From Dehalococcoidia bacterium (GTDB taxonomy: Bacteria > Chloroflexota > Dehalococcoidia > Lucifugimonadales > Australimonadaceae), in NCBI GenBank assembly GCA_965249185.1, contig CBDFLS010000002.1, positions 2,004,368 through 2,068,367 of the forward strand: a stretch of DNA of 64,000 nucleotides, in the 5' to 3' direction. Of this stretch, positions 1 through 64,000 are shown piece by piece. Below the pieces are notes generated by a model. That model ran no database searches, was not told where the DNA came from, and saw only the letters and a list, made by a program, of their open reading frames with translations. A program made the translations under genes and the position numbers. The first letter of the stretch is position 1; each line of letters begins with the position of its first letter.

Positions 1-65
1 CTTCGCGCGGCCAGCGCCGCCCGGAGTCCGGCGATGCCTCCGCCTATGACGAGGACGTCGTACAT
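1..65 (-). CDS. FAD/NAD(P)-binding oxidoreductase, first 21 codons only (gene runs off window start)
   Basis: Reverse strand reads ATG (65-63) MYDVLVIGGGIAGLRAALAAR, a GxGxxG dinucleotide-binding start preceded by GGAGAG RBS. Too short to assign a family. Confidence 0.4.
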   Translation of the reverse strand, partial: MYDVLVIGGGIAGLRAALAAR

Positions 66-251
66 GGTCTCTCCCAGGAGCTGGGACGCTCAACTTGGTG
101 GGGTACAAGCCCATGTTAGCACAGGCTCCTGGGGGCGCAAAGACGGTCTCCTTAAGTCCGCCACCCGATTTTGCACGGCATCCCGCCGCATGATGGGCAT
201 CCCCCCGCATGACAGCCCTCCCCCCGCATGACATAAGGGAACGCGCGTGGC

Positions 252-1688
252 ATGATGGTCTACGAATTCGTCCACGGAGTGCTCGCCATGACATCCCCCG
301 ACAGCGCCCCCCGCGACGCAGGCATCCCCGAAGGCCAGGCCCTCGACGCCGAGTTCCTCTTGGAGCGGGCCGAGGAGGCGCAGCGGCTGGTGGAGACTGG
401 CGATGCCCTCTCCGCCAGCTTGCTGCTCGCGCAGCTCCACCCTGCTGACCAGGGTGGACTGCTGTCCATGCTGCCCGACGCCGAGCGGCGGGTCCTCTTC
501 GGGGCCTTGGCGCCCGACGCCGCGGCGCGGGTGCTGGAGGAGCTGGACCCTGAAGATGCCGCCGCCGCGTTGGCGCACATCGAGCCGTCGATACGCTCGG
601 ACATCCTCGATGAGGTGAGCCCTGAGGTGGCGGCGGACGTGCTGCATCAGCTCTCCGAGGAGCGGGCCCAGGAGACCCTGCGGGAGATGGAGGAGGCGGA
701 AGATGTCATTCCGCTGCTTCAGTACCCCGACGACACGGCCGGCGGCTTGATGGCCCCCAATTTCCCCGTGGTGCTCGCCCATGGCACCGCCGCCACCGCC
801 CTGGACGTCCTCCGCCTGCGGACCGAGGTCTCCTTCGAATTCAACACGGTGTTCGTCGTCAACGATGAGGGGGCATTAGTGGGGCAGGTGGGCCTGATCT
901 CCCTGGCCCTCGCCCGGTCCCACATGCTGGTCCGGGAGAGCATGGACGCAAACGTCATCTCGACCGGAGTGGACACGGACCAGGAGGAGTGCGCGCGCCT
1001 CATGCGCCATTACGACCTGGCCCAGCTTCCCGTCACCGATGGCCAGGGACGCCTGGTCGGGGTGATCCCCGCCGACTATCTGGTCGAAGTGGTGGTGGAC
1101 GAGGACACGGAGGATATGCTCCAGGTCGCGGCCGTGGGTGGCGACCGTGTCACGGGCCCCCTGCGCCGGTCCATCCGGAGCCGGCTGCCGTGGCTTACCG
1201 TGAACCTGGGGACCACCTTCCTGGCCGCCGTGGTCATCGGGCTGTTTCAGTCCACCATAGCCGACGTGGTCATCCTGGCGGCCTTCCTGCCGGTGGTGGC
1301 GGGGCAGGGGGGCATCGGCGGCACCCAGACCATGACGCTGGTGGTGCGGAGCATCGCCCTCGGTGAGCTAGGGGGCGTCCGCGCACGCCAGCTCCTCACG
1401 AGGGAAGCGGTCCTGGGTCTGGTCCATGGCGTCGCGCTCGGTCTGCTGGTGGCGGTCGTGGCGCTGGCCTGGCGGCAGAACCTGGGCCTGGCGGTGGTGC
1501 TGGGCATCGCCATGCTCGGCAACATGGTGGTCGCCGGCCTGGTGGGCGCCAGCGTGCCCCTGCTGCTGCGGCGGCTGCGCCTGGACCCCGCCGTTTCGTC
1601 CGCCGTCGTCGTCACCACGTTCACCGATGTCGTGGGTTTCCTGCTCTTTTTGGGGCTGGCGACGGCCCTCATTGAGCTTCTGCTCTGA
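252..1688 (+). CDS. mgtE: Magnesium transporter MgtE
   Basis: Acidic MgtE_N-like N-terminus, tandem CBS region (VVNDEGALVGQV, LPVTDGQGRLVGVI) and C-terminal 5-TM MgtE channel domain (FLPVVAGQGGIGGTQT). Confidence 0.9.
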   Translation: MMVYEFVHGVLAMTSPDSAPRDAGIPEGQALDAEFLLERAEEAQRLVETGDALSASLLLAQLHPADQGGLLSMLPDAERRVLFGALAPDAAARVLEELDPEDAAAALAHIEPSIRSDILDEVSPEVAADVLHQLSEERAQETLREMEEAEDVIPLLQYPDDTAGGLMAPNFPVVLAHGTAATALDVLRLRTEVSFEFNTVFVVNDEGALVGQVGLISLALARSHMLVRESMDANVISTGVDTDQEECARLMRHYDLAQLPVTDGQGRLVGVIPADYLVEVVVDEDTEDMLQVAAVGGDRVTGPLRRSIRSRLPWLTVNLGTTFLAAVVIGLFQSTIADVVILAAFLPVVAGQGGIGGTQTMTLVVRSIALGELGGVRARQLLTREAVLGLVHGVALGLLVAVVALAWRQNLGLAVVLGIAMLGNMVVAGLVGASVPLLLRRLRLDPAVSSAVVVTTFTDVVGFLLFLGLATALIELLL

Positions 1689-1711
1689 GGCGGCGGTCCT
1701 TCTGCGAGCGC

Positions 1712-2953
1712 TCAGTTCCTGAGCATCGGGTAACGGAGGCGCATGAAGAGGATTACCGCCAGCCCGGTGGCGGTGAGCGCCGTCAGTCCTATCTGGGGTC
1801 CCAAGAGCTCGGAGAGGTAGCCTGCCGCAATCGTGCCCACGGGCTGGACTCCGATGCCGAAAACGATGGCGCCCATGGCCCGGCCCCGAAGCTCCGGAGG
1901 TGTCGACTCCAGGGCGATCAGCGGCTGCATGACCCCAAACCCCGCCATGAACACCCCAGCCGTCAGTAGCAGGACGAGCGAGAGCGGGTACCAGGGCGAG
2001 AGGGCGAAGCCCATGGCCGCGAGGAGCATGCCCATGGAGCCCAATGAAAAGAAGCTCCCCCTCTTCTTCACCGTCACCGAGGCGAGGATGACGGCACCGA
2101 TGAGCGCGCCCATGCCCACCGCCCCCGCCAGCAGCCCGTAGCGCACCTCGCTGGCGCCCAGGACGTCCCTGGCGACGACCGGTATCATGTACACCACCGG
2201 CCACCCGAAGACGTTGAAGGCAATGGTGAGCTGCACCGCCACCCGTATATTGGTGTTTGTCCTTATCAGATGGACCGCTCCCCACACGTAGGACGCCACG
2301 CTCTCGTGCCCCCCTTGGGGTGTGGCCTTCAACTGTCTCTGGATGGACAGCGTCAGCAGCAGCGCCAGGGCGCTCAGCAGGGCGATCCCCAGATAGGCCC
2401 CCGAGAAGTCCACATATCGGATCAGCACGGTGCCGAGCACCGGCCCCAGCATGTTGCTGCCCATCAGCAGGGCCGAGTCCAGGGATACGGCGTTGGTCAG
2501 CCCGGGCCCCTTGAAGATGTCGGCCAGGGTGGAGCGCCGCGCCGCGAAGTCCACCGACCAGCCGCACCCGGCGATGAACATGATGACGTAGGCGTGCCAC
2601 GGCTGCGCCCGGTCCAGGAAGAGCACGGTGGTCATGCCGGCGACGACCGTGAAGTTGAGCATCTGCGCGCCCACCATGGCCCGTTTCCTGGGGAACCGGT
2701 CGGCCAGGCTTCCGGACACCAGGCCCAGCAGGAACATGGGGGTCATGCGGCTTACGGCGACCAGCGCCACCATGGAGGCCGAGTCGGTTAGCTCCAGCAC
2801 CAGCCACGAGAGCACGGCCAGCTCCATGCCCCGGTAGGTGTAGTAGGTGGCGGAGACTGCCCACAGCCGGCGGAAGGTGGCATTCCGTAACGCGTCGAAG
2901 GTCCGGAGGCGGCGCCTCTGGGTCTGGGGCATGGCGTCGGGCAGCTCAGCCAA
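1712..2953 (-). CDS. MFS transporter, substrate unknown
   Basis: 413 aa with a 12-TM hydrophobic pattern and basic inter-helix loops typical of the major facilitator superfamily. Confidence 0.8.
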   Translation of the reverse strand: MAELPDAMPQTQRRRLRTFDALRNATFRRLWAVSATYYTYRGMELAVLSWLVLELTDSASMVALVAVSRMTPMFLLGLVSGSLADRFPRKRAMVGAQMLNFTVVAGMTTVLFLDRAQPWHAYVIMFIAGCGWSVDFAARRSTLADIFKGPGLTNAVSLDSALLMGSNMLGPVLGTVLIRYVDFSGAYLGIALLSALALLLTLSIQRQLKATPQGGHESVASYVWGAVHLIRTNTNIRVAVQLTIAFNVFGWPVVYMIPVVARDVLGASEVRYGLLAGAVGMGALIGAVILASVTVKKRGSFFSLGSMGMLLAAMGFALSPWYPLSLVLLLTAGVFMAGFGVMQPLIALESTPPELRGRAMGAIVFGIGVQPVGTIAAGYLSELLGPQIGLTALTATGLAVILFMRLRYPMLRN

Positions 2954-3105
2954 AGTGGCTCACAACGAGCGAGGATAACGACATTCTACTCGGTCGTCGG
3001 CGACCGGACGACGGCTGGCCTGGCGCGTGTATACTCCATCGGTGGTGGCGCATCGGAGTCAATGAGGGCCTACGCTCAAGCCAACACCGGTGGAGGGGAC
3101 AAAGC

Positions 3106-3543
3106 ATGGACCACGAGGACTATATGCGGCTTGCCATCGAGGAGGCGAAACGCTCCAAGCGAGACGGAGGCAAGCCTTTTGGCAGCCTGCTGGTGAAGGA
3201 TGGCCAGGTGGTCGCCCGCGCCCATAACCGGGCGCTCCAAGACAGCGATCCGACCTCCCATGCGGAGCTGAATGTGGTCCGCTCCTACTGCACCGAGAGC
3301 CGCGTCGCCGACCTGGAGGGCCATACCCTTTACGCAAGCTGTGAGCCCTGCGCCATGTGCGCGTCGGCCATCGTCTGGGCCAACGTCTCCACGGTGGTCT
3401 TCGGCGCCGACCACGCCGACATTCCGGGCGTCTCCACGGAGCCGCCGCACCTGTCCTGCCAAGAGGCCATACGCCGATTCGGAAAGCCCATCGAGGTGAT
3501 TCCCCACGTCCTGCGACGGGAGCGCGCCGCGCTCTTAGAGTAA
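3106..3543 (+). CDS. Nucleoside/nucleotide deaminase (CMP/dCMP zinc-deaminase fold; guanine or tRNA-adenosine deaminase-like)
   Basis: Zinc-binding signature HAE (SHAELNVV) and PCxxC (SCEPCAMCASAI); 145 aa. Confidence 0.85.
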   Translation: MDHEDYMRLAIEEAKRSKRDGGKPFGSLLVKDGQVVARAHNRALQDSDPTSHAELNVVRSYCTESRVADLEGHTLYASCEPCAMCASAIVWANVSTVVFGADHADIPGVSTEPPHLSCQEAIRRFGKPIEVIPHVLRRERAALLE

Positions 3544-3615
3544 GCCCTGGCCGGCGGGCCGGACAGCCGCGCCGGTGCGGGAGCCGCGGACCACTGGCGC
3601 TCAAGGCGCCGCCCC

Positions 3616-3686
3616 TATATTCAGAGGGCCCACGTCCACCGCCAGGGCCCGAGTGTAGGCCTCGGCAGCGCCCTTGGCAACGTTGT
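3616..3686 (-). pseudogene. 71-bp relic of an SDR gene (69/71 identical to 6714-6784 inside SDR gene 6489-7271)
   Basis: Base-by-base alignment gives only two mismatches (3634 g vs 6732 c; 3667 a vs 6765 g). The flanks are diverged, and the piece lies in the intergenic gap between the deaminase and amidohydrolase genes. Confidence 0.6.
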
Positions 3687-3822
3687 CGTGGGGCATTGGG
3701 GTTGCCGCTGGAGCGGTGGGCGGTTGGCCTGCTCAGGGGACGTGGGCGCAAAATTGACGTGGTAATGGCGTCATGCCATAGTGACCAAGCTCCATGCATT
3801 CCGGGCGCAAAGGACGAATAAC

Positions 3823-5079
3823 ATGTACTGGGTATACGACGCGGACAGCCATGTGGAAGAGGGAGAGATCGCCTTCTCGGACCGGTACTGGGACCAGCGG
3901 TACCGGGGCCGCAGGCCGATCGTAGTGGAGACCGACGCCATGGGGAATCTCTCATGGATGGTGGACTCCCACAGCTTTCCCCGGATCTCAGGCCGTGCGC
4001 CGGCCCATGCCGGAAACCCGAACAGCAGGAGTGGAGCGCCAACGGCCGACTTCCGGTCGCGGGTTGCTCACGCAGCGGGGCAGGGCATGGAGATCACGCT
4101 GGAGGGCATGGAGTTCCACTCCGCCGCCGCTCGTCTGGCCATAATGGACCAGGCCGGCATCGCGGTCCAGGTGAACTTCCCCACGCAACTGCTCATCTGG
4201 CCCTTCGCGCACGACCCCAAGATCGGCTGCGCGCTCGCTCGCTCCTACAATAACCATATGGCCGACATCGCCAGCCAGGCCCCCGACCGCCTCAAGTGGG
4301 TCGCCGTCATCGACCCAGCAGATATTCAGGAATCGGTCCGGGAGGTCCGCCGCTGCCGGGAGATGGGCTCAATCGGCCTGATGCTGCTGGGCACCTATGG
4401 CGACCGGCACCTGGACCACCCAAGCCTAGAGCCCATCTGGGCCACGGTGGCGGAGCTGGACATGCCGGTGGCCATCCACCCCGGCTTCTGCAACCCTGGG
4501 CTCGATAATCAGTACGCCAATGTCATAGCCGCCTTCACCGTTCCCTTCGTCTTTAGCCTGCTGATGGGCTTCTACGCGGTAATCCGTTCGGGGCTGCTGG
4601 ACCGCTATCCCAATATTCGGGTGGGCTTCATGGAGAACGGGGCCCGGTGGGTGGACTTTCTGACTATGCGCATCCACGAAAACTGCGGGCGGGCCACCGC
4701 CAGGACCTCCGAGCCCTTCGAGCACACGGTTATCGACGAGGCGGACGTAGGAGGGTCCTCCTACACGAGGCCTGGGATGACGGGCTACGAGGCGCTGCTG
4801 CTACCGGAGGAGTACATTAAACGGGGACAGATCTTCGTCAACTGCGAGGTGGACGAGAACCAGTTGCCCTTCATCGTGCACGAATATGGAGACGACTTCT
4901 TGATGTTCGCGGGCGACATGTGGCATGGCCACAACGTGCTGAACCCGGTCCAGCAGCTCCTGGACCGGCCGGAGCTCGGCGAAGAGACCAAGCGCAAGAT
5001 CCTCGTGGACAACGTCGCCCGTTTCTACGGGTTGCCCGTTCCTAAGAAGGTGCCGGAGCCGGCCCCGGCCGGGGGCTAG
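3823..5079 (+). CDS. Amidohydrolase-2 / ACMSD-like metal-dependent hydrolase
   Basis: N-terminal DADSHVEE metal-ligand motif and TIM-barrel amidohydrolase pattern. Start placed at ATG 3823 after AAGGA; the ORF opens at GTG 3781. Confidence 0.75.
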   Translation: MYWVYDADSHVEEGEIAFSDRYWDQRYRGRRPIVVETDAMGNLSWMVDSHSFPRISGRAPAHAGNPNSRSGAPTADFRSRVAHAAGQGMEITLEGMEFHSAAARLAIMDQAGIAVQVNFPTQLLIWPFAHDPKIGCALARSYNNHMADIASQAPDRLKWVAVIDPADIQESVREVRRCREMGSIGLMLLGTYGDRHLDHPSLEPIWATVAELDMPVAIHPGFCNPGLDNQYANVIAAFTVPFVFSLLMGFYAVIRSGLLDRYPNIRVGFMENGARWVDFLTMRIHENCGRATARTSEPFEHTVIDEADVGGSSYTRPGMTGYEALLLPEEYIKRGQIFVNCEVDENQLPFIVHEYGDDFLMFAGDMWHGHNVLNPVQQLLDRPELGEETKRKILVDNVARFYGLPVPKKVPEPAPAGG

Positions 5080-5150
5080 AAAGCGACTTGCGGGTGGATT
5101 CTGCGAGCGCTAGGGCCCAATCGGACCAGGCACACGACCAGGAGGACTGC

Positions 5151-6422
5151 TCAGGCCTGCGTCATCTCCTTGATCCGGGCCTCAGCCACCTTGCGTCCGG
5201 TGTCCCGTAGCAGCAGCCGGTCCTGCTTCTCCGTAGGCGCCGGAGGGATACGCAGCACCTTATCGTGGGCGCATGTGAGGATGGTTTTTCCCTCATCGAA
5301 CGTGACGCCTGGGGGGCTCTCGCCGCGCTGCACCGCCCGGATACCGTCCCTGATCTGGTTCCTCGTCTTGATAACCCCACGATCGGTGTAGGCCAGGTTC
5401 TCCAGGGCGTGAACGGCGATGGGCCGCTGGCTGATCTGCGCATCGTCGTCGCCTGGCGTACGCTGCCGCTCCTCATAGGGGCGTCCCCCTAGCTGACCGA
5501 AAATAACATCTCTTGCGGGCTCCACGCCATCGCGGACCGGGCGGACACCGAACCGGATGCAAGTCGTATCGTCCACGGGCACCGTCCACGCTACCCGCTC
5601 GGTGCGGCCCGGGTAGTCCCGTTTGAACCGTTCTTCAGCGCCGTGGTCAACGTCCGGGCCCGACGTGATGTTCGGGGGCAGGTAGTCGCCCACGCGGACC
5701 CATATCAGGTCCCCAGCTCTGCGCACGTCCACATCTATCAGGCCAAGGGGGCTCTCCAGGAACTCCCACTCGCTCGCTTGTGCGAAGTCCTCGGCGAACC
5801 CACGGTTGCCCTCGATGCTGTGAAGAAAGAGCAGGTGAGACGGGTCCCAGATGTTGTCGTGCATCTGGAGCCAGTTGCAGGGACGGGTGAAAGACGCGCC
5901 GGTCTCAAGATGGTAACCCGGCATGGTGTAGAAGTCGTACATGGGGAAAGCGGGCCTCCTGTCCGGCGGCCCCATGTAGGCAAACACGATCCCCGCGCAC
6001 TCATGGGTGGGGTACGCGCCGTGGTAGAGGCGGTCCTTCAGCGTGCTCTCCGCCGGCTCTCCGGGCGTCTCCAACACCTTGCCAGTCACGTCGTAGAGCC
6101 AGGCGTGATAGCAGCAGCGGATGCCCCGCTCCTCTATCTGGCCGAACTCCAGCGACGTGCCCCGGTGGGAGCAGTGGAGCTCCAGGAGGCCGGCCCGTCC
6201 GGAGCGGTCGCGGAACGCCACCAGGTCTTCGTTCATGATGCGGATGGCTTTGGGCAGGTCCTTCAGGTCCTCTGATAGGGCCACGGGCTGCCAGAAGCGG
6301 CGGAGCCACTCGCCGCCGGGCGTGCCGGGGCCGGCATGGGTGAGCTCCTCATCTTCCGGGGGCACGTCGCTGTGGAAATATCCGCTGTAGGGAGTAGTGA
6401 GAAACGGAACGTTCGTTGTCAT
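5151..6422 (-). CDS. Rieske [2Fe-2S] non-heme iron oxygenase, alpha-subunit type (paralog A)
   Basis: Rieske motif CSHRGTSL...CCYHAWLYD and a C-terminal catalytic domain with WDPSHLLFLH. ATG 6422 is preceded by AGGAG. No beta subunit is adjacent. Confidence 0.9.
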   Translation of the reverse strand: MTTNVPFLTTPYSGYFHSDVPPEDEELTHAGPGTPGGEWLRRFWQPVALSEDLKDLPKAIRIMNEDLVAFRDRSGRAGLLELHCSHRGTSLEFGQIEERGIRCCYHAWLYDVTGKVLETPGEPAESTLKDRLYHGAYPTHECAGIVFAYMGPPDRRPAFPMYDFYTMPGYHLETGASFTRPCNWLQMHDNIWDPSHLLFLHSIEGNRGFAEDFAQASEWEFLESPLGLIDVDVRRAGDLIWVRVGDYLPPNITSGPDVDHGAEERFKRDYPGRTERVAWTVPVDDTTCIRFGVRPVRDGVEPARDVIFGQLGGRPYEERQRTPGDDDAQISQRPIAVHALENLAYTDRGVIKTRNQIRDGIRAVQRGESPPGVTFDEGKTILTCAHDKVLRIPPAPTEKQDRLLLRDTGRKVAEARIKEMTQA

Positions 6423-6488
6423 ATCGCTCCTGCCTTCCACTTGAATCCGGCCCTCGCCCGGACGTTGTCGGAGACGCCGTTCGCGGCG

Positions 6489-7271
6489 CTATGTGAGCGT
6501 GCTGCCGCCGTCCACGGTCAGCATCTGGCCGGTGATGAAGCGGGCGGCGGGGGAAGCCAGGAAGACCACCGCATTGGCCACGTCGTCGGCCTGGCCCGCC
6601 GTCTTCAGCGGTTGACGGCTCATCATGTAAGGCTTGCTCACATCATTCCATCGTTTGGGGTCTACAGTCGTCATCGGCGTCTCGATCCAGCCCGGCCGCA
6701 CGCAGTTCACGCGTATATTCAGAGGGCCCACCTCCACCGCCAGGGCCCGAGTGTAGGCCTCGGCGGCGCCCTTGGCAACGTTGTAGGAGAGGCCCGATCT
6801 CGCCGATGAAGTGGCGTCGGGCAAGCTGCGGTGACTCGCCGCGATGGAGGACATGTTGACGATAGCCCCGCCGCCCTGGGCCTCCATGTGCGGGACCACC
6901 CGCTTGCACATCTGATAGATGCCGGTGATGGTGGTGTCCATCATCTGCTGCCAGGTGTCGGTGGGCTCGGACCACCCGCCCATCCCTCCCCCGATACCCG
7001 CGTTGTTGAAGACGATGTCGATGCGCCCGTAGCGGTCCACGGTGGCCCGGACGCACGCCTCGATCTGCGCCTCCTGGGAGACGTCGGTCTGGATGAATGC
7101 CGCTTCGCCTCCCGCCTCCACGATCTCCCGGACCACCCGGTGGCCGCGCTCCTGGTTGCGGGCGGCGATGACCACCCGGGCTCCCTGGTGGGCAAACAGC
7201 TTGGCCGTGGCGGCGCCGATGCCCGAGTTGCCGCCCGTGACGATGGCCACTTCGCCGTCGAACTGAGGCAT
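6489..7271 (-). CDS. SDR family oxidoreductase (paralog A)
   Basis: TGGNSGIGAATA Rossmann motif, NNAG, and catalytic YNVAKGAAEAY (YxxxK). Start at ATG 7271 (MPQFDGEVAIVTGG), not the upstream ORF opening. Confidence 0.9.
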   Translation of the reverse strand: MPQFDGEVAIVTGGNSGIGAATAKLFAHQGARVVIAARNQERGHRVVREIVEAGGEAAFIQTDVSQEAQIEACVRATVDRYGRIDIVFNNAGIGGGMGGWSEPTDTWQQMMDTTITGIYQMCKRVVPHMEAQGGGAIVNMSSIAASHRSLPDATSSARSGLSYNVAKGAAEAYTRALAVEVGPLNIRVNCVRPGWIETPMTTVDPKRWNDVSKPYMMSRQPLKTAGQADDVANAVVFLASPAARFITGQMLTVDGGSTLT

Positions 7272-7361
7272 GGCGTCCCTCCTCTGATTCAGCGGGGCGT
7301 AGAGCACCGGACCAGCCGGAGGATGTGAGCGGGCTGGCGCGGATGCCGGCGGGAGCAACAG

Positions 7362-7437
7362 TGGAGTCCCAGGCGGGATTCGAACCCGCGACCCGCTGCT
7401 TAGAAGGCAGCCGCTCTATCCCCTGAGCTACTGGGAC
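7362..7437 (-). tRNA. tRNA-Arg (anticodon TCT)
   Basis: Reverse complement GTCCCAGTAGCTCAGGGGATAGAGCGGCTGCCTTCTAAGCAGCGGGTCGCGGGTTCGAATCCCGCCTGGGACTCCA folds as a cloverleaf: 7-bp acceptor stem, GCGGG/CCCGC T-stem, anticodon loop CTTCTAA, encoded CCA. Confidence 0.9.
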
Positions 7438-7568
7438 ACGTAATGCTGGCTTCGACTATACTTTTCGCCTATAGGGTCGTCAAGCTGCGCGCCCGCAGCC
7501 CTGCCCGTTGCCCTGAACAGACCGTTTCCGCATCGGTCCCGTTTCTCCCTCAGTAAAAGGAGGACCTC

Positions 7569-8351
7569 ATGGCCCTTTCCACGCTGCGATACGACGCGGA
7601 GGATGGAATCGCTCTGATCACACTGGACCGGCCCGAGCGCCGCAACGCCATGGACCGCCAGCTTGTGCGTGAGCTTGGGGATGCGGTGGACCTGGTGGAG
7701 GGCGATGAGGGCGTGCGGGTGGCGATCATCACCGGCGAGGGCCGCGCCTTCTGTGCGGGCGCAGATATCAAGGAGCGGGCCGAGCACCCCGATGAGATGG
7801 AGGTGCAACGCAGCTCCCGGGTGTTGTCTCCCCTGTTCAGGCGGCTGGAGCGGCTTGGCAAGCTGTTCATCGCCGCAGTCAACGGCCCCGCCTTTGGTGG
7901 CGGCTGCGAGCTGGCCTTGGCCTGCGACCTGCGGGTGGCTGCCGCCGGGGCCACCTTCGCCTTGCCCGAGGTCCGGTTGGGCATCCTGCCAGGGGCTGGC
8001 GGCACCCAGCGCCTTCCCCGCCTCGTCGGGGCGGCCAGGGCCCTGGAGATGATGCTCATGGCCCGGACCATCACCGCGGACGAGGCCCTGGACTGGGGCC
8101 TGGTCAATCGCGTCGTCCCACCCGGCGAAGTGGTGCCCGAGGCCAGGCGTATTGCGGTCGAGCTGCTGGCCAAGGCCCCCCTCGCCCTGGGCGTGATCAA
8201 GCAGGCTGTCGGCGTGGCGTCGAGCACCGACCTGGACTCCGGCCTCCAGTACGAGCAGCGGTGCGCCGACATGCTCGCTCTGACCGAGGACCGGCGCGAG
8301 GGATATCAGGCCTTCGCGGAGAAGCGTCAGCCGGTGTTCCGGGGGCGCTAG
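7569..8351 (+). CDS. Enoyl-CoA hydratase/isomerase (crotonase family)
   Basis: Crotonase oxyanion-hole motifs AFCAGADIKE and AAVNGPAFGGGCELALACD; 260 aa; RBS AAGGAGGA upstream. Confidence 0.9.
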   Translation: MALSTLRYDAEDGIALITLDRPERRNAMDRQLVRELGDAVDLVEGDEGVRVAIITGEGRAFCAGADIKERAEHPDEMEVQRSSRVLSPLFRRLERLGKLFIAAVNGPAFGGGCELALACDLRVAAAGATFALPEVRLGILPGAGGTQRLPRLVGAARALEMMLMARTITADEALDWGLVNRVVPPGEVVPEARRIAVELLAKAPLALGVIKQAVGVASSTDLDSGLQYEQRCADMLALTEDRREGYQAFAEKRQPVFRGR

Positions 8352-8866
8352 CGGTCGGTGGAGGGGGCGGTGGACACCCTGTGGATGGTGAGCCGGCCCA
8401 GGCGCCATCGCGACATCTTCCGCACCCCCATGCCCGCTACATCCGGGGAGGTGGTGAAGTGGCGCTGCACCACCTTTCCCAGGGGCCGTGCCAGCACAAG
8501 GCCCACCACGGCGTTGGAGAATGCGCGAGACCAGCCGTCGGCGCCGCGGCCCCTGGAGTGAAGCGCCACGGCTACGCCCAGGGTGGCCAGGGCTCCTCCC
8601 ACCACCAGGTTGGTGCCGCAGAATGGGGACACGGCCAGCTCCACCTCGCCGGCCCGCAGGCGCTCCAGCGCATCGTGGACGGAGCGTTCCACCTCTTCGG
8701 TGGGGACGTCGCCGTAGATGAAAAAGCCTCCGGGGGTGGAGTTCCCGGCCAGGATGCCCTTAGCCATCCCCCGCTCGGCGAGCAGCGCGATGGTGGCGTG
8801 CTCCAGGCCGTGATTACGGCGCGTCCGCTCCCAGGACTCCATCGCGTGCTCCCTGATCGCTTCCAT
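8348..8866 (-). CDS. Conserved hypothetical protein
   Basis: 172-aa ORF with coding-like composition and a hydrophobic core segment (LVVGGALATLGVAVAL). I recognise no catalytic motif. Its stop overlaps the crotonase stop on a shared CTAG. Confidence 0.5.
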   Translation of the reverse strand: MEAIREHAMESWERTRRNHGLEHATIALLAERGMAKGILAGNSTPGGFFIYGDVPTEEVERSVHDALERLRAGEVELAVSPFCGTNLVVGGALATLGVAVALHSRGRGADGWSRAFSNAVVGLVLARPLGKVVQRHFTTSPDVAGMGVRKMSRWRLGRLTIHRVSTAPSTDR

Positions 8867-8916
8867 GGCCCTATTCTACTCCCCCCGTGAAAGCGTGGCC
8901 CTATACAAGGTGAGAC

Positions 8917-9429
8917 CTAGCTGACGCTCCGGAACAATTCCACTCCCGCCAGCGCGAGACCGGTGACGAGCCCCCCAGCTATACAGACTCCCACGGCGAT
9001 GGCGGGGAGCGCCCGGCGCAGGGGCACCCGGAACACCCGGACCGCCAGCGTGCCGGTCCAGACGCCGGTCAGAGGAAGGGGTATGGCCACCAGGAGCGCC
9101 ACGGCCAGCGCATCGTAGCGCCGGAACAGCGGGCCGAACTGCTCCTGGACTCGGCGTCTCCGCCAGCGCAGAAGGGCACCGGCGGGGTTCGGAAAGCTCT
9201 CCAGCCATCCGCCGAGCCGGTTCAGGCCCACCAGGATGAAAGGGACGGGGACCAGGTTGCCGGCGATGGAGAGCGCCAGCACCAGCGGCCAGGAGAGGTC
9301 GTACTTGACGATGCCAAGGGGAATAGACGCCCGTAGCTCCCCCAGGGGCGTCATGGCCGTCAGGAAGGTGATCAGCTCGTCGGACAAGGGTAAAGGAGCC
9401 CTCAACGGTGTCGTGTGGAGATGGGGCAC
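8917..9429 (-). CDS. Small multidrug-export-like membrane protein (COG2426 / Sm_multidrug_ex-like)
   Basis: GELRASIPLGI followed by GNLVPVPFIL, as I recall for this family; 4-5 TM segments. Confidence 0.6.
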   Translation of the reverse strand: MPHLHTTPLRAPLPLSDELITFLTAMTPLGELRASIPLGIVKYDLSWPLVLALSIAGNLVPVPFILVGLNRLGGWLESFPNPAGALLRWRRRRVQEQFGPLFRRYDALAVALLVAIPLPLTGVWTGTLAVRVFRVPLRRALPAIAVGVCIAGGLVTGLALAGVELFRSVS

Positions 9430-9533
9430 CGGTAGGATACCAGAAAGGGCCTGACGAGGGTGTTCTGAACATTTCCCGAACTATGGTTAGACGATTGACT
9501 AAATAAAGGCTAGTCGCACTTGTAGCCTATGAA

Positions 9534-9562
9534 TTGACAAATAATTGAGATATTGCTATTAT
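9534..9562 (+). promoter_or_regulatory. Sigma70-like promoter (TTGACA, 17-bp spacer, TATTAT)
   Basis: Hexamers at 9534-9539 and 9557-9562 with an exact 17-bp spacer, in an AT-rich gap about 40 nt upstream of ATG 9605. Confidence 0.55.
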
Positions 9563-9604
9563 TCCGACCATTCTACATAGTGTCGGTGCCGGAGGAGGGT
9601 TCGC

Positions 9605-9829
9605 ATGGCGCGAAAAACCCGTCTCATGCAGCAGGTCGAGGGGCGTTATCGTCAGCCCCTGGAGCGGCTCCTGCCACAGATGATTAATGAGCGTGGCCTC
9701 TCGGCCACTGCTCTGTATCTGGAAGTGAGCAAGGCCACTCTCGGCTACTGGCTGCTCAAGTTGGGCATCAACGTGCATCGCGTGGCGCTGGCCCCGGGGG
9801 AGTCCCTCGAGGTCAAGCGGGTCAGCTAG
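9605..9829 (+). CDS. Small helix-turn-helix protein (74 aa)
   Basis: GLSATALYLEVSKATLGYWLLKLGI looks like an HTH. GGAGGAGGG RBS and a strong promoter lie upstream. Confidence 0.55.
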   Translation: MARKTRLMQQVEGRYRQPLERLLPQMINERGLSATALYLEVSKATLGYWLLKLGINVHRVALAPGESLEVKRVS

Positions 9830-10126
9830 CCGAGCGTTCGGTTCCCCTGCTCTCAGGGGGTGGGTGGCGCAGGTTGCCACTCGCCTCTCGGGCGTGCGTA
9901 TGGCAGGGGATAGCTGGCGGTTCTCGTCTGAGGCTCGAGGCTCTTCGCGGTGGTTGCCGCGCGATGTAACGAGCCTGGCCGCCCATGTTGGCGTCATGCG
10001 TCTTGACACGCTTTCGTCGAGCGTGGTACAAGGCGGGGACTGTCGGTGAGAGCGCCCCGCAAATGTATGAAAAAGGTCTGAGATCAGAGACGGGGTCCAT
10101 CCGCATCCGGCGGTGGGCCCCACGCT

Positions 10127-10768
10127 TTGCTTCGGAGCGTTCAATCCAGGGAGAGAGCTGAAGTGCACCCAAAGAGGTTGCTCCTGGGGGGAGTGCTGCT
10201 GGCGATGGTGGCCGCGGCCTGTGGCGGAACACCCGCCGCTCCCACGGGATGCTTCGAGCCTGAGGGCGGTACCCTGGTGTCGGTGCCATGTCTGGAGACG
10301 GTCACCATCTACCTGGACGGACAGGGCGCCATGGACTTCGCCCTGAAGCTGGCGGACGAAGAACACCTCTTTGACGTGCGTGTGGTAGCTGGCGGCGAGG
10401 GGCCGGTGGCGCCGTCCACTGCTGAGGCCACCGTTGCTCCCACGCTGCCGCCGCTGGTGAAATGCCCAACCGGCGGCTCGCCGCAGGCCCTTGGCTGCGA
10501 GCTCTTCTCGTCGGCGCCCCCGCAGGCGTGCTCCATCTGCCACACCATCGACGGTCTGGCCTTCGGCCAGATAGGCCCGGACCTTACGCACGTCGGCGCC
10601 AAAGGCGAGACCTACATCCGCGAGTCCATCGCCAACCCCAACGCCGTCATCGCCGACGCGTGCCCCACGGGGCCCTGCCAGCCCGATGTGATGCCCCAGG
10701 ACTTTGGCACGGCACTCACCGCGGACCAGCTAAACGCCGTGGTCGCCTTCCTCTTGACGCTCAAGTAG
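10127..10768 (+). CDS. Monoheme c-type cytochrome, probable lipoprotein
   Basis: Single CxxCH heme site (CSICH), signal peptide with lipobox-like LAMVAAAC, and a distal Met region (DVMPQDF). The true start may be GTG near 10163. Confidence 0.75.
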   Translation: MLRSVQSRERAEVHPKRLLLGGVLLAMVAAACGGTPAAPTGCFEPEGGTLVSVPCLETVTIYLDGQGAMDFALKLADEEHLFDVRVVAGGEGPVAPSTAEATVAPTLPPLVKCPTGGSPQALGCELFSSAPPQACSICHTIDGLAFGQIGPDLTHVGAKGETYIRESIANPNAVIADACPTGPCQPDVMPQDFGTALTADQLNAVVAFLLTLK

Positions 10769-10879
10769 TCGCTCATCTCGATTGTGGGCCGCCGAGGCGA
10801 TCGCACACTGCTGATGTGTGAGGCCATGGAGGCATGTCAAAAGGCGCCCGCTCCGCGTCTCCGGTGAGGGTTTTCTCGC

Positions 10880-10928
10880 ATGGCGGGATGCCCTCGTATG
10901 GCGGGATGCCCCCGTATGGCGGGATGCC
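10880..10928. repeat. Direct repeats, 18 bp x 2.7 (ATGGCGGGATGCCCYCGT)
   Basis: 10880-10897, 10898-10915 (1 mismatch) and a partial copy at 10916-10928, about 85-130 bp upstream of the winged-helix regulator start. Confidence 0.9.
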
Positions 10929-11011
10929 AAAGAGGAGAGTACAATAACGCTCCTGTCCGCGGTGGCGAATGCGGCTACGAAACGGAGCATCGCAGGAAGC
11001 ATTTGGGGATA

Positions 11012-11935
11012 ATGACGCTGGCGGACACCGAGCGGCGGATGTTGCTGTTCCGGCTGACGGTGGTGGGGCTGGCTGCCCTGGGCCTCTGGTATTTCTTGCC
11101 GCAGCGCGGCGCGGCCGCCCCAATGGTGGGGAGTGGGGTAGGGGTCTACGTCGCCTACTCGCTGCTCATGATTCTGGTGCTCACGCCCCGGGTCCCCTCC
11201 CATGCGGCCGTCTACATTCTGGCGCTGGTCGACGTGGCGGCGCTGCTGGTGGTGCTCTACACGGCCCCGGACAGTCAAAGCACGCCTTTCGTTGCCATGG
11301 TGGTCCTGGTGGCCATCTACTACTCCTCCATGTACGGCTTCGGGCCGGGCGCCGCCGCCGCCGGCGTTCTGGGCGTCGGCTGTGCTATCGCCTACATGCA
11401 GTCGTCCAGCCCCATGGCTGGCGACCCGAGCAAGGCCATCAGCCTTTGGGTGCCCCTCATCGTGACGATGGCGATCATGGGCGGCTTTCTCCACCAGCTC
11501 AGAGAGGTGGAACCTCAAAAGGGCAGGGGGTTTTCGCTCCGAAGGCTCTTTGCTCTCGGTGGGACCCGGACGGCGTTGGAGGTCTCGGGGACTCCGCTGA
11601 TTCCGAGCGCACAGTCTCGCGAGCCGAAGCTTCGCCTGGGCAGCCTTCGTATCGACCGCGCCAGCGGTCAGGTGGTTATCGCCGGTACGCAGGTGCGCTT
11701 CTCGCCCACGGAGTTGCAGCTTCTGGATACCCTGGCCCAGCACGCGGGTCATACCATAGGACAGGAGCAGGTGCTGCGGGCGATCTGGGGTGAGTCGTAC
11801 CGGGGCGGCATGAATGTGGTGAATGTGACGGTCCACCGCTTGCGCCGGAAGCTGGAGCGCTGTGGGTACGCGGGTCTCGTCCTCACCGTGCGAGGTAAGG
11901 GCTATATACTGGACGCCGCACAGCTAGGCGCGTAG
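11012..11935 (+). CDS. Membrane-embedded OmpR/PhoB-type winged-helix regulator lacking a receiver domain
   Basis: N-terminal ~170 aa contain about 5 TM helices. The C-terminus is a trans_reg_C wHTH (FSPTELQLLDTLAQHAGHTIGQEQVLRAIWG...VNVTVHRLRRKLE...VRGKGYIL). Start uncertain: ATG 11012 is preferred over ATG 10880, which lies inside the repeats. Confidence 0.75.
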   Translation: MTLADTERRMLLFRLTVVGLAALGLWYFLPQRGAAAPMVGSGVGVYVAYSLLMILVLTPRVPSHAAVYILALVDVAALLVVLYTAPDSQSTPFVAMVVLVAIYYSSMYGFGPGAAAAGVLGVGCAIAYMQSSSPMAGDPSKAISLWVPLIVTMAIMGGFLHQLREVEPQKGRGFSLRRLFALGGTRTALEVSGTPLIPSAQSREPKLRLGSLRIDRASGQVVIAGTQVRFSPTELQLLDTLAQHAGHTIGQEQVLRAIWGESYRGGMNVVNVTVHRLRRKLERCGYAGLVLTVRGKGYILDAAQLGA

Positions 11936-12057
11936 GGGCCGCTTCCTGGGTCCCGTCCACCGGGCCTCGCCAGCTCCACGATTCCTCCTGTTTCGAGCCT
12001 TCGTCGCTCATCGGGCGAGCGGCGCGCCCGAGGGGTCCGCGGCTCCGCAAGCGCTCG

Positions 12058-12086
12058 TTGACCCGATGTGGGGCGAAACCTATACT
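12058..12086 (+). promoter_or_regulatory. Sigma70-like promoter of dnaN (TTGACC, 17-bp spacer, TATACT)
   Basis: Hexamers at 12058-12063 and 12081-12086 with an exact 17-bp spacer, 49 nt upstream of ATG 12135. Confidence 0.55.
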
Positions 12087-12134
12087 GTCTGGCGCATTTC
12101 CCTATCCACTTTCCCTATTCACCGAGGTATCGCC

Positions 12135-13268
12135 ATGCGCTTAACGTCTCTCCAGGAGAATCTGAACCGCGGCTTGGGTATCGTCGGCAGGGCCGTGGCC
12201 ACACGGACGACACTGCCTATCACGCAGCACGTACTGCTTGCCACCGATGGATCGCGGCTGAAGCTCTCCGCCACGAACTTGGAGATAGCCATCAGCACGT
12301 GGATAGGCGCGCAGGTGGAGGAGGAGGGGGAGATCACGGTGCCGGCCCGGCTGCTGACAGAGTTCGTCAGCTCCCTCTCCCATGACTCGGTGGAGCTGCA
12401 GACCACCGCCCAGGGCAAGGGGGTGGAGTTGAAGTGCGCCCGGGTTGAGGCGCACATCAACGGCGCCGACGCGAACGACTTCCCACCCATACCATCGGTG
12501 GAGCAGGGCATAGGAGTGCAGGTGGCATCCAAGGCGTTGCGCGAGGCGATTCACCAGGTGGCCTTCGCCGCCGCCACGGAGGACTCGCGCCCCGTGCTCA
12601 CCGGCGTGAACATGGAGCTGGACGGCGATCGGCTGACCCTGGCCGCCGCGGACGGCTTCCGGCTGGCGGTCCACCACACGAAGCTGGCCCAACCGGTCTC
12701 GGAGCCCTTCTCCGTCATCATCCCGGCCAGAACGCTGCTGGAGGTGGAACGGCTCCTGGACGAACAGGACGAGCCTGTGGACATCATGGTGACGCCCCAG
12801 AAGAGCCAGGCACTCTTCAAGATGAAGGACATCGAGGTGGTCTCACAGCTTATTCAGGGCACCTTTCCGAACTACTCACAACTCATCCCTCAGGGGCACA
12901 CGACCCGCGCCGTTGTCGGCCTTCAGGAGCTCCAGCGGGCGACCCGCACCGCGTCAATCTTCGCCAAGGATGGCGGCGGCATCATTCGGCTTCAGCTCAT
13001 CCCCGGTCAGGGTGGCATGGCGGGCAGGCTCGTCATCTCGTCGAGGGCCGAAGAGGTGGGCGATAACACGGGCGACGTGGAGGCGCAGATCGAGGGGGAC
13101 GAGGGCAAAATCGCCTTCAACAGCAGGTATCTGGCGGAGGTCTTCACGGTGCTCGATAAGGAGCAGGTGGCGTTGGAGATGAGCGCCTCTTCCAGCCCCG
13201 GCGTGATCCGGCCGGTGAACGACGACAACTACATCCACGTCATCATGCCCATGTTCGTGCAATGGTAG
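12135..13268 (+). CDS. dnaN: DNA polymerase III beta sliding clamp
   Basis: Three-domain clamp pattern: MRLTSLQENLNRGL, LLATDGSRLKLSATNLEIAI, RPVLTGVNMEL, AAADGFRLAV, MPMFVQW C-terminus. Confidence 0.95.
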   Translation: MRLTSLQENLNRGLGIVGRAVATRTTLPITQHVLLATDGSRLKLSATNLEIAISTWIGAQVEEEGEITVPARLLTEFVSSLSHDSVELQTTAQGKGVELKCARVEAHINGADANDFPPIPSVEQGIGVQVASKALREAIHQVAFAAATEDSRPVLTGVNMELDGDRLTLAAADGFRLAVHHTKLAQPVSEPFSVIIPARTLLEVERLLDEQDEPVDIMVTPQKSQALFKMKDIEVVSQLIQGTFPNYSQLIPQGHTTRAVVGLQELQRATRTASIFAKDGGGIIRLQLIPGQGGMAGRLVISSRAEEVGDNTGDVEAQIEGDEGKIAFNSRYLAEVFTVLDKEQVALEMSASSSPGVIRPVNDDNYIHVIMPMFVQW

Positions 13269-13314
13269 GTGGGTGCTTTATGCGGCAGGCGAAGAAAGTT
13301 ACGGAAGGTAGTGG

Positions 13315-13551
13315 ATGCCGACCATCCTGCATGTCGGGCCGTACCGGTTCATCTTTTATGCTGGCGACCGGGATGAGCCAGAACACGTTCATGTTGAGCG
13401 AGACGACAACGTGGCAAAATTCTGGCTAGACCCGATTCGGCTGGAGCGGAGCGGTGGGTTCGGTCGGCCCGAGATGAGGAGTATTCAGCGGATTGTGGAG
13501 GAGCATCGCTCCGCGTTGCTGGAGGCTTGGCATGACTACTTCCAAGGTTGA
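13315..13551 (+). CDS. DUF4160-family protein
   Basis: ILHVGPYRFIFYAGDRDEPEHVHVERDD matches my recollection of DUF4160. It overlaps the next gene by 20 nt. Confidence 0.7.
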   Translation: MPTILHVGPYRFIFYAGDRDEPEHVHVERDDNVAKFWLDPIRLERSGGFGRPEMRSIQRIVEEHRSALLEAWHDYFQG

Positions 13552-13834
13552 GATCAAGGTTCCAGACGCAATAGGGGTGGCGGTCACCGACGAGGCACTA
13601 ACGGTGGAGCTGAACGATGGCAGGGCCATTTCGGTGCCACTGGCTTGGTATCCCAGGCTCTTGCACGCCACGCCAGATGAGCGGGGCCAATGGCGATTGA
13701 TAGGTGAGGGCCAAGGCATCCACTGGGAGGGCCTGGACGAGGATATCAGCGTGGAAGGCTTGCTAGCTGGGCGCCATTCCGGAGAAAGCCAGGCCTCTTT
13801 AAAGCGCTGGCTGGCGGGGAGAGTCCAGGGGTAG
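13532..13834 (+). CDS. DUF2442-family protein
   Basis: LTVELNDGRAISVPLAWYPRLLHATPDERGQWRLIGEGQGIHWEGLDEDISVEGLL is typical of DUF2442. Paired with DUF4160 upstream. Confidence 0.7.
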   Translation: MTTSKVEIKVPDAIGVAVTDEALTVELNDGRAISVPLAWYPRLLHATPDERGQWRLIGEGQGIHWEGLDEDISVEGLLAGRHSGESQASLKRWLAGRVQG

Positions 13835-13987
13835 GAAATACCAGTGTTCGTTCAGTGGTAGGGTTGAACGCGCGCTGAGGTACACTACTTCCCAAACTCT
13901 TCCCGTAGCCGACCACCACCAAGCGGTGCCCAGTTAGATGGACTGCGACCATAGAGTTGGCTAGAATGAAGCTCTGGGGGGTCTGCA

Positions 13988-14203
13988 GTGCATAATGAAT
14001 TCACGGCCATCATAGAGAGAGACGGCCAGTGGTACATCGCCTACTGTCCTGAGATCCCAGGCGCAAACGGGCAGGGCATGACCAAGGAGGAAGCCCGTGA
14101 AAGTCTGGGTGAGGCCATTGCACTCATCCTCGAGGACCGTCGGGAAGATGGCTTGCGCGGAGTACCTCCAGATGCCATCCGTGAGACAGTCGTCATCACT
14201 TGA
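13988..14203 (+). CDS. hicB: HicB-family antitoxin (type II TA)
   Basis: FTAIIERDGQWYIAYCPEIPGANGQGMTKEEARESLGEAI is a HicB/UPF0150-like fold. GTG start; 4-nt overlap (TTGA) with hicA. Confidence 0.75.
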   Translation: MHNEFTAIIERDGQWYIAYCPEIPGANGQGMTKEEARESLGEAIALILEDRREDGLRGVPPDAIRETVVIT

Positions 14204-14418
14204 AGCGAAGTGGTTTGCTCCGCCACCTTCGTAGGCACGGTTGCTATCTCAAACGAGAGAGCGGTGTCCACTCTTTGTGGTGGAACCCGACCACCGGCGC
14301 CGTAGAGGCCGTGCCTCGGCATTCCGAAATCCCGGATCGGCTCGCAAGTAAGATTTGCCGAAACCTTTCGGTGCCAATGGTCGGCCAGAGGTCGAAAGGA
14401 AGTAGCAGCGGGGTCTAG
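14200..14418 (+). CDS. hicA: HicA-family mRNA interferase toxin
   Basis: LLRHLRRHGCYLKRESGVHSLWWNPTTGAVEAVPRHSEIPDRLASKICRNL is a HicA signature. TTG start. Confidence 0.75.
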   Translation: MKRSGLLRHLRRHGCYLKRESGVHSLWWNPTTGAVEAVPRHSEIPDRLASKICRNLSVPMVGQRSKGSSSGV

Positions 14419-14519
14419 GCTACCGGAATAGCCTGCTTACGGAGCTGCGCCAGGCTGGGGCATACCGCGTCGTGGAAACCCGGCACGCCATCATCCCCTA
14501 CAGCGCTATGATTGAGCTA

Positions 14520-15364
14520 GGGTATAGTCCCAAAACAGCCACCTGTGAGAGAATGGTGGCATGGGACGGAAGATTGGGTGCCCTCGATGTCAACACGCCA
14601 AGAGCTGGAGCATTCGGCGAGGTAAGAGTCGTTGTGCAGCCTGCCACTACGAGTGGGTGCCCAGGGCGCTGCCGCTTCGGTTGTCGCCAGGGGAGTGGCG
14701 GCGACTGTTGCGCTGGTTCGTCTTGGGGCAGAGTGCCGAGGTGATTGCCCAGGAGGCCCGCCTGGAGCGAAAGCGAGTCCTGCGCGCCCTGATCGTGGTG
14801 CGCCAGGCCATGGTCCGGGACGTTCCCCATGTCTTCTCCGGCGTGGTGGAGGTCGACGAGACCTACCTGGGAGGTTCCTGGCGCAACAGGCGCCTGGCAA
14901 AGCGTGTTCAGGGCACGAAGCGGGGCCGTGGAACCACTAAGCAAGCTGTCTTTGGGATCCTGTGTCGAGGTGGCCTGGTGTGGGCGCAAGTGGTACCTAA
15001 CGTGGAAGCCAAGACGCTGCTGCCGCTCCTGCACCAACGCGTGCAACGTGGCTCCATCGTCTGCTCGGACACCTTTACCAGCTACACGGGCGTCGCAGCG
15101 GGGGGCTACGTCCACCGGCTTGTGGACCACAGCCAGGCGTTCAGCGATCGGCAAGGGAGCCACGTCAACGGCTTGGAGGGCTTCTGGGGTTATCTCAAGC
15201 GGCGTCTGGCAGCCAAAGGGGGAGTCCGCCGAGAACGGCTGCCCCTCTATCTTGCTGAGTATGTCTGGCGCTACAATCATCGGCGTCTGTTGGGACCAGA
15301 ACAGGTTAAGACATTGTTCAAGCTGCTTCAAAGCTAATCCGGTGGCTAAAACGGGACTTTACCC
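14520..15364 (+). mobile_element. IS1595-family insertion sequence, copy 1 (845 bp)
   Basis: Terminal inverted repeats GGGTATAGTCCC / GGGTAAAGTCCC, perfect 8-bp target duplication TTGAGCTA (14512-14519 and 15365-15372), single transposase ORF. Confidence 0.9.
14561..15337 (+). CDS. IS1595-family (ISXO2-like) transposase
   Basis: N-terminal zinc ribbon (CPRC...CAAC) and DDE domain (VEVDETYLGG, CSDTFTSY, NGLEGFWGYLKRRL). Confidence 0.9.
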   Translation: MGRKIGCPRCQHAKSWSIRRGKSRCAACHYEWVPRALPLRLSPGEWRRLLRWFVLGQSAEVIAQEARLERKRVLRALIVVRQAMVRDVPHVFSGVVEVDETYLGGSWRNRRLAKRVQGTKRGRGTTKQAVFGILCRGGLVWAQVVPNVEAKTLLPLLHQRVQRGSIVCSDTFTSYTGVAAGGYVHRLVDHSQAFSDRQGSHVNGLEGFWGYLKRRLAAKGGVRRERLPLYLAEYVWRYNHRRLLGPEQVKTLFKLLQS

Positions 15365-15452
15365 TTGAGCTATCATGCCTGTGTTCGTGCAGCGAGCGCT
15401 GCACTCGTGGGCCGGGGCAGCCGCACCAACCCCCGGTCTAGGAGGGGCCGGC

Positions 15453-16658
15453 ATGCCCGCACCGCTTGACGGCATCACCGTTCTCGACCTGACCATCTAC
15501 GCCAACGGCCCCTGGGCCACCGTGATGCTCTCCGACATGGGGGCCGAGGTCATCAAGATCGAGCGCCCCATCCACGGCGATCCGGGTCGTCATATGTGGA
15601 TGCTGGGCTCCCCTCGGCGGCCCGTCAATGCCTTCTTCGAGACGAACAACCGCAACAAGAAGAGCGTCACTCTGGACCTGAAGAGTCCGGAGGGGCTGGA
15701 AATCTTCCACGCCTTAGCCAAAAACGCAGATGTCGTTACCCACAGCTTCCGCACGGGCGTGGTGGAGCGGCTGGGCGTCGATTACGAGACGGTGAGGCGC
15801 TACAACCCGAGAATTGTGTACGCGGCGGCCTCCGGGTGGGGCTCCAAGGGGCCGGATGCTCGTGACGGCGTCTACGACCTGGTGGGCCAGGCGCGCTCCG
15901 GCCTTATAGCCATGCTCTCGGCCGGCGAGCCGCAGGTGGCCTACAGAGGCGCCGGCACCATCGTCGACCAGATAGGCGGGGTGCTCTTGGCCCAGGGCAT
16001 CCTGCTGGGTATCATCGCTCGCGACCGGTACGGAGTCGGCCAGCATATCGAGGTCCCTCAGCTAGGGGCCGCGATGCTCCTTCAGGCGCAGGCGCTCAAT
16101 GCCTACCTCTTCAACGGTGACCCGCCGAGGGGCGGTCCGGAGAAGCGGAGCGGCTCTCCTCTCTTCAACGTCTACCGCTGCGGCGATGGCCGCTGGCTCG
16201 CCGTGGGCTTTATCCAGTCGCTGGAGCACCGGTGGTCGGACGTGTGTCACGCTCTCGGCCTGGAACACCTCATCGACGACCCGCGGTACACCGAGATCGA
16301 GAACGACACCCAGGATGCGCGGGAGCTCACCGCGCTGTTCGACCGGACCTTCGCAACCAAGCCTCGCGACGAGTGGCTGGCAATCCTCAAGGCGCACCGA
16401 GCGGTATGCTCCCCGGTCCAGGACTACGAAGAGCTCACCACCGATCCTCAGGTCATCGCCAACGAGTACCTCGCCGAGTTGCCCTATGCGGGCGGGGGAA
16501 CGATAAGAGAGGTAGGGGTGCCCATCAAGATGAGCGAGACCCCTGGGGCAGCCCGCGCTTCCGCCCCGGAGCTCGGTCAGCACACCCAGGAGGTGCTGGC
16601 GGAGCTCAGCTATACCGTCGCGAAGATCGCCGCGCTGAGGGACAAGGGCGTTATCTGA
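15453..16658 (+). CDS. Family III CoA-transferase (CaiB/BaiF type)
   Basis: ITVLDLTIYANGPWATVMLSDMGAEVIKIE N-terminus; 401 aa. ATG 15453 is preceded by GGAGG. IS copy 1 ends 88 bp upstream. Confidence 0.9.
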   Translation: MPAPLDGITVLDLTIYANGPWATVMLSDMGAEVIKIERPIHGDPGRHMWMLGSPRRPVNAFFETNNRNKKSVTLDLKSPEGLEIFHALAKNADVVTHSFRTGVVERLGVDYETVRRYNPRIVYAAASGWGSKGPDARDGVYDLVGQARSGLIAMLSAGEPQVAYRGAGTIVDQIGGVLLAQGILLGIIARDRYGVGQHIEVPQLGAAMLLQAQALNAYLFNGDPPRGGPEKRSGSPLFNVYRCGDGRWLAVGFIQSLEHRWSDVCHALGLEHLIDDPRYTEIENDTQDARELTALFDRTFATKPRDEWLAILKAHRAVCSPVQDYEELTTDPQVIANEYLAELPYAGGGTIREVGVPIKMSETPGAARASAPELGQHTQEVLAELSYTVAKIAALRDKGVI

Positions 16659-17137
16659 CGAGGGCCATCGGACGGGTACGCACATGAGCTTGCCCGACAG
16701 CGTTCGGGGTTGGCAAGCGGCAGGCGACCATCCCGCCTACTTGGGTTAGTCTGTGCGCGCAAGCTGCATATGCCGCCAACGCGCATGCCGGAAGGGTTGA
16801 CCCGTGCACATCGCCAAGGAATAATGAGATGAGAATTATTGTCATTCCCATAGGAATCCTACGTTGCGGGCCCAAGTGGTGAGCCGGAATACCCAGCCGC
16901 TGGCGGCGCTGGTAGGAATTTCCCAGCAGCCGGGCAGCACAGGTGCGCCATCGCCGCATCCACCACTATCACCCGGTGAGTACCAAGAATTAGAGCCCGC
17001 ATCCTGGGTCCCGTTTCATTTTCGAGGAGTAATCGGCTTGGCGTATAGGGGATAGGCGAAGAGAAAAGTCCTCCGACTGCGGGACGGGTCGGGCTTGGGG
17101 TTGGAGCAACGCCGGTATCGCCCACGGAAGCGACACG

Positions 17138-17467
17138 ATGGTTACACAAAGAGAGAATTCCTTCGAACAGCGGGTCAGCAAGGTGCTCCAGGAGGTTGGG
17201 TTCATCACCGCCGACCAGATTGAGCGAGCCCGTGAGGTAAGCCAGCAGAAGGGGGCTGGGCTCCTGGACACCATCGTGGCCCAGGGCATGGTGGCCCGGG
17301 AGACCCTGGTGACGGTGCTCAGCTTCCAGCTCCGGGTCCCCTTGTGGATCTGAAGCACGCCGAGGTGGACCCCGAGGCCGTGCGGCTCGTGAGCGAGGAG
17401 TACGCGGTCGAGCACGAGGTGCTTCCCGTGGGCTTCGACGCCGATGGCTCCCTGCGGGTCGCCACGC
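17138..17467 (+). pseudogene. Remnant of a GspE/PilB-type secretion ATPase (N-terminal T2SSE_N repeats only)
   Basis: VLQEVGFITADQIERAREVSQQKGAGLLDTIV...LRVPL then, after a 1-nt frameshift near 17344-17346, VDLKHAEVDPEAVRLVSEEYAVEHEVLPVGFDADGSLRVA. Homology and high GC both stop near 17467, and the ATPase domain is absent. Confidence 0.7.
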
Positions 17468-18185
17468 TAATAACGAATAATCTTCAGAGGATTGATTGCG
17501 GATGGGGACATAGGAACGAAATATTTACGGGCTCCCTGGAGCTTTGCGGCTTATGGGTTTTCTCTACGCTGTCCGAGTGGACCCCTGGGTAGTTATCCCC
17601 CGGAGTGGGAGTGAGGCGTGTGATGTATGCTATAGTCTACAGTTATCTGATCTGACACAGACTGCTTAGCAGCTTAGATTAGTAGGGTTGGCTCGATTGT
17701 CGGCACGATTCAGTGTGCCAACTGGTTTCTCATCAATTCGGCTCAGGTAGTCGGCATTTAGGATTAGGCAACGAATTTGAAATGCATAGTTCTCGCCCGA
17801 GCTATCAATGAACCAGGCTTGGTTGTCGACTATGTCAGTTCCGACGGCTGTGAGGGCTGTGCGTGAATGGGTCTGAGCCGGTAGAGGTTCGGCCGTTTGT
17901 TCGGGGTGCCGTGTTGGTTGAGCGCTTAGTGCTGGGAACTCACTTGATGGAGAGCATTGGGCGGATCATTTGCGGCAGTGACCAGAGTACCCCGAATGCT
18001 CATCATCCGGAAAAACTGTTTGTAAGTAGTGCATCCGTAGTCGGAAAGCCAGAGTTCGCTTTTCAGGTAGTACAGAACCTCAAAAACTCGGTGTTGGAGC
18101 TGAGGTCCCTACGGAAGTATCCCTCAAAATGTCCAGCCCAAACCGGGTCGGCAACATCGATCTAACCATCAGAGGGCTGTGATCT

Positions 18186-18980
18186 ATGGTGGCCGCCATC
18201 GCCTTTCTGCTGGGCGCTTCTGTGGGAAGCTTCCAGAATGTGGTGGCCGACCGGCTCCCCACGGGCCAGTCCCTTGTGACACCCCGCTCCCACTGCCCCG
18301 TCTGCGAGACCACCCTTCGCTTCTTGGACATGGTGCCCATCCTCAGCTATCTGTGGCTGCGGAGTAGATGCCGCTCCTGCGGCGTCGTGATCCCAGCGCG
18401 TTTGATGGCCATGGAGGCAGCGACCGCACTTCTTTTCCTCTCCTTTTTTCTCTGGTCGGGCCTGAGCGTCGAAGCTTTGGCCCTCTCTCTGGTTGGCTCT
18501 CTGTTCCTCCTGATCGCCATCATCGATATGGAGCATGGGCTGGTTCTGAACCGCGTCGTGTTTCCTAGCTTGGTGGGCGCCCTCATCCTGGCCCCATTTT
18601 GGACTACACTTGGGCTCTCCAGACCATTGTTGGGGAGCCACGGCATCCTGGCCTCTCTCCTCAATTCGCTGGCCGCAGGGGTGGGCGGGTTTCTTATCTT
18701 TCTTATCATCGTTCTCCTGTTCCCGAAGGGGATAGGGTGGGGTGATGTTAAACTAGCTGGCCTCATAGGATTGCTCGTGGGCTTTCCCGGAGGCATAGTC
18801 GCCTTGTGGATCGCGGCGGTTGCCGGTGGTCTGGTGGGAGGCTTCCTTGTCCTGCTGCACAAGAAGGGCAGGAAAAATGCGCTTCCCTTCGTTCCCTTCA
18901 TGACCCTGGGCGCGATTACCGCCCTTCCAGCGGGGAGAGATCTCCTCTTCGGATTCTTAAATCTTTTCGGCAAGGTGTAA
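18186..18980 (+). CDS. pilD: Prepilin peptidase (A24 family)
   Basis: N-terminal Cys pairs CPVC...CRSC and a multi-TM domain with the GWGDVKL aspartate motif. Confidence 0.85.
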   Translation: MVAAIAFLLGASVGSFQNVVADRLPTGQSLVTPRSHCPVCETTLRFLDMVPILSYLWLRSRCRSCGVVIPARLMAMEAATALLFLSFFLWSGLSVEALALSLVGSLFLLIAIIDMEHGLVLNRVVFPSLVGALILAPFWTTLGLSRPLLGSHGILASLLNSLAAGVGGFLIFLIIVLLFPKGIGWGDVKLAGLIGLLVGFPGGIVALWIAAVAGGLVGGFLVLLHKKGRKNALPFVPFMTLGAITALPAGRDLLFGFLNLFGKV

Positions 18981-19116
18981 TCGACTTGTAGGGGGTACGT
19001 CAGGCTGCGCGGAACTCGATAGCCCATGGTTGAAGAGGCGCACTCTTCCTTGCAGACGTTCTGACCTAGGACCGGTCTACCAAAAGGCGATCGAAGTGGT
19101 GTGCCGCGAGAAGGGC

Positions 19117-19824
19117 ATGATGGAGTGGAGGCAGCGAGGATTCACGTTGGCGGAGCTGGTGGTGGTAATAGTCATGTTTGGGGTTTTGGCGGCTATCGCG
19201 ATGCCGTTGGCGATGTACTACCTGAACGGGGCGAAGGAGCGCTCGTACATCGCGGATCGGGCGCGATTCCAGGCGGCAGTAGATGGGTTCTACAACGCCG
19301 CGAGCAATGTGCGTTTTTTGGGAAAACGGCAGTATCCTCTGATCGGGCGAATGCAGACGTCGACTTTACTAACGAAAGAGACCAGCTCAGTAGCGTACGC
19401 GGATAACCAGGACCCATTCAGTCCGTTCATCAATGGGACGACTGCTATCGCGACGTGGAACCCGGTAGGTGGGACGGAGGGTAGCGACCTAAGCGCGAAA
19501 TGGTGGGATGTGGGGTTGATCCCGGATATGCGGGATGTGGCCAACTCGGGTGCCGCGGACAGATGGACGTCGGTGGTGGTGAAGCGTGACGGGGTGAAGT
19601 ACCATACGGATCCAAGGTACTTCATGATCGACTTCGAGCTTTTGGTGACAGATGAGTGGATGGAGGCAATTCCCGAATCAGCGTCGGAGGAAAATAACAA
19701 GAGCGGCGGGAGGGGAACGTACACGGGACACTACAGCTGGTATGTGGATGATGATGGAGCGGTACAAGCGCTGTATTACACCCTACCGTTAAGCCAGGGT
19801 TACCAGGACAACATATTCCCGTAA
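19117..19824 (+). CDS. Type IV pilin-like protein with prepilin N-terminal methylation motif
   Basis: RQRG/FTLAELVVVIVMFGVLAAIAMP class III signal and a variable ~200-aa C-terminal domain. Lower GC than its surroundings. Confidence 0.8.
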   Translation: MMEWRQRGFTLAELVVVIVMFGVLAAIAMPLAMYYLNGAKERSYIADRARFQAAVDGFYNAASNVRFLGKRQYPLIGRMQTSTLLTKETSSVAYADNQDPFSPFINGTTAIATWNPVGGTEGSDLSAKWWDVGLIPDMRDVANSGAADRWTSVVVKRDGVKYHTDPRYFMIDFELLVTDEWMEAIPESASEENNKSGGRGTYTGHYSWYVDDDGAVQALYYTLPLSQGYQDNIFP

Positions 19825-19924
19825 AATTTAGGTGAGGTTCACTGCCGGTCAGTAAGCGATTACACGCAATTTGGTTCACCACGAAGTGGGCGTGTCTTTG
19901 CTTGGGCTATGCGTAATACAAAAA

Positions 19925-20769
19925 GGGTATAGTCCCAAAACAGCCACCTGTGAGAGAATGGTGGCATGGGACGGAAGATTGGGTGCCCTCGATGTCAACA
20001 CGCCAAGAGCTGGAGCATTCGGCGAGGTAAGAGTCGTTGTGCAGCCTGCCACTACGAGTGGGTGCCCAGGGCGCTGCCGCTTCGGTTGTCGCCAGGGGAG
20101 TGGCGGCGACTGTTGCGCTGGTTCGTCTTGGGGCAGAGTGCCGAGGTGATTGCCCAGGAGGCCCGCCTGGAGCGAAAGCGAGTCCTGCGAGCCCTGATCG
20201 TGGTGCGCCAGGCCATGGTCCGGGACGTTCCCCATGTCTTCTCCGGCGTGGTGGAGGTCGACGAGACCTACCTGGGAGGTTCCTGGCGCAACAGGCGCCT
20301 GGCAAAGCGTGTTCAGGGCACGAAGCGGGGCCGTGGAACCACTAAGCAAGCTGTCTTTGGGATCCTGTGTCGAGGTGGCCTGGTGTGGGCGCAAGTGGTA
20401 CCTAACGTGGAAGCCAAGACGCTGCTGCCGCTCCTGCACCAACGCGTGCAACGTGGCTCCATCGTCTGCTCGGACACCTTTACCAGCTACACGGGCGTCG
20501 CAGCGGGGGGCTACGTCCACCGGCTTGTGGACCACAGCCAGGCGTTCAGCGATCGGCAAGGGAGCCACGTCAACGGCTTGGAGGGCTTCTGGGGTTATCT
20601 CAAGCGGCGTCTGGCAGCCAAAGGGGGAGTCCGCCGAGAACGGCTGCCCCTCTATCTTGCTGAGTATGTCTGGCGCTACAATCATCGGCGTCTGTTGGGA
20701 CCAGAACAGGTTAAGACATTGTTCAAGCTGCTTCAAAGCTAATCCGGTGGCTAAAACGGGACTTTACCC
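19925..20769 (+). mobile_element. IS1595-family insertion sequence, copy 2 (845 bp)
   Basis: Differs from copy 1 at one position (20190 a vs 14785 c, synonymous). Own 8-bp target duplication TACAAAAA (19917-19924 and 20770-20777). Confidence 0.9.
19966..20742 (+). CDS. IS1595-family transposase (copy 2)
   Basis: 258-aa product identical to that of 14561-15337. Confidence 0.9.
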   Translation: MGRKIGCPRCQHAKSWSIRRGKSRCAACHYEWVPRALPLRLSPGEWRRLLRWFVLGQSAEVIAQEARLERKRVLRALIVVRQAMVRDVPHVFSGVVEVDETYLGGSWRNRRLAKRVQGTKRGRGTTKQAVFGILCRGGLVWAQVVPNVEAKTLLPLLHQRVQRGSIVCSDTFTSYTGVAAGGYVHRLVDHSQAFSDRQGSHVNGLEGFWGYLKRRLAAKGGVRRERLPLYLAEYVWRYNHRRLLGPEQVKTLFKLLQS

Positions 20770-21042
20770 TACAAAAATGGTGTGCTAGTCTTCCAGCCAA
20801 ATAACTTTCACCACCTTCGATAGGTGATTGAGCAAGATCAAGTGGCCCGTCCTGAGTTCTCTGAATGGATGTGGTTGGGTTAAGTGCCATCTAAGTGATT
20901 GCCATGGCAACGGGCATCAGACAGGTGTGGTACGCCGAAGTGCTTATTGGAGTTCAGAAGCGAAGCAGTGGCTTACATCGCACGCCAATTGATGTAGAGC
21001 TGGCCACACGTAAAATCGCATGCGCGTGCGTGGCCTCCCCAC

Positions 21043-21957
21043 CTATCTGAAGGAGTCCAGCAGCTCGCCCAGGGTCAGCCAGTAGTAGACGATGTACGCC
21101 CCCGCTATGAGCAGCAGCCCGGCGCTGATGGGCTGGATGTAGGGGAGCACCCTGCGGACCTTCGTCACCAGCGCGCCGCGGAATATGGCGATGCTCAGTG
21201 TCAGCACCAGGATCACCAGCCCCATGCCGAAGCCGTAGAGCACGAACTGCAGGGCGGAGTCCAGGAAGGTGCCCACGGTGAGGGTGCTGCCCACCACCGT
21301 TAGGAAGATGGGCAGGGTGCAGCTCAGCGAAGCGGTGCCGTAGCCCAGCCCGAAGGCGAAGTAGCCGCGCACGCTGGTCTGGCCCGCGTTCCCCATCCGC
21401 GCCGACATCCGCTCGGCCAGCGAGCTGTAGAGCGTGCCACCGGCGACCATCCACGCGCCCGCGATGGCCAGCAGCACGCCGATGCTCAGCCCGATCCATG
21501 GGAAGAACTTGATCAGGGGCTGCGCGCCGCCGGCGATGGCCAGCCCCACGACGCCGAAGAGCACGATGAACCCCGACGTCACCACCGAGCCCACCAGCAA
21601 CGCCCGGGAGAGGCGGTGGACGACGGGGCCGGGCGCGTCCGCGGTGGCATCGCTTCCCAGGTAGAGGCCCAGGTACGCAGGCAGCATGGCGAAGCCGCAT
21701 GGGTTCACCGCCGACACCATGCCGGCGCCAAAGGCGAAGCCCAGCGGGATGAGGCTGCTGGTGCTCCCGAGGAAGTTGCCCGCCGACGCCGAGAGCGATT
21801 CGACGCGCCCGGTGAGCACGCCCGTGGTGGTCCCCGTCACGATGGCCCCCACGACCGCCGCGCCCAGGACCGCCAGCAGCAGCGCCGCCGGTACAACGAG
21901 CGTCCGGGACAGGCTCCTCTTTCCGGCTGCGGTTCGCTCCATGGCTGCCTCTCGCAT
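21043..21957 (-). CDS. ccdA: Cytochrome c biogenesis / thiol-disulfide transfer membrane protein, CcdA/DsbD-like
   Basis: Multi-TM protein with SAVNPCGFAMLPAYLG and a second Cys in a TM helix (ASLSCTLPIF), the DsbD_2-type pattern. Confidence 0.7.
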   Translation of the reverse strand: MREAAMERTAAGKRSLSRTLVVPAALLLAVLGAAVVGAIVTGTTTGVLTGRVESLSASAGNFLGSTSSLIPLGFAFGAGMVSAVNPCGFAMLPAYLGLYLGSDATADAPGPVVHRLSRALLVGSVVTSGFIVLFGVVGLAIAGGAQPLIKFFPWIGLSIGVLLAIAGAWMVAGGTLYSSLAERMSARMGNAGQTSVRGYFAFGLGYGTASLSCTLPIFLTVVGSTLTVGTFLDSALQFVLYGFGMGLVILVLTLSIAIFRGALVTKVRRVLPYIQPISAGLLLIAGAYIVYYWLTLGELLDSFR

Positions 21958-22181
21958 ATATTCTAGCCGAATCCGTCCCCGCTGTACGGCTGCTAACTTG
22001 CGGGTGTATGAAGCAGCTTACGAAACACTTCGTCCTTTGGATGCTGCGCCGCCGCTGAGGGTGCATGGGAGGAGATGTCGCGCCGCCGCCGAGGATGCCG
22101 CGGCGTGTATACTTCCCCGCGGTGTCCAGGGCGGACCGCCGGCGGAGGGCAGCAGGCGCTGGGCATGCGGAGGGAGGCTGC

Positions 22182-23501
22182 ATGGCGGCGAGGCCGGGCT
22201 CGGAAGACAAGAGAGCTCCACGCTTCTTCTACGGCTGGTACGTAGTTATGGGCATGGCCGTGGTGGGCGGCATGGTCATCGCCATGGGCGGCGCCAACTT
22301 CGGCCTGTTCATTGAGCCCATGCGCGAGGCGCTGGATACGGGCGATGCCAGCTTCGGCCTGGCGCAGACGGCCCGGGTCATCGGCGTGGCGGTGTCGGCG
22401 CCCTTCATCGGACGGCTGCTGGACCGGCACGGCGCTCGCGGGCCCCTGGCGGTGGCCGGCTTCCTCACGGGCCTGGCCGTGATGGCCCTGGCGTTGGTGA
22501 CGGCGCCCTGGCAGATGGTGGCCGTCTTCGCCGTTCTGGGCATCCTCGGCATGCAGGGTGGCATCACCCTCTACACCACCGTTCCCATCGCCCGCTGGTT
22601 CGTGCGCAAGCGGGGCAGGGCCATGTCCCTGACCATTGTCGGCATCCCCATCGGCATCGCCATCTCGGCGCCGGTGACCCAGCAGCTCATCAAGTATGTG
22701 GGATGGGAGAACGCGTGGCTCATCTTCGGCGGGTTCGGCGGCATCGTGATCATCGCTATCGCCCTGGTAGTCGTGCGCCGCCAGCCGGAGGACATGGGCC
22801 TGCTTCCCGATGGCGCCGCGCCGCCGTCCGACGCCGGTCAAGCCGTCGCCGGCGGTCCCGAAGGGAGCAAGCCTCCTCCGCGTTCCCAGCCGGACGAGTA
22901 CCAGTGGACCCGGGCCGAGGCGATGCGCACGGGCGCCTTCTGGCGGCTGGCGGTGGTCTTCGGCCTGGTCATGTTCGGCCAGGCCACCATGGTCATCTTC
23001 CGCTACCCCTACTTCGTCGAGCGGGGGATCAGTAAGCAGCTCTCCGCGTACAGCCTGTCCGTTGAGGCGCTCGTTGGCATAAGCGTCATCCTTCTGCTGG
23101 GGCTAGTGCTCGACCGCGTCAAGCCCCACTACGTGGGCGTCCTTGGATTCTTCTTTCTCATAGTCTGCTACCTCCTGACCATGACGATCACAACGCCGTG
23201 GCAGATGTTCCTGGCGTCGGTCTTCCTCGGCATGGGGATTCCCATCCAGGTAACGCTGCAAAACTCGATCTGGCCGACATACTTTGGAAGGGCGCATGTG
23301 GGGAGCATTCGGGGAGCATCCTTCCCGATCACCATCTTCTTCAGCGCTCTGGGAGCTCCCCTGGCGGGGATATTGAAAGATGTTACGGGGGAATACTTCG
23401 TGGCGTGGTGGGCGGCCATAGGCGCATTCCTCATCGGGGCCCTGCTGTTCGCCTTCACGCCCCGTCCGAAACCGAAGCGCGCTGTCGCCACCGCGCTCTA
23501 G
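22182..23501 (+). CDS. MFS transporter (oxalate/formate antiporter-like subfamily), paralog 1
   Basis: RFFYGWYVVMGMAVVG N-terminus, 12 TM, GRLLDRHGARG loop motif. Confidence 0.8.
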   Translation: MAARPGSEDKRAPRFFYGWYVVMGMAVVGGMVIAMGGANFGLFIEPMREALDTGDASFGLAQTARVIGVAVSAPFIGRLLDRHGARGPLAVAGFLTGLAVMALALVTAPWQMVAVFAVLGILGMQGGITLYTTVPIARWFVRKRGRAMSLTIVGIPIGIAISAPVTQQLIKYVGWENAWLIFGGFGGIVIIAIALVVVRRQPEDMGLLPDGAAPPSDAGQAVAGGPEGSKPPPRSQPDEYQWTRAEAMRTGAFWRLAVVFGLVMFGQATMVIFRYPYFVERGISKQLSAYSLSVEALVGISVILLLGLVLDRVKPHYVGVLGFFFLIVCYLLTMTITTPWQMFLASVFLGMGIPIQVTLQNSIWPTYFGRAHVGSIRGASFPITIFFSALGAPLAGILKDVTGEYFVAWWAAIGAFLIGALLFAFTPRPKPKRAVATAL

Positions 23502-23607
23502 TCACGGCGCGTTGCCGCCGGGGCGTCCGGCATGGACGCCGCCCCGCCCAAAGGGCTCCGCTGCAATCAGGGACAGCCGTCCCGCCATCGTGGACTGAGA
23601 GCAACCG

Positions 23608-24900
23608 ATGCGAGCGGAAGAACAACCCAAGAGACCTCCTCGGCTCTACTATGGCTGGGTCATCGTGGTTGCGCTGGGTGTCATTGGCGGCATGGCCGTC
23701 GGCATGGGGGGCGTCAACTTCGGCCTCTTCGTCAAGCCCATGGAAAACGAGCTGGGCATAAGCCAGGCCTTTTTCGGCCTGGCGCACACCGCGCGCATCG
23801 TCGGTGTGGCGGTGTCGGCGCCCTTCCTCGGACGGCTGTTGGACCGGTACGGGCCCCGGGGACTCCTGGCGGGGGCCGGTCTCCTCTCGGGCCTGTGCGT
23901 CATGGGGCTGGCCCACGTCACCGAGGCGTGGCAGATGATCGCCCTCTTCGCTGCCCTGGGGTTCATCGGCCTGCAGGGCGGCATCATGCTTTACACCTCG
24001 GTCCCCATCGCCAGGTGGTTCGTGCGTCGACGCGGCAAGGCCATGGCCTGGAGCTTCATCGGCGTTCCCGTCGGCATCGCCATCACCGGCCCCTTGACCC
24101 AGTTCAGCATCTCCCACGTTGGATGGCGCGATACGTGGACTATCTTTGGCAGCATCGGCGCCATAGTCGTGGTACTGATCGCCTTGCTGCTGGTGCGCCG
24201 TGCGCCGGAGGACATGGGTCTGCTGCCCGATGGGGTCTCGCACGACCAGGCGGCGCGGGAGGCCGCTCAAGCCCAGGCCCCGGGCGCGCCCTCCACGTCT
24301 GAGCACTCGTGGACCCGGGCCGAGGCGATACGTACGGGCGCCTTCTGGCGCCTGGCCGTGGTCTTTGGACTCATGATGTTCGGCCAGTCCACCATGACCC
24401 TCTTCCGCTTCCCCCACTTTACGGACCGTGGCATCGATTCGCAGCTCGTCGCCTTCACCCTCACGGCCGAGGCGCTGACCGGGGTGGCGGTGCTCTTCGT
24501 CTGGGGCATGGTCATGGACCGGTTCAAACCTCGCCATGTGGGCGTGCTGGGGTTCGTGGCGCTGACCATTGCCGTCCTGCTCATCATGTCCACCCGGACG
24601 CCGGCGCACATGTTCCTGGCCACCACTGTGTACGGCATCGGGATACCCACCATACTGAACCTCCAGAACGTGATCTGGCCCGCGTACTTTGGCCGGGCGA
24701 ACCTGGGCAGCATCCGGGGCCTGGCCCTTCCCATAACGCTGGGCCTGGGCGCCCTGGGAGCGCCGATAACCGGATGGATCAACGACACCAGTGGGAACTA
24801 CTTTCCGGCGTGGTGGGGAGCCGTTGGCGTGCTGGTGGCAGCGGTCGTTCTCGTGGCGTTTACGACCCCGCCCAGGCGGCCCAGCGCACGCTCTGCGTAG
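23608..24900 (+). CDS. MFS transporter, paralog 2 (tandem duplicate of 22182-23501)
   Basis: Colinear with paralog 1 (LYYGWVIVVALGVIGG..., GRLLDRYGPRG..., PIARWFVRRRGKAM). Confidence 0.8.
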   Translation: MRAEEQPKRPPRLYYGWVIVVALGVIGGMAVGMGGVNFGLFVKPMENELGISQAFFGLAHTARIVGVAVSAPFLGRLLDRYGPRGLLAGAGLLSGLCVMGLAHVTEAWQMIALFAALGFIGLQGGIMLYTSVPIARWFVRRRGKAMAWSFIGVPVGIAITGPLTQFSISHVGWRDTWTIFGSIGAIVVVLIALLLVRRAPEDMGLLPDGVSHDQAAREAAQAQAPGAPSTSEHSWTRAEAIRTGAFWRLAVVFGLMMFGQSTMTLFRFPHFTDRGIDSQLVAFTLTAEALTGVAVLFVWGMVMDRFKPRHVGVLGFVALTIAVLLIMSTRTPAHMFLATTVYGIGIPTILNLQNVIWPAYFGRANLGSIRGLALPITLGLGALGAPITGWINDTSGNYFPAWWGAVGVLVAAVVLVAFTTPPRRPSARSA

Positions 24901-24903
24901 CGG

Positions 24904-26052
24904 TTAGACAGCCCCGAGTCGGGCCGAGGGCTGCTCGTTATCGCCGGCTCGAGAAATGGGCTCCGGCCATAGGTGGACCGCCGTGGACGGGATGGTCACC
25001 GTCCACTCCAGCGGCAGCGACGGCCCCAGCGCATGGTGGGCGGCCAGGTCCAGCTCCACGTGGAGCTGCGGGCCCGCGCCCGTGTCGCCACGCAGCGCCA
25101 GGAGGAGCTCCCGGCGCGCGCCCCGGTCGAGCTGCTGAACCAGGCGGCCCGGCACGGTCGTTCCGGAGGGGCTGTCCTGTGTTGGCGGACCGGGCTGGAG
25201 CGCCACCTCCTGGGGCCGGATGCCCACGGTTACCCTCGCGCCTCGTTTCAGCCCCGAGCCTCTGGCCTTCAGGCGCACCCCGTCCATCTCCACCATGGTG
25301 GCCTCACCGTCGGCGCTGACAACGGCGCCCGGCAGCAGGTTTCTGACGCCGAGCACGCGGGCGGCCGCCGGCGTGGCTGGGTGGCGGAACACCTCCTGGC
25401 GAGGCCCCCGCTGGACCACTCGGCCAGCCTTCAAGACCACCAGGTGAGATGCCAGGGCGTAGGCCTCGGCCACGTCGTGGGTCACCAGCAGCGTCGTGAG
25501 CCCCACGCGCTCCTGCAGCTCGCGGAACTGCTCCGTCAGCGCCGCCCGGGTGGGCGTATCGAGGGCGGAGAAGGGCTCGTCGAGCAGCATCAGCGATGGC
25601 CGGCGGGCCAGGGCGCGTCCGAGGGCTACCCGCTGCTGCTGGCCGCCCGAGAGCTCGGTGGGCCGGCGCCGCTCCAGTCCCTCCAGGTGCAGCAGCTCCA
25701 CCAGCTCGGCCACCCTGCGCTGGCGCTCGCCCCCGGACCAGCCGCCGAGTCCATACGTCAAGTTCTGGAAGACCGTGAGGTGGGGGAAGAGGGCGTATTG
25801 CTGGAAGACGTACCCGATCTCCCGCAGCCGCGCCGGCATCCGCAGCTTCCGCTCCGCGTCGAAGAGAGGCCGCCCGTCCAGGGTGATGTGGCCGGCGTGG
25901 GGCCGAAGCAGTCCGGCGATGGCCCGCAGCGTGAGCGTTTTGCCCGAGCCCGACGCGCCCAAGACGCCCGTGGTCCCTCCTTCGACGTCGAAAGCCGCTT
26001 CCAATGAGAAGCTGCCGACTTGCGCTTCAATCGCCACCGAGAGGCGTGCCAT
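24904..26052 (-). CDS. modC: Molybdate ABC transporter ATP-binding protein
   Basis: Walker A GASGSGKT, signature LSGGQQQR, Walker B LLDEPFSALD, C-terminal TOBE-like domain. Sits in a modABC arrangement. Confidence 0.85.
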   Translation of the reverse strand: MARLSVAIEAQVGSFSLEAAFDVEGGTTGVLGASGSGKTLTLRAIAGLLRPHAGHITLDGRPLFDAERKLRMPARLREIGYVFQQYALFPHLTVFQNLTYGLGGWSGGERQRRVAELVELLHLEGLERRRPTELSGGQQQRVALGRALARRPSLMLLDEPFSALDTPTRAALTEQFRELQERVGLTTLLVTHDVAEAYALASHLVVLKAGRVVQRGPRQEVFRHPATPAAARVLGVRNLLPGAVVSADGEATMVEMDGVRLKARGSGLKRGARVTVGIRPQEVALQPGPPTQDSPSGTTVPGRLVQQLDRGARRELLLALRGDTGAGPQLHVELDLAAHHALGPSLPLEWTVTIPSTAVHLWPEPISRAGDNEQPSARLGAV

Positions 26053-26712
26053 TTACCACCGTCCTCCGCGACCCACGATGCCAACGGTTACCAGGAGGCC
26101 CACCGTTGTCAGCGTGAGCAGCAGCACTAGCACCTGCGCATCGCCGATCCGGTTCGTTTGGACGGCGTCGTAGATGGCGATGGACATGGTCTGGGTGCGC
26201 CCCGGCACGTTGCCCGCCACCATCAGCGTTGCGCCGAACTCGCCCATCGCCCGGGCCAAGGCCATGGCCACGCCGGCGAGCACCGCCTTCCACGCCAGCG
26301 GGATGGTGACGGTGCGGAACACCCCGATCTCGGTGCGGCCCAGGGTGCGCGCCGCCTCCTCGTACGCGGGATCCACCAACTCAAAGCCGGCCTGGGCCGC
26401 GCGTATCAGGAACGGCACCGAGGAGACGAAGGCGGCCAGGACCGCGCCGCTCCAGTGGAATACAAGGGAGAAGCTGAAGACGCTCTCCAGGAAAGAGCCG
26501 ATGGCGCTCTGGCGGCCGACTATCTGGAGAAGGTAGTAGCCCAGCACCGTGGGTGGGAGCAGCATGGGCACCAGCACCAGCACCGAAAGGAAGTCCCGTC
26601 CCCAGAACCGCAGGCGCGCTAATCCCCACGCCACGGGCACGCCGATGACCACGGCCAGCGCCGTGCTCGCCAGCGCCACTTGCAGGCTCAAGCCCACCGG
26701 GAAGAGGTCCAT
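26053..26712 (-). CDS. modB: Molybdate ABC transporter permease
   Basis: 219 aa, 5-6 TM, EAA-type loop (YEEAARTLGRTEIGVFRTVTIPLA). Start abuts the modC gene. Confidence 0.85.
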   Translation of the reverse strand: MDLFPVGLSLQVALASTALAVVIGVPVAWGLARLRFWGRDFLSVLVLVPMLLPPTVLGYYLLQIVGRQSAIGSFLESVFSFSLVFHWSGAVLAAFVSSVPFLIRAAQAGFELVDPAYEEAARTLGRTEIGVFRTVTIPLAWKAVLAGVAMALARAMGEFGATLMVAGNVPGRTQTMSIAIYDAVQTNRIGDAQVLVLLLTLTTVGLLVTVGIVGRGGRW

Positions 26713-26714
26713 GG

Positions 26715-27491
26715 CTAGGGTCCGCTCCCACTGGACGATGGGCCGTAGCCATGACGCCCCAACGCAGCCGCGCCCATGGGCCCCGTGACGAGGTCCACGA
26801 AACGTTGCGCCAGCTCCGGCTGGGCCGATCCCCTCAACACGCCGATGGTCTGGACGATGGGTGGATGGAGCTCCGGGTCCAGGGGCGTAACGGCGAGAAC
26901 CTCCGCGTCCGCTAAGGAGCGTGCCACCAGCCCCATCTCGGCGTTCCCCGTCTCGACGAACTGCAACGCCTGGCGCACGTTCTCGCCGTAGACGAGCTTG
27001 GGTTGGAGCCGGGTCCAGAGGCCGGCTGAACGGAGTGCCTCCCGCGCCGCGGCGCCATAGGGCGCCGTCTCCGGGTTGGCCATGGCCACGTAGCGCACCT
27101 GGGGATCGAGCAGCGCCTCCAGCGAGACCGGGGCCGGTCCGGCCTTCCGGTTCGCCACCAGCACTAGCTGCCCGAAGGCGTACGTCCGGTAGGTCCCCGG
27201 GGCGATCAGCCCCTGCCGCTCGAGCCGGTCCATAAACGATGGATCGGCGGCCGCGAATACGTCGATAGGCGCGCCCTGCTCGATCTGGTGGGTCAGTGTC
27301 CCGGTAGCGCCGAAGGAGAAGATGACGTCGGCGCCGCTCTCCTCCTGGAACCGCTCACCCAGCTCGTGAAAAAGGGGCTGGAGGCTCGAGGCGGCCGCCA
27401 CGATGAGCTTCGGCGGAGGCCCTGCCGGAGCGGTGCCTGCGCACGATGCCATGAGCACCAGCGCGGTGAGCGCAATCCAGCGCAAGGGCAT
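26715..27491 (-). CDS. modA: Molybdate-binding periplasmic protein (lipoprotein)
   Basis: Signal and lipobox LVLMASCAG, then LIVAAASSL...FSFGATGTL...DVFAAAD typical of ModA. Start at ATG 27491. Confidence 0.85.
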   Translation of the reverse strand: MPLRWIALTALVLMASCAGTAPAGPPPKLIVAAASSLQPLFHELGERFQEESGADVIFSFGATGTLTHQIEQGAPIDVFAAADPSFMDRLERQGLIAPGTYRTYAFGQLVLVANRKAGPAPVSLEALLDPQVRYVAMANPETAPYGAAAREALRSAGLWTRLQPKLVYGENVRQALQFVETGNAEMGLVARSLADAEVLAVTPLDPELHPPIVQTIGVLRGSAQPELAQRFVDLVTGPMGAAALGRHGYGPSSSGSGP

Positions 27492-27522
27492 GGAGGCTAC
27501 CTTTCGGGCGGCTGACAATGGG

Positions 27523-28665
27523 TCAGGCGGCTGACAACGGGGACCCCATATTGGTGGTGTCGTAGCCACCCAAAGACTCCACCTGCCGGCGCAGCTCAGG
27601 CCGCCGCAGCGCCGCGAGAAGCTCCTGGACCGGGTCTAGGTCCAGGAAGTGGTCCGGTATCACCAGGTCGTACCGCTCCTGGTCCAGCGGGATGAAGTCC
27701 AGCCCCGCAGCCTGGGCCGCCGCTTTGACGCCAACTCCGGCGTCGGCCAGGCCCATGGCCACCACCTGCGCCACCATTAGGTGTCCAGGCGCCTCGCGGC
27801 CATACCCGGCCAGCGCCTGGGTGGGCACCCCCGCCTGCGCCAGCGCGCGGTCCAGCAGAGCGCGGCTGCCGGAGCCCGGCTCGCGATTGACCATGAAGGT
27901 GTCCGGGCGCGCCAGGTCCTCCACGCCCCGTACCTGCTTAGGATTTCCGGGGGCCACCATGAGCCCCTGGTGCCAGACCGCAAAGGTGACCACTGTGGCG
28001 GGGAACGGAAGCAGCCGACGTGCCCAGGGGCCGTTGTAGGTGCCCGTGGCCTCGTCCAGCAGGTGACAGCCCGCCACGTGGGCGTGGCCCAGGGCCAGCT
28101 GCTCGAGCGCGGAGCGGCTGGCCTGCTCGAACCACCGCAGCTCCACGCCGCGCCCCTGGAGATGGAACGCCACCACCGCCGCGGCCGGGTCGCATCCCAC
28201 CGCCACCAGACTCCGCTTCGACGGTGCCGCTGACCCCCAGAGGTCCACGAGCACCCGATCACCGCCACCGCTGGCGGGACGGGCCATGCCTTGACCCGGC
28301 GGCAATAGGCTGGCGATGCCCATTTTCGGCGGCCCTCCCTGCAGCGGACGGGCCAGCCACCGCTGGCCGACCTGATGGAGGTCCACCCTTCCGGACGCCG
28401 GTGCGGAAACGGCCCGCTCGGGCAAAGGAACGCCGGGCGTGACCCACTCCGCCTCGACGGCTCGCACCTCCTGCTCCGAGAGCCGGAATAGCGACTCCAC
28501 CGCTGTGTCCAGGGCTCGGGCGAGTCGAAGCGCCACATCGGTGGCTGGAGTGGCGAAGCCCCGCTCGATGGCGGCGTAGGCCTGCCTGCTGACCCCGGCG
28601 GCCTGGGCAAGCTCTGCCTGACTGAGATTGGAGGCTCGGCGAGCCTCCCGGAGAGTCGTCTCCAC
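27523..28665 (-). CDS. XRE-type HTH regulator fused to a periplasmic-binding-protein-like (molybdate/tungstate-binding-type) domain
   Basis: LREARRASNLSQAELAQAAGVSRQAYAAIERG HTH, with a C-terminal PBP-like domain. Immediately upstream of modABC on the same strand. Start placed at GTG 28665; the ORF extension into the polypurine tract was rejected. Confidence 0.7.
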   Translation of the reverse strand: METTLREARRASNLSQAELAQAAGVSRQAYAAIERGFATPATDVALRLARALDTAVESLFRLSEQEVRAVEAEWVTPGVPLPERAVSAPASGRVDLHQVGQRWLARPLQGGPPKMGIASLLPPGQGMARPASGGGDRVLVDLWGSAAPSKRSLVAVGCDPAAAVVAFHLQGRGVELRWFEQASRSALEQLALGHAHVAGCHLLDEATGTYNGPWARRLLPFPATVVTFAVWHQGLMVAPGNPKQVRGVEDLARPDTFMVNREPGSGSRALLDRALAQAGVPTQALAGYGREAPGHLMVAQVVAMGLADAGVGVKAAAQAAGLDFIPLDQERYDLVIPDHFLDLDPVQELLAALRRPELRRQVESLGGYDTTNMGSPLSAA

Positions 28666-28686
28666 GCGGGCCAGGACAAGAATGTA

Positions 28687-28717
28687 ATGTATACATGATA
28701 TCATAGCAAGTATACAT
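28687..28717. promoter_or_regulatory. Nested AT-rich palindrome (candidate operator/promoter of the mod regulator-modABC unit)
   Basis: ATGTATAC (28687-28694) and GTATACAT (28710-28717) flank 15 bp that contain the palindrome ATGATATCAT (28695-28704). Lies 22 bp upstream of GTG 28665. Confidence 0.5.
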
Positions 28718-28756
28718 ATCTTTTCTATCCGATAGGCCTCCTCGCGAGAGCCAGGA

Positions 28757-28865
28757 CCCCCTTCCCTTCTATCCCTTCCCCCTTCCCATTCTTCCCCCTC
28801 CCACTCCCTCCCACCTTTCCCTTTCCTCCCTTTCCCCCTTTCTTCTCCCGCTCCCGCCTCCCCTT
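28757..28865. repeat. 109-nt polypyrimidine (plus strand) / polypurine G-run (minus strand) tract
   Basis: 103 of 109 bases are C or T; the only purines are at 28771, 28788, 28803, 28813, 28850 and 28856. The minus strand carries more than 12 runs of GGG or longer. Confidence 0.95.
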
Positions 28866-28929
28866 GAGCGTCGCGTGTCCCGGCGATTCCCTCGCTGCTC
28901 ACCGCGCCGCTCACCGCCGCAGGGGGCAC

Positions 28930-28971
28930 GCGCCCTGTACCCCTCGCCCCGTAGCCCTCGCCCTGTAGCCC
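28930..28971. repeat. Three tandem ~14-bp repeats (CGCCCYGTASCCC)
   Basis: CGCCCTGTACCCC / TCGCCCCGTAGCCC / TCGCCCTGTAGCCC, read directly from the sequence. Confidence 0.8.
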
Positions 28972-29502
28972 TTGCCGCCGTTGGGGATGGGGAGAGCCCG
29001 CCGAGGCCCCGGACCGCGCGCCAGATCCCGCTTAAACGCCATTTTTCATTTCGGATAGCTTGCCGTTTTTAGGGCTGAATTGCGCATAAAAACAAGTCTA
29101 TAGGCCCGTATTGCGGCCATAGCGCTAATTGGTGTCGAACTGGTTCCCTGCGCCGGGTGACATCCGCCCCCAGCGGGCGTGTGGAGAGCCGTGGACCGGC
29201 CTTTTCCCTCTTTCGTGCGTGCTCCGGCCGAGGCGCGCGGGCTCTGCCGAGGATCGCCGGCGGCCGTGAATCATGCGCGTTTTACCTCTTAATGGAGCGT
29301 TAGTGGAGGGCCGCATCAGCTGCCTCACGCCGCCACATGTGGGCCGGCCGCGCTATCCGTGGGGGCGCGCAGGTGTGGACCTTCGCGGAGCGATACCTCT
29401 GGGGCCACGTTTCCGTGCCACGGGCAGGCGACCCCGCCATCCAAAGCAGCAAATCTGCTAATCAATCTCCTATATTATTCGGTAATTAATTCAGTAGAGG
29501 TA

Positions 29503-29531
29503 TTGATATTTGCTTATTATTCTAGCAAAAT
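29503..29531 (+). promoter_or_regulatory. Candidate sigma70-like promoter (TTGATA, 17-bp spacer, CAAAAT)
   Basis: Lies in a ~100-bp AT-rich patch, 55 nt upstream of ATG 29586. The local sequence resembles the 9534-9562 promoter (TTGA.ATATT.GCT.ATTATTC). Confidence 0.35.
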
Positions 29532-29585
29532 GCTGAAAATCAGTTCTGCGGTGGGTGGTCCGCTAGTGAAGAGGGGAGATGGCAG

Positions 29586-30431
29586 ATGGCTAAGCTCGGT
29601 CCGTATTCTTACCCCGATATCCGGTTTGGCGACGCTGTTGAGATAGCTGGGCGGATCCTGACCAAGTTCAAGGGCACCGTGAGTGTCAAGGGATTGGCCT
29701 GGGAGATGGGCATGGCCGAGGGGAGCGGGACCCTGTTTGCGAAGGTGGCGGCCCTGCGTGACTTCGGCCTGGTGGAGGGCAGGGGGGAGCTGCGTGTAAC
29801 ACCCCTCGCCCAGCGGGTCCTCCATCCGGCTGATAGCGCCGAGGCGTTCCAGGCCCGGGCCGAGGCGTTCCAGCGGGTCGAGCTGCTGCGCCGCCTCTAC
29901 AATCGGTTCCAGGGGGAAGTGCCGGACGACCCTGGACTGCTGATCGGCCTGGAGGAGGTCACGAGGGCCCCGAGAGACGAGATCGTTCGACGGGCTTCGC
30001 TCATTCAGAAGCACCTGAACGATGCCTTCAGGGCCCTGAGGCGGTTGAACCGAAAAGATTTAGTGGAAGAAGACGTAAGCATAGAATATTCTGGTAAATA
30101 CCAGGGAAATCTTTTTGACGCGCCGCTGTCCGGCCCTGCCGGCCGCTTCCCTCCGTCCCAGGGCGCCGTTCCGGCGCAGAGGGGCGGCCTGGTGCTGTCG
30201 GCCGGCGGACTCCAGCTTTCGGCGCCGCTGACCAGCGAGTACATAGACGCCGCTATACGGCTGTTGACCACACTCAAGGCGCAGTTGCCCGCCGGTGGTG
30301 AAACCCAAGCGGATGCCACATCGGAGGCAGGGCAGGGTGATGACCTGTTTGAATCGGACGATTCGTCGGTGGAGGACTCCGCCAGTGGAGATCCACCCTA
30401 CACGAGCAGCTTTAAGAGACGGCGGTCGTAG
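29586..30431 (+). CDS. Hypothetical protein with a possible N-terminal winged-helix-like region and an acidic C-terminal tail
   Basis: 281-aa ORF with RBS GAGGGGAGA and coding-like composition. No family recognised. Followed by a strong hairpin. Confidence 0.55.
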   Translation: MAKLGPYSYPDIRFGDAVEIAGRILTKFKGTVSVKGLAWEMGMAEGSGTLFAKVAALRDFGLVEGRGELRVTPLAQRVLHPADSAEAFQARAEAFQRVELLRRLYNRFQGEVPDDPGLLIGLEEVTRAPRDEIVRRASLIQKHLNDAFRALRRLNRKDLVEEDVSIEYSGKYQGNLFDAPLSGPAGRFPPSQGAVPAQRGGLVLSAGGLQLSAPLTSEYIDAAIRLLTTLKAQLPAGGETQADATSEAGQGDDLFESDDSSVEDSASGDPPYTSSFKRRRS

Positions 30432-30493
30432 CGACGATTGACAAGGGGAGTAGTATTCGCTCCCAATCTCAACACACCATTCCCGTGGCGCGC

Positions 30494-30526
30494 GAAGAGG
30501 GGCAGACCTAACGTCTGCCCCTCTTC
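30494..30526. terminator. Hairpin between convergent genes (14-bp perfect stem, 5-nt loop)
   Basis: GAAGAGGGGCAGAC-ctaac-GTCTGCCCCTCTTC, with only a weak T/A tail. Confidence 0.6.
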
Positions 30527-30605
30527 AATTCAGCCGTTGTGATTGCACTCCGCAGCGGGACCACGCATACCCGGGGTCTCACTGACGACGGCACGAGAGG
30601 GCTAG

Positions 30606-31415
30606 CTACCGCCGCAAGCGGTCGTCGTCGTCCGGTAGCGGCGGCCACAGGGGTGGTTGGCGCCGATGGGGATAGCGTGCCGGCCAGAGCGGCTCCCGTC
30701 GCAGGAGGCGGTAGGCCGCGACCACGGCCAGCCCGGCCACGAGCCCGCCCAGGTGCGCGAAGTAGGCCACGCCTCCCGTGGCGGCTGCTCCCAGGGAGCC
30801 AAGGCTGCTGAAGGCCTGGAGGAACGCCCAGAAGCCCAGCAGGAAGACCGCGCGTACGCGGATGACGAAGATGAAGCCCATGAAGATAAGCGTGGTGATC
30901 CGGCTATGAGGATAAAGAAGCAGGTATGCGCCCAGCACTCCGGCGATGGCCCCACTGGCGCCGATCATCGGCACCTCGCTCTCCGTATTGATGAGCGTCT
31001 GGGCCCAGGCCGCCGCGAGACCGGCCGCCAAATAGAAGGCGAGGAATCGCAGGCGGCCGAACCGGTCCTCGATGTTGTCGCCGAAGACCCACAGGAAGAC
31101 CATGTTGCCCGCCAGGTGCAGAAAGCCCCCGTGAAGGAACATGGAGCTGAACATGGTGCCCCACGTGGGAATGGGCGAGGTCAAGTCCACCGGGATTCCA
31201 GCGTTCCCGGCTCCAGTAATCAGCAGCCGTTGGCCGAACTCCAGCCCCCCAGTCAGCTCGGCTGGGATGACGCCGAATCGGTACGTGAAGATGAACTCGT
31301 CGATGCTGCTCAGGGAGAGCTGATAGACGAAGACGACGACGTTCACCGCGATGAGGGCGAGGGTGACGTAGGGGAAGGACTGCCGGCGGAGGTCCGGATC
31401 GGACAGCGGGATCAT
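30606..31415 (-). CDS. Rhomboid-family intramembrane serine protease
   Basis: FLHGGFLHLAGNM, catalytic GASGAIAGVLGAY and a later AHLGG His; 6-7 TM. Start at ATG 31415 inside a longer shadow ORF. Confidence 0.9.
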   Translation of the reverse strand: MIPLSDPDLRRQSFPYVTLALIAVNVVVFVYQLSLSSIDEFIFTYRFGVIPAELTGGLEFGQRLLITGAGNAGIPVDLTSPIPTWGTMFSSMFLHGGFLHLAGNMVFLWVFGDNIEDRFGRLRFLAFYLAAGLAAAWAQTLINTESEVPMIGASGAIAGVLGAYLLLYPHSRITTLIFMGFIFVIRVRAVFLLGFWAFLQAFSSLGSLGAAATGGVAYFAHLGGLVAGLAVVAAYRLLRREPLWPARYPHRRQPPLWPPLPDDDDRLRR

Positions 31416-31495
31416 GGAAGCCTTCGGCCGAGGCGCCGTGAGCGCCGCGCGGGTGCTGGGGCTATTGTAGCCGACCGGCAAAGGCCGGGTCGGCG

Positions 31496-32272
31496 CTACG
31501 TGAGCGTCACCCCGCCATCCACGGGCAGCACCTGGCCGGTGATGAACCGGGCGTCGGGCGAGGCCAGGAAGACCACGGCGTTGGCGATGTCCTCGGCCTG
31601 GCCTATCGTCTTCAGCGCCTGGCGGCCTCTGAAGTAGGGCTTGGTCACCTCCTCGGTGCGCCGCCGGCCGATACCCGTGAGCGGCGTTTCGATCCACCCG
31701 GGGCGCACGCAGTTGACGCGGATGCCCAGGTGGCCCACCGCCACGGCCAGCGCGTGGGTGTACGCTTCGGCGGCGCCCTTGGAGGTGTGGTACGAGAGCG
31801 CCAGGCCCGCGATGGGGTGCTTGGGCAGGTTGCCCTGGACCGCCTTGATGGACGACATGTTGACGATGGCCCCGCCGCCCTGGGCCTCCATGTGCGGGAC
31901 CACCAGCTTGCACATGCGGAACATGCTGGTGATGGTGGTCTCCAGCATCTGCCGCCACGACTCGTCGGGCTCCGACCATCCGCCCATGGCCCCGATACCC
32001 GCGTTGTTGAAGACGATATCGACGCGCCCGTAGCGTTTCAGCGTGCCGCTGACGCACGCCTCGATCTGCGCCTCCTGGGTCACATCGGTCTGGATGAAGC
32101 TGGCCTCGCCGCCCGCCGCCTCGATCTCCCCGGCTATCCGGCCGCCCCGCTCCTGGTTCCGGGCGGCGATCACCACCCGGGCGCCCTCGTGGGCGAGCAG
32201 CTTGGCCGTGGCGGCGCCGATGCCCGAGCTGCCGCCCGTGACGATGGCCACGTCGCCGTCGAATAGTGGCAT
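31496..32272 (-). CDS. SDR family oxidoreductase (paralog B, about 65-70% identical to 6489-7271)
   Basis: TGGSSGIGAATA, NNAG, YHTSKGAAEAY. Colinear with paralog A over its full length. Confidence 0.9.
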   Translation of the reverse strand: MPLFDGDVAIVTGGSSGIGAATAKLLAHEGARVVIAARNQERGGRIAGEIEAAGGEASFIQTDVTQEAQIEACVSGTLKRYGRVDIVFNNAGIGAMGGWSEPDESWRQMLETTITSMFRMCKLVVPHMEAQGGGAIVNMSSIKAVQGNLPKHPIAGLALSYHTSKGAAEAYTHALAVAVGHLGIRVNCVRPGWIETPLTGIGRRRTEEVTKPYFRGRQALKTIGQAEDIANAVVFLASPDARFITGQVLPVDGGVTLT

Positions 32273-32345
32273 GGATTGCCTCCCGCGCCTGGCGCGGGGC
32301 GTAGGTTACCAGAAACGCGACGTGGGCTGGACGGGCCCTTCTCCC

Positions 32346-34322
32346 CTACAGCATCTCCACGAGCTTTTGGGCCACGGCCCTGGTCATGCCGGGCACGGCC
32401 GCCACATCCTCCAGCGACGCCTCGCGGATGCCCTGGACGGTGCCGAAGCGCCGCAGGAGCATTTGCTTGCGCTTGGGCCCGATGCCCGGTATGGAGTCGA
32501 GGACCGAGCGGGTGGAGGCCTTGCTGCGCCGCTGCCGGTGGTACGTGATGGCGAACCGGTGGGTCTCGTCGCGGACGCGCTGCACCAGGTAGAGGCCCTG
32601 GGAGCCCCGGGGCAGCAGCACCGGCTCCGGCACGTTGGGTAGAAAGACCTCCTCGCGCTGCTTGGCGATGCTGGCCAGCGGCACGTCGGTGAGCCCCAGC
32701 TCCAGGAAGACCTGGAGCGCCGCTGAGAGGTGCCCCTTGCCGCCGTCGATGAGCACTAGCCCCGGCACCAGGCCCCACGCCTCCTGCTTCTCCATCCGCT
32801 GGCTGGTGGCAGCCTCCTCCGGCGCCATGACGCCCGTGCGGGCGTAGCGGCGGCGGCGGTACTTAACGCGGCTGGTCCCAGTCATGGGCGCGTCGTGTCC
32901 ATTAGCGGCCGGGAGGCCCCCGTGCTCCTGACGCAGCTCGCCCAGGCGCTTGAAGCGACGGCGGAGCACCTCCTGCATCATGCTGTAGTCATCCACCCCC
33001 TCCACGGACCTGATCTGGAAGCGGCGGTAGTGGGCCGTCTTGGGGCGGCCCTCCTGGAAGACCACCATGCTCCCCACGGAGTTCGTGCCCTGGATGTTGG
33101 AGATGTCGTAGCACTCGATGCGGTTGGGCAGCTCCGGCAAGCTGAGCGCCTCCTGGAGCTCCGCCAGCGCCTGGAGCACCTTGTCCGACTCGAAGAGCCA
33201 CTTGACGCGGCGCTGGTTCAGCCCCTCCCGGGCGTTCTCCGCCACCATGGCCACCAGCTTCCGCTTGGCGCCCCGGCGGGGCGTCAGCAGCGATACCCGG
33301 CGGCCCCGCTTGGCGCTGAGCCACTGCTCCACCAGCGCGGTGTTCTCGATGGGGTGCTGGAGCAGCAGCACGGGCGGCACCGATGGCGCGGCGTCGTAGA
33401 ACTGCTGGATGAAACCCTCCAGCAGCCGCGGCGGCTCCTCGTCCTCGCCCCCCTCCATCAGGAAGTGGTCGCGTCCGATGAGCTTGCCCCGGCGGACGTT
33501 GAACAGCTCCACCCACACCTCGCCCTGGTCGTGGGCCAGGGCCAGCACGTCCAGGTCCTCGTGCCCGGGGGAGACTACCTTCTGGCTCTCGGAGACCGAC
33601 TCGATGGCGCGCACCTGGTCCCGCAGGGCGGCCGCCCGCTCGAACTTGAGCGCCTCGGAGGCCTCCGCCATGCGCCGGCGCAGCGTGTCCAGCACCTCAT
33701 TGGTGTCGCCCTCCAGGAACATGATCACCTGCCGGACCACCTCCTGGTACTCCTGGCGGTCCACGGCGCCGATGCATGGGCCCACGCACCGGTTGATGTA
33801 GTACTCCAAGCATGGCCGCTCGTCGGTGCCGGTGATGGTCTTGGTGCACGAGCGGTAGGGGAAGAGCTTCTTGAGCAGGTCCATGGTCTTGCGGACCGAG
33901 CTGGCGCTGGCGAAGGGCCCGAAGTAGCGCGCGCCGTCGCTCAGCACGCGGCGGGTGAAATAGAGCTGGGGGAAGTCCTCGTTCAGGTCGATCTTGATGT
34001 AGGGGTAGGTCTTGTCGTCCTTGAGGCGGGCGTTGTAGAAGGGCTTGTGGCGCTTGATGAGCAGGTTCTCTAGGATCAGCGCCTCGGAGGCCGTCTCGGT
34101 CACGATGTACTCGTAATCGGCGACCTTCATGACCATCCGCTGGATCTTGGGCTCCTTGCCCGCGGGGGTCTGGAAGTAGGAGCGGAGCCGGCTGCGGAGG
34201 CTAGCGGCCTTTCCCACGTAGAGCACCCGCCCTTCGGCGTCGCGCATGAAGTAGACGCCGGGCTGGTTGGGCGTGGCCTTCAGCCGGCTGGAGAAGTCCC
34301 TGGTTTTCGTGACTGTCGCCAT
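32346..34322 (-). CDS. uvrC: Excinuclease ABC subunit C
   Basis: GIY-YIG N-terminus (PGVYFMRDAEGRVLYVGKA), UVR domain, central endonuclease domain and C-terminal helix-hairpin-helix pair. ATG 34322 (a GTG at 34340 is also possible). Confidence 0.95.
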   Translation of the reverse strand: MATVTKTRDFSSRLKATPNQPGVYFMRDAEGRVLYVGKAASLRSRLRSYFQTPAGKEPKIQRMVMKVADYEYIVTETASEALILENLLIKRHKPFYNARLKDDKTYPYIKIDLNEDFPQLYFTRRVLSDGARYFGPFASASSVRKTMDLLKKLFPYRSCTKTITGTDERPCLEYYINRCVGPCIGAVDRQEYQEVVRQVIMFLEGDTNEVLDTLRRRMAEASEALKFERAAALRDQVRAIESVSESQKVVSPGHEDLDVLALAHDQGEVWVELFNVRRGKLIGRDHFLMEGGEDEEPPRLLEGFIQQFYDAAPSVPPVLLLQHPIENTALVEQWLSAKRGRRVSLLTPRRGAKRKLVAMVAENAREGLNQRRVKWLFESDKVLQALAELQEALSLPELPNRIECYDISNIQGTNSVGSMVVFQEGRPKTAHYRRFQIRSVEGVDDYSMMQEVLRRRFKRLGELRQEHGGLPAANGHDAPMTGTSRVKYRRRRYARTGVMAPEEAATSQRMEKQEAWGLVPGLVLIDGGKGHLSAALQVFLELGLTDVPLASIAKQREEVFLPNVPEPVLLPRGSQGLYLVQRVRDETHRFAITYHRQRRSKASTRSVLDSIPGIGPKRKQMLLRRFGTVQGIREASLEDVAAVPGMTRAVAQKLVEML

Positions 34323-34679
34323 ACGCGGATATTGTAGCACCAGCCGGGGCTCGGCCCCGGTTTGGTCCGACCGGACCCTGGACCCACCGCGGGTCCCGAA
34401 GGCGCGTGTAAGCGCACCTCGTTTGAGCCCTTACCGGGATGTCCCTGCCGGAGGACATTGCAAGCTCTTGTCGGGAGTTGGCGGGGGAAGATTCTTCGTC
34501 CCGATTGCATCGGGGCTCAGAATGACGTTGAAGTGCTCGGCATGGCGGCGGAGGCGGGGCGCACGGAGCGGCGCTGGCGCCACGTCACCCTGAGCGGAGC
34601 GAAGGGCCTAGGGCGGCGGCGGAGTCGGGATTGCGTAAGGGGGGTCATCCCTGCCCGGTAGCGGGGCGAAGGGCCTCGC

Positions 34680-35051
34680 CTACGCCCCCAGGTTCGTGGC
34701 GAGCTTCAGGCCCACGAGGACGCCCGCGACTGTCAGCATCACGATGCCGATGCGCAGCAGCTCGGTCCGCAGGTTTGCGCTGGTCTGGACCACCCCGGCC
34801 GCCCGTTCGCGGCGGAGAGCCCGTGCCGCCGGGGCCGCCACGCGAGCGCTGGTGGACGGTGCTGGAGCCGCTGCCGTTGCCGCTCCTGCAAGTTGCTGTG
34901 GCGCTTCTTCCGTGGAAGGGGCTTCAGCGGGCGTGGGGGGCGGCACGTACTGGGGCGCCTGGGCCACTGGGCCGCGTCGCGGCTTCTGCTTGGCGCGCTG
35001 GCGGAGCTGGGCCTGGCGCGCGGCTACGCGATGTGATTTTTTGTTGGGCAT
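34680..35051 (-). CDS. Hypothetical tail-anchored membrane protein (basic N-terminus, Ala/Pro-rich linker, C-terminal TM)
   Basis: MPNKKSHRVAARQAQLRQRAKQKPRRG...IGIVMLTVAGVLVGLKLA; 123 aa. No family recognised. Confidence 0.45.
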   Translation of the reverse strand: MPNKKSHRVAARQAQLRQRAKQKPRRGPVAQAPQYVPPPTPAEAPSTEEAPQQLAGAATAAAPAPSTSARVAAPAARALRRERAAGVVQTSANLRTELLRIGIVMLTVAGVLVGLKLATNLGA

Positions 35052-35092
35052 TACAGCACTCCTTGGAGCGAGAACGGATAGGTGGGGGCGTC

Positions 35093-35794
35093 CTAGCCCT
35101 CAAGACCGCCGGCTGCGCTGACGATGACCTCCGCTGCTTGGGGGACCTCCAGCCGGTCGGCGTTCAGTACCAGGTGGTAGTGCTGCGGGTCCTGCGGCTG
35201 CGCCTTGAAGAAGCGCTGAAAATAGCCGGTTCGGGCGCGGTCGTTATCGGCCACGTATCGCTCGGCCTCCTTCTGCTCCAGGCGCTCCCGCGTCATGATC
35301 CGCTGCGCCCGTTGCTCCAACGACGACGTCAGGCCAATGTGGAGCGCACCGGGCCACTCGCTGAGGATAATGTTGGCGCCTCGCCCAATGATGATGGAGT
35401 GGCCCTCCTCGGCCAGCTCCCGGATCACGGCGGTGGTCGCCTCCAGGAGATGCGCGTCGTCGATCTCCTCGGCGGTGGTGATGGGGCCATCGCTGATGTC
35501 ACGATACTCGCGGACCAGCAGCGCGTCGAGCCCGGGGCTGAAGTAGGGGTCGCTGCCGGTGCCCGCCATGGCCGAGCGCTCCAGCACGTTCCGGAAAAAA
35601 GAGGAGAGGCGGCTGGAGAGGGTCTGGGGCCTCTCCGTCTTGTCCGCCAGCGCCTCCACGGTAGCGCCTATCCTGCGGCCCGCTTCGGCCAGGATGAGCC
35701 GGTCCACGTAGTCGATGCCCATGCGGGTGGCCACCTCGGCCCCTATCTCCGGGGCCCCGGTGCCTACCATGCCGGTGAGGGTGATGAGTGGCAT
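35093..35794 (-). CDS. Cytidylate kinase-like family protein
   Basis: P-loop-like ITLTGMVGTGAPEIG and the overall pattern of the cytidylate kinase-like (AAA_18-type) family; 233 aa. Confidence 0.7.
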   Translation of the reverse strand: MPLITLTGMVGTGAPEIGAEVATRMGIDYVDRLILAEAGRRIGATVEALADKTERPQTLSSRLSSFFRNVLERSAMAGTGSDPYFSPGLDALLVREYRDISDGPITTAEEIDDAHLLEATTAVIRELAEEGHSIIIGRGANIILSEWPGALHIGLTSSLEQRAQRIMTRERLEQKEAERYVADNDRARTGYFQRFFKAQPQDPQHYHLVLNADRLEVPQAAEVIVSAAGGLEG

Positions 35795-35921
35795 TAGCTC
35801 ATTACCTCCCTTCGGGCCGACTCATCGGCTGCGTTCAGCAGCCGAGCATGCCCCTCGTCCTCGCCGAAAGGGGTCGAGATCATGCATCTGCCTGCGGCGA
35901 TGCGCATAGCTGGCTCTGTGG

Positions 35922-36851
35922 CTACGCCCGTGGATGGGCGCTCTCGTAGGCTCGTCGCACCTGCTCGTCGCTGAGGTGCGTGTAAAGCTGCGTCGTCGCA
36001 ATGTTAGCATGGCCCAGCAATTCCTGTACATGCCGGAGGGAGGCGCCGCCCTGGAGCAGGTGGGTGGCGAAGGTGTGGCGCAGCGTGTGGGGCGTGAGCC
36101 GGGTGTCGATGCCGGCCTGCAGGGCGTACCGCCGCAGGATGAGCCCGTACCCCTGCCGGGTGAGGGGCCGTCCCCGGCGGCTCAGGAACAGGGCGGTGGT
36201 CTGACGCAGGCGCCGGTCACGGGTGCTTGCCAGCAGCTTCGGCCTCGCCTCCGTCAGATAGCGCCGCAGCCGCTCGACGATTCCCGGATAGAGAGGCACC
36301 ATCCGCTCCTTGGAGCCCTTGCCCATGCACCGGACCCAGCCCGACTCAAGGTTGAGGCTCAATACCTCCAGGCCCAGCTCGCTCACCACCTCGGAGACGC
36401 GCAGGCCGGCGGCGTAGGTGATCTCGAGCATGGCGCGGTCGCGCAGGCCGTCGGGTGGGGGCGTGGCGTCGGTCGCCTGGAGCAGGGCCACTATCTCCTC
36501 TTCGGTGAGGACCGCGGGCAGGGCGCGGCCCGGCCTTCTCGCCTGCAGCGAATCGCCGGGGCTGCGCGGTATCACCGCCTCCTCGGCCAGAAACCGCAGC
36601 AGCGAGCGGACGGCCGCCATCTTGCGGGCCACCGTTGCCTCCGCATAACCTCGGGACTGGAGCGCCAGGCTGTACCGTTCCATCGACTTCTGGTCTACCG
36701 CGTCCCAATCCAGGTCGCCACCGCGATTGGCCCTGGGCTGGAGCAGCTCCACGAGCTGGCCCAGGTCGTTCCGGTAGGCGCTGATGGTGTGCGGCGACAT
36801 ACCGCGCTCGGCGCGGAGGTGGCTCAGGAACGCTTCGAGATGCTGGTCCAT
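35922..36851 (-). CDS. Tyrosine recombinase, XerC/XerD type
   Basis: N-terminal SAM-like domain (FLSHLRAERGMSPHTISAYRNDL) and catalytic R..HxxR..Y (HTLRHTFATHLL...LGHANIATTQLYTHL). Start at ATG 36851. Confidence 0.9.
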   Translation of the reverse strand: MDQHLEAFLSHLRAERGMSPHTISAYRNDLGQLVELLQPRANRGGDLDWDAVDQKSMERYSLALQSRGYAEATVARKMAAVRSLLRFLAEEAVIPRSPGDSLQARRPGRALPAVLTEEEIVALLQATDATPPPDGLRDRAMLEITYAAGLRVSEVVSELGLEVLSLNLESGWVRCMGKGSKERMVPLYPGIVERLRRYLTEARPKLLASTRDRRLRQTTALFLSRRGRPLTRQGYGLILRRYALQAGIDTRLTPHTLRHTFATHLLQGGASLRHVQELLGHANIATTQLYTHLSDEQVRRAYESAHPRA

Positions 36852-36994
36852 GACAATGGCCAAAGCCGCCCGCTTTGCGTACTCACGTCTCCTGTGTATT
36901 GTATCGTCGGCGGGAGGTCCGCCGGTACCCGAGGAGGGGCCATGGAAACGGAGTTTCGCGTCTCCGCTCGGCTGAGGCATCTGTCGTGATCAGG

Positions 36995-37780
36995 ATGGGT
37001 CTGGGCCCGACCTTGTTGGACGTGGGGCCTCTGGACGTGACCTGGTCCGGCCTGCTCGCCCTGGCTGGGGTGGCGGTGGGGGCGTTGCTGGCGGTCCGGT
37101 GGCTCCGAGGGGTGGGCGTCTCGCCCGGACAGGCCTATGGCGTCATCTTGTGGGTGCTCATCGGCGGGCTGGCGGGCGCGCGGCTCCTCCACGTGGCCGA
37201 CTACTGGAGCTACTACTGGGCACTGCCGTGGGAGGCGCTCTACATCTGGGCCGGGGGCCTCGCCCTGTGGGGCGCCATCTTGGGGGCCGCCGCCGGGGGG
37301 TTGCTCCACGCCCGGATGCGGGGTATGCCGGTCTGGCGCGTAGCCGACGTGGGCGCCCTGGCGGCGTTGCTCGGCCAGGCGGTTGGCAGGGTGGGCGACA
37401 TCGTGGGCGGCGAGATCATGGCGAAGGCCACGGCCTGGCCCTGGGGGCTGGAATACACCCATCCGGAGAGCTTGTCGTACAGCCCTGAGGCGTTGGCGGT
37501 GCATCCCGTGGCCGCGTATGAGCTGCTGTGGGACCTGGCCGCTTTCGGCCTGCTCTGGCGGCTTCGGCGGCGCCCGCTCCCCGAAGGCGGCGTGTTTCTG
37601 GGATACCTTGCGCTCTACGCAGCTGGCCGGTTGCTGATCGGCTTCGCACGGCTCGACAGGGTGTGGGGGCTGGGTCTCCAGGAGGCCCAGCTCGTGGCCC
37701 TGGTGGTCCTGCCGGCCGTGGGGCTGACCGCGTGGCGGCTTCGCTCGAGGCGGGCCCGTTCTCCTAAAGGGACCAATTGA
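36995..37780 (+). CDS. lgt: Prolipoprotein diacylglyceryl transferase
   Basis: YGVILWVLIGGLAGARL, GGLALWGAILG and GQAVGRVGD motifs typical of Lgt. ATG 36995. Confidence 0.85.
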   Translation: MGLGPTLLDVGPLDVTWSGLLALAGVAVGALLAVRWLRGVGVSPGQAYGVILWVLIGGLAGARLLHVADYWSYYWALPWEALYIWAGGLALWGAILGAAAGGLLHARMRGMPVWRVADVGALAALLGQAVGRVGDIVGGEIMAKATAWPWGLEYTHPESLSYSPEALAVHPVAAYELLWDLAAFGLLWRLRRRPLPEGGVFLGYLALYAAGRLLIGFARLDRVWGLGLQEAQLVALVVLPAVGLTAWRLRSRRARSPKGTN

Positions 37781-37871
37781 GCATGGCCGCGCGCCGGTGT
37801 AGCTTCCGGGCGGGGCCGTGCGCTATGCTTCTCGAATGGCCCGGTAGGACTGAGCGGAGAGGGGAGAGTCG

Positions 37872-38612
37872 ATGACCGCCTTGTGCTGGCGTGGTCTGCT
37901 GGTGATCCTGACGTGGGGGCTTTGGGTGACGGCGGCGGCGGCCTGCGGCGCCGCGCCCACCCCGACGCCCACCGCTACGCTCACCCCAACGCCGTCCGCC
38001 AGCGCACAGGAGCTTATGGCGCGGATGATGGGGGCGCTCCTGGACCTGAAGACCGTCCGTTTCTCCCTCTCGCACGTTGAAGGCGGCACCGACTTGGGTA
38101 TCGGGCTTCTGCTGACCGCCGTGGAGGGCGAGGCGGCCTTTCCGGAGCGGGCGAGGCTCAATGCCCAGGCGGTGGTCAGCGGGCTCAGAGTCAATGTGTC
38201 GATCGGTATCGTCCAGATCGGGGGGACGGCCTTCCTCCAGGACCCGGTCAGCAGAAGCTGGAAGGAGGTGGACCCCGGCTCGCTCCCCTTCCTCTTCGCG
38301 GACATGAACCGCAGCGTGGCCGAGGCGATGGCGGTGAGCGAGGAGGTGGCGTTCGCGGGGACGGGGGAGCTGGGCGGCGCTCCGGTCTATATCCTGACCG
38401 GGACCGTGCCCTCGGAGGCGCTTCGCGGCCTGGTGCCCGCGGCGGTCTCGGATGAGCGGCTGCGGTGGGAGCTGGCCATTGGCCGGGTGGATGGCCTGCC
38501 CAGAAGGCTGCGGCTCCAGGGCGTCCTCATTTCCGGCGATACCCCCGAGATGACGCGATTGCTCCACCTCTCCGGCTTCGACGCCCCGGTCACCATCGAG
38601 CCGCCGCTCTAG
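37872..38612 (+). CDS. LppX/LprAFG-like (LolA-fold) lipoprotein
   Basis: Signal and lipobox VTAAAAC, a PT-rich linker, then ~200 aa whose pattern (VYILTGTVPSEAL..., LRWELAIGRVDGLPRRLRL, LHLSGFDAPVTIEPP) resembles the mycobacterial LprG family. Confidence 0.6.
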   Translation: MTALCWRGLLVILTWGLWVTAAAACGAAPTPTPTATLTPTPSASAQELMARMMGALLDLKTVRFSLSHVEGGTDLGIGLLLTAVEGEAAFPERARLNAQAVVSGLRVNVSIGIVQIGGTAFLQDPVSRSWKEVDPGSLPFLFADMNRSVAEAMAVSEEVAFAGTGELGGAPVYILTGTVPSEALRGLVPAAVSDERLRWELAIGRVDGLPRRLRLQGVLISGDTPEMTRLLHLSGFDAPVTIEPPL

Positions 38613-38652
38613 CGAGTGATTCGACATATTTGGCCGGCCTGCCGCGAGCACC

Positions 38653-40107
38653 ATGCGGAACCTTCCTCCCAACGCCGTCCTCCTGCTGGTCTGTCTGGGC
38701 GTCTTCGTCGCCTCCCTGGACCAGACGGTGGTGGTCACCGCTCTGCCCGAAGTGATGTTCGACCTGGGCATCACCATCGACCGGCTGGACAGCGTGGCGT
38801 GGATAGTCACGGGCTACTTGCTGGGGTTCACCGCTGCCATGCCCTTGCTGGGGCGCGTGGGCGACGTCTTCGGCCACCGCCGCCTCTACGCTGGCGCGGC
38901 GGTGCTCTTCGCCGTGGGCTCGGTGCTGGTGGCCCTGTCCGGCTCGTTGGGCTGGCTGGTGGGGGCCCGGGTGGTCCAGGCCGTGGGCGGCGGCGCGCTT
39001 ATCCCGGCGGCCATCGCGCTGGCCAGCGACCGCCAGCCGGCGGTGCGCCGGAGCGTGGTGCTGGGCATCGTTGGCGCCGCCGCGGAGACCGGCAGCGTGC
39101 TGGGGCCCCTCTACGGCGGCGGCATCATCGAGCTGGCGGGTTGGCGGTGGATCTTCTGGGCCAACGTGCCCCTGAGCGGACTGCTGCTCCTGGGGCTGGT
39201 GCTGGTGCCGGAGACGGCCCGCCAGCGGGTCCGACTCGACTACCGGGGAGGCCTGCTCCTGGCCGCCGGCCTGGCGGTGCTGACGTTGGCCTTGGCTCAG
39301 CGCTCCGCCTTCGGCCAGCTCTCGCCGACGCCCTTCGTGCTGATCGCCGCTGGCGTCACCCTCCTGGCCCTCCTGGGAGCGGTGGAGCGCCAGGCCGTCC
39401 AGCCCATCCTCAGCCGTCTCCTCTTCCGCTCGCGGTCCTTCATCGCCGCCTTCTCCAGCCAGCTCCTGGTTGGCGGCGCGCTGATAATGGCGCTGGTCAC
39501 CGTCCCGCTGATGACGGATACGGTGCTGGGACAGCCGCCGCTGGAGGGCGGCCTGCGCCTGATGCGATTCACCGGTGCCATACCCTTCGGCGCCGTGTTG
39601 GGCGGGTACGCCACCCGCTGGCTGGGACCCCGGCCGCCGACGCTGGCTGGCCTGGGGCTGGGGGCGCTCGGCTTCTTCTGGATGAGCGGCTGGGGACTGG
39701 ACATCGCCGACCCCTCGCTGTCGCTGCACCTGGCCACCGGCGGGCTGGGGTTCGGACTGGTCATCGCGCCGCTGCTGACCGTGGTCGTGAACGCCGGAGG
39801 CGAAGACTACCGGGGCACCGCCGCCGCTTTCATGACCATGGCGCGCATGGTGGGCATGACCCTCGGCCTGGCCGCCCTCTCGGCGTGGGGCATGGGCTAT
39901 TTCCAGCTCCTCGCCAGCGAGCTGTCGTTGCCCCTACAGGCGTCCGGCGAGAGCGCGGCGGTTTTCCAGGAGCGGCTGTCGGCCTACCAGGCGGGCGTGG
40001 CCGGCGCATCGCTCAGCGTCTTCTCGGCCTTCTTCCGGGTGGGCGCGGCGCTCAGCCTGGCCGCCATCGTCCCCGCGCTATGGATGTACGAGCGGCGGCG
40101 GCGCTAA
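38653..40107 (+). CDS. MFS transporter, 14-TM DHA2 (EmrB/QacA-like) type
   Basis: FVASLDQTVVVTALP, LGRVGDVFGHRR, 484 aa with about 14 TM. Confidence 0.85.
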   Translation: MRNLPPNAVLLLVCLGVFVASLDQTVVVTALPEVMFDLGITIDRLDSVAWIVTGYLLGFTAAMPLLGRVGDVFGHRRLYAGAAVLFAVGSVLVALSGSLGWLVGARVVQAVGGGALIPAAIALASDRQPAVRRSVVLGIVGAAAETGSVLGPLYGGGIIELAGWRWIFWANVPLSGLLLLGLVLVPETARQRVRLDYRGGLLLAAGLAVLTLALAQRSAFGQLSPTPFVLIAAGVTLLALLGAVERQAVQPILSRLLFRSRSFIAAFSSQLLVGGALIMALVTVPLMTDTVLGQPPLEGGLRLMRFTGAIPFGAVLGGYATRWLGPRPPTLAGLGLGALGFFWMSGWGLDIADPSLSLHLATGGLGFGLVIAPLLTVVVNAGGEDYRGTAAAFMTMARMVGMTLGLAALSAWGMGYFQLLASELSLPLQASGESAAVFQERLSAYQAGVAGASLSVFSAFFRVGAALSLAAIVPALWMYERRRR

Positions 40108-40248
40108 CCCCGCGCACCCGCTGATGGTGAGCCGCCCCTCACCCCCGCTCGTGGTGAGGCGAGTTTACCCTGAGTCTATCGAAGGGAACCATGAGCGGAG
40201 CAATAACGGGTGTGCTGAGGTCCGTCTGGGCCTGCGCCCGCCCGCGCC

Positions 40249-41958
40249 TTACGAGGACGGCGCGTAGTCGAGCAGCGTGAGCCGCAGCCGTTCGCTGCCG
40301 CGCCAGTGGTCCACGTTCAGCGTGTAGACGATGTCGACGCGCTGGGTGCCGGGCTGCCACGCCTGGCGGAAGGCCACGGCGTCCCACATTGCGCCGCCGC
40401 TGCGGAGCCGCAGCCGGAAGTGCTGGCCGCCGGTGCCCATGGTGCGGGCGTCGGCCACCTGGATGCCCCGGCTGAGGAAGACGGGCGCCGGGTTGCCCAT
40501 GCCGAAGGGCTCCATCCGGCGCAGCACGGGCAGGGTAGGGCCCACAAGCTCCACGGGCGCTACCTCCGCCTCCACCGTGCCGTCGGTGACGGCGGGGCCG
40601 CCCCGCTCCGACGCGATGGCCCGCAGGCGCTCCTCCAGCTCGGGGAGCACGGCCACGGGGCAGGTGAACCCCGCGGCCTGGGCGTGGCCGCCGTGCCGGA
40701 GCAGCAGGCTGTCGCAGGCGAGCAGCGCCTCCGCCCAGTGGAAGCCGGGCCTGCTGCGGCAGCTCCCCCGCGCGGTGTCGCCCTCCACGGCGTAGACCAC
40801 CGCCGGCACGCCGTACTCTTCGCTGAGCTTCCCAGCCACCAGCCCGACGACCCCCGGGTTGAAGTCGGCGCTGCCCAGCATGACCAGTCCTTCGCCTACG
40901 AAGGGTTCGGGGCCTTCTGATGCCTCGAGCTGCTGGAGGCAGGCCTGGAGCACCTGCTCGGTGAGCTCCCGGCGCTGACCGTTGTTGCGGTCGAGCTCCG
41001 CCGCCAGCTCGCCGGCCTCCGACGGGTCATCGGTCATCAGCAGGTTGTAGGCGGTCATGGCGTGGTCCAGCCTGCCCGCCGCGTTGAGCCGGGGCCCCAG
41101 GGCGAAGCCGATGGTCTCGGCGCTCGCGTGGGCGGGCTCGGCGCCCGCGGCCCGCAGCAGGGCCAGGAGTCCCACGGTGGAGGTGCGGTGTAGCTGCGCC
41201 AGCCCCAGGTGGACGATGGAGCGGTTCTCGTCGAGCAGCGGCGCCATGTCCGTGATCGTGCCGATGGCCGCCAGCTCCAGAAGGCCGTCGGACCAGTCCT
41301 GGGGGTGAGCGGACTCCAGGAGCGCCTGGGCCAGCTTTAGCGCCATGCCCACGCCGGTAAGGTGTTGGGACGGGTAGGCGGAGCCGGGCAACCGTGGGTT
41401 GATGATGGCCGCCGCCTCCGGGCGCGGGCCGCTCACCACGTGGTGGTCCGTGACGATGGTGTCGACGCCCAGCTCCCGGGCCAGGGCGATGGGCGCCACG
41501 TCGGTGACCCCGCAGTCCACGGTGACGATGAGCCGCGCGCCCTCGGTGTGGAGCTGGCGGACCGCCTCGGGGTTGAGGCCGTGGCCCTCCTGGACGCGAT
41601 GGGGTATGTAGGGAGTGGCGTGGAGTCCGTATCGGCGAAGGGCGCGGACCATGAGCGCCGTGCCGGTGACGCCGTCGGCGTCGAAGTCGCCGAAGACGGC
41701 CACCGTCTCTCCGTCGCGCCGGGCCCGCTCCAGGCGTTCCACCGCGAGCGCCATCTCCGGGAGGTCCTGCGGATCGTGCAAGGGGGACTGGGCTTCCGAA
41801 AGGAAATCGCCGGCCTCTTGGGCGTCGCGGAAGCCTCGCTGGTACAGCAGTCGCGCCACCAGCGGCGGATGGTCGCCCAGCATCTGGAGCTGGTCGGGCG
41901 CCGGCGGCTCCATCACGCGCCAGCGCTTCTGCAGGCCTTGGAAGAGGGAGGCGCTCAT
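40249..41958 (-). CDS. recJ: Single-stranded-DNA-specific exonuclease RecJ
   Basis: DHH motifs (VFGDFDADGVTG, VTVDCG, IVTDHH) and DHHA1 (GGHAQAAGF); 569 aa. Confidence 0.95.
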   Translation of the reverse strand: MSASLFQGLQKRWRVMEPPAPDQLQMLGDHPPLVARLLYQRGFRDAQEAGDFLSEAQSPLHDPQDLPEMALAVERLERARRDGETVAVFGDFDADGVTGTALMVRALRRYGLHATPYIPHRVQEGHGLNPEAVRQLHTEGARLIVTVDCGVTDVAPIALARELGVDTIVTDHHVVSGPRPEAAAIINPRLPGSAYPSQHLTGVGMALKLAQALLESAHPQDWSDGLLELAAIGTITDMAPLLDENRSIVHLGLAQLHRTSTVGLLALLRAAGAEPAHASAETIGFALGPRLNAAGRLDHAMTAYNLLMTDDPSEAGELAAELDRNNGQRRELTEQVLQACLQQLEASEGPEPFVGEGLVMLGSADFNPGVVGLVAGKLSEEYGVPAVVYAVEGDTARGSCRSRPGFHWAEALLACDSLLLRHGGHAQAAGFTCPVAVLPELEERLRAIASERGGPAVTDGTVEAEVAPVELVGPTLPVLRRMEPFGMGNPAPVFLSRGIQVADARTMGTGGQHFRLRLRSGGAMWDAVAFRQAWQPGTQRVDIVYTLNVDHWRGSERLRLTLLDYAPSS

Positions 41959-42091
41959 CGGTCTGTCATGCTGAGTGCGCCATTAGCGAGCGAAGCATCT
42001 CGCGATAACCTCCGATAGACCCTTCGTCCACCGCGGGCAGACTCAGGGTGCGAGGACGAGAGGGCATAGGGATCCCTTTTAGTCGTGGCCC

Positions 42092-43342
42092 CTATGCCTT
42101 GGGCTCGCGGAAGACCAGGGAGGAGTTGTGGCCGCCGAAGCCGAGGTTGTTGCTCATGGCGGCGCGTACCCGGCCCCGGTAGGGGATATGGGGCGTGTAG
42201 TCCAGGTCGCAGTCGGGGTCGGGGGTCTGGAGGTTGATGGTGGGGGGACAGGCGCCCTGGTCGATGGCCAGGACGCAGACGACCGCCTCCACGCCGCCGG
42301 CGGCGCCCAGCAGGTGGCCGGTCATGGACTTGGTGGAGCTGATCTTGACCTTGTACGCCTCGTCGCCGAGCACCGACTTCATGGCCATGGTCTCGAACTT
42401 ATCGTTCATCGGCGTGCTGGTGCCGTGGGCGTTGACGTAGGCCAGCTCCTTGGGCTCCATGCCCGCATGCTCCAGGGCGGTCCGCATGGCCCGGGCGGCC
42501 CCCTCGCCGTCGGGCGACGGCTGGGTCACGTGGTGGGCGTCGGAGGTGGCGCCGTAGCCGGCCAGTTCCGCCAGGGGGCGGACGCCCCGGCGGGCGACGC
42601 TATCGGCGCTCTCCAGGACCAGGATGCCGGCGCCCTCGCCCATGACGAAGCCGTCGCGGCCGGCGTCGAAGGGCCGGCTGGCGCCCTGGGGGTCGTCGTT
42701 GCGCTTGGAGAGGGCCATGCAGGCGTTGAATCCGGCCACTGCGATGGGGCAGATGGGCGCCTCGGCGCCGCCGGCGATGGCGATGTCGATGTCGCCGCGG
42801 CGGAGCATCTCGCTGGCGAGGCCGATGGCGTCGGCGCCGCTGGAGCAGGCGGTGACGGTGCAATAGTTGGGGCCCTTGGCGCCAAAGAGGATGGAGACCT
42901 GGCCCGAGGCCATGTCGGCCAGCATCATGGGCACCAGGAAGGGGTTCACCCGGTCGGGGCCGCGCTCGGCCAGGACGGCTTGCTGCTCCGACAGGGTGAT
43001 GATCCCGCCGATGCCGCTGCCGATGACCGTGCCGACGCGGGTGGCGTCGACGGAGCCGGTATTCAGGTCCAGGCCCGCCTGGGCCAGCGCCTGATGGGTG
43101 GCGGCCACGGCGAGCTGTGCGAACCGGTCCAGACGGCGGGCCTGCTTGCGGTCCACGTATTCGGCGGGGTCAAAACCCTTCGCCTCGCCGGCGAACCTCG
43201 TCTCGAAGCCCTCGGGGTCGAAGCTGGTGATGTAGTCGATGCCGGAGGCGCCCTTGAGAAGCGCGTCCCACGAGGAGCGGGCGTCCAAGCCCACGGGGGT
43301 GACCATCCCGACGCCGGTAACGTAGACTCGTGAGTCCGCCAT
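42092..43342 (-). CDS. fabF: Beta-ketoacyl-ACP synthase II
   Basis: Active-site Cys (VTACSSGADAI), HGTSTP, GHLLGAAGG, and NLGFGGHNSSLVF at the C-terminus. ATG 43342. Confidence 0.95.
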   Translation of the reverse strand: MADSRVYVTGVGMVTPVGLDARSSWDALLKGASGIDYITSFDPEGFETRFAGEAKGFDPAEYVDRKQARRLDRFAQLAVAATHQALAQAGLDLNTGSVDATRVGTVIGSGIGGIITLSEQQAVLAERGPDRVNPFLVPMMLADMASGQVSILFGAKGPNYCTVTACSSGADAIGLASEMLRRGDIDIAIAGGAEAPICPIAVAGFNACMALSKRNDDPQGASRPFDAGRDGFVMGEGAGILVLESADSVARRGVRPLAELAGYGATSDAHHVTQPSPDGEGAARAMRTALEHAGMEPKELAYVNAHGTSTPMNDKFETMAMKSVLGDEAYKVKISSTKSMTGHLLGAAGGVEAVVCVLAIDQGACPPTINLQTPDPDCDLDYTPHIPYRGRVRAAMSNNLGFGGHNSSLVFREPKA

Positions 43343-43544
43343 CTGCTCCTGCTCGCTCCCGTGCCGCTGGACGATGGGTCCGGCCAATCATAGGGCAGTT
43401 ATGCGGTGGGCGGCAATCGGCAGGGTACTACCCTGCACCTACATGCGGGTCCCGAGAGGACGGTTAACGGCAATCGCTCGCAAGTCCACGCCAACTGGAT
43501 TCACCCTGCACGTGGTCGCCCCATTGAACTATTAAAATCGGGGC

Positions 43545-45374
43545 CTAGCCCAGGAGGTCCTCGAATTCCTGGGTCAGCATCACCCTGCTCAGGTTGCGCG
43601 CCGTGTGCATCAGGCCGATGTGGCTGAAGGCCTGGGGGAAATTGCCCAGGGCATTTAAGGTGGAGGGCTGCACCATCTCGGCCAGCAGGCCCAGGTGGTT
43701 GGCGCACTTCAGCGCCTCCTGAAAGCGGTTCAACGCCTCCTCCCGCTCCCCGATGAACAAGAGCGCGCCGATGAGCCAGAAGCTGAGGATCAGGAAAGCG
43801 CCCTCGTCGCCCCCGACGCCGTCGTCGGTCTCCTCCGGGAGATAGCGCCGCACGAAGGGCCCCTCCGAGAGCTCCTGGGCCACCCGCTTGACCGTGGAGC
43901 GCACCTTCGGGTCGGTGGGAGGCAGAAAGCCCACGAAGGGGACCAGCAGCGCGCTGGCGTCGATGGCGTCGGAGCCGTACCGTTGCACGAAGCTCCGCTT
44001 CTTCTTCGACCACCCGCGCCGGAGGAGCTCCTCCTTGATCTGGGCCGCCTCGGCGCGCCACCATTCCACCCGGCCCGAATAGCCCTGGGTCTCTGCCAAG
44101 TAGGAGGCCCGGTCCAGAGCGACCCAGCACATGAGCTTGGAGTAGACGAAGTGCTGCTCCGGCCCCCGCACCTCCCAGATGCTCCGGTCCGGCAGCCGCC
44201 AGGTGCGGGCCGCCAGATCGGCCAGCCGTTCGATCAGCTCCCACCCGCCTTGGGGCAGGTTGCCGTTGAACCGGTGGTACGTTGCCAGGCTCAGCACCAC
44301 CTCGCCGAAGACGTCCAACTGGCGGTGGAACGCGGCGTCGTTGCCGACGCGCACCGGAGCGGAGCCTCGGTACCCCTCCAGGTGGTCCAGGGTCCGCTCC
44401 TTCAGCTCACTGGCGTCATCGATGCCGTACAGCACCTGCATCTGGTCCACGTCGGCGCGGACGTGGTCGATGAGCCACCGGATGAAGGCCTTCCCCTCCG
44501 CGTAGTCGCCCATGCGAAAGAGGATGCCCACCGTCCACGCGGCGTCCCGGAGCCAGCAGTAGCGGTAGTCCCAGTTTCGCTGGCCGCCCAGGTGCTCCGG
44601 CAGCGACGTGGTCGGCGCGGCGACGATGGCGCCGGTGGGATGGTGGGTGAGCAGGTGGAGCACCAGGAAGGACCGCACCACCTCATCACGCCAGAGGCCG
44701 TCGTACGGGGCCTTGGCGGCCATGCTCCGCCAGAAGCGGGTGGCGCGGTTGAGCTTGGTTTGGCAGTCCATGGCCCGCAGCGACGGTGTCCGGCTGAGGC
44801 CGTAGGCGGCCACGAACTGGTGCTCTTCGCCGGCGTTGATGGTGAACGTCGCCTCGGCGGAGGGGCCATCCGCACCGTCTTCCCCCTCGATGGTCAGCGG
44901 GAGGGAGGCGATCAGCGCCATGGACTCCTCCGCCTGCCGGGCAACCACCCCGGCGCGTGCGGGTGAGATCTCCGTTGGTCCCTGGGCGTAGTTGAAGCGT
45001 GGCCGGAAGCTGAGCTGGAGATCCACGTTGCCCCGGAGCCCCCTGATCAGCCGGTGGATCTCATGGGGCGTCCGGCCCTCCTGCGACGGCCTGGCCAGCG
45101 GCATGAAGTCGATGATGAGCGCGCTGCCGGTGTCAGTGGTGAACGTGGTCTCCAGGATGTTGGTGTCCGGCGCGTATCGCTGAATGGAGGTATGGGACGC
45201 GCTGGGAGCGATCTGGAAGCGCCCGCCACGCCGATCGTCCAGGATGGCGGCGAAGACGCTGGGGGAATCGAAGCGTGGAAAGCAGGCCCAGTCGATGGAG
45301 CCGTCGCGCCCCACCAGGGCGCAGGAGGACATATCACCGATGATGCCGTAATCGTTGATGTTCTGGTAGGCCAA
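43545..45374 (-). CDS. Glycoside hydrolase family 15 (glucoamylase / trehalase-like)
   Basis: YGIIGDMSSCALVGRDGSIDWACFPRFDSPSVFAAILD N-domain and an (alpha/alpha)6 catalytic domain (WDYRYCWLRDAAW). Confidence 0.9.
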   Translation of the reverse strand: MAYQNINDYGIIGDMSSCALVGRDGSIDWACFPRFDSPSVFAAILDDRRGGRFQIAPSASHTSIQRYAPDTNILETTFTTDTGSALIIDFMPLARPSQEGRTPHEIHRLIRGLRGNVDLQLSFRPRFNYAQGPTEISPARAGVVARQAEESMALIASLPLTIEGEDGADGPSAEATFTINAGEEHQFVAAYGLSRTPSLRAMDCQTKLNRATRFWRSMAAKAPYDGLWRDEVVRSFLVLHLLTHHPTGAIVAAPTTSLPEHLGGQRNWDYRYCWLRDAAWTVGILFRMGDYAEGKAFIRWLIDHVRADVDQMQVLYGIDDASELKERTLDHLEGYRGSAPVRVGNDAAFHRQLDVFGEVVLSLATYHRFNGNLPQGGWELIERLADLAARTWRLPDRSIWEVRGPEQHFVYSKLMCWVALDRASYLAETQGYSGRVEWWRAEAAQIKEELLRRGWSKKKRSFVQRYGSDAIDASALLVPFVGFLPPTDPKVRSTVKRVAQELSEGPFVRRYLPEETDDGVGGDEGAFLILSFWLIGALLFIGEREEALNRFQEALKCANHLGLLAEMVQPSTLNALGNFPQAFSHIGLMHTARNLSRVMLTQEFEDLLG

Positions 45375-45597
45375 GGTTTGTTAGGTGCGGGCCCAAGCGC
45401 CAGGGCGCCTTATGCCGGCGCCGAAAGGTCCGCCGGAGCCGTCTGAGCACAGCGGAGAGAGGAGCGTGAATGCGCACCTCTGAGTGCCTCTTTAAAGTGT
45501 ACTACGGTACGCACACCGGCACACCATCGAAGAGGTAGCAGCCTGGTCTCATATCCGCTTGGAGAGGCCACTCGCCGCGGAAACGCGTCGGAATGCC

Positions 45598-45626
45598 TTT
45601 CCATGTCCGCGCACAGCAGCTATAAT
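45598..45626 (+). promoter_or_regulatory. Candidate promoter of the radical SAM gene (TTTCCA, 17-bp spacer, TATAAT)
   Basis: Perfect -10 at 45621-45626 and a weak -35 at 45598-45603. Implies a ~120-nt leader containing the hairpin GCCGG-tctgaga-CCGGC. Confidence 0.4.
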
Positions 45627-45748
45627 CAGTTAGATGTAAAAGTGCGCCACATCGACGAGGGCCGTTGAAATCGGCCGGTCTGAGAGCCGGCTGGCGCCTC
45701 TCCAAGACGCCGACGGCTATCTCCCCCCAGATACGCGGGAGGGTTTTT

Positions 45749-47287
45749 ATGTCTCGGATTAAACGGGCGATACTGATTGCACCCAAGTCCACCGGGGGCA
45801 ACTTTGAGTACGTAGCGATTCCACGCCAGGGGCTTCTCTACCTGTCCGGCGCCCTCAAGCAGTGGACCGAGGGGGAGTACCTCTACGAGCGCGATGTCTG
45901 GTACGAGGACCGGAATGGAAAGATCAATCCGGAAAAGGACCTTGCGGGGGCGGACCTGGTGCTCATTACGGCGCTCATCAACGAAGCGCCTCGGGCTTAC
46001 GAGATCGCCCGAGCGGTGCGGGCCCACTACCCGGACATGCCCATCATCGGCGGCGGCCCCCACATGGGTCCGCTGCACGAAGAGGCGCTGGGGCAGGGGA
46101 TGGATGTGGTCGTTCAGCGCGAGGGAGAGGACATCATCGGCCCCCTCTGCGATATCCTCATCAAGCAACGCGGCTCCGCACGGGACCAGGCGCTGCGGCA
46201 GGTCCCCGGCATCTCTTTCATCGAGAGCGGCAAGCTGGGGCAGTTGGTGCTGACGCCGCGCCGGGGTTTGGTGGCGCCGGACTACGTGGACCTGCCTGAT
46301 TTCTATGCCATGCGAGACCTGACGCCCCGAAACCCGTTGGCGGCAGGCGTTATCGAGACCACCCGCGGCTGTGTCGAGAACTGCTCCTACTGCCAGGTGA
46401 TCCAGCAGTTCCTGGGCTACCGCATGGTCCCCCGCGAGACGGAGCTCCGGAGGCTGGACCAGCTCCAGGAGCTGGCCGATAAAGGACTCATCTTCACGAA
46501 CCGCGAGGGCAAGTTCAGCGTCTTCATCTCAGACGATCTCCACGCGCCACCCCTGAGGGCCACCAAGTTCCGCAACGAGCGGCTGGAGCGCCTCAAAGGG
46601 TGGAAGGACCACTCGGACCGCATGTGGATGATAGCCCAGGTCCGCGCGGAGGTGGGCCAGGACCCCGAGCTGATGGAGGCCATGAGCGACGCAGGCATCA
46701 GGATGCTCTACGTGGGCGTGGAGTCGAGCAACGCCAAGAACCTGGCGCTTGTGCGCAAACGCCAGGAGCCCGACCAGGTGGAGAAGGACCTGGTGGCGCT
46801 GAAGGCCCAGAGCTTCTACGTCACCGCCATGACGATCATCGGCCTTCCCTATGACACCGAGGACAGCATTATGGAGATGGCGGATTGGGCACGGGGCGTG
46901 AGCAAGTACCAGACGGCAAACCTGCTGACTCCCCTTCCCGCCACCATCAACTGGGAGACGCTCGCACCCTTGGACGAGGACGGGTCGCTGCTGGCGCCCG
47001 GGAAGATGCGTCCCTATCAGTTGTACACGGGCCGGCAGTTCGTACACCTGGATTCCCGCTGGAGCATGCAGGAGTCCCAGGCGCTGTTCGAGGCCTATTC
47101 CAGTAAGCTGAGGTCGGTGGACACTATGTACGAGCGAATCTTCACGATGTTTAAGATGCACACGCGCCGGCTGGCGGTCATGACGCGTGAGGCGGGAGAC
47201 AAAGTTTCGTTGACCCTCAACGACCTGAAGCAATCCCTGGACAGGGGCTCGCCCAGCGCGAAGCCGTTTTCGGCACCGAAGGGCTAG
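45749..47287 (+). CDS. B12-binding-domain radical SAM protein (class B type)
   Basis: N-terminal Rossmann-like B12-binding region and radical SAM cluster motif CVENCSYC (CxxxCxxC). ATG 45749 after GGGAGGG. Confidence 0.85.
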   Translation: MSRIKRAILIAPKSTGGNFEYVAIPRQGLLYLSGALKQWTEGEYLYERDVWYEDRNGKINPEKDLAGADLVLITALINEAPRAYEIARAVRAHYPDMPIIGGGPHMGPLHEEALGQGMDVVVQREGEDIIGPLCDILIKQRGSARDQALRQVPGISFIESGKLGQLVLTPRRGLVAPDYVDLPDFYAMRDLTPRNPLAAGVIETTRGCVENCSYCQVIQQFLGYRMVPRETELRRLDQLQELADKGLIFTNREGKFSVFISDDLHAPPLRATKFRNERLERLKGWKDHSDRMWMIAQVRAEVGQDPELMEAMSDAGIRMLYVGVESSNAKNLALVRKRQEPDQVEKDLVALKAQSFYVTAMTIIGLPYDTEDSIMEMADWARGVSKYQTANLLTPLPATINWETLAPLDEDGSLLAPGKMRPYQLYTGRQFVHLDSRWSMQESQALFEAYSSKLRSVDTMYERIFTMFKMHTRRLAVMTREAGDKVSLTLNDLKQSLDRGSPSAKPFSAPKG

Positions 47288-47301
47288 AGCAAACACGAAT
47301 G

Positions 47302-47343
47302 GTAAGAAAAAGGCCAGGGCCTAGGCCCTGGCCTTTTTCTTAC
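47302..47343. terminator. Bidirectional intrinsic terminator (20-bp perfect inverted repeat, 2-nt loop)
   Basis: GTAAGAAAAAGGCCAGGGCC-ta-GGCCCTGGCCTTTTTCTTAC. A GC-rich stem with A/T runs on both sides, between convergent genes ending at 47287 and 47357. Confidence 0.85.
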
Positions 47344-47356
47344 GCTGTCGTGGTGC

Positions 47357-48193
47357 TTACTGGAGATCCACCATCCGCAGGTGGCGCCGGCCGTTACGGT
47401 TCTCCAGATAGCCCGCCCGGTCGCCGATCCCGTGACTGAAGATCAGCAGCCAACCGTCGCGCGTGGCCTCGTTCAGGAACTCCCGTTTGCGCTCCAGCGT
47501 CTCCTCGGGCAGGCGGTCGGTGGCGGCGATGCACGAGAGTTGCAGGTGGTAGGGCGTGGGCACGAGGTCGCCGAGGAAGGCCACCCGCTCGCCGCCGTGC
47601 GTGATGAGCGCTATCTGGTGGCCGCTACACGGGCCGCCGGTCAGCCGCAGTTGCAGCCCCGGCGCCAGCTCCGCGGTCTCATTGACCATATGAATCTGGT
47701 TCCGCTCCTGGAGGGGGAGAAAGTCCTCGGGCCGGTAGCTATCCGCGCCTCGCTCATTGGGGTTCATGGCTTCGAGGAAGGCCGCCCGCTGCACATAATA
47801 CTTGGCCTTGGGAAAGGTGGGGACCAATGTTCCGTTGCGGTCGCGCTTCGTGCACCCGCCGGCGTGCAAAAAGTGGAGGCTGGTGAGGATAACGCCGTGG
47901 ATATCCTGGGGCTGGAGGTTCCAGCCCTTGAGGGCCTGGAGCAGTTGGCTGGTGCCGATGCCGAAGGTGTCCCGGGCCGCGGGCGAGTGTTTCTGGCCCG
48001 CGCCGGTGTCAACAAGAAAGTTCTGGCGGTCGACGCTTATCAACAAACAGTTGAGACCCAGACGGACCCGGTTGCGCCGGTCGGCCTGGAGCCATTCGTT
48101 CCACTGGCTCTTGGGGAAGGGCCCGAATAGGGAGCCGCCATCCGTTTTTACAACGCCATCGGAAAGAAGGTGAAGGGCGGTTCTCCCAGGCAA
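47357..48193 (-). CDS. MBL-fold protein with a degenerate metal motif
   Basis: Beta-lactamase-fold pattern, but the usual HxHxDH reads SLHFLH (ILTSLHFLHAGG). TTG start at 48193 is uncertain. Confidence 0.6.
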   Translation of the reverse strand: MPGRTALHLLSDGVVKTDGGSLFGPFPKSQWNEWLQADRRNRVRLGLNCLLISVDRQNFLVDTGAGQKHSPAARDTFGIGTSQLLQALKGWNLQPQDIHGVILTSLHFLHAGGCTKRDRNGTLVPTFPKAKYYVQRAAFLEAMNPNERGADSYRPEDFLPLQERNQIHMVNETAELAPGLQLRLTGGPCSGHQIALITHGGERVAFLGDLVPTPYHLQLSCIAATDRLPEETLERKREFLNEATRDGWLLIFSHGIGDRAGYLENRNGRRHLRMVDLQ

Positions 48194-48579
48194 GGCAAAG
48201 CTCCTCAGCCGAAGGATTCAGGACTGAATCGCGACGCAAGGCCCGCGGGCGGTGCGTAAACTGGGCGTTCCCCGCTTGGGTAGGTCCGAGCGCAATCGTG
48301 ACGAGAACCGAAGATAGACCGGCGCGGCGCCGGTGGAGCGGAGTCACCGGAACGATAGATGCCGCCAGGTCCGCTGTCAATGGAACCGATGTGCCAATCT
48401 GGGCCCCCGGTTGGGGGCCCAGACGGATACGATACGTAGCTGGCTGCTCGCGATTATTCGAGCGGGACGCGGTTTTCCACATTCGAATTGTCGCTGTGCG
48501 AAACGGGGCGCCGGAGCCGGCGCGGTGTCCGCGGTTTCACTCCGTGGCCGGCGAGAGGCCGGAGCGCGCCTTTGGAGGG

Positions 48580-50310
<1,731 letters not shown>

Positions 50311-50520
50311 GGCGGTGCCACTCGTGGTAACAAAAGGCGCGTCCACCACAGACTGGGACGTGCCGGTGCCTCACGCTAGCATTCCGCGGCGAGCGATGTC
50401 AAGCTGCGTGGGGTGATGCTAAGCGGTGTTGTGGCGGCGCTGCTCCGTCCGGCGACCGGCCTCAGGTGGCGCGCAGCGTCTCCTGCCGCGCCATGGCCTC
50501 GTCGGGGATGAGGTCTCCTT

Positions 50521-52005
50521 TTACTCCGGGCGGCGGTGCCATCGCAGGTCCGGCTGCCGCGACGCTTTGGCCTCGTCCAACCGAGAGACGGGAGTGTGGT
50601 GGGGCGCCCGCCGCACGTACTCGGGGTTGTCGGACGCCTCTTCGTCGATACGCCTGAGCGCATCGACGAAGGCATCCAGCGTCTCCTTCGACTCCGTCTC
50701 GGTGGGTTCGATGAGGAGCGCCTCATCCACCACCAGGGGGAAGTACATGGTGGGGGCGTGGAAGCCGTAGTCCAGGAGCCGTTTGGCCACGTCCAGGGCC
50801 TTGACGGGCCGCTGCCGCCGGGCCGAGAGGACCACCTCGTGCATGTAGGTGCGGTCGTAGGGTAGCTCGTACCGGTCCCGGAGGCGGGCCTTCAGATAGT
50901 TGGCGCTAAGCACGGCGCCGGCGCTCACCTCGCGCAGGCCCTCGGCGCCCAGGGAGCGGATGTAGGCGAGGGCGCGGACCAGCACGCCGAAGTTGCCGTG
51001 GAAGGCGCCGATACGGCCGATGCTTCGGGGGGGCCGCTCCAGCGCGTACCGGTGGCCCTCCGGCGTTTCCACCCTGGACACCACCGGCGCCGGGAGGTAG
51101 GGCAGCAGCGTTTCCCCCACGCAAACGGGCCCCGCGCCGGGGCCGCCGCCGCCGTGGGGCGTGCTGAAGGTCTTGTGCAGATTCAGGTGCACCACGTCGA
51201 ACCCCAGGTGCGCCAGCATGACCCGGCCCAGCAGCGCGTTCATATTGGCGCCGTCGCCGTAGACCAGACCTCCGGCCTCGTGGACCGCGCGGCATATCTC
51301 CACCACATTGGTGTCGAAGAGGCCGAGGGTGTTGGGCAGGGTGAACATCACCCCCGCCAGGTCGGGAGTCGCCTCGCGCCGGAGCGCCTCCAGGTCCATG
51401 TTGCCGCTGTCGTCGGAGGGGATGGTCACCACGTGGTGGCCGCCCATGGCCGCCGAAGCGGGGTTGGTGCCGTGGGCCGAATCGGGGATGAGCACCTTGC
51501 GCCGGTGGCCCTCGCCACGGGCCCGGTGGTGGGCCCGGACCATCAGGATGCCGGAGAGCTCGCCGTGGGCCCCGGCCATGGGCGCCAGGCTGGCCCCCCG
51601 CATGCCCGTGAGCTCCTTCAGCCACTCCTGGAGTCGGTGCATCACCTCGAGGGCTCCCTGGGCCTGCTGGTCCGGCTGGCGCGGGTGGAGTTGGGCGAAC
51701 CCGGGCATGGCCGCGATGGCGTCGTTGAGCTTCGGGTTGTACTTCATGGTGCAGCTACCCAGCGGGTAGTAGTTGGTGTCCACCGAGAAGTTGAGCTGGC
51801 TGAGCCGGGTGAAGTAGCGGACCACCTCCGGCTCCGTCAACTCGGGCAGCCCCAGCTCCTCCCGCAGCAGACCGGCGGGTGGTGGCTCTTGGGCGGGCAC
51901 GTCCAGCGGCGGCAGCGATGCGCCGATGCGGCCTGGGGAGCTCCGCTCCATGAGCAGACGCCGGCCATGCTCCTCCACGCTTATCTCCATCCGTTGCTCT
52001 TGCAT
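50521..52005 (-). CDS. gcvPB: Glycine dehydrogenase (decarboxylating) subunit 2
   Basis: PLGSCTMKYNPK, NLHKTFSTPHGGGGPG (PLP-lysine motif). The start lies 2 nt after the gcvPA stop. Confidence 0.95.
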   Translation of the reverse strand: MQEQRMEISVEEHGRRLLMERSSPGRIGASLPPLDVPAQEPPPAGLLREELGLPELTEPEVVRYFTRLSQLNFSVDTNYYPLGSCTMKYNPKLNDAIAAMPGFAQLHPRQPDQQAQGALEVMHRLQEWLKELTGMRGASLAPMAGAHGELSGILMVRAHHRARGEGHRRKVLIPDSAHGTNPASAAMGGHHVVTIPSDDSGNMDLEALRREATPDLAGVMFTLPNTLGLFDTNVVEICRAVHEAGGLVYGDGANMNALLGRVMLAHLGFDVVHLNLHKTFSTPHGGGGPGAGPVCVGETLLPYLPAPVVSRVETPEGHRYALERPPRSIGRIGAFHGNFGVLVRALAYIRSLGAEGLREVSAGAVLSANYLKARLRDRYELPYDRTYMHEVVLSARRQRPVKALDVAKRLLDYGFHAPTMYFPLVVDEALLIEPTETESKETLDAFVDALRRIDEEASDNPEYVRRAPHHTPVSRLDEAKASRQPDLRWHRRPE

Positions 52006-52007
52006 GA

Positions 52008-53330
52008 CTATGAGAGCTCCCGGAGCGCCGTCACGAGGCGGTCGATCTCGTCGCGACTGTTCAGCTCGGTGACGCACAGCAGCATGCCGTTGGGGAGCTG
52101 CTCGCCGATATCCAGTCCGCCGATGATGCCCCGCTCCAGCAGGGCGGCGTTCACCTCGGCCGGCGGCCGGGGGCAGGAGACGGCGAACTCCTGGAAGAAG
52201 ACGCCGTCCATGGGCAGGCGGTAGCCGGGGATGCGGGCGATCTGCCCGGCGGCGTAGTGGGCCTTGTGGTAGCAGAGCTCCGCCACCTGCCGGAGGCCGC
52301 GCTTGCCCAGGCAGGCCACGTGGATGGTGGCCATGAGGCCCACCAGGGCGGTGCTGGTGCAGATGTTGGAGGTGGCCCGCTCCCGCCTGATGTGCTGCTC
52401 CCGGGTCTGGAGGGCCAGCACGTAGCCGGTCCGGCCCTGGGCGTCGTTGGTGCGGCCAACGATGCGTCCCGGCATCTGGCGCAGGAACTCCTGCTTGCAC
52501 GCGAAGAGCCCCACGTAGGGGCCGCCGAAGCTCGGGGGCACGCCCAGGGCCTGGCCCTCGGCGGTGGCGATGTCCACGTCATAGGCTCCCGGCGGCTTGA
52601 ACAGGGCCACGGCCACCGGGTCCGTCGACGCGCAGACGAGGGCGCCATGCCCGTGGGCCACGGCGGTCAGCGCCTCTAGGTCCTCCAGGTAGCCGAAGAA
52701 GTTGGGGTGCTGTACCAGCAGGCATGCGGTGTCCTCCCGCAGCTCAGTGACGTCGGGGGGCACGGTATACACGCCGATCTCCTGGGGCTCGGCGTAGGTG
52801 CGAACCACCTCGGCGTAGCTGGGCGAGACGGTCTCGAGGACGGCCACCTGGGAGCGCCGGGTGACGCGGCAGGCCATGAGGGCCGCCTCGGCCAGGGCCG
52901 TGGCGCCGTCGTACATGCCGGCGTTGGCCACCTCCATCTCCAGGAGCTGGCAGACCATGGTCTGGAACTCGTAGGCGGTCTGGAGCGTGCCCTGGGCCAC
53001 CTCCGGCTGGTAGGGGGTGTAGGAGGTCACGAACTCGCCGCGGCCGGCAAGCGCCGCCACGACGGCCGGCGTGAAATGCCGGTAGACGCCCGCCCCCAGG
53101 AAGCAGGGGTGGCGGCCGGGCGCCTGGTTTCGCTCCGCCAGCCGGGCGAACTCCTGGGTCAGCTCCAGCTCCGATAGCGGCGGCGGCAGCCGCAGCTCCG
53201 GGTCCCGGTGCTCGGCGGGGATATCGAGGAACAGCTCCTCCACCGTGTTGACGCCCACGGCTCGGAGCATCTCCGCCTGATCGTCGGCGGTGCTGGGGAG
53301 ATAGGGATGGGCGAAGGAGCGCTCTGCCAT
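52008..53330 (-). CDS. gcvPA: Glycine dehydrogenase (decarboxylating) subunit 1
   Basis: FLGAGVYRHFTPAVV, TSYTPYQPEVAQGTLQ, GGPYVGLFACK. ATG 53330. Confidence 0.95.
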   Translation of the reverse strand: MAERSFAHPYLPSTADDQAEMLRAVGVNTVEELFLDIPAEHRDPELRLPPPLSELELTQEFARLAERNQAPGRHPCFLGAGVYRHFTPAVVAALAGRGEFVTSYTPYQPEVAQGTLQTAYEFQTMVCQLLEMEVANAGMYDGATALAEAALMACRVTRRSQVAVLETVSPSYAEVVRTYAEPQEIGVYTVPPDVTELREDTACLLVQHPNFFGYLEDLEALTAVAHGHGALVCASTDPVAVALFKPPGAYDVDIATAEGQALGVPPSFGGPYVGLFACKQEFLRQMPGRIVGRTNDAQGRTGYVLALQTREQHIRRERATSNICTSTALVGLMATIHVACLGKRGLRQVAELCYHKAHYAAGQIARIPGYRLPMDGVFFQEFAVSCPRPPAEVNAALLERGIIGGLDIGEQLPNGMLLCVTELNSRDEIDRLVTALRELS

Positions 53331-53391
53331 ACCCACGCCTGCTATGCGCAGCGACGCGAGCGGTGGGGCGTGGCGGAGGAGATCGGGGACA

Positions 53392-53784
53392 TCATTGTCC
53401 GCCGACGTGGGCGTCGTACTGGGCGGCGTCAAGGAGGCTCTCCAGCCCGGAGGGGTCGGCGAGTCTCATGCGGACCAGCCATCCCTGGCCGTAGGGGTCC
53501 TGGTTCACCAGCTCCGGCTTGCGCGTCAGCTCCTGGTTCACCTCCAGCACCTCGCCGTTGACGGGCGAGTAGAGGTCGGAGACGGCCTTGACCGACTCCA
53601 CCTCGCCTATTTTCTGGGACTGCTGGGCCTGGCTTCCCACCGCCGGCAGCTCCAGGTAGACCACATCGCCGAGCTCGTCCTGGGCGAACGCGCTGAGGCC
53701 GACCAGTGCGGTCCCGGCGGGCTCTAGCAGGACCCACTCATGCTCCTTGGAGTATTTGCGGTCGGTGGGAGTCGCCATGCTCAC
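53392..53784 (-). CDS. gcvH: Glycine cleavage system H protein
   Basis: Lipoyl-lysine motif VESVKAVSDLYSPV; 130 aa. 4-nt overlap with gcvT. Confidence 0.95.
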   Translation of the reverse strand: MSMATPTDRKYSKEHEWVLLEPAGTALVGLSAFAQDELGDVVYLELPAVGSQAQQSQKIGEVESVKAVSDLYSPVNGEVLEVNQELTRKPELVNQDPYGQGWLVRMRLADPSGLESLLDAAQYDAHVGGQ

Positions 53785-54881
53785 CTGGGTCGAGAATAAA
53801 AGGGCAGGGGGACGGTCTCCACTTCGATGGCCCTGCCTCGAACGTCCACCGACAGGCGGATGCCGGGGACGGAGAGTCGAGCCGGAACATAGCCGAGGCC
53901 AATATTCATGTCAAGGGTGGGGGAGTAGCCGCCGCTGGTGACCTCGCCTATCGTTTCGCCATCCGCCCGGATGGGCGAGTGAGCGCGGGGGAGCGCGCCT
54001 TTCGCCAGGGCCCGGAAGCCCGCCAGCCGGCGGGGGGCGCCATCCGACCGGATGCGGCCCAGCGCCTCGGCGCCGCAGAAGCTCTCTTTCTCCCAGGCCA
54101 CGAACCGCTCCAGCCCCGCCTCGACGGGGTTGGTGGCGGGCGAGATGTCGCTGCCATGGAGGGGCAGCGCGGCCTCCAATCGCAGGACGTCGCGGGCGCC
54201 CAGGCCGCAAGGCGACGCTCTTCCCTGGACCAGCAGGCCCCAGAGCCAGGCCGCGTCCGCCGCCGGGGGCATGAGCTCAACGCCGTCCTCGCCGGTGTAC
54301 CCGGTGCGGGCGATGAGCACCGCGCGCCCCTGTAGCACGGTCTCCGCGCATCGGAATGGCCTGACATCCCGGATATCGAAGGCGAACGCTTGGGCCATGA
54401 TTCCGCCGGCGCCCGGGCCCTGGAGCGCGAGCATGGAGACTCGCTCCGTCTCGTCCACCACCGAGGCGCGGGGGAAGCGCTGGTCGCGCCAGTGCTCCAG
54501 CCACTTCAGCACCTCCGGCGTGTTGGCGGCGTTGGCCACGAGCAGGAACCGCTGTTCTCCCAGCCGGTAGGCGATGCCGTCGTCGATGATGCCGCCCTCC
54601 CGGTTGCAGAGGAGACCGTACCGGGCGCGGCCCACCGGCATCTCCGGCCCGATATCGGCGGTGTGGACCCAGTTGAGCAGCGCCCCGGCGCTGGGCCCCT
54701 CGATGGCGATACGGCCCATGTGGGAGACGTCGAAGAGTCCGGCGTGGGTGCGGACGGCCTGCGCTTCGGCCAGGATGCCTTGGTACTGGACCGGCATATC
54801 CCAGCCGCCGAAGGGCACCATGCGCGCGCCCAGGCCGGCGTGGGCCGCGTGGAGTGGAGTGCGGCGGAGCGTGGAGGCCAT
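53781..54881 (-). CDS. gcvT: Glycine cleavage system aminomethyltransferase T
   Basis: RTPLH..HAGLGARMVPFGGWDMPVQY, DVSHMGRI, TGYTGEDGVEL. Confidence 0.95.
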   Translation of the reverse strand: MASTLRRTPLHAAHAGLGARMVPFGGWDMPVQYQGILAEAQAVRTHAGLFDVSHMGRIAIEGPSAGALLNWVHTADIGPEMPVGRARYGLLCNREGGIIDDGIAYRLGEQRFLLVANAANTPEVLKWLEHWRDQRFPRASVVDETERVSMLALQGPGAGGIMAQAFAFDIRDVRPFRCAETVLQGRAVLIARTGYTGEDGVELMPPAADAAWLWGLLVQGRASPCGLGARDVLRLEAALPLHGSDISPATNPVEAGLERFVAWEKESFCGAEALGRIRSDGAPRRLAGFRALAKGALPRAHSPIRADGETIGEVTSGGYSPTLDMNIGLGYVPARLSVPGIRLSVDVRGRAIEVETVPLPFYSRPR

Positions 54882-54961
54882 GGGGTGTAGCTTAGCACCC
54901 CTCGGCGGAGATTCCAGGGGCGCCGACGGTCTATTTTGGCTGTGGTCAGCTTAAGAAATAG

Positions 54962-55004
54962 TGGCCCGCCCGGAGGGATTCGAACCCACGACCCTCGGTT
55001 CCGA
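54962..55004 (-). repeat. 43-bp exact direct copy of the 3' half of tRNA-Arg(TCG) (att-like; truncated pseudo-tRNA)
   Basis: Identical to 56758-56800 (TGGCCCGCCCGGAGGGATTCGAACCCACGACCCTCGGTTCCGA); similarity continues to 55012 with 2 mismatches. No D-arm or 5' acceptor strand follows. Confidence 0.9.
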
Positions 55005-55121
55005 GGTCCGATACCCAGCGTCCGTGGGAGTCTCTCAACAACCGCAGCGTACCAATAAAACCCCCCGGCTTGGCTGTCAAATCAAGTGCCAATCGACCGT
55101 AGGTGGCACGAGCAATTAACG

Positions 55122-55403
55122 CTATGGAGGCGATTGCGAATCTTGGGGAGTGAGGTCCGAGAGCCTATTCCTCAGGCGTGTTCGTGCCTTCTTGAGGCGG
55201 GTGATGCCTCGGTTCGTTTGGAGCTGCAACTCGTTCACCATCTCATCCATCCCGCGCTGCGCGAACAGCACTCGAATATATCCGAGCTCTTTGAGTTTCG
55301 ACTCGATCCGGGCCAACTCATCGCGTATGGCCGTTGGTGTTGTCGGAAGCTTGGGGCTCATCGGGTGGGATTGTAGCCCATGAACGGCACGGTGCGCATC
55401 CAT
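55122..55403 (-). CDS. Hypothetical coiled-coil-like small protein
   Basis: 93-aa ORF (a possible start at MSPKLP would give 79 aa). Lower GC, no family recognised. Confidence 0.35.
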   Translation of the reverse strand: MDAHRAVHGLQSHPMSPKLPTTPTAIRDELARIESKLKELGYIRVLFAQRGMDEMVNELQLQTNRGITRLKKARTRLRNRLSDLTPQDSQSPP

Positions 55404-55524
55404 ACGACAGGCGCCATCGGTCCCTCGTGAGTGCTGTGCGAGCGTCCAACTTCAGCAATGGGAACGCGAAGAGAAGGGAGGTCGACTCAGAATTCTCATA
55501 ACGCTGTCAGCGTCGGCAATGCGT

Positions 55525-55905
55525 CTAGCTGCGGTCTATGGCGCGCTCTTCTGAGGCGGTCTGCTTTCGGGCCATGTGGCCACCGATGATAGCGCCGACG
55601 CCTCCCATGACCGCTGTGTAGACCAGGACCACGCCGCCGATAAGGCCCAGGGCTTGCTGAACGCGCTGGGACAGGAGTCCGCTGCCGAAGGAGTCTAGCC
55701 CGACGACGATAATTACTATGGGGGCCACCATAAACAGGCCCATGGCCAGCCCTATCTGGATGGCTTTCGAGGAAGTGGCCCCAGTTCTGAACCCCGCTGT
55801 GTACCCCCCTACAAGGGGCCCCAAAGGGCCGGTGATGAAGTGGAGGATGGGGGGTAGGAGCATCCCAAGGGCAATGAGCGCTCCGATTAACGAATTCTTG
55901 AGCAT
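55525..55905 (-). CDS. Hypothetical small membrane protein (about 4 TM, Gly-rich)
   Basis: MLKNSLIGALIALGMLLPPILHFITGPLGPLVGGY...; strongly hydrophobic periodicity. Confidence 0.5.
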   Translation of the reverse strand: MLKNSLIGALIALGMLLPPILHFITGPLGPLVGGYTAGFRTGATSSKAIQIGLAMGLFMVAPIVIIVVGLDSFGSGLLSQRVQQALGLIGGVVLVYTAVMGGVGAIIGGHMARKQTASEERAIDRS

Positions 55906-56000
55906 GGCAAAGGGCTTGAGCGTGGCAAAGGGTTAGTGCTGCCAGGCGCCGCGAGGACGTTGCCGGGATGACGAGGGCGACTGCAACCGTCCATAACGCT

Positions 56001-56576
56001 CTAGGCTGGGTCGGGGATCCACTTCGCGTTGGGCGGGGGCACTTGTGAGAGGACATCCTGGGCGGCGGCCGTAATGCCGGGCATTGCAGCCTCGATCTCC
56101 GCCCCGTCGACCCTGCCGGCCAGATCGTGGGCCCCGGCGTATTCCAGCATCTGGACCAGCCGGGTCCGAAGGCGCTCCAGCGCCCAGGCAACGGGCTCTC
56201 CGTCGGCGATGGTGTCGAGGTGAATGCGCCCAGGCTTGACCTCGCCGGAAGCGTAGACATAGTGATAGTGAGGTACCTGGGCGAAACAGTCGAACCGCAG
56301 GTACTCCGCGGATTCCCCTTCTTCATCGCCGTACACGTGTATCGAGATGCCGCTCTCGCGTACGGCCCCTCCATTTGCCTCGTAGCCGTCGGCCAGCTTG
56401 CGCGCCGTGGCAAGGTCGATGCCTCTTGTAGCGTGGAACGCCGCCACCGAATCGTCGGTCATCACGATAGGCTCGATCCCAAGGGTGACCGCTCCCGCCT
56501 GGATGTACTTGGTGCGCTCGGGTATGGCCGGTGTGAGTCCTCGACCAGGAAGGCTTGCGGAGTTGTTGTGTCCCAT
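56001..56576 (-). CDS. Hypothetical protein (191 aa)
   Basis: Coding-like composition, no motif recognised. Adjacent to the tRNA-Arg(TCG) 3' end. Confidence 0.45.
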   Translation of the reverse strand: MGHNNSASLPGRGLTPAIPERTKYIQAGAVTLGIEPIVMTDDSVAAFHATRGIDLATARKLADGYEANGGAVRESGISIHVYGDEEGESAEYLRFDCFAQVPHYHYVYASGEVKPGRIHLDTIADGEPVAWALERLRTRLVQMLEYAGAHDLAGRVDGAEIEAAMPGITAAAQDVLSQVPPPNAKWIPDPA

Positions 56577-56757
56577 GTTCGGTGTAGCCTCCTCGGCTGA
56601 TGGTCTTCTCGATCGTAAGAGATAGCCGGTCCTTGCGACGTCTTCGATAGCTCAACTGAGACGCCGACATAGTAATTGCGAGTCGCACTAAAGGTCAATT
56701 TAACGCAGCCGGTTGCCTCGTGGGGTACCGCACATCTGCAATTAGGCCCCAAAAAAC

Positions 56758-56833
56758 TGGCCCGCCCGGAGGGATTCGAACCCACGACCCTCGGTTCCGA
56801 AGACCGATGCTCTATCCACTGAGCTACGGGCGG
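56758..56833 (-). tRNA. tRNA-Arg (anticodon TCG)
   Basis: Reverse complement CCGCCCGTAGCTCAGTGGATAGAGCATCGGTCTTCGGAACCGAGGGTCGTGGGTTCGAATCCCTCCGGGCGGGCCA. Acceptor CCGCCCG/CGGGCGG, D-arm GCTC/GAGC, anticodon loop CTTCGGA, encoded CCA. The T-stem has one U-U mismatch. Confidence 0.8.
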
Positions 56834-56840
56834 GTAGGGG

Positions 56841-57272
56841 CTATGTAGCGGGGCTGTGCGAGAAGATATGGCGGGGGATGAGCCGGAAGGTCACGCTGCC
56901 GAACCTGTCCTCCCGGTAGTCCTCCGCGAAGGCGCGGCCCTTCTCCTCGCCATAGTAGCGCAGCGCCATGGCCAGCACCAGATCGTAGAGAGGCCGCTCC
57001 GTCTCCTCCACCGGGCCGTCCATCGTCACCATGGCGTGGGGCAGCTCCCTGTGGTCCACGCAGAGCGAGGCGTGGGGCCGACGCTTCAGGTTGCGCCACT
57101 TGAGGCTGCCGCGGAACGTGAACATGTGGGCGGCGCCATCCTCCCACTGGTACCAGATGGGCGCCAGGCGGGGCCGGCCCTCCCCGTCCAACGTGCCGAT
57201 CACCGCGATGAACGGCTGTCCCAGGAAGGCGTCGAGCTCCCCGGAGGACATACTCTTGATCTCGTAGACCAT
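56841..57272 (-). CDS. Pyridoxamine 5'-phosphate oxidase-like / F420-dependent split-barrel protein
   Basis: FLGQPFIAVIGTLDGEGRPRLAPIWYQWEDG matches the PPOX-class pattern; 143 aa. ATG 57272. Confidence 0.7.
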   Translation of the reverse strand: MVYEIKSMSSGELDAFLGQPFIAVIGTLDGEGRPRLAPIWYQWEDGAAHMFTFRGSLKWRNLKRRPHASLCVDHRELPHAMVTMDGPVEETERPLYDLVLAMALRYYGEEKGRAFAEDYREDRFGSVTFRLIPRHIFSHSPAT

Positions 57273-57360
57273 GGGCCTGGGCTCGCCTCCCCGGTGTCCG
57301 CGACCGTGCATTGGGCGCAAGCCATGATACCACGCGGCCACGGGGAGCCCTGCGGGGGCG

Positions 57361-58437
57361 CTACCGCGACTGTCCCAGCTTGAGCGAGGGCAGGGCGTCC
57401 CGTATCTCGTCCACGTGCACCGCGTAGAAGGTGCCGACCACGCGCTGGCCGCCGGCCGTCTGCTCCTGCACCGCCCGCACCATGCCAACTACGAAGCCGC
57501 CGGCGTCCAACACCGGGCCTCCGCTATCGCCGGGGTCCACCGGAACGTCCATCTCCAGATTCAGGCCCAGGCCGCCGGCCCCGAAGTCGATCACCTGTGA
57601 GAAAACCCCCACGTTTGCCGCGGCGGCTCCCACCGTGCCGTCGTCCTTGACCCCGGCGCCGGAGTAGCCCAGGGCCATCAGCGAACGGGCGATATCGTCG
57701 GTGGTGATCTCGCCCAGCGGCAGCGGCACAACTCCCTCGGGGAGCTGAGCAATCGCGGCGTTGAAGGTCAGGAGCGCAATGTCCCGCTGAGCGTCGGTGG
57801 CCAGGACAGTCGCCGAGAATGGTGGGTCTCCGGACTGCCGCACAGTGACGGTGGTGAAGCCGGAGACCACATGCTCGTTGGTCAGGATGAGGCCGGGCTC
57901 GATGAGCCAGCCGGAGCCGGTCCCCACGGGCGTTTCGATGAAGAAAACCGAATTCCATACGCGGTTGTAGGCAGCGTTGAAGTCCACCACGGGCTGCGGG
58001 GTGGCGCTGGGCTGGGGCGTGGGTGTTGGCTGCGGCGTGGCCGTGGGCAGTGGTGTTGGGAAGGTGACCGGCGTGGCCGTCGCCTGGGGGGTCGCCGTGG
58101 GCAATGGAGTGGGAAAGGTGACCGGCGTGGGCGTGGGCGGGAAGGCGACGGGAGTAGCCGTTGGCAGGGGCGTGGGGAAAGTGACCGGCGTGGCCGTAGG
58201 CGGGAAGGCGACGGGAGTAGCCGTTGGCAGGGGCGTGGGGAAAGTGACCGGCGTGGCCGTAGGCGGGAAGGCGACGGGAGTAGCCGTGGGCAATGGCGTG
58301 GGAAAGTAGATGGACGTGGGAGTGGGAACCGCAGTGAGCGCCGCCACGATCCGTTGGTCGGCCAGACGCTGGACCTCCTCGTCGGACGGCCCGCACGAGG
58401 CGAGCATGGCAACGCCAAGAGCGGTGGTAAGGAGCAC
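57361..58437 (-). CDS. Trypsin-like (S1-family) serine protease lipoprotein with a repetitive Pro/Thr linker
   Basis: Lipobox MLASC. Catalytic triad contexts LTNEHVV, RDIALL, GDSGGPV. About 110 aa of FPTPLPTATPVAFPPTATPVT repeats. GTG start. Confidence 0.85.
   Translation of the reverse strand: MLLTTALGVAMLASCGPSDEEVQRLADQRIVAALTAVPTPTSIYFPTPLPTATPVAFPPTATPVTFPTPLPTATPVAFPPTATPVTFPTPLPTATPVAFPPTPTPVTFPTPLPTATPQATATPVTFPTPLPTATPQPTPTPQPSATPQPVVDFNAAYNRVWNSVFFIETPVGTGSGWLIEPGLILTNEHVVSGFTTVTVRQSGDPPFSATVLATDAQRDIALLTFNAAIAQLPEGVVPLPLGEITTDDIARSLMALGYSGAGVKDDGTVGAAAANVGVFSQVIDFGAGGLGLNLEMDVPVDPGDSGGPVLDAGGFVVGMVRAVQEQTAGGQRVVGTFYAVHVDEIRDALPSLKLGQSR
58040..58310. repeat. 63-bp tandem repeats (coding, PT-rich linker of the protease)
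   Basis: Two perfect units at 58138-58200 and 58201-58263, flanked by diverged copies on both sides. Confidence 0.9.
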
Positions 58438-58607
58438 CTTGGCGCGAAGAGCCAGGGCTATCAGGCGATACCCCTTGAAAGCAGCACCACGGGCTTCGCT
58501 GACCGCGGATATTGTAGAGTGGCGTGACGCATGGGTCGTTGGGCGAGTCTATCAGGGCACCGTGCCGGCGTGCAGCGGCTGGACGCCACGCCCTGGGGTG
58601 GTCAGCG

Positions 58608-59150
58608 ATGACGACGGAAGAGCTGGTCATAGGCATCGTTCGGGTAGCCGGCTCGCTGCCGGTGCTCTGGTGGCCCTTCGTCGGCGCCATCATCGCCATC
58701 CTGGTCGATTTCTCCGACCTGTTCATGATGAACCTGCTGGACCTGGGCGGGCTCCGGGACTATCAGGCCTTCGACAAGTGGGTAGACCTGGCTTATATGG
58801 CGACCTTCCTGGCGGTCGCGCTCCGGTGGCGGGGCACGGCTAGGAACGTGGCTATCGGGCTCTTCGTCTTCCGTATCGCGGGCGTGGGAGCGTTCGAGCT
58901 GGTGGGCTGGCGCGGGCTCCTGCTCTTCTTCCCGAACCTCTTCGAGTTCTGGGTGGTCTTTGTGCCCGGGCTCCGGCGGATCAAGCCCCGGTACGCGCTG
59001 ACGCCCATGCGTGCGGCCGTCTGGCTGGCGCCGCTGCTGGCGCTCAAGGAGTTCCAGGAGTATGCGCTGCACTGGGGCCAGTGGCTCGATAAGTACCGCG
59101 CGGTCGATGTGGTGGCGGACTGGTGGAACGCGCTCCGGGGTCTCTTTTAG
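58608..59150 (+). CDS. Hypothetical integral membrane protein
   Basis: 180 aa with 5-6 TM segments (SLPVLWWPFVGAIIAILVDF...). The ORF opens at 58524; ATG 58608 is preferred. Confidence 0.5.
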   Translation: MTTEELVIGIVRVAGSLPVLWWPFVGAIIAILVDFSDLFMMNLLDLGGLRDYQAFDKWVDLAYMATFLAVALRWRGTARNVAIGLFVFRIAGVGAFELVGWRGLLLFFPNLFEFWVVFVPGLRRIKPRYALTPMRAAVWLAPLLALKEFQEYALHWGQWLDKYRAVDVVADWWNALRGLF

Positions 59151-60461
59151 CGGGGGGGGGGGGGACTTGAGCGACTCCTCCGCCACCTGCCGGCCCAGGT
59201 CCCGCAGCAGCCGCCGGTCCTCCTCCGGCGTGGGCGCCGGGGGAACGCGCATCACCTTGTCCAGGACGTAGCTGGGGATGGCGCCCGCGTCCTGGCCGGG
59301 GTAGGGGATGCCGGCGGGGTCGTCCCCCTCCTGGACCGACCGGATGCTGCGCCGGACCATGTTCCGCAGCATGATGATCCCCCGGTCCGTGGTGGCCAGG
59401 TGCTCCAGGGCGTGGACCTCGATGGGCCGCTGGCTCACCTGCGCGTCGTAGTCGCCGGGCACCTGCTGGCGCTCCTGGTAGGAGCGCTGGTCCGATTGGC
59501 CGAAGCCGGTTTCCCTGCCGCGGTCCTCGTCCTCGTTGGCCCACCAGAAGCCGATGTGCATGCAACTGGTGTCGTCGATGGGCACGGTCCACCAGGTGAG
59601 CCAGGATCCCTTGTTGGGACTGCCGTCCGCGGACTTCCCGCCCTCTAGATGCTTGGAGAGCTCGGGCATCTGGTTGATGTTGGGAAAGATATAGTCGCTG
59701 ACCAGCACCCACACGAAGTCTCCGATGCGGCGGGAGTCGATGCTCACCATACCGACGGGTGTCTCCATGTAGTCCCACTCCACGTCCCGGTGGCCCACGC
59801 TTTCCATGCCGAGCTGCGTGGCGAAGTCGACGTTGCCCGCCATGCTATGGAGAAAGTAGAAGTGGGAGGGGTCCATGGCGTTCTCGCGCACCTGGAGCTA
59901 GGTGCAGGGCCAGAAGAGCCGGACATTGGTGAGGAGCCGCTTGCCCCCCAGCTTTGGCATCTTCTCATAGGTGTCGAAGACGGGGAACTCGGGGCGCTTC
60001 TCCGGCGGGCCCATGTAGGCGAAGACGAGCCCGTTGTACTCGTGAGTGGGGTACGCGCCGTGACAGAGCCGGTCCTTCAGCGTGCTCTCGGCCGGCTCGC
60101 CGGGGGTTTCCAGGATCTTGCCATCCACGTCGTAGAGCCAGGCGTGGTAGCAGCAGCGGATGCCCCGCTCCTCTATCTGGCCGAACTCCAGCGACGTGCC
60201 CCGGTGGGAGCAGTGGAGCTCCAGCAGGCCGACCTGGCCCGAGCGGTCGCGGAACACCACTAGGTCCTCGCCCAGGATGCGGACGGCCACGGGCAGGTCC
60301 TTCAGCTCGTCCGAGATGGCCACGGGATGCCAGAAGCGGCGAAACCACTCGCCGCCGGGGGTGCCGGGGCCCACGTGGGTGAGCTCGGCGTCCTCGGAGG
60401 GCACTTCGTTGTGGAGGTACGCGCCGTAGGGGACGTTGAGGAACGTGGGCTGCGTGGCCAT
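59147..60461 (-). pseudogene. Rieske [2Fe-2S] oxygenase paralog B, disrupted (in-frame TAG; C-terminus depends on C13 tract length)
   Basis: The N-terminal half (60461-59901) ends at TAG 59898-59900, where paralogs A and C have Trp (CNW-LQV). The same frame continues as LQVRENAMDPSHFYFLH. With 13 C the frame runs on to 58602, antisense to the neighbouring gene; with 12 C it would stop at 59147-59149. Confidence 0.75.
59152..59164. repeat. G13 / C13 homopolymer
   Basis: Thirteen consecutive G, starting one base after the TAG stop (59148-59150) of the plus-strand gene and lying inside the last codons of the minus-strand Rieske gene. Confidence 0.95.
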
Positions 60462-60510
60462 ACTCCTCTCCTCCTTAACCATCGTGCTCAGCCGGCATGG
60501 CGCCCGGGCG

Positions 60511-61764
60511 CTACGAGCGCTCCTTGATCCGCGCTTCCGTGACCTCGCGGCCCGTCTTCCGCAAAAGACGCTTATCCTCCTCGGGCGTGGACGCCGGCGG
60601 GATGCGGAGCACCCTCTCTTGGGAGTAGGTACGGACGACGCCGTCCCTGCCATAGGCGCCGCTCTGGGAGTCGCCGTTCTTCCCCACGGCACGGATGCCG
60701 CTCCTCACCATGTTCCGCAGCATAATGACTCCCCGGTCGGAAGTGGCCAGGTGCTCCAGCGCGTGGACCGCGATGGGCCGCTGGCCCACCTGGGCGTCGG
60801 AGTCGCCGGGCACCCGCTGGCGCTCCTCGTAGGAGCGGTCGGGCATCTGGCCGAACCCCGCCTTCTTGGAGACCTCCTCCCCGTCCCGGGCGCGCCAGAA
60901 GCCGATCTGCATGGTGTTGGTGTCGTCAATGGGCACCGCCCACCGGGTCACCGTGGGCCGGTTGCCGTCCCGCTGGGCCACGTTCTCGCCCAAGTCGCAG
61001 CCCTGGTGCATGTTGGGAGCGACGTAGTCGGTCACCCGGACCCAGACCAAGTCGCCGACCCGCCGGGTATCGATGTACACCATCCCTATGGGCGTCTCCA
61101 TGAAGTCGATCTCGCCCATCTGCGCGAAATCTCCGGTGAACCCCTCGTTGCCCTCGATGGCGTGGAGGAAGAGCAGGTGGATCGGGTCCATGGCGTTCTC
61201 GCGGACCTGCAGCCAGTTGCAGGCCCAGATGTAGGGGACGCCGGGCTGCATGTGGTAGCCGGGCATGTCGTAGGTGTCGAAGACGGGGAACTCGGGGCGC
61301 TTCTCCGGCGGGCCCATGTAGGCGAAGACGAGCCCTCCATACTCTCGGGTGGGATAGGCGGCGTGGTGGAGCCGGTCCTTCAGCGTGCTCTCGGCCGGCT
61401 CACCGGGGGTTTCCAAGATTTTGCCGTCCACGTCGTAGAGCCAGGCGTGGTAGCAGCAGCGGATGCCCCGCTCCTCTATCTGGCCGAACTCCAGCGACGT
61501 GCCCCGGTGGGAGCAGTGGAGCTCCAGCAGGCCGACTTGGCCGGAGCGGTCGCGGAACACCACCAGGTCCTCGCCCAGGATGCGGATGGCCACGGGCAGG
61601 TCTCTGATCTCCTCCGAGGAGACCACGGGCTGCCAGAAGCGGCGGAACCACTCGCCGCCGGGGCTGCCGGGGCCCACGTGCGTGAGCTCGGTATCCTCGG
61701 AGGGCACGTCGCGGTGGAGGTACGCGCCGTAGGGGGTGTTGAGGAAGGGGGCTTTGGTTGTCAA
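60511..61764 (-). CDS. Rieske [2Fe-2S] non-heme iron oxygenase, alpha-subunit type (paralog C)
   Basis: CSHRGTSLEFGQIEERGIRCCYHAWLYD and a catalytic domain with NAMDPIHLLFLH. TTG start at 61764 preceded by AGGAGA. It is the C-terminal part of a longer shadow ORF. Confidence 0.85.
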   Translation of the reverse strand: MTTKAPFLNTPYGAYLHRDVPSEDTELTHVGPGSPGGEWFRRFWQPVVSSEEIRDLPVAIRILGEDLVVFRDRSGQVGLLELHCSHRGTSLEFGQIEERGIRCCYHAWLYDVDGKILETPGEPAESTLKDRLHHAAYPTREYGGLVFAYMGPPEKRPEFPVFDTYDMPGYHMQPGVPYIWACNWLQVRENAMDPIHLLFLHAIEGNEGFTGDFAQMGEIDFMETPIGMVYIDTRRVGDLVWVRVTDYVAPNMHQGCDLGENVAQRDGNRPTVTRWAVPIDDTNTMQIGFWRARDGEEVSKKAGFGQMPDRSYEERQRVPGDSDAQVGQRPIAVHALEHLATSDRGVIMLRNMVRSGIRAVGKNGDSQSGAYGRDGVVRTYSQERVLRIPPASTPEEDKRLLRKTGREVTEARIKERS

Positions 61765-61929
61765 GTCGTCATCTCCTGCTGGACAGGGGATTGCCTGACG
61801 GCGTGGCCCAGCGCGGTGCATTTTACAACATGCAAGCAGGGGTTTGCCCGCTCTCAGGCCGGTTGGCGACCACGACGCCGTGGTACCATCACCCTGGCAA
61901 GCCGGAAGCCATCTTTTCGGAGGCCGGAC

Positions 61930-62796
61930 ATGGCGCAGGTCACGGAGCGATACCGCGATTCCGTCGAGGCGATGGTGGTCATCTCCGACTTCACGCCGCC
62001 CCGAAGCGGCGACACCGCGGCGCTGGAGCGGGTGGGGGTGGTGAACGCGGACTTCATCTGCGCCGCCTATAACCCCGGCAAGCTGGTGAGAGTGGACTCC
62101 ATCGTCGCGGCCCACGCCATCAGGCAGGGGACGGGCAGGGACGTGGTGTTCAACCTGGCGCCCCGCGATATGAACAAGGTGGCCATGCAGTCGTCGCTGC
62201 TGGGCGCGCAGGTGCTGGGGCTGGAGAACGTGATCGTGGTGCAGGGAGACGGCTTCACGGAGCAGGAGCGGGCCCTGGTGAAGCCGGTGGACGACTTCAC
62301 CTCCACGGGCCTTATCGGCGCCATACGTTCCATGAACGAGGGGCTGGACTACCGCGGGTCGAAGCTGCGCTCGCCCACGGGGTTCTGCGTGGGCGCCAGC
62401 CTCGACCTGGCGAGAGAACTGGAGGCGGAGGCGGCGCTGGCACACCGGAAGGTGGAGGCCGGCGCCCAGTTCTTCATCACCCAGCCCATCTACGACCTCG
62501 CGCGCCGGGACCGGTTTCTGGAGCTCTACGAGACGGCGGCGGGCCGCCCGCTGGCGGAGCCGGTCTTCTGGGGAGTGCAGGTGCTGGAGAGGGACGGCAT
62601 CACCCTGGGCCCGGTGCCCGCCAACCTTCTTCGGGAGATGGAGCGGGGCAGAGGTGGGGTGGAGGTGGCCGTGGAGCAGCTGCAAGCCTTCGCGGAGGCC
62701 GGCATGCGAGGGGTATACTTGGTGCCGCCGATTCTGAAGGGCGGGGCCAGGGACTACGAGGCCGCGCAGCGGGTGCTCCAGGCCCTGGGACGCTAG
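61930..62796 (+). CDS. Methylenetetrahydrofolate reductase (MetF/MTHFR)-like protein
   Basis: 288 aa of TIM-barrel MTHFR pattern, including AGAQFFITQPIYD. Only the last third of the 786-aa track ORF is taken as real. Confidence 0.7.
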   Translation: MAQVTERYRDSVEAMVVISDFTPPRSGDTAALERVGVVNADFICAAYNPGKLVRVDSIVAAHAIRQGTGRDVVFNLAPRDMNKVAMQSSLLGAQVLGLENVIVVQGDGFTEQERALVKPVDDFTSTGLIGAIRSMNEGLDYRGSKLRSPTGFCVGASLDLARELEAEAALAHRKVEAGAQFFITQPIYDLARRDRFLELYETAAGRPLAEPVFWGVQVLERDGITLGPVPANLLREMERGRGGVEVAVEQLQAFAEAGMRGVYLVPPILKGGARDYEAAQRVLQALGR

Positions 62797-62814
62797 CTTC
62801 GTCCGAGGTGATGC

Positions 62815-63306
62815 ATGGCTGAGAAGCTACAGCAGAACGACCGGTTCCCTTCCATGGAGCTGAGGCTCGTGGGCGGCGGGACGGTGCGGATTCCGGATGA
62901 GATTCCGACCCGCTACGCCGCGGTCCTCTTCTACAGGGCGTACTGGTGACCCTACTGCATCCGGCAGTTGGCCGCGTACGAGCAGAGGAAGGCGGAGCTG
63001 GAGGCGCTGGGGGTCACTATCTATGCCGCCAGCGCCGACCCGCTGGAGAGGGCCCAAGAGGTCGCGGGCCAGGGGCTCACCTTTCCCGTGGCCTACGGCT
63101 TCACCAGGGAGGAGGCGGAGCTCATCGGCGCCTGGTGGGAGGAGACGAGGGGCTACGTTCAGCCCTCGGAGTTCTTGCTGGGGCCGGAGGGCCTGGTGCT
63201 GGGCTCGCTGTACGTCTCGGGTCCGGTGGGGCGCATGGACGTCGAGGAGGTGGTGCGATTCATCACGAACCGGGAGCGGAGGCGGCTGGAGCAGGCGGCG
63301 GGATGA
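62815..63306 (+). CDS. Redoxin / AhpC-TSA-like thiol-disulfide oxidoreductase with in-frame TGA at the first Cys of the CxxC motif (candidate selenoprotein, otherwise a pseudogene)
   Basis: ATG 62815 after GAGGTGA. The frame reads ...RYAAVLFYRAYW-TGA(62947-62949)-PYCIRQLAAYEQRKAELEALGVTIYAASAD... A hairpin at 62955-62985 follows the TGA. Confidence 0.55.
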
Positions 63307-63403
63307 GCGGCGCTCGCCTCCTGGTAACGCATGGCGCCGGCGGCAAGAGGCCCGATGCAAACGCATCGGGCCTCTTGCTAACCAACGCTTTTAGGGAGAA
63401 AGA

Positions 63404-63480
63404 TGGGGTGAGCGGAGGGATTTGAACCCTCGATCTCCAGGGCCACAACCTGGCGCCTTAACCACTAGGCCACGCCCACC
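63404..63480 (-). tRNA. tRNA-His (anticodon GTG)
   Basis: Reverse complement GGTGGGCGTGGCCTAGTGGTTAAGGCGCCAGGTTGTGGCCCTGGAGATCGAGGGTTCAAATCCCTCCGCTCACCCCA. Has the extra G-1 paired to C73, anticodon loop TTGTGGC, and encoded CCA. Confidence 0.9.
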
Positions 63481-63550
63481 ACGTCCATCGTCCATTCTAT
63501 CGGTGGCCTGGGACGGAGTCAAAGGAGCGGCTGAATGCCCTGAGGCGGGC

Positions 63551-64000
63551 CTACTTCTTGGAGGCGAGGTCCTGGACCAGGCGGATGAGCGTGCGGGTGG
63601 GGACGCCGGTGGCGCCTTTGACCAGGTGGCCCTTCTCCCTCTCGGTGAGGAAGGTTCCGGCGATGTCCAGGTGGGTCCACTCCACGCCCTCGGCGAACTC
63701 GGAGAGGAAGAAGCCGGCGGTGATGCTGCCGGCGCCACGGCCGCCGGTGTTCTTCACGTCGGCCCACTCGCTCTTGTTCTGCTCCTTGTACTCCTCGAAC
63801 ATGGGGAGCTGCCACATCTTCTCGCCCGTGGCCGCTCCGGCCGCCAGCACGGCGTCGACGAGGGGCTGGGAGTGGCCCATGATGCCGGTGGTCACGGTGC
63901 CCAGCGCCACGACCATGGCGCCGGTGAGGGTTGCGATATCCACGATGCGCTCCGCCTTCAGATCCTCCTTGGCGTAGCAGATAGCGTCGGCCAGCACCAG
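63551..64000 (-). CDS. pepA: Leucyl aminopeptidase (M17), C-terminal part; gene continues past window end
   Basis: DIATLTGAMVVALG, WQLPMFEEY, ADVKNTGGRGAGSITAGFFL, WTHLDIAG are typical of the M17 catalytic domain. Confidence 0.85.
   Translation of the reverse strand: MVLADAICYAKEDLKAERIVDIATLTGAMVVALGTVTTGIMGHSQPLVDAVLAAGAATGEKMWQLPMFEEYKEQNKSEWADVKNTGGRGAGSITAGFFLSEFAEGVEWTHLDIAGTFLTEREKGHLVKGATGVPTRTLIRLVQDLASKK

Follow-up and report, generated by a model that had tools for sequence, protein, structure and literature searches.

A probable selenocysteine codon and a small candidate SECIS hairpin in a peroxiredoxin-like gene of a Dehalococcoidia bacterium

Near the 3' end of a 64,000-nt stretch of Dehalococcoidia DNA (referred to here as the window), a reading frame is broken by an in-frame TGA directly before the residues P-Y-C, and the question is whether this codon ends translation, is the scar of a mutation, or is read as an amino acid. 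A sequence-only reading of the same DNA had proposed a single frame running from ATG 62815 to the stop TGA at 63304-63306, with TGA 62947-62949 as its sole break, and a ribosome-binding site, GAGGTGA. Both were recovered in our analysis: translation gave one such frame (...AVLFYRAYW*PYCIRQL..., within the longer stretch ...RYAAVLFYRAYW*PYCIRQLAAYEQ...), and the Shine-Dalgarno-like element lies at 62806-62812, directly 5' of the ATG. The mechanical list of open reading frames contained a 44-aa N-terminal piece and a 112-aa piece (62968-63306) and nothing else of the gene. GC3 was 0.87 upstream and 0.93 downstream of TGA 62947, which is the coding signature of a 66% GC genome. From comparative sequence analysis, we estimate a probability of about 0.92 that 62815-63306 encodes one 163-residue selenoprotein of the Prx (AhpC/TSA) fold with a Sec45-Pro-Tyr-Cys48 centre. 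The corresponding features are as follows.

62806-62812, + strand: Shine-Dalgarno-like GAGGTGA, read from the sequence, 2 nt before the ATG
62815-63306, + strand: predicted coding sequence of a 163-residue Prx-like UxxC selenoprotein with Sec as residue 45 (reading frame, Pfam, orthologue alignment)
62947-62949, + strand: UGA, predicted Sec codon (U45) that opens the U-P-Y-C centre (TGA in 80/80 and 71/78 loci)

The selenocysteine interpretation, which had been put forward from the window sequence, was supported by conservation of the TGA among relatives, coding constraint on both sides of it, frozen synonymous sites, and covariation in a hairpin. The best 80 loci from a collection holding one genome per species all belonged to Chloroflexota, mostly Dehalococcoidia, and aligned with the window protein over residues 1-160 at 54-69% identity. 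TGA was present at the aligned codon in all 80, in the context FYRGHW-TGA-PYC. A second scan with Cys-form queries returned 78 loci, 71 with TGA and seven with TGT or TGC (L081-L087), indicating that Cys is the alternative residue at codon 45. Sec and Cys forms numbered 151 and 7, respectively, among the Chloroflexota loci retrieved (approximately 95% UGA). The claim that the TGA occupies the column of a redox cysteine held against full-length Cys homologues, the more distant relatives in the protein alignment, in which residue 45 is the first Cys of W-C-P-Y-C.

The two halves of the gene are under equal coding constraint. In an alignment of 81 sequences (80 orthologues and the window), every member has a start codon that precedes the TGA by 43-46 codons. 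Identity of the 80 orthologues to the window protein was 59% over residues 1-44 and 63% over residues 46-163. Per-site differences at codon positions 1, 2, and 3 were 0.26, 0.19, and 0.52 upstream of the TGA and 0.21, 0.20, and 0.50 downstream, so that variation followed the order position 3 > 1 > 2 in both halves.

Synonymous-codon entropy in the 81 sequences was near expectation except directly after the UGA, and it collapsed at codons 50-53 (window 62962-62973), which are frozen as CGG CAG TTR GCC. Arg50 was CGG in 78/81 sequences (0.23 bits versus 2.03 expected), Gln51 was CAG in all 81, and Ala53 was GCC in 77/79. Leu52 was TTG in 69 sequences, TTA in 12, and CTN in none, and 79% of Leu codons gene-wide are CTN. 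In the seven Cys-form loci, codons 50-53 were all variable. Closer to the UGA, Pro46 was CCC in 55/64; a pairing of this CCC with a downstream GGG was considered and dropped because the two did not co-vary across orthologues. The frozen stretch, CGGCAGTTGGCCG (62962-62974), coincides with the upper stem and loop of the hairpin drawn in the sequence-only reading. The composite pattern TGA-N12-CGGCAGTTRGCCG occurred once per locus in approximately 100 fetched loci, and only at the selenoprotein gene.

62962-62974, + strand: core hairpin, candidate SECIS, CGGC 62962-62965 paired with GCCG 62971-62974 around loop AGUUG 62966-62970 (synonymous constraint, covariation)

The core hairpin begins 12 nt after the UGA, and its loop begins 16 nt after the UGA. 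Criteria of the bSECISearch type place the apical loop approximately 16-37 nt from the UGA with a G in the loop. The SECIS-compatible geometry claimed earlier was confirmed: the stem-loop follows the UGA directly, and its loop lies within that range and contains G. In the E. coli fdhF SECIS, the hairpin lies just 3' of the UGA, with a spacer of 11-12 nt before the minimal stem and G-U in the loop. The window hairpin resembles it in lying directly 3' of the UGA, in its 12-nt spacer, and in the G-U of AGUUG; in contrast, at 4-7 bp the core of the window family is far shorter, lacks a bulged U, and does not resemble fdhF in sequence.

Across the orthologues, 95% of cells in the core hairpin were paired, and none of 500 shuffles reached the observed level of covariation. 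The flanking pair 15:29 was G-C in 53 sequences and U-A in eight (Fisher p = 8.5e-7, uncorrected for phylogeny). In L282, which carries R-R-L-L-D, the hairpin GCCGUCU-GUU-AGACGGC stands in the same register, with pair 18:26 changed from G-C to U-A, and L377 forms CCGGCU-CCU-GGCCGG, again in the register of the core hairpin. In the QL[GV]S subfamily, a separate hairpin, GG.AGCU-NNNN-AGCU.CC, stands a few nucleotides further downstream (columns 17-34); a double synonymous compensation (CAA...AGT) is seen in one of its sequences, and 50 of 500 shuffles were as good.

Folding energy added little, since in DNA of 66% GC testing the energy of one sequence carries no information. For the 45 nt that start with the UGA (62947-62991), the minimum-energy structure is exactly the fold claimed previously, with its stems (62955-62958/62982-62985 and 62962-62965/62971-62974) and loop 62966-62970.

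62951-62988, + strand: extended imperfect hairpin including the lower stem 62955-62958/62982-62985 (minimum-energy fold of 62947-62991)

This fold had an energy of -14.6 kcal/mol and z = -1.41, and 18 of 200 shuffles folded as well. When 60 nt from the UGA were folded, another structure was obtained (z = +0.46), no better than shuffles. The core in the window has 4 bp (-5.5 kcal/mol, z = -0.66), its length being limited by a C-C mismatch at pair 15:29, a state common to three other distinct orthologue sequences (L040 and L074 among them). This stability is unexceptional; it is conservation across species, not energy, that puts the hairpin beyond chance. The hairpin as first drawn survives in part: its upper stem is conserved, including the synonymous sites, but its lower stem CUGC/GCAG is not conserved in orthologues and, showing no co-variation, was dropped as a conserved part of the SECIS. 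Rfam gave no SECIS-type family in the window, either at gathering score or at E <= 10.

A second small hairpin overlaps the core hairpin, and the two are mutually exclusive.

62954-62968, + strand: alternative hairpin ACUGC/GCAGU (RNAalifold consensus)

The gene could therefore encode a selenoprotein whose working SECIS is ACUGC/GCAGU, or a bistable pair of this hairpin with CGGC/GCCG. The alternative hairpin is the RNAalifold consensus, is 99% paired and, within the main subfamily, as well conserved as CGGC/GCCG. Its z-score in the window sequence is the better one (-2.68), and it is the stronger of the two hairpins in the subfamilies RRQLAS and QL[GV]S. However, ACUGC/GCAGU shows no double (compensatory) changes, and its pairing is kept through wobble-tolerated C/U variation at the third positions of the Tyr and Cys codons. 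Its loop sequence is variable, and it leaves the frozen GCC of Ala53 unexplained, whereas CGGC/GCCG explains it. The loop lies only 9-13 nt after the UGA, compared with the 16-37 nt given above, and the 5' arm is 7-11 nt away from the UGA, counted from its first base. During decoding, with the UGA in the A site, this arm would probably be inside the mRNA channel of the ribosome. In L282, ACUGC/GCAGU is destroyed and the register of CGGC/GCCG is kept by compensation. The divergent subfamilies represented by L282 and L377 thus favour CGGC/GCCG, and we infer from these comparisons that it is the hairpin in use; a working role for ACUGC/GCAGU, alone or as half of a bistable pair, appears unlikely.

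On the preferred reading, with CGGC/GCCG as the signal, the ribosome would meet UGA 62947 while the hairpin CGGC-AGUUG-GCCG (62962-62974) recruits SelB, presumably by direct binding, together with Sec-tRNA(Sec). Sec would then be inserted at the UGA instead of termination, and translation would end at TGA 63304. The window holds three tRNAs (Arg, Arg, and His) and no tRNA-Sec, and tblastn with E. coli SelA, SelB, and SelD probes gave no match in the 64 kb or in the first 160 loci. The same probes were validated by full-length matches beside selC in other bacteria. In a stretch of 64 kb taken from at least 2.1 Mb, the absence of sel genes is expected.

Some relatives do carry tRNA-Sec genes. 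In L038, L039, and L052, a tRNA-Sec lies at a distance of 4-5 kb from the gene (ARAGORN and Rfam RF01852, 70.3 bits against a gathering cutoff of 47), and, among the matches listed, a tRNA-Sec and the gene share a genome in five further pairs of loci (L125/L207, L073/L278, L144/L279, L062/L286, and L034/L311). In L213, a tRNA-Sec at 1858-1953 on the minus strand is followed after approximately 19 nt by a homologue with FYRGHW-TGA-PYC. In total, tRNA-Sec is present in at least nine gene-carrying relatives, and its anticodon in relatives is UCA. In other Chloroflexota, selC has selD, selA, and selB beside it. BSepDB counts Dehalococcoidia genomes, with 46 and 49 selenoprotein genes, among the ten richest bacteria (PMC13326102, Table 2).

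The database record can be read differently, as two products: a 44-residue peptide ending at the UGA and a separate 112-residue protein starting at TTG 62968. A protein search returned 586 relatives, the closest of which were mostly 113-119-residue C-terminal fragments (65-74% identity), with approximately 20 of full length. These closest fragments cover the C-terminal two thirds only and are cut like the 112-residue ORF of the window, so that most database gene calls, and the ORF list likewise, agree with a split. Against this, a split would sever both the redox centre and the fold, which in the structure model described below needs strands 14-40 together with helix 46-57; the putative start TTG 62968 falls inside the conserved hairpin; and conservation in frame extends over the 44 codons before the UGA, with the start codon keeping its distance of 43-46 codons in 81/81 sequences. 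We consider two separate products very improbable.

A TGC-to-TGA nonsense mutation in a decaying pseudogene was the alternative suggested by the state of the neighbourhood, since a broken Rieske oxygenase copy lies 3 kb away. The earlier remark that this Rieske gene is a pseudogene was correct in that the copy (59166-60458, - strand) is broken, but it is not evidence of decay that bears on the selenoprotein gene: the Rieske copy has one in-frame stop, TAG 59898-59900, in place of a conserved Trp codon, and this lesion is a separate event unrelated to UGA or Sec. The window protein itself departs from consensus at eight of 71 highly conserved positions (G8N, G42A, H43Y, R124P, G125E, V127L, A134V, and E161A), where the median is 1 and the maximum 10 (L036 and L060), and the stability of its hairpin is unremarkable; both would be compatible with decay. 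It nevertheless keeps W44, U45, C48, R50, Q51, L52, and the other invariant residues, and its closest relative in the one-genome-per-species collection is 69% identical. With no extra stops or frameshifts and an intact SECIS core, the window copy is read, as far as sequence comparison allows, as a divergent lineage rather than a decaying gene. Moreover, at least 150 loci from different species have TGA at this codon, conservation of the coding type extends to both sides of it, and frozen synonymous sites right after the TGA are not expected of a dead gene. A nonsense mutation is therefore hardly credible.

Translation of the UGA as Trp or Gly (genetic code 4 or 25), assumed by the JGI and ENA gene callers that printed W-W-P-Y-C in several entries (P0001-P0005, P0069, and P0111), has next to no probability: in the DNA behind P0003, P0111, and P0069 each printed W is a TGA, the gene caller's Trp, which is not reproduced under table 11; where homologues have another residue it is Cys, never Trp or Gly; relatives possess a tRNA-Sec with anticodon UCA; and TGA is the true stop of the window gene and of 15/81 orthologues, which shows that the genetic code is not reassigned.

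With the UGA taken as Sec, the protein belongs to the redoxins. The redoxin/AhpC-TSA identity proposed at the outset was upheld by Pfam when Cys was put in place of the stop: AhpC-TSA scored 61.6 bits (cutoff 26) over residues 9-128, and Redoxin scored 33.1 bits (cutoff 26.6). The NCBIfam peroxiredoxin equivalogs stayed below cutoff for the window protein (PrxU, 20.1 bits against 270; PRK13189, 18.8 against 211; Bcp, 19.3 against 140; AhpC, 19.0 against 272), as did StoA_CxxC (18.9 bits, cutoff 210) and SelL_rel_redox (18.1 bits, cutoff 120). An AlphaFold model of the Cys homologue P0006, which is 56% identical to the window protein, had a pLDDT of 91.6 and a pTM of 0.87, with strands in 14-40 and an active-site helix at 46-57 that has residue 45 at its cap. 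Its best PDB matches were Bcp4, Bcp1, AhpC2, and archaeal Prx (TM about 0.77-0.84, and 0.77-0.83 when normalised to the query). By this model, U45-P-Y-C48 stands at the start of the active-site helix, as in a UxxC centre.

62956-62958, + strand: TGC, Cys48, predicted partner of Sec45 (aligned to the peroxidatic Cys of 2cx3, 5xbs, and 1x0r)

Cys48 is present in 81/81 sequences. In the alignment with solved peroxiredoxins, it is Cys48 that takes the place of the peroxidatic Cys, and the Thr/Ser of the T-x-x-C motif is matched by Sec45. The peroxiredoxin motif P-x-x-x-T/S-x-x-C is absent from the window protein, whose local sequence is F-Y-R41-A-Y-W-U45-P-Y-C48, with Arg41 at the motif's Pro position. 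The active-site Arg is likewise absent: the invariant Pro117 (V-Q-P-S-E-F-L-L) stands opposite the Arg of A-K-R-A-V-F-I-V in 2cx3, which we take to be the catalytic peroxiredoxin Arg. A canonical peroxiredoxin was rejected as an assignment, since Cys48 rather than Sec is at the peroxidatic position and the Pro/Thr/Arg signature is missing; the same two features point to a Prx-like UxxC thiol:disulfide oxidoreductase. The window protein is thus predicted to combine a Prx fold with a thioredoxin-style U/CxxC centre.

Such a centre suggests a reaction scheme. With Sec capping the active-site helix at its N terminus and Cys48 one turn on, the Sec45 selenolate may attack an oxidised substrate, which could be a disulfide, a sulfenic acid, or a peroxide. 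The intermediate would be resolved as a Sec45-Cys48 selenenylsulfide, and this would presumably be re-reduced by a thioredoxin-type reductant.

Among known systems, the canonical peroxiredoxins (among them the TxxU PrxU of Eubacterium acidaminophilum and Bcp/PrxQ) share the fold and have their peroxidatic Cys at the position of Cys48. They differ in that the Sec of the window protein replaces the Thr/Ser of P-x-x-x-T-x-x-C and not the peroxidatic Cys. In PRX_like2 (CDD cd02970), the centre is CxxC, the second Cys is peroxidatic, and the other two residues of the catalytic triad are absent. The pattern of the window protein presumably fits this description. In contrast, the selenoprotein form listed for cd02970 is UxxS (PMC13188914), whereas the window protein has UxxC.

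The 'Prx-like thiol:disulfide oxidoreductase' with PF00578 and UxxC is a listed selenoprotein family, and it is the 'Prx-like 1' of the GOS and Sargasso Sea selenoproteomes (PMC13188914, Table 1; PMC2398784, Table 2). The window protein corresponds to this Prx-like thiol:disulfide oxidoreductase class of Kryukov and Gladyshev, a family known since 2004-2008; the placement was made by domain and motif description, with WP_010940744.1 as the published representative. Shared features are the AhpC/TSA domain, a UxxC that begins with Sec, the existence of Cys homologues, a hairpin that follows the UGA directly, and presence among uncultured marine and other environmental bacteria. As points of difference, the Chloroflexota clade has a Sec form that far outnumbers the Cys form (151 versus 7 retrieved loci) and a very short SECIS core built on Arg-Gln-Leu-Ala codons.

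For the field, the gene is ordinary: its selenoprotein family is a known one, the wealth of selenoproteins in this bacterial class is known too, and the gene leaves knowledge of selenoproteins unchanged. Its practical consequence is for annotation. Nearly all database entries of this family that were examined are wrong, being either a 112-117-residue fragment or a protein with Trp at the Sec site; taking the UGA for Sec gives back a whole redox enzyme and marks the organism as a selenium user. Across more than 150 species, Sec has almost displaced Cys in one Dehalococcoidia redoxin family, and the RNA signal written into its synonymous sites provides a clean, compact, and well-sampled example. 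A broader proposal, made tentatively and with the odds leaning against it, is that the redoxin of this clade is almost always a selenoprotein by way of an unusually small SECIS of 4-7 bp in Arg-Gln-Leu-Ala codons, and that sister subfamilies have rebuilt their hairpins in place or a few nucleotides away. If this is true, such small hairpins may fall under the thresholds of standard bacterial SECIS finders, and the family would offer a compact natural series on which to test how little SelB recruitment requires. In BSepDB, 12.6% of bacterial selenoprotein genes are without a canonical SECIS.

The flanks of the gene yielded minor observations. Upstream, an MTHFR-like gene (Pfam MTHFR) has its stop at 62796, 18 nt before the start of the selenoprotein gene, and co-transcription of the two is possible given this short gap. 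The MTHFR-like gene, the Rieske oxygenase, and an M17 peptidase are neighbours in the window and are not kept beside the orthologues, so that the context gives no hint of a partner or substrate. A GC3-based screen of the 64-kb window gave no convincing further UGA-interrupted gene. Downstream, the following repeat was found.

63343-63378, no strand assigned: perfect 16-bp inverted repeat between the stop of the gene and the convergent tRNA-His

A terminator scan did not call this repeat, which has no T-run; it is likely to be a transcription-end hairpin.

In public JGI and ENA gene calls of the redoxin family (entries P0001-P0005, P0069, and P0111; loci L281, L282, and L377), Trp was printed at the Sec position. 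The underlying DNA carried TGA at the printed Trp in all three entries checked (P0003, P0111, and P0069), indicating that the callers evidently used a TGA=Trp code on these short contigs. Most other family entries in the databases were cut down to approximately 113-119 residues.

The base 3' of the UGA was C in most redoxin sequences from the window and its orthologues, and the next codon (62950-62952 in the window) was CCC in 55 of the 64 cases encoding Pro. This bias may reflect an influence of the local sequence context on whether the UGA is read as a stop or as Sec. No covariation of this codon with any downstream GGG was detected in the same sequences.

The sister QL[GV]S subfamily (loci L101-L155) shared the motif FFRGAW-U-SYCRRQL[GV]S and was present in two to three copies in some genomes, for example, CBDDDP01 (L113, L115, and L120). 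Unlike that of the redoxin, its hairpin 3' of the UGA had the form GG.AGCU-NNNN-AGCU.CC (columns 17-34), as in the following examples:
L113, 1133-1177: QL[GV]S hairpin
L144, 1133-1177: QL[GV]S hairpin, with double synonymous compensation (CAG...AGC to CAA...AGT)

In L213 (1340-1953, minus strand; uncultured bacterium, CBDDRQ010000136.1), tRNA-Sec was followed approximately 19 nt on, on the same strand, by a redoxin homologue with TGA at the codon equivalent to the redoxin Sec codon; a selenoprotein gene was therefore physically linked to selC. Homologues of selD, selA, and selB lay within 8 kb of selC in approximately 20 Chloroflexota loci among the tRNA-Sec scan matches listed (L287-L375, Chloroflexia and Limnocylindria), whereas this was not so in the Dehalococcoidia loci also carrying the redoxin. 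Thus, the Chloroflexota classes differ in how their Sec genes are clustered.

The following features were located 3' of the redoxin:
63343-63378: perfect 16-bp inverted repeat (GCAAGAGGCCCGATGC / GCATCGGGCCTCTTGC, 4-nt loop) without a T-run, between the redoxin stop and tRNA-His
63404-63479, minus strand: tRNA-His, convergent with the redoxin
63522-63494, minus strand: sigma-70-like promoter (10/12 matches) upstream of tRNA-His
The repeat is probably a transcription-end hairpin common to both genes.

The sequence-only reading had called the neighbouring Rieske gene a pseudogene, and an in-frame TAG was indeed present. Three Rieske-type oxygenase paralogues were compared:
59166-60458, minus strand: interrupted by TAG at 59898-59900
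60514-61761, minus strand: intact, 65% identical to the interrupted copy
5160-6419, minus strand: further paralogue, with Trp at the TAG position
The TAG corresponded to a Trp site (C-N-W-L-Q) in both other paralogues, equivalent to a TGG to TAG change. Because this was the only in-frame stop and the remainder of the frame was unbroken, either this copy was inactivated very recently or the TAG is a sequencing error.
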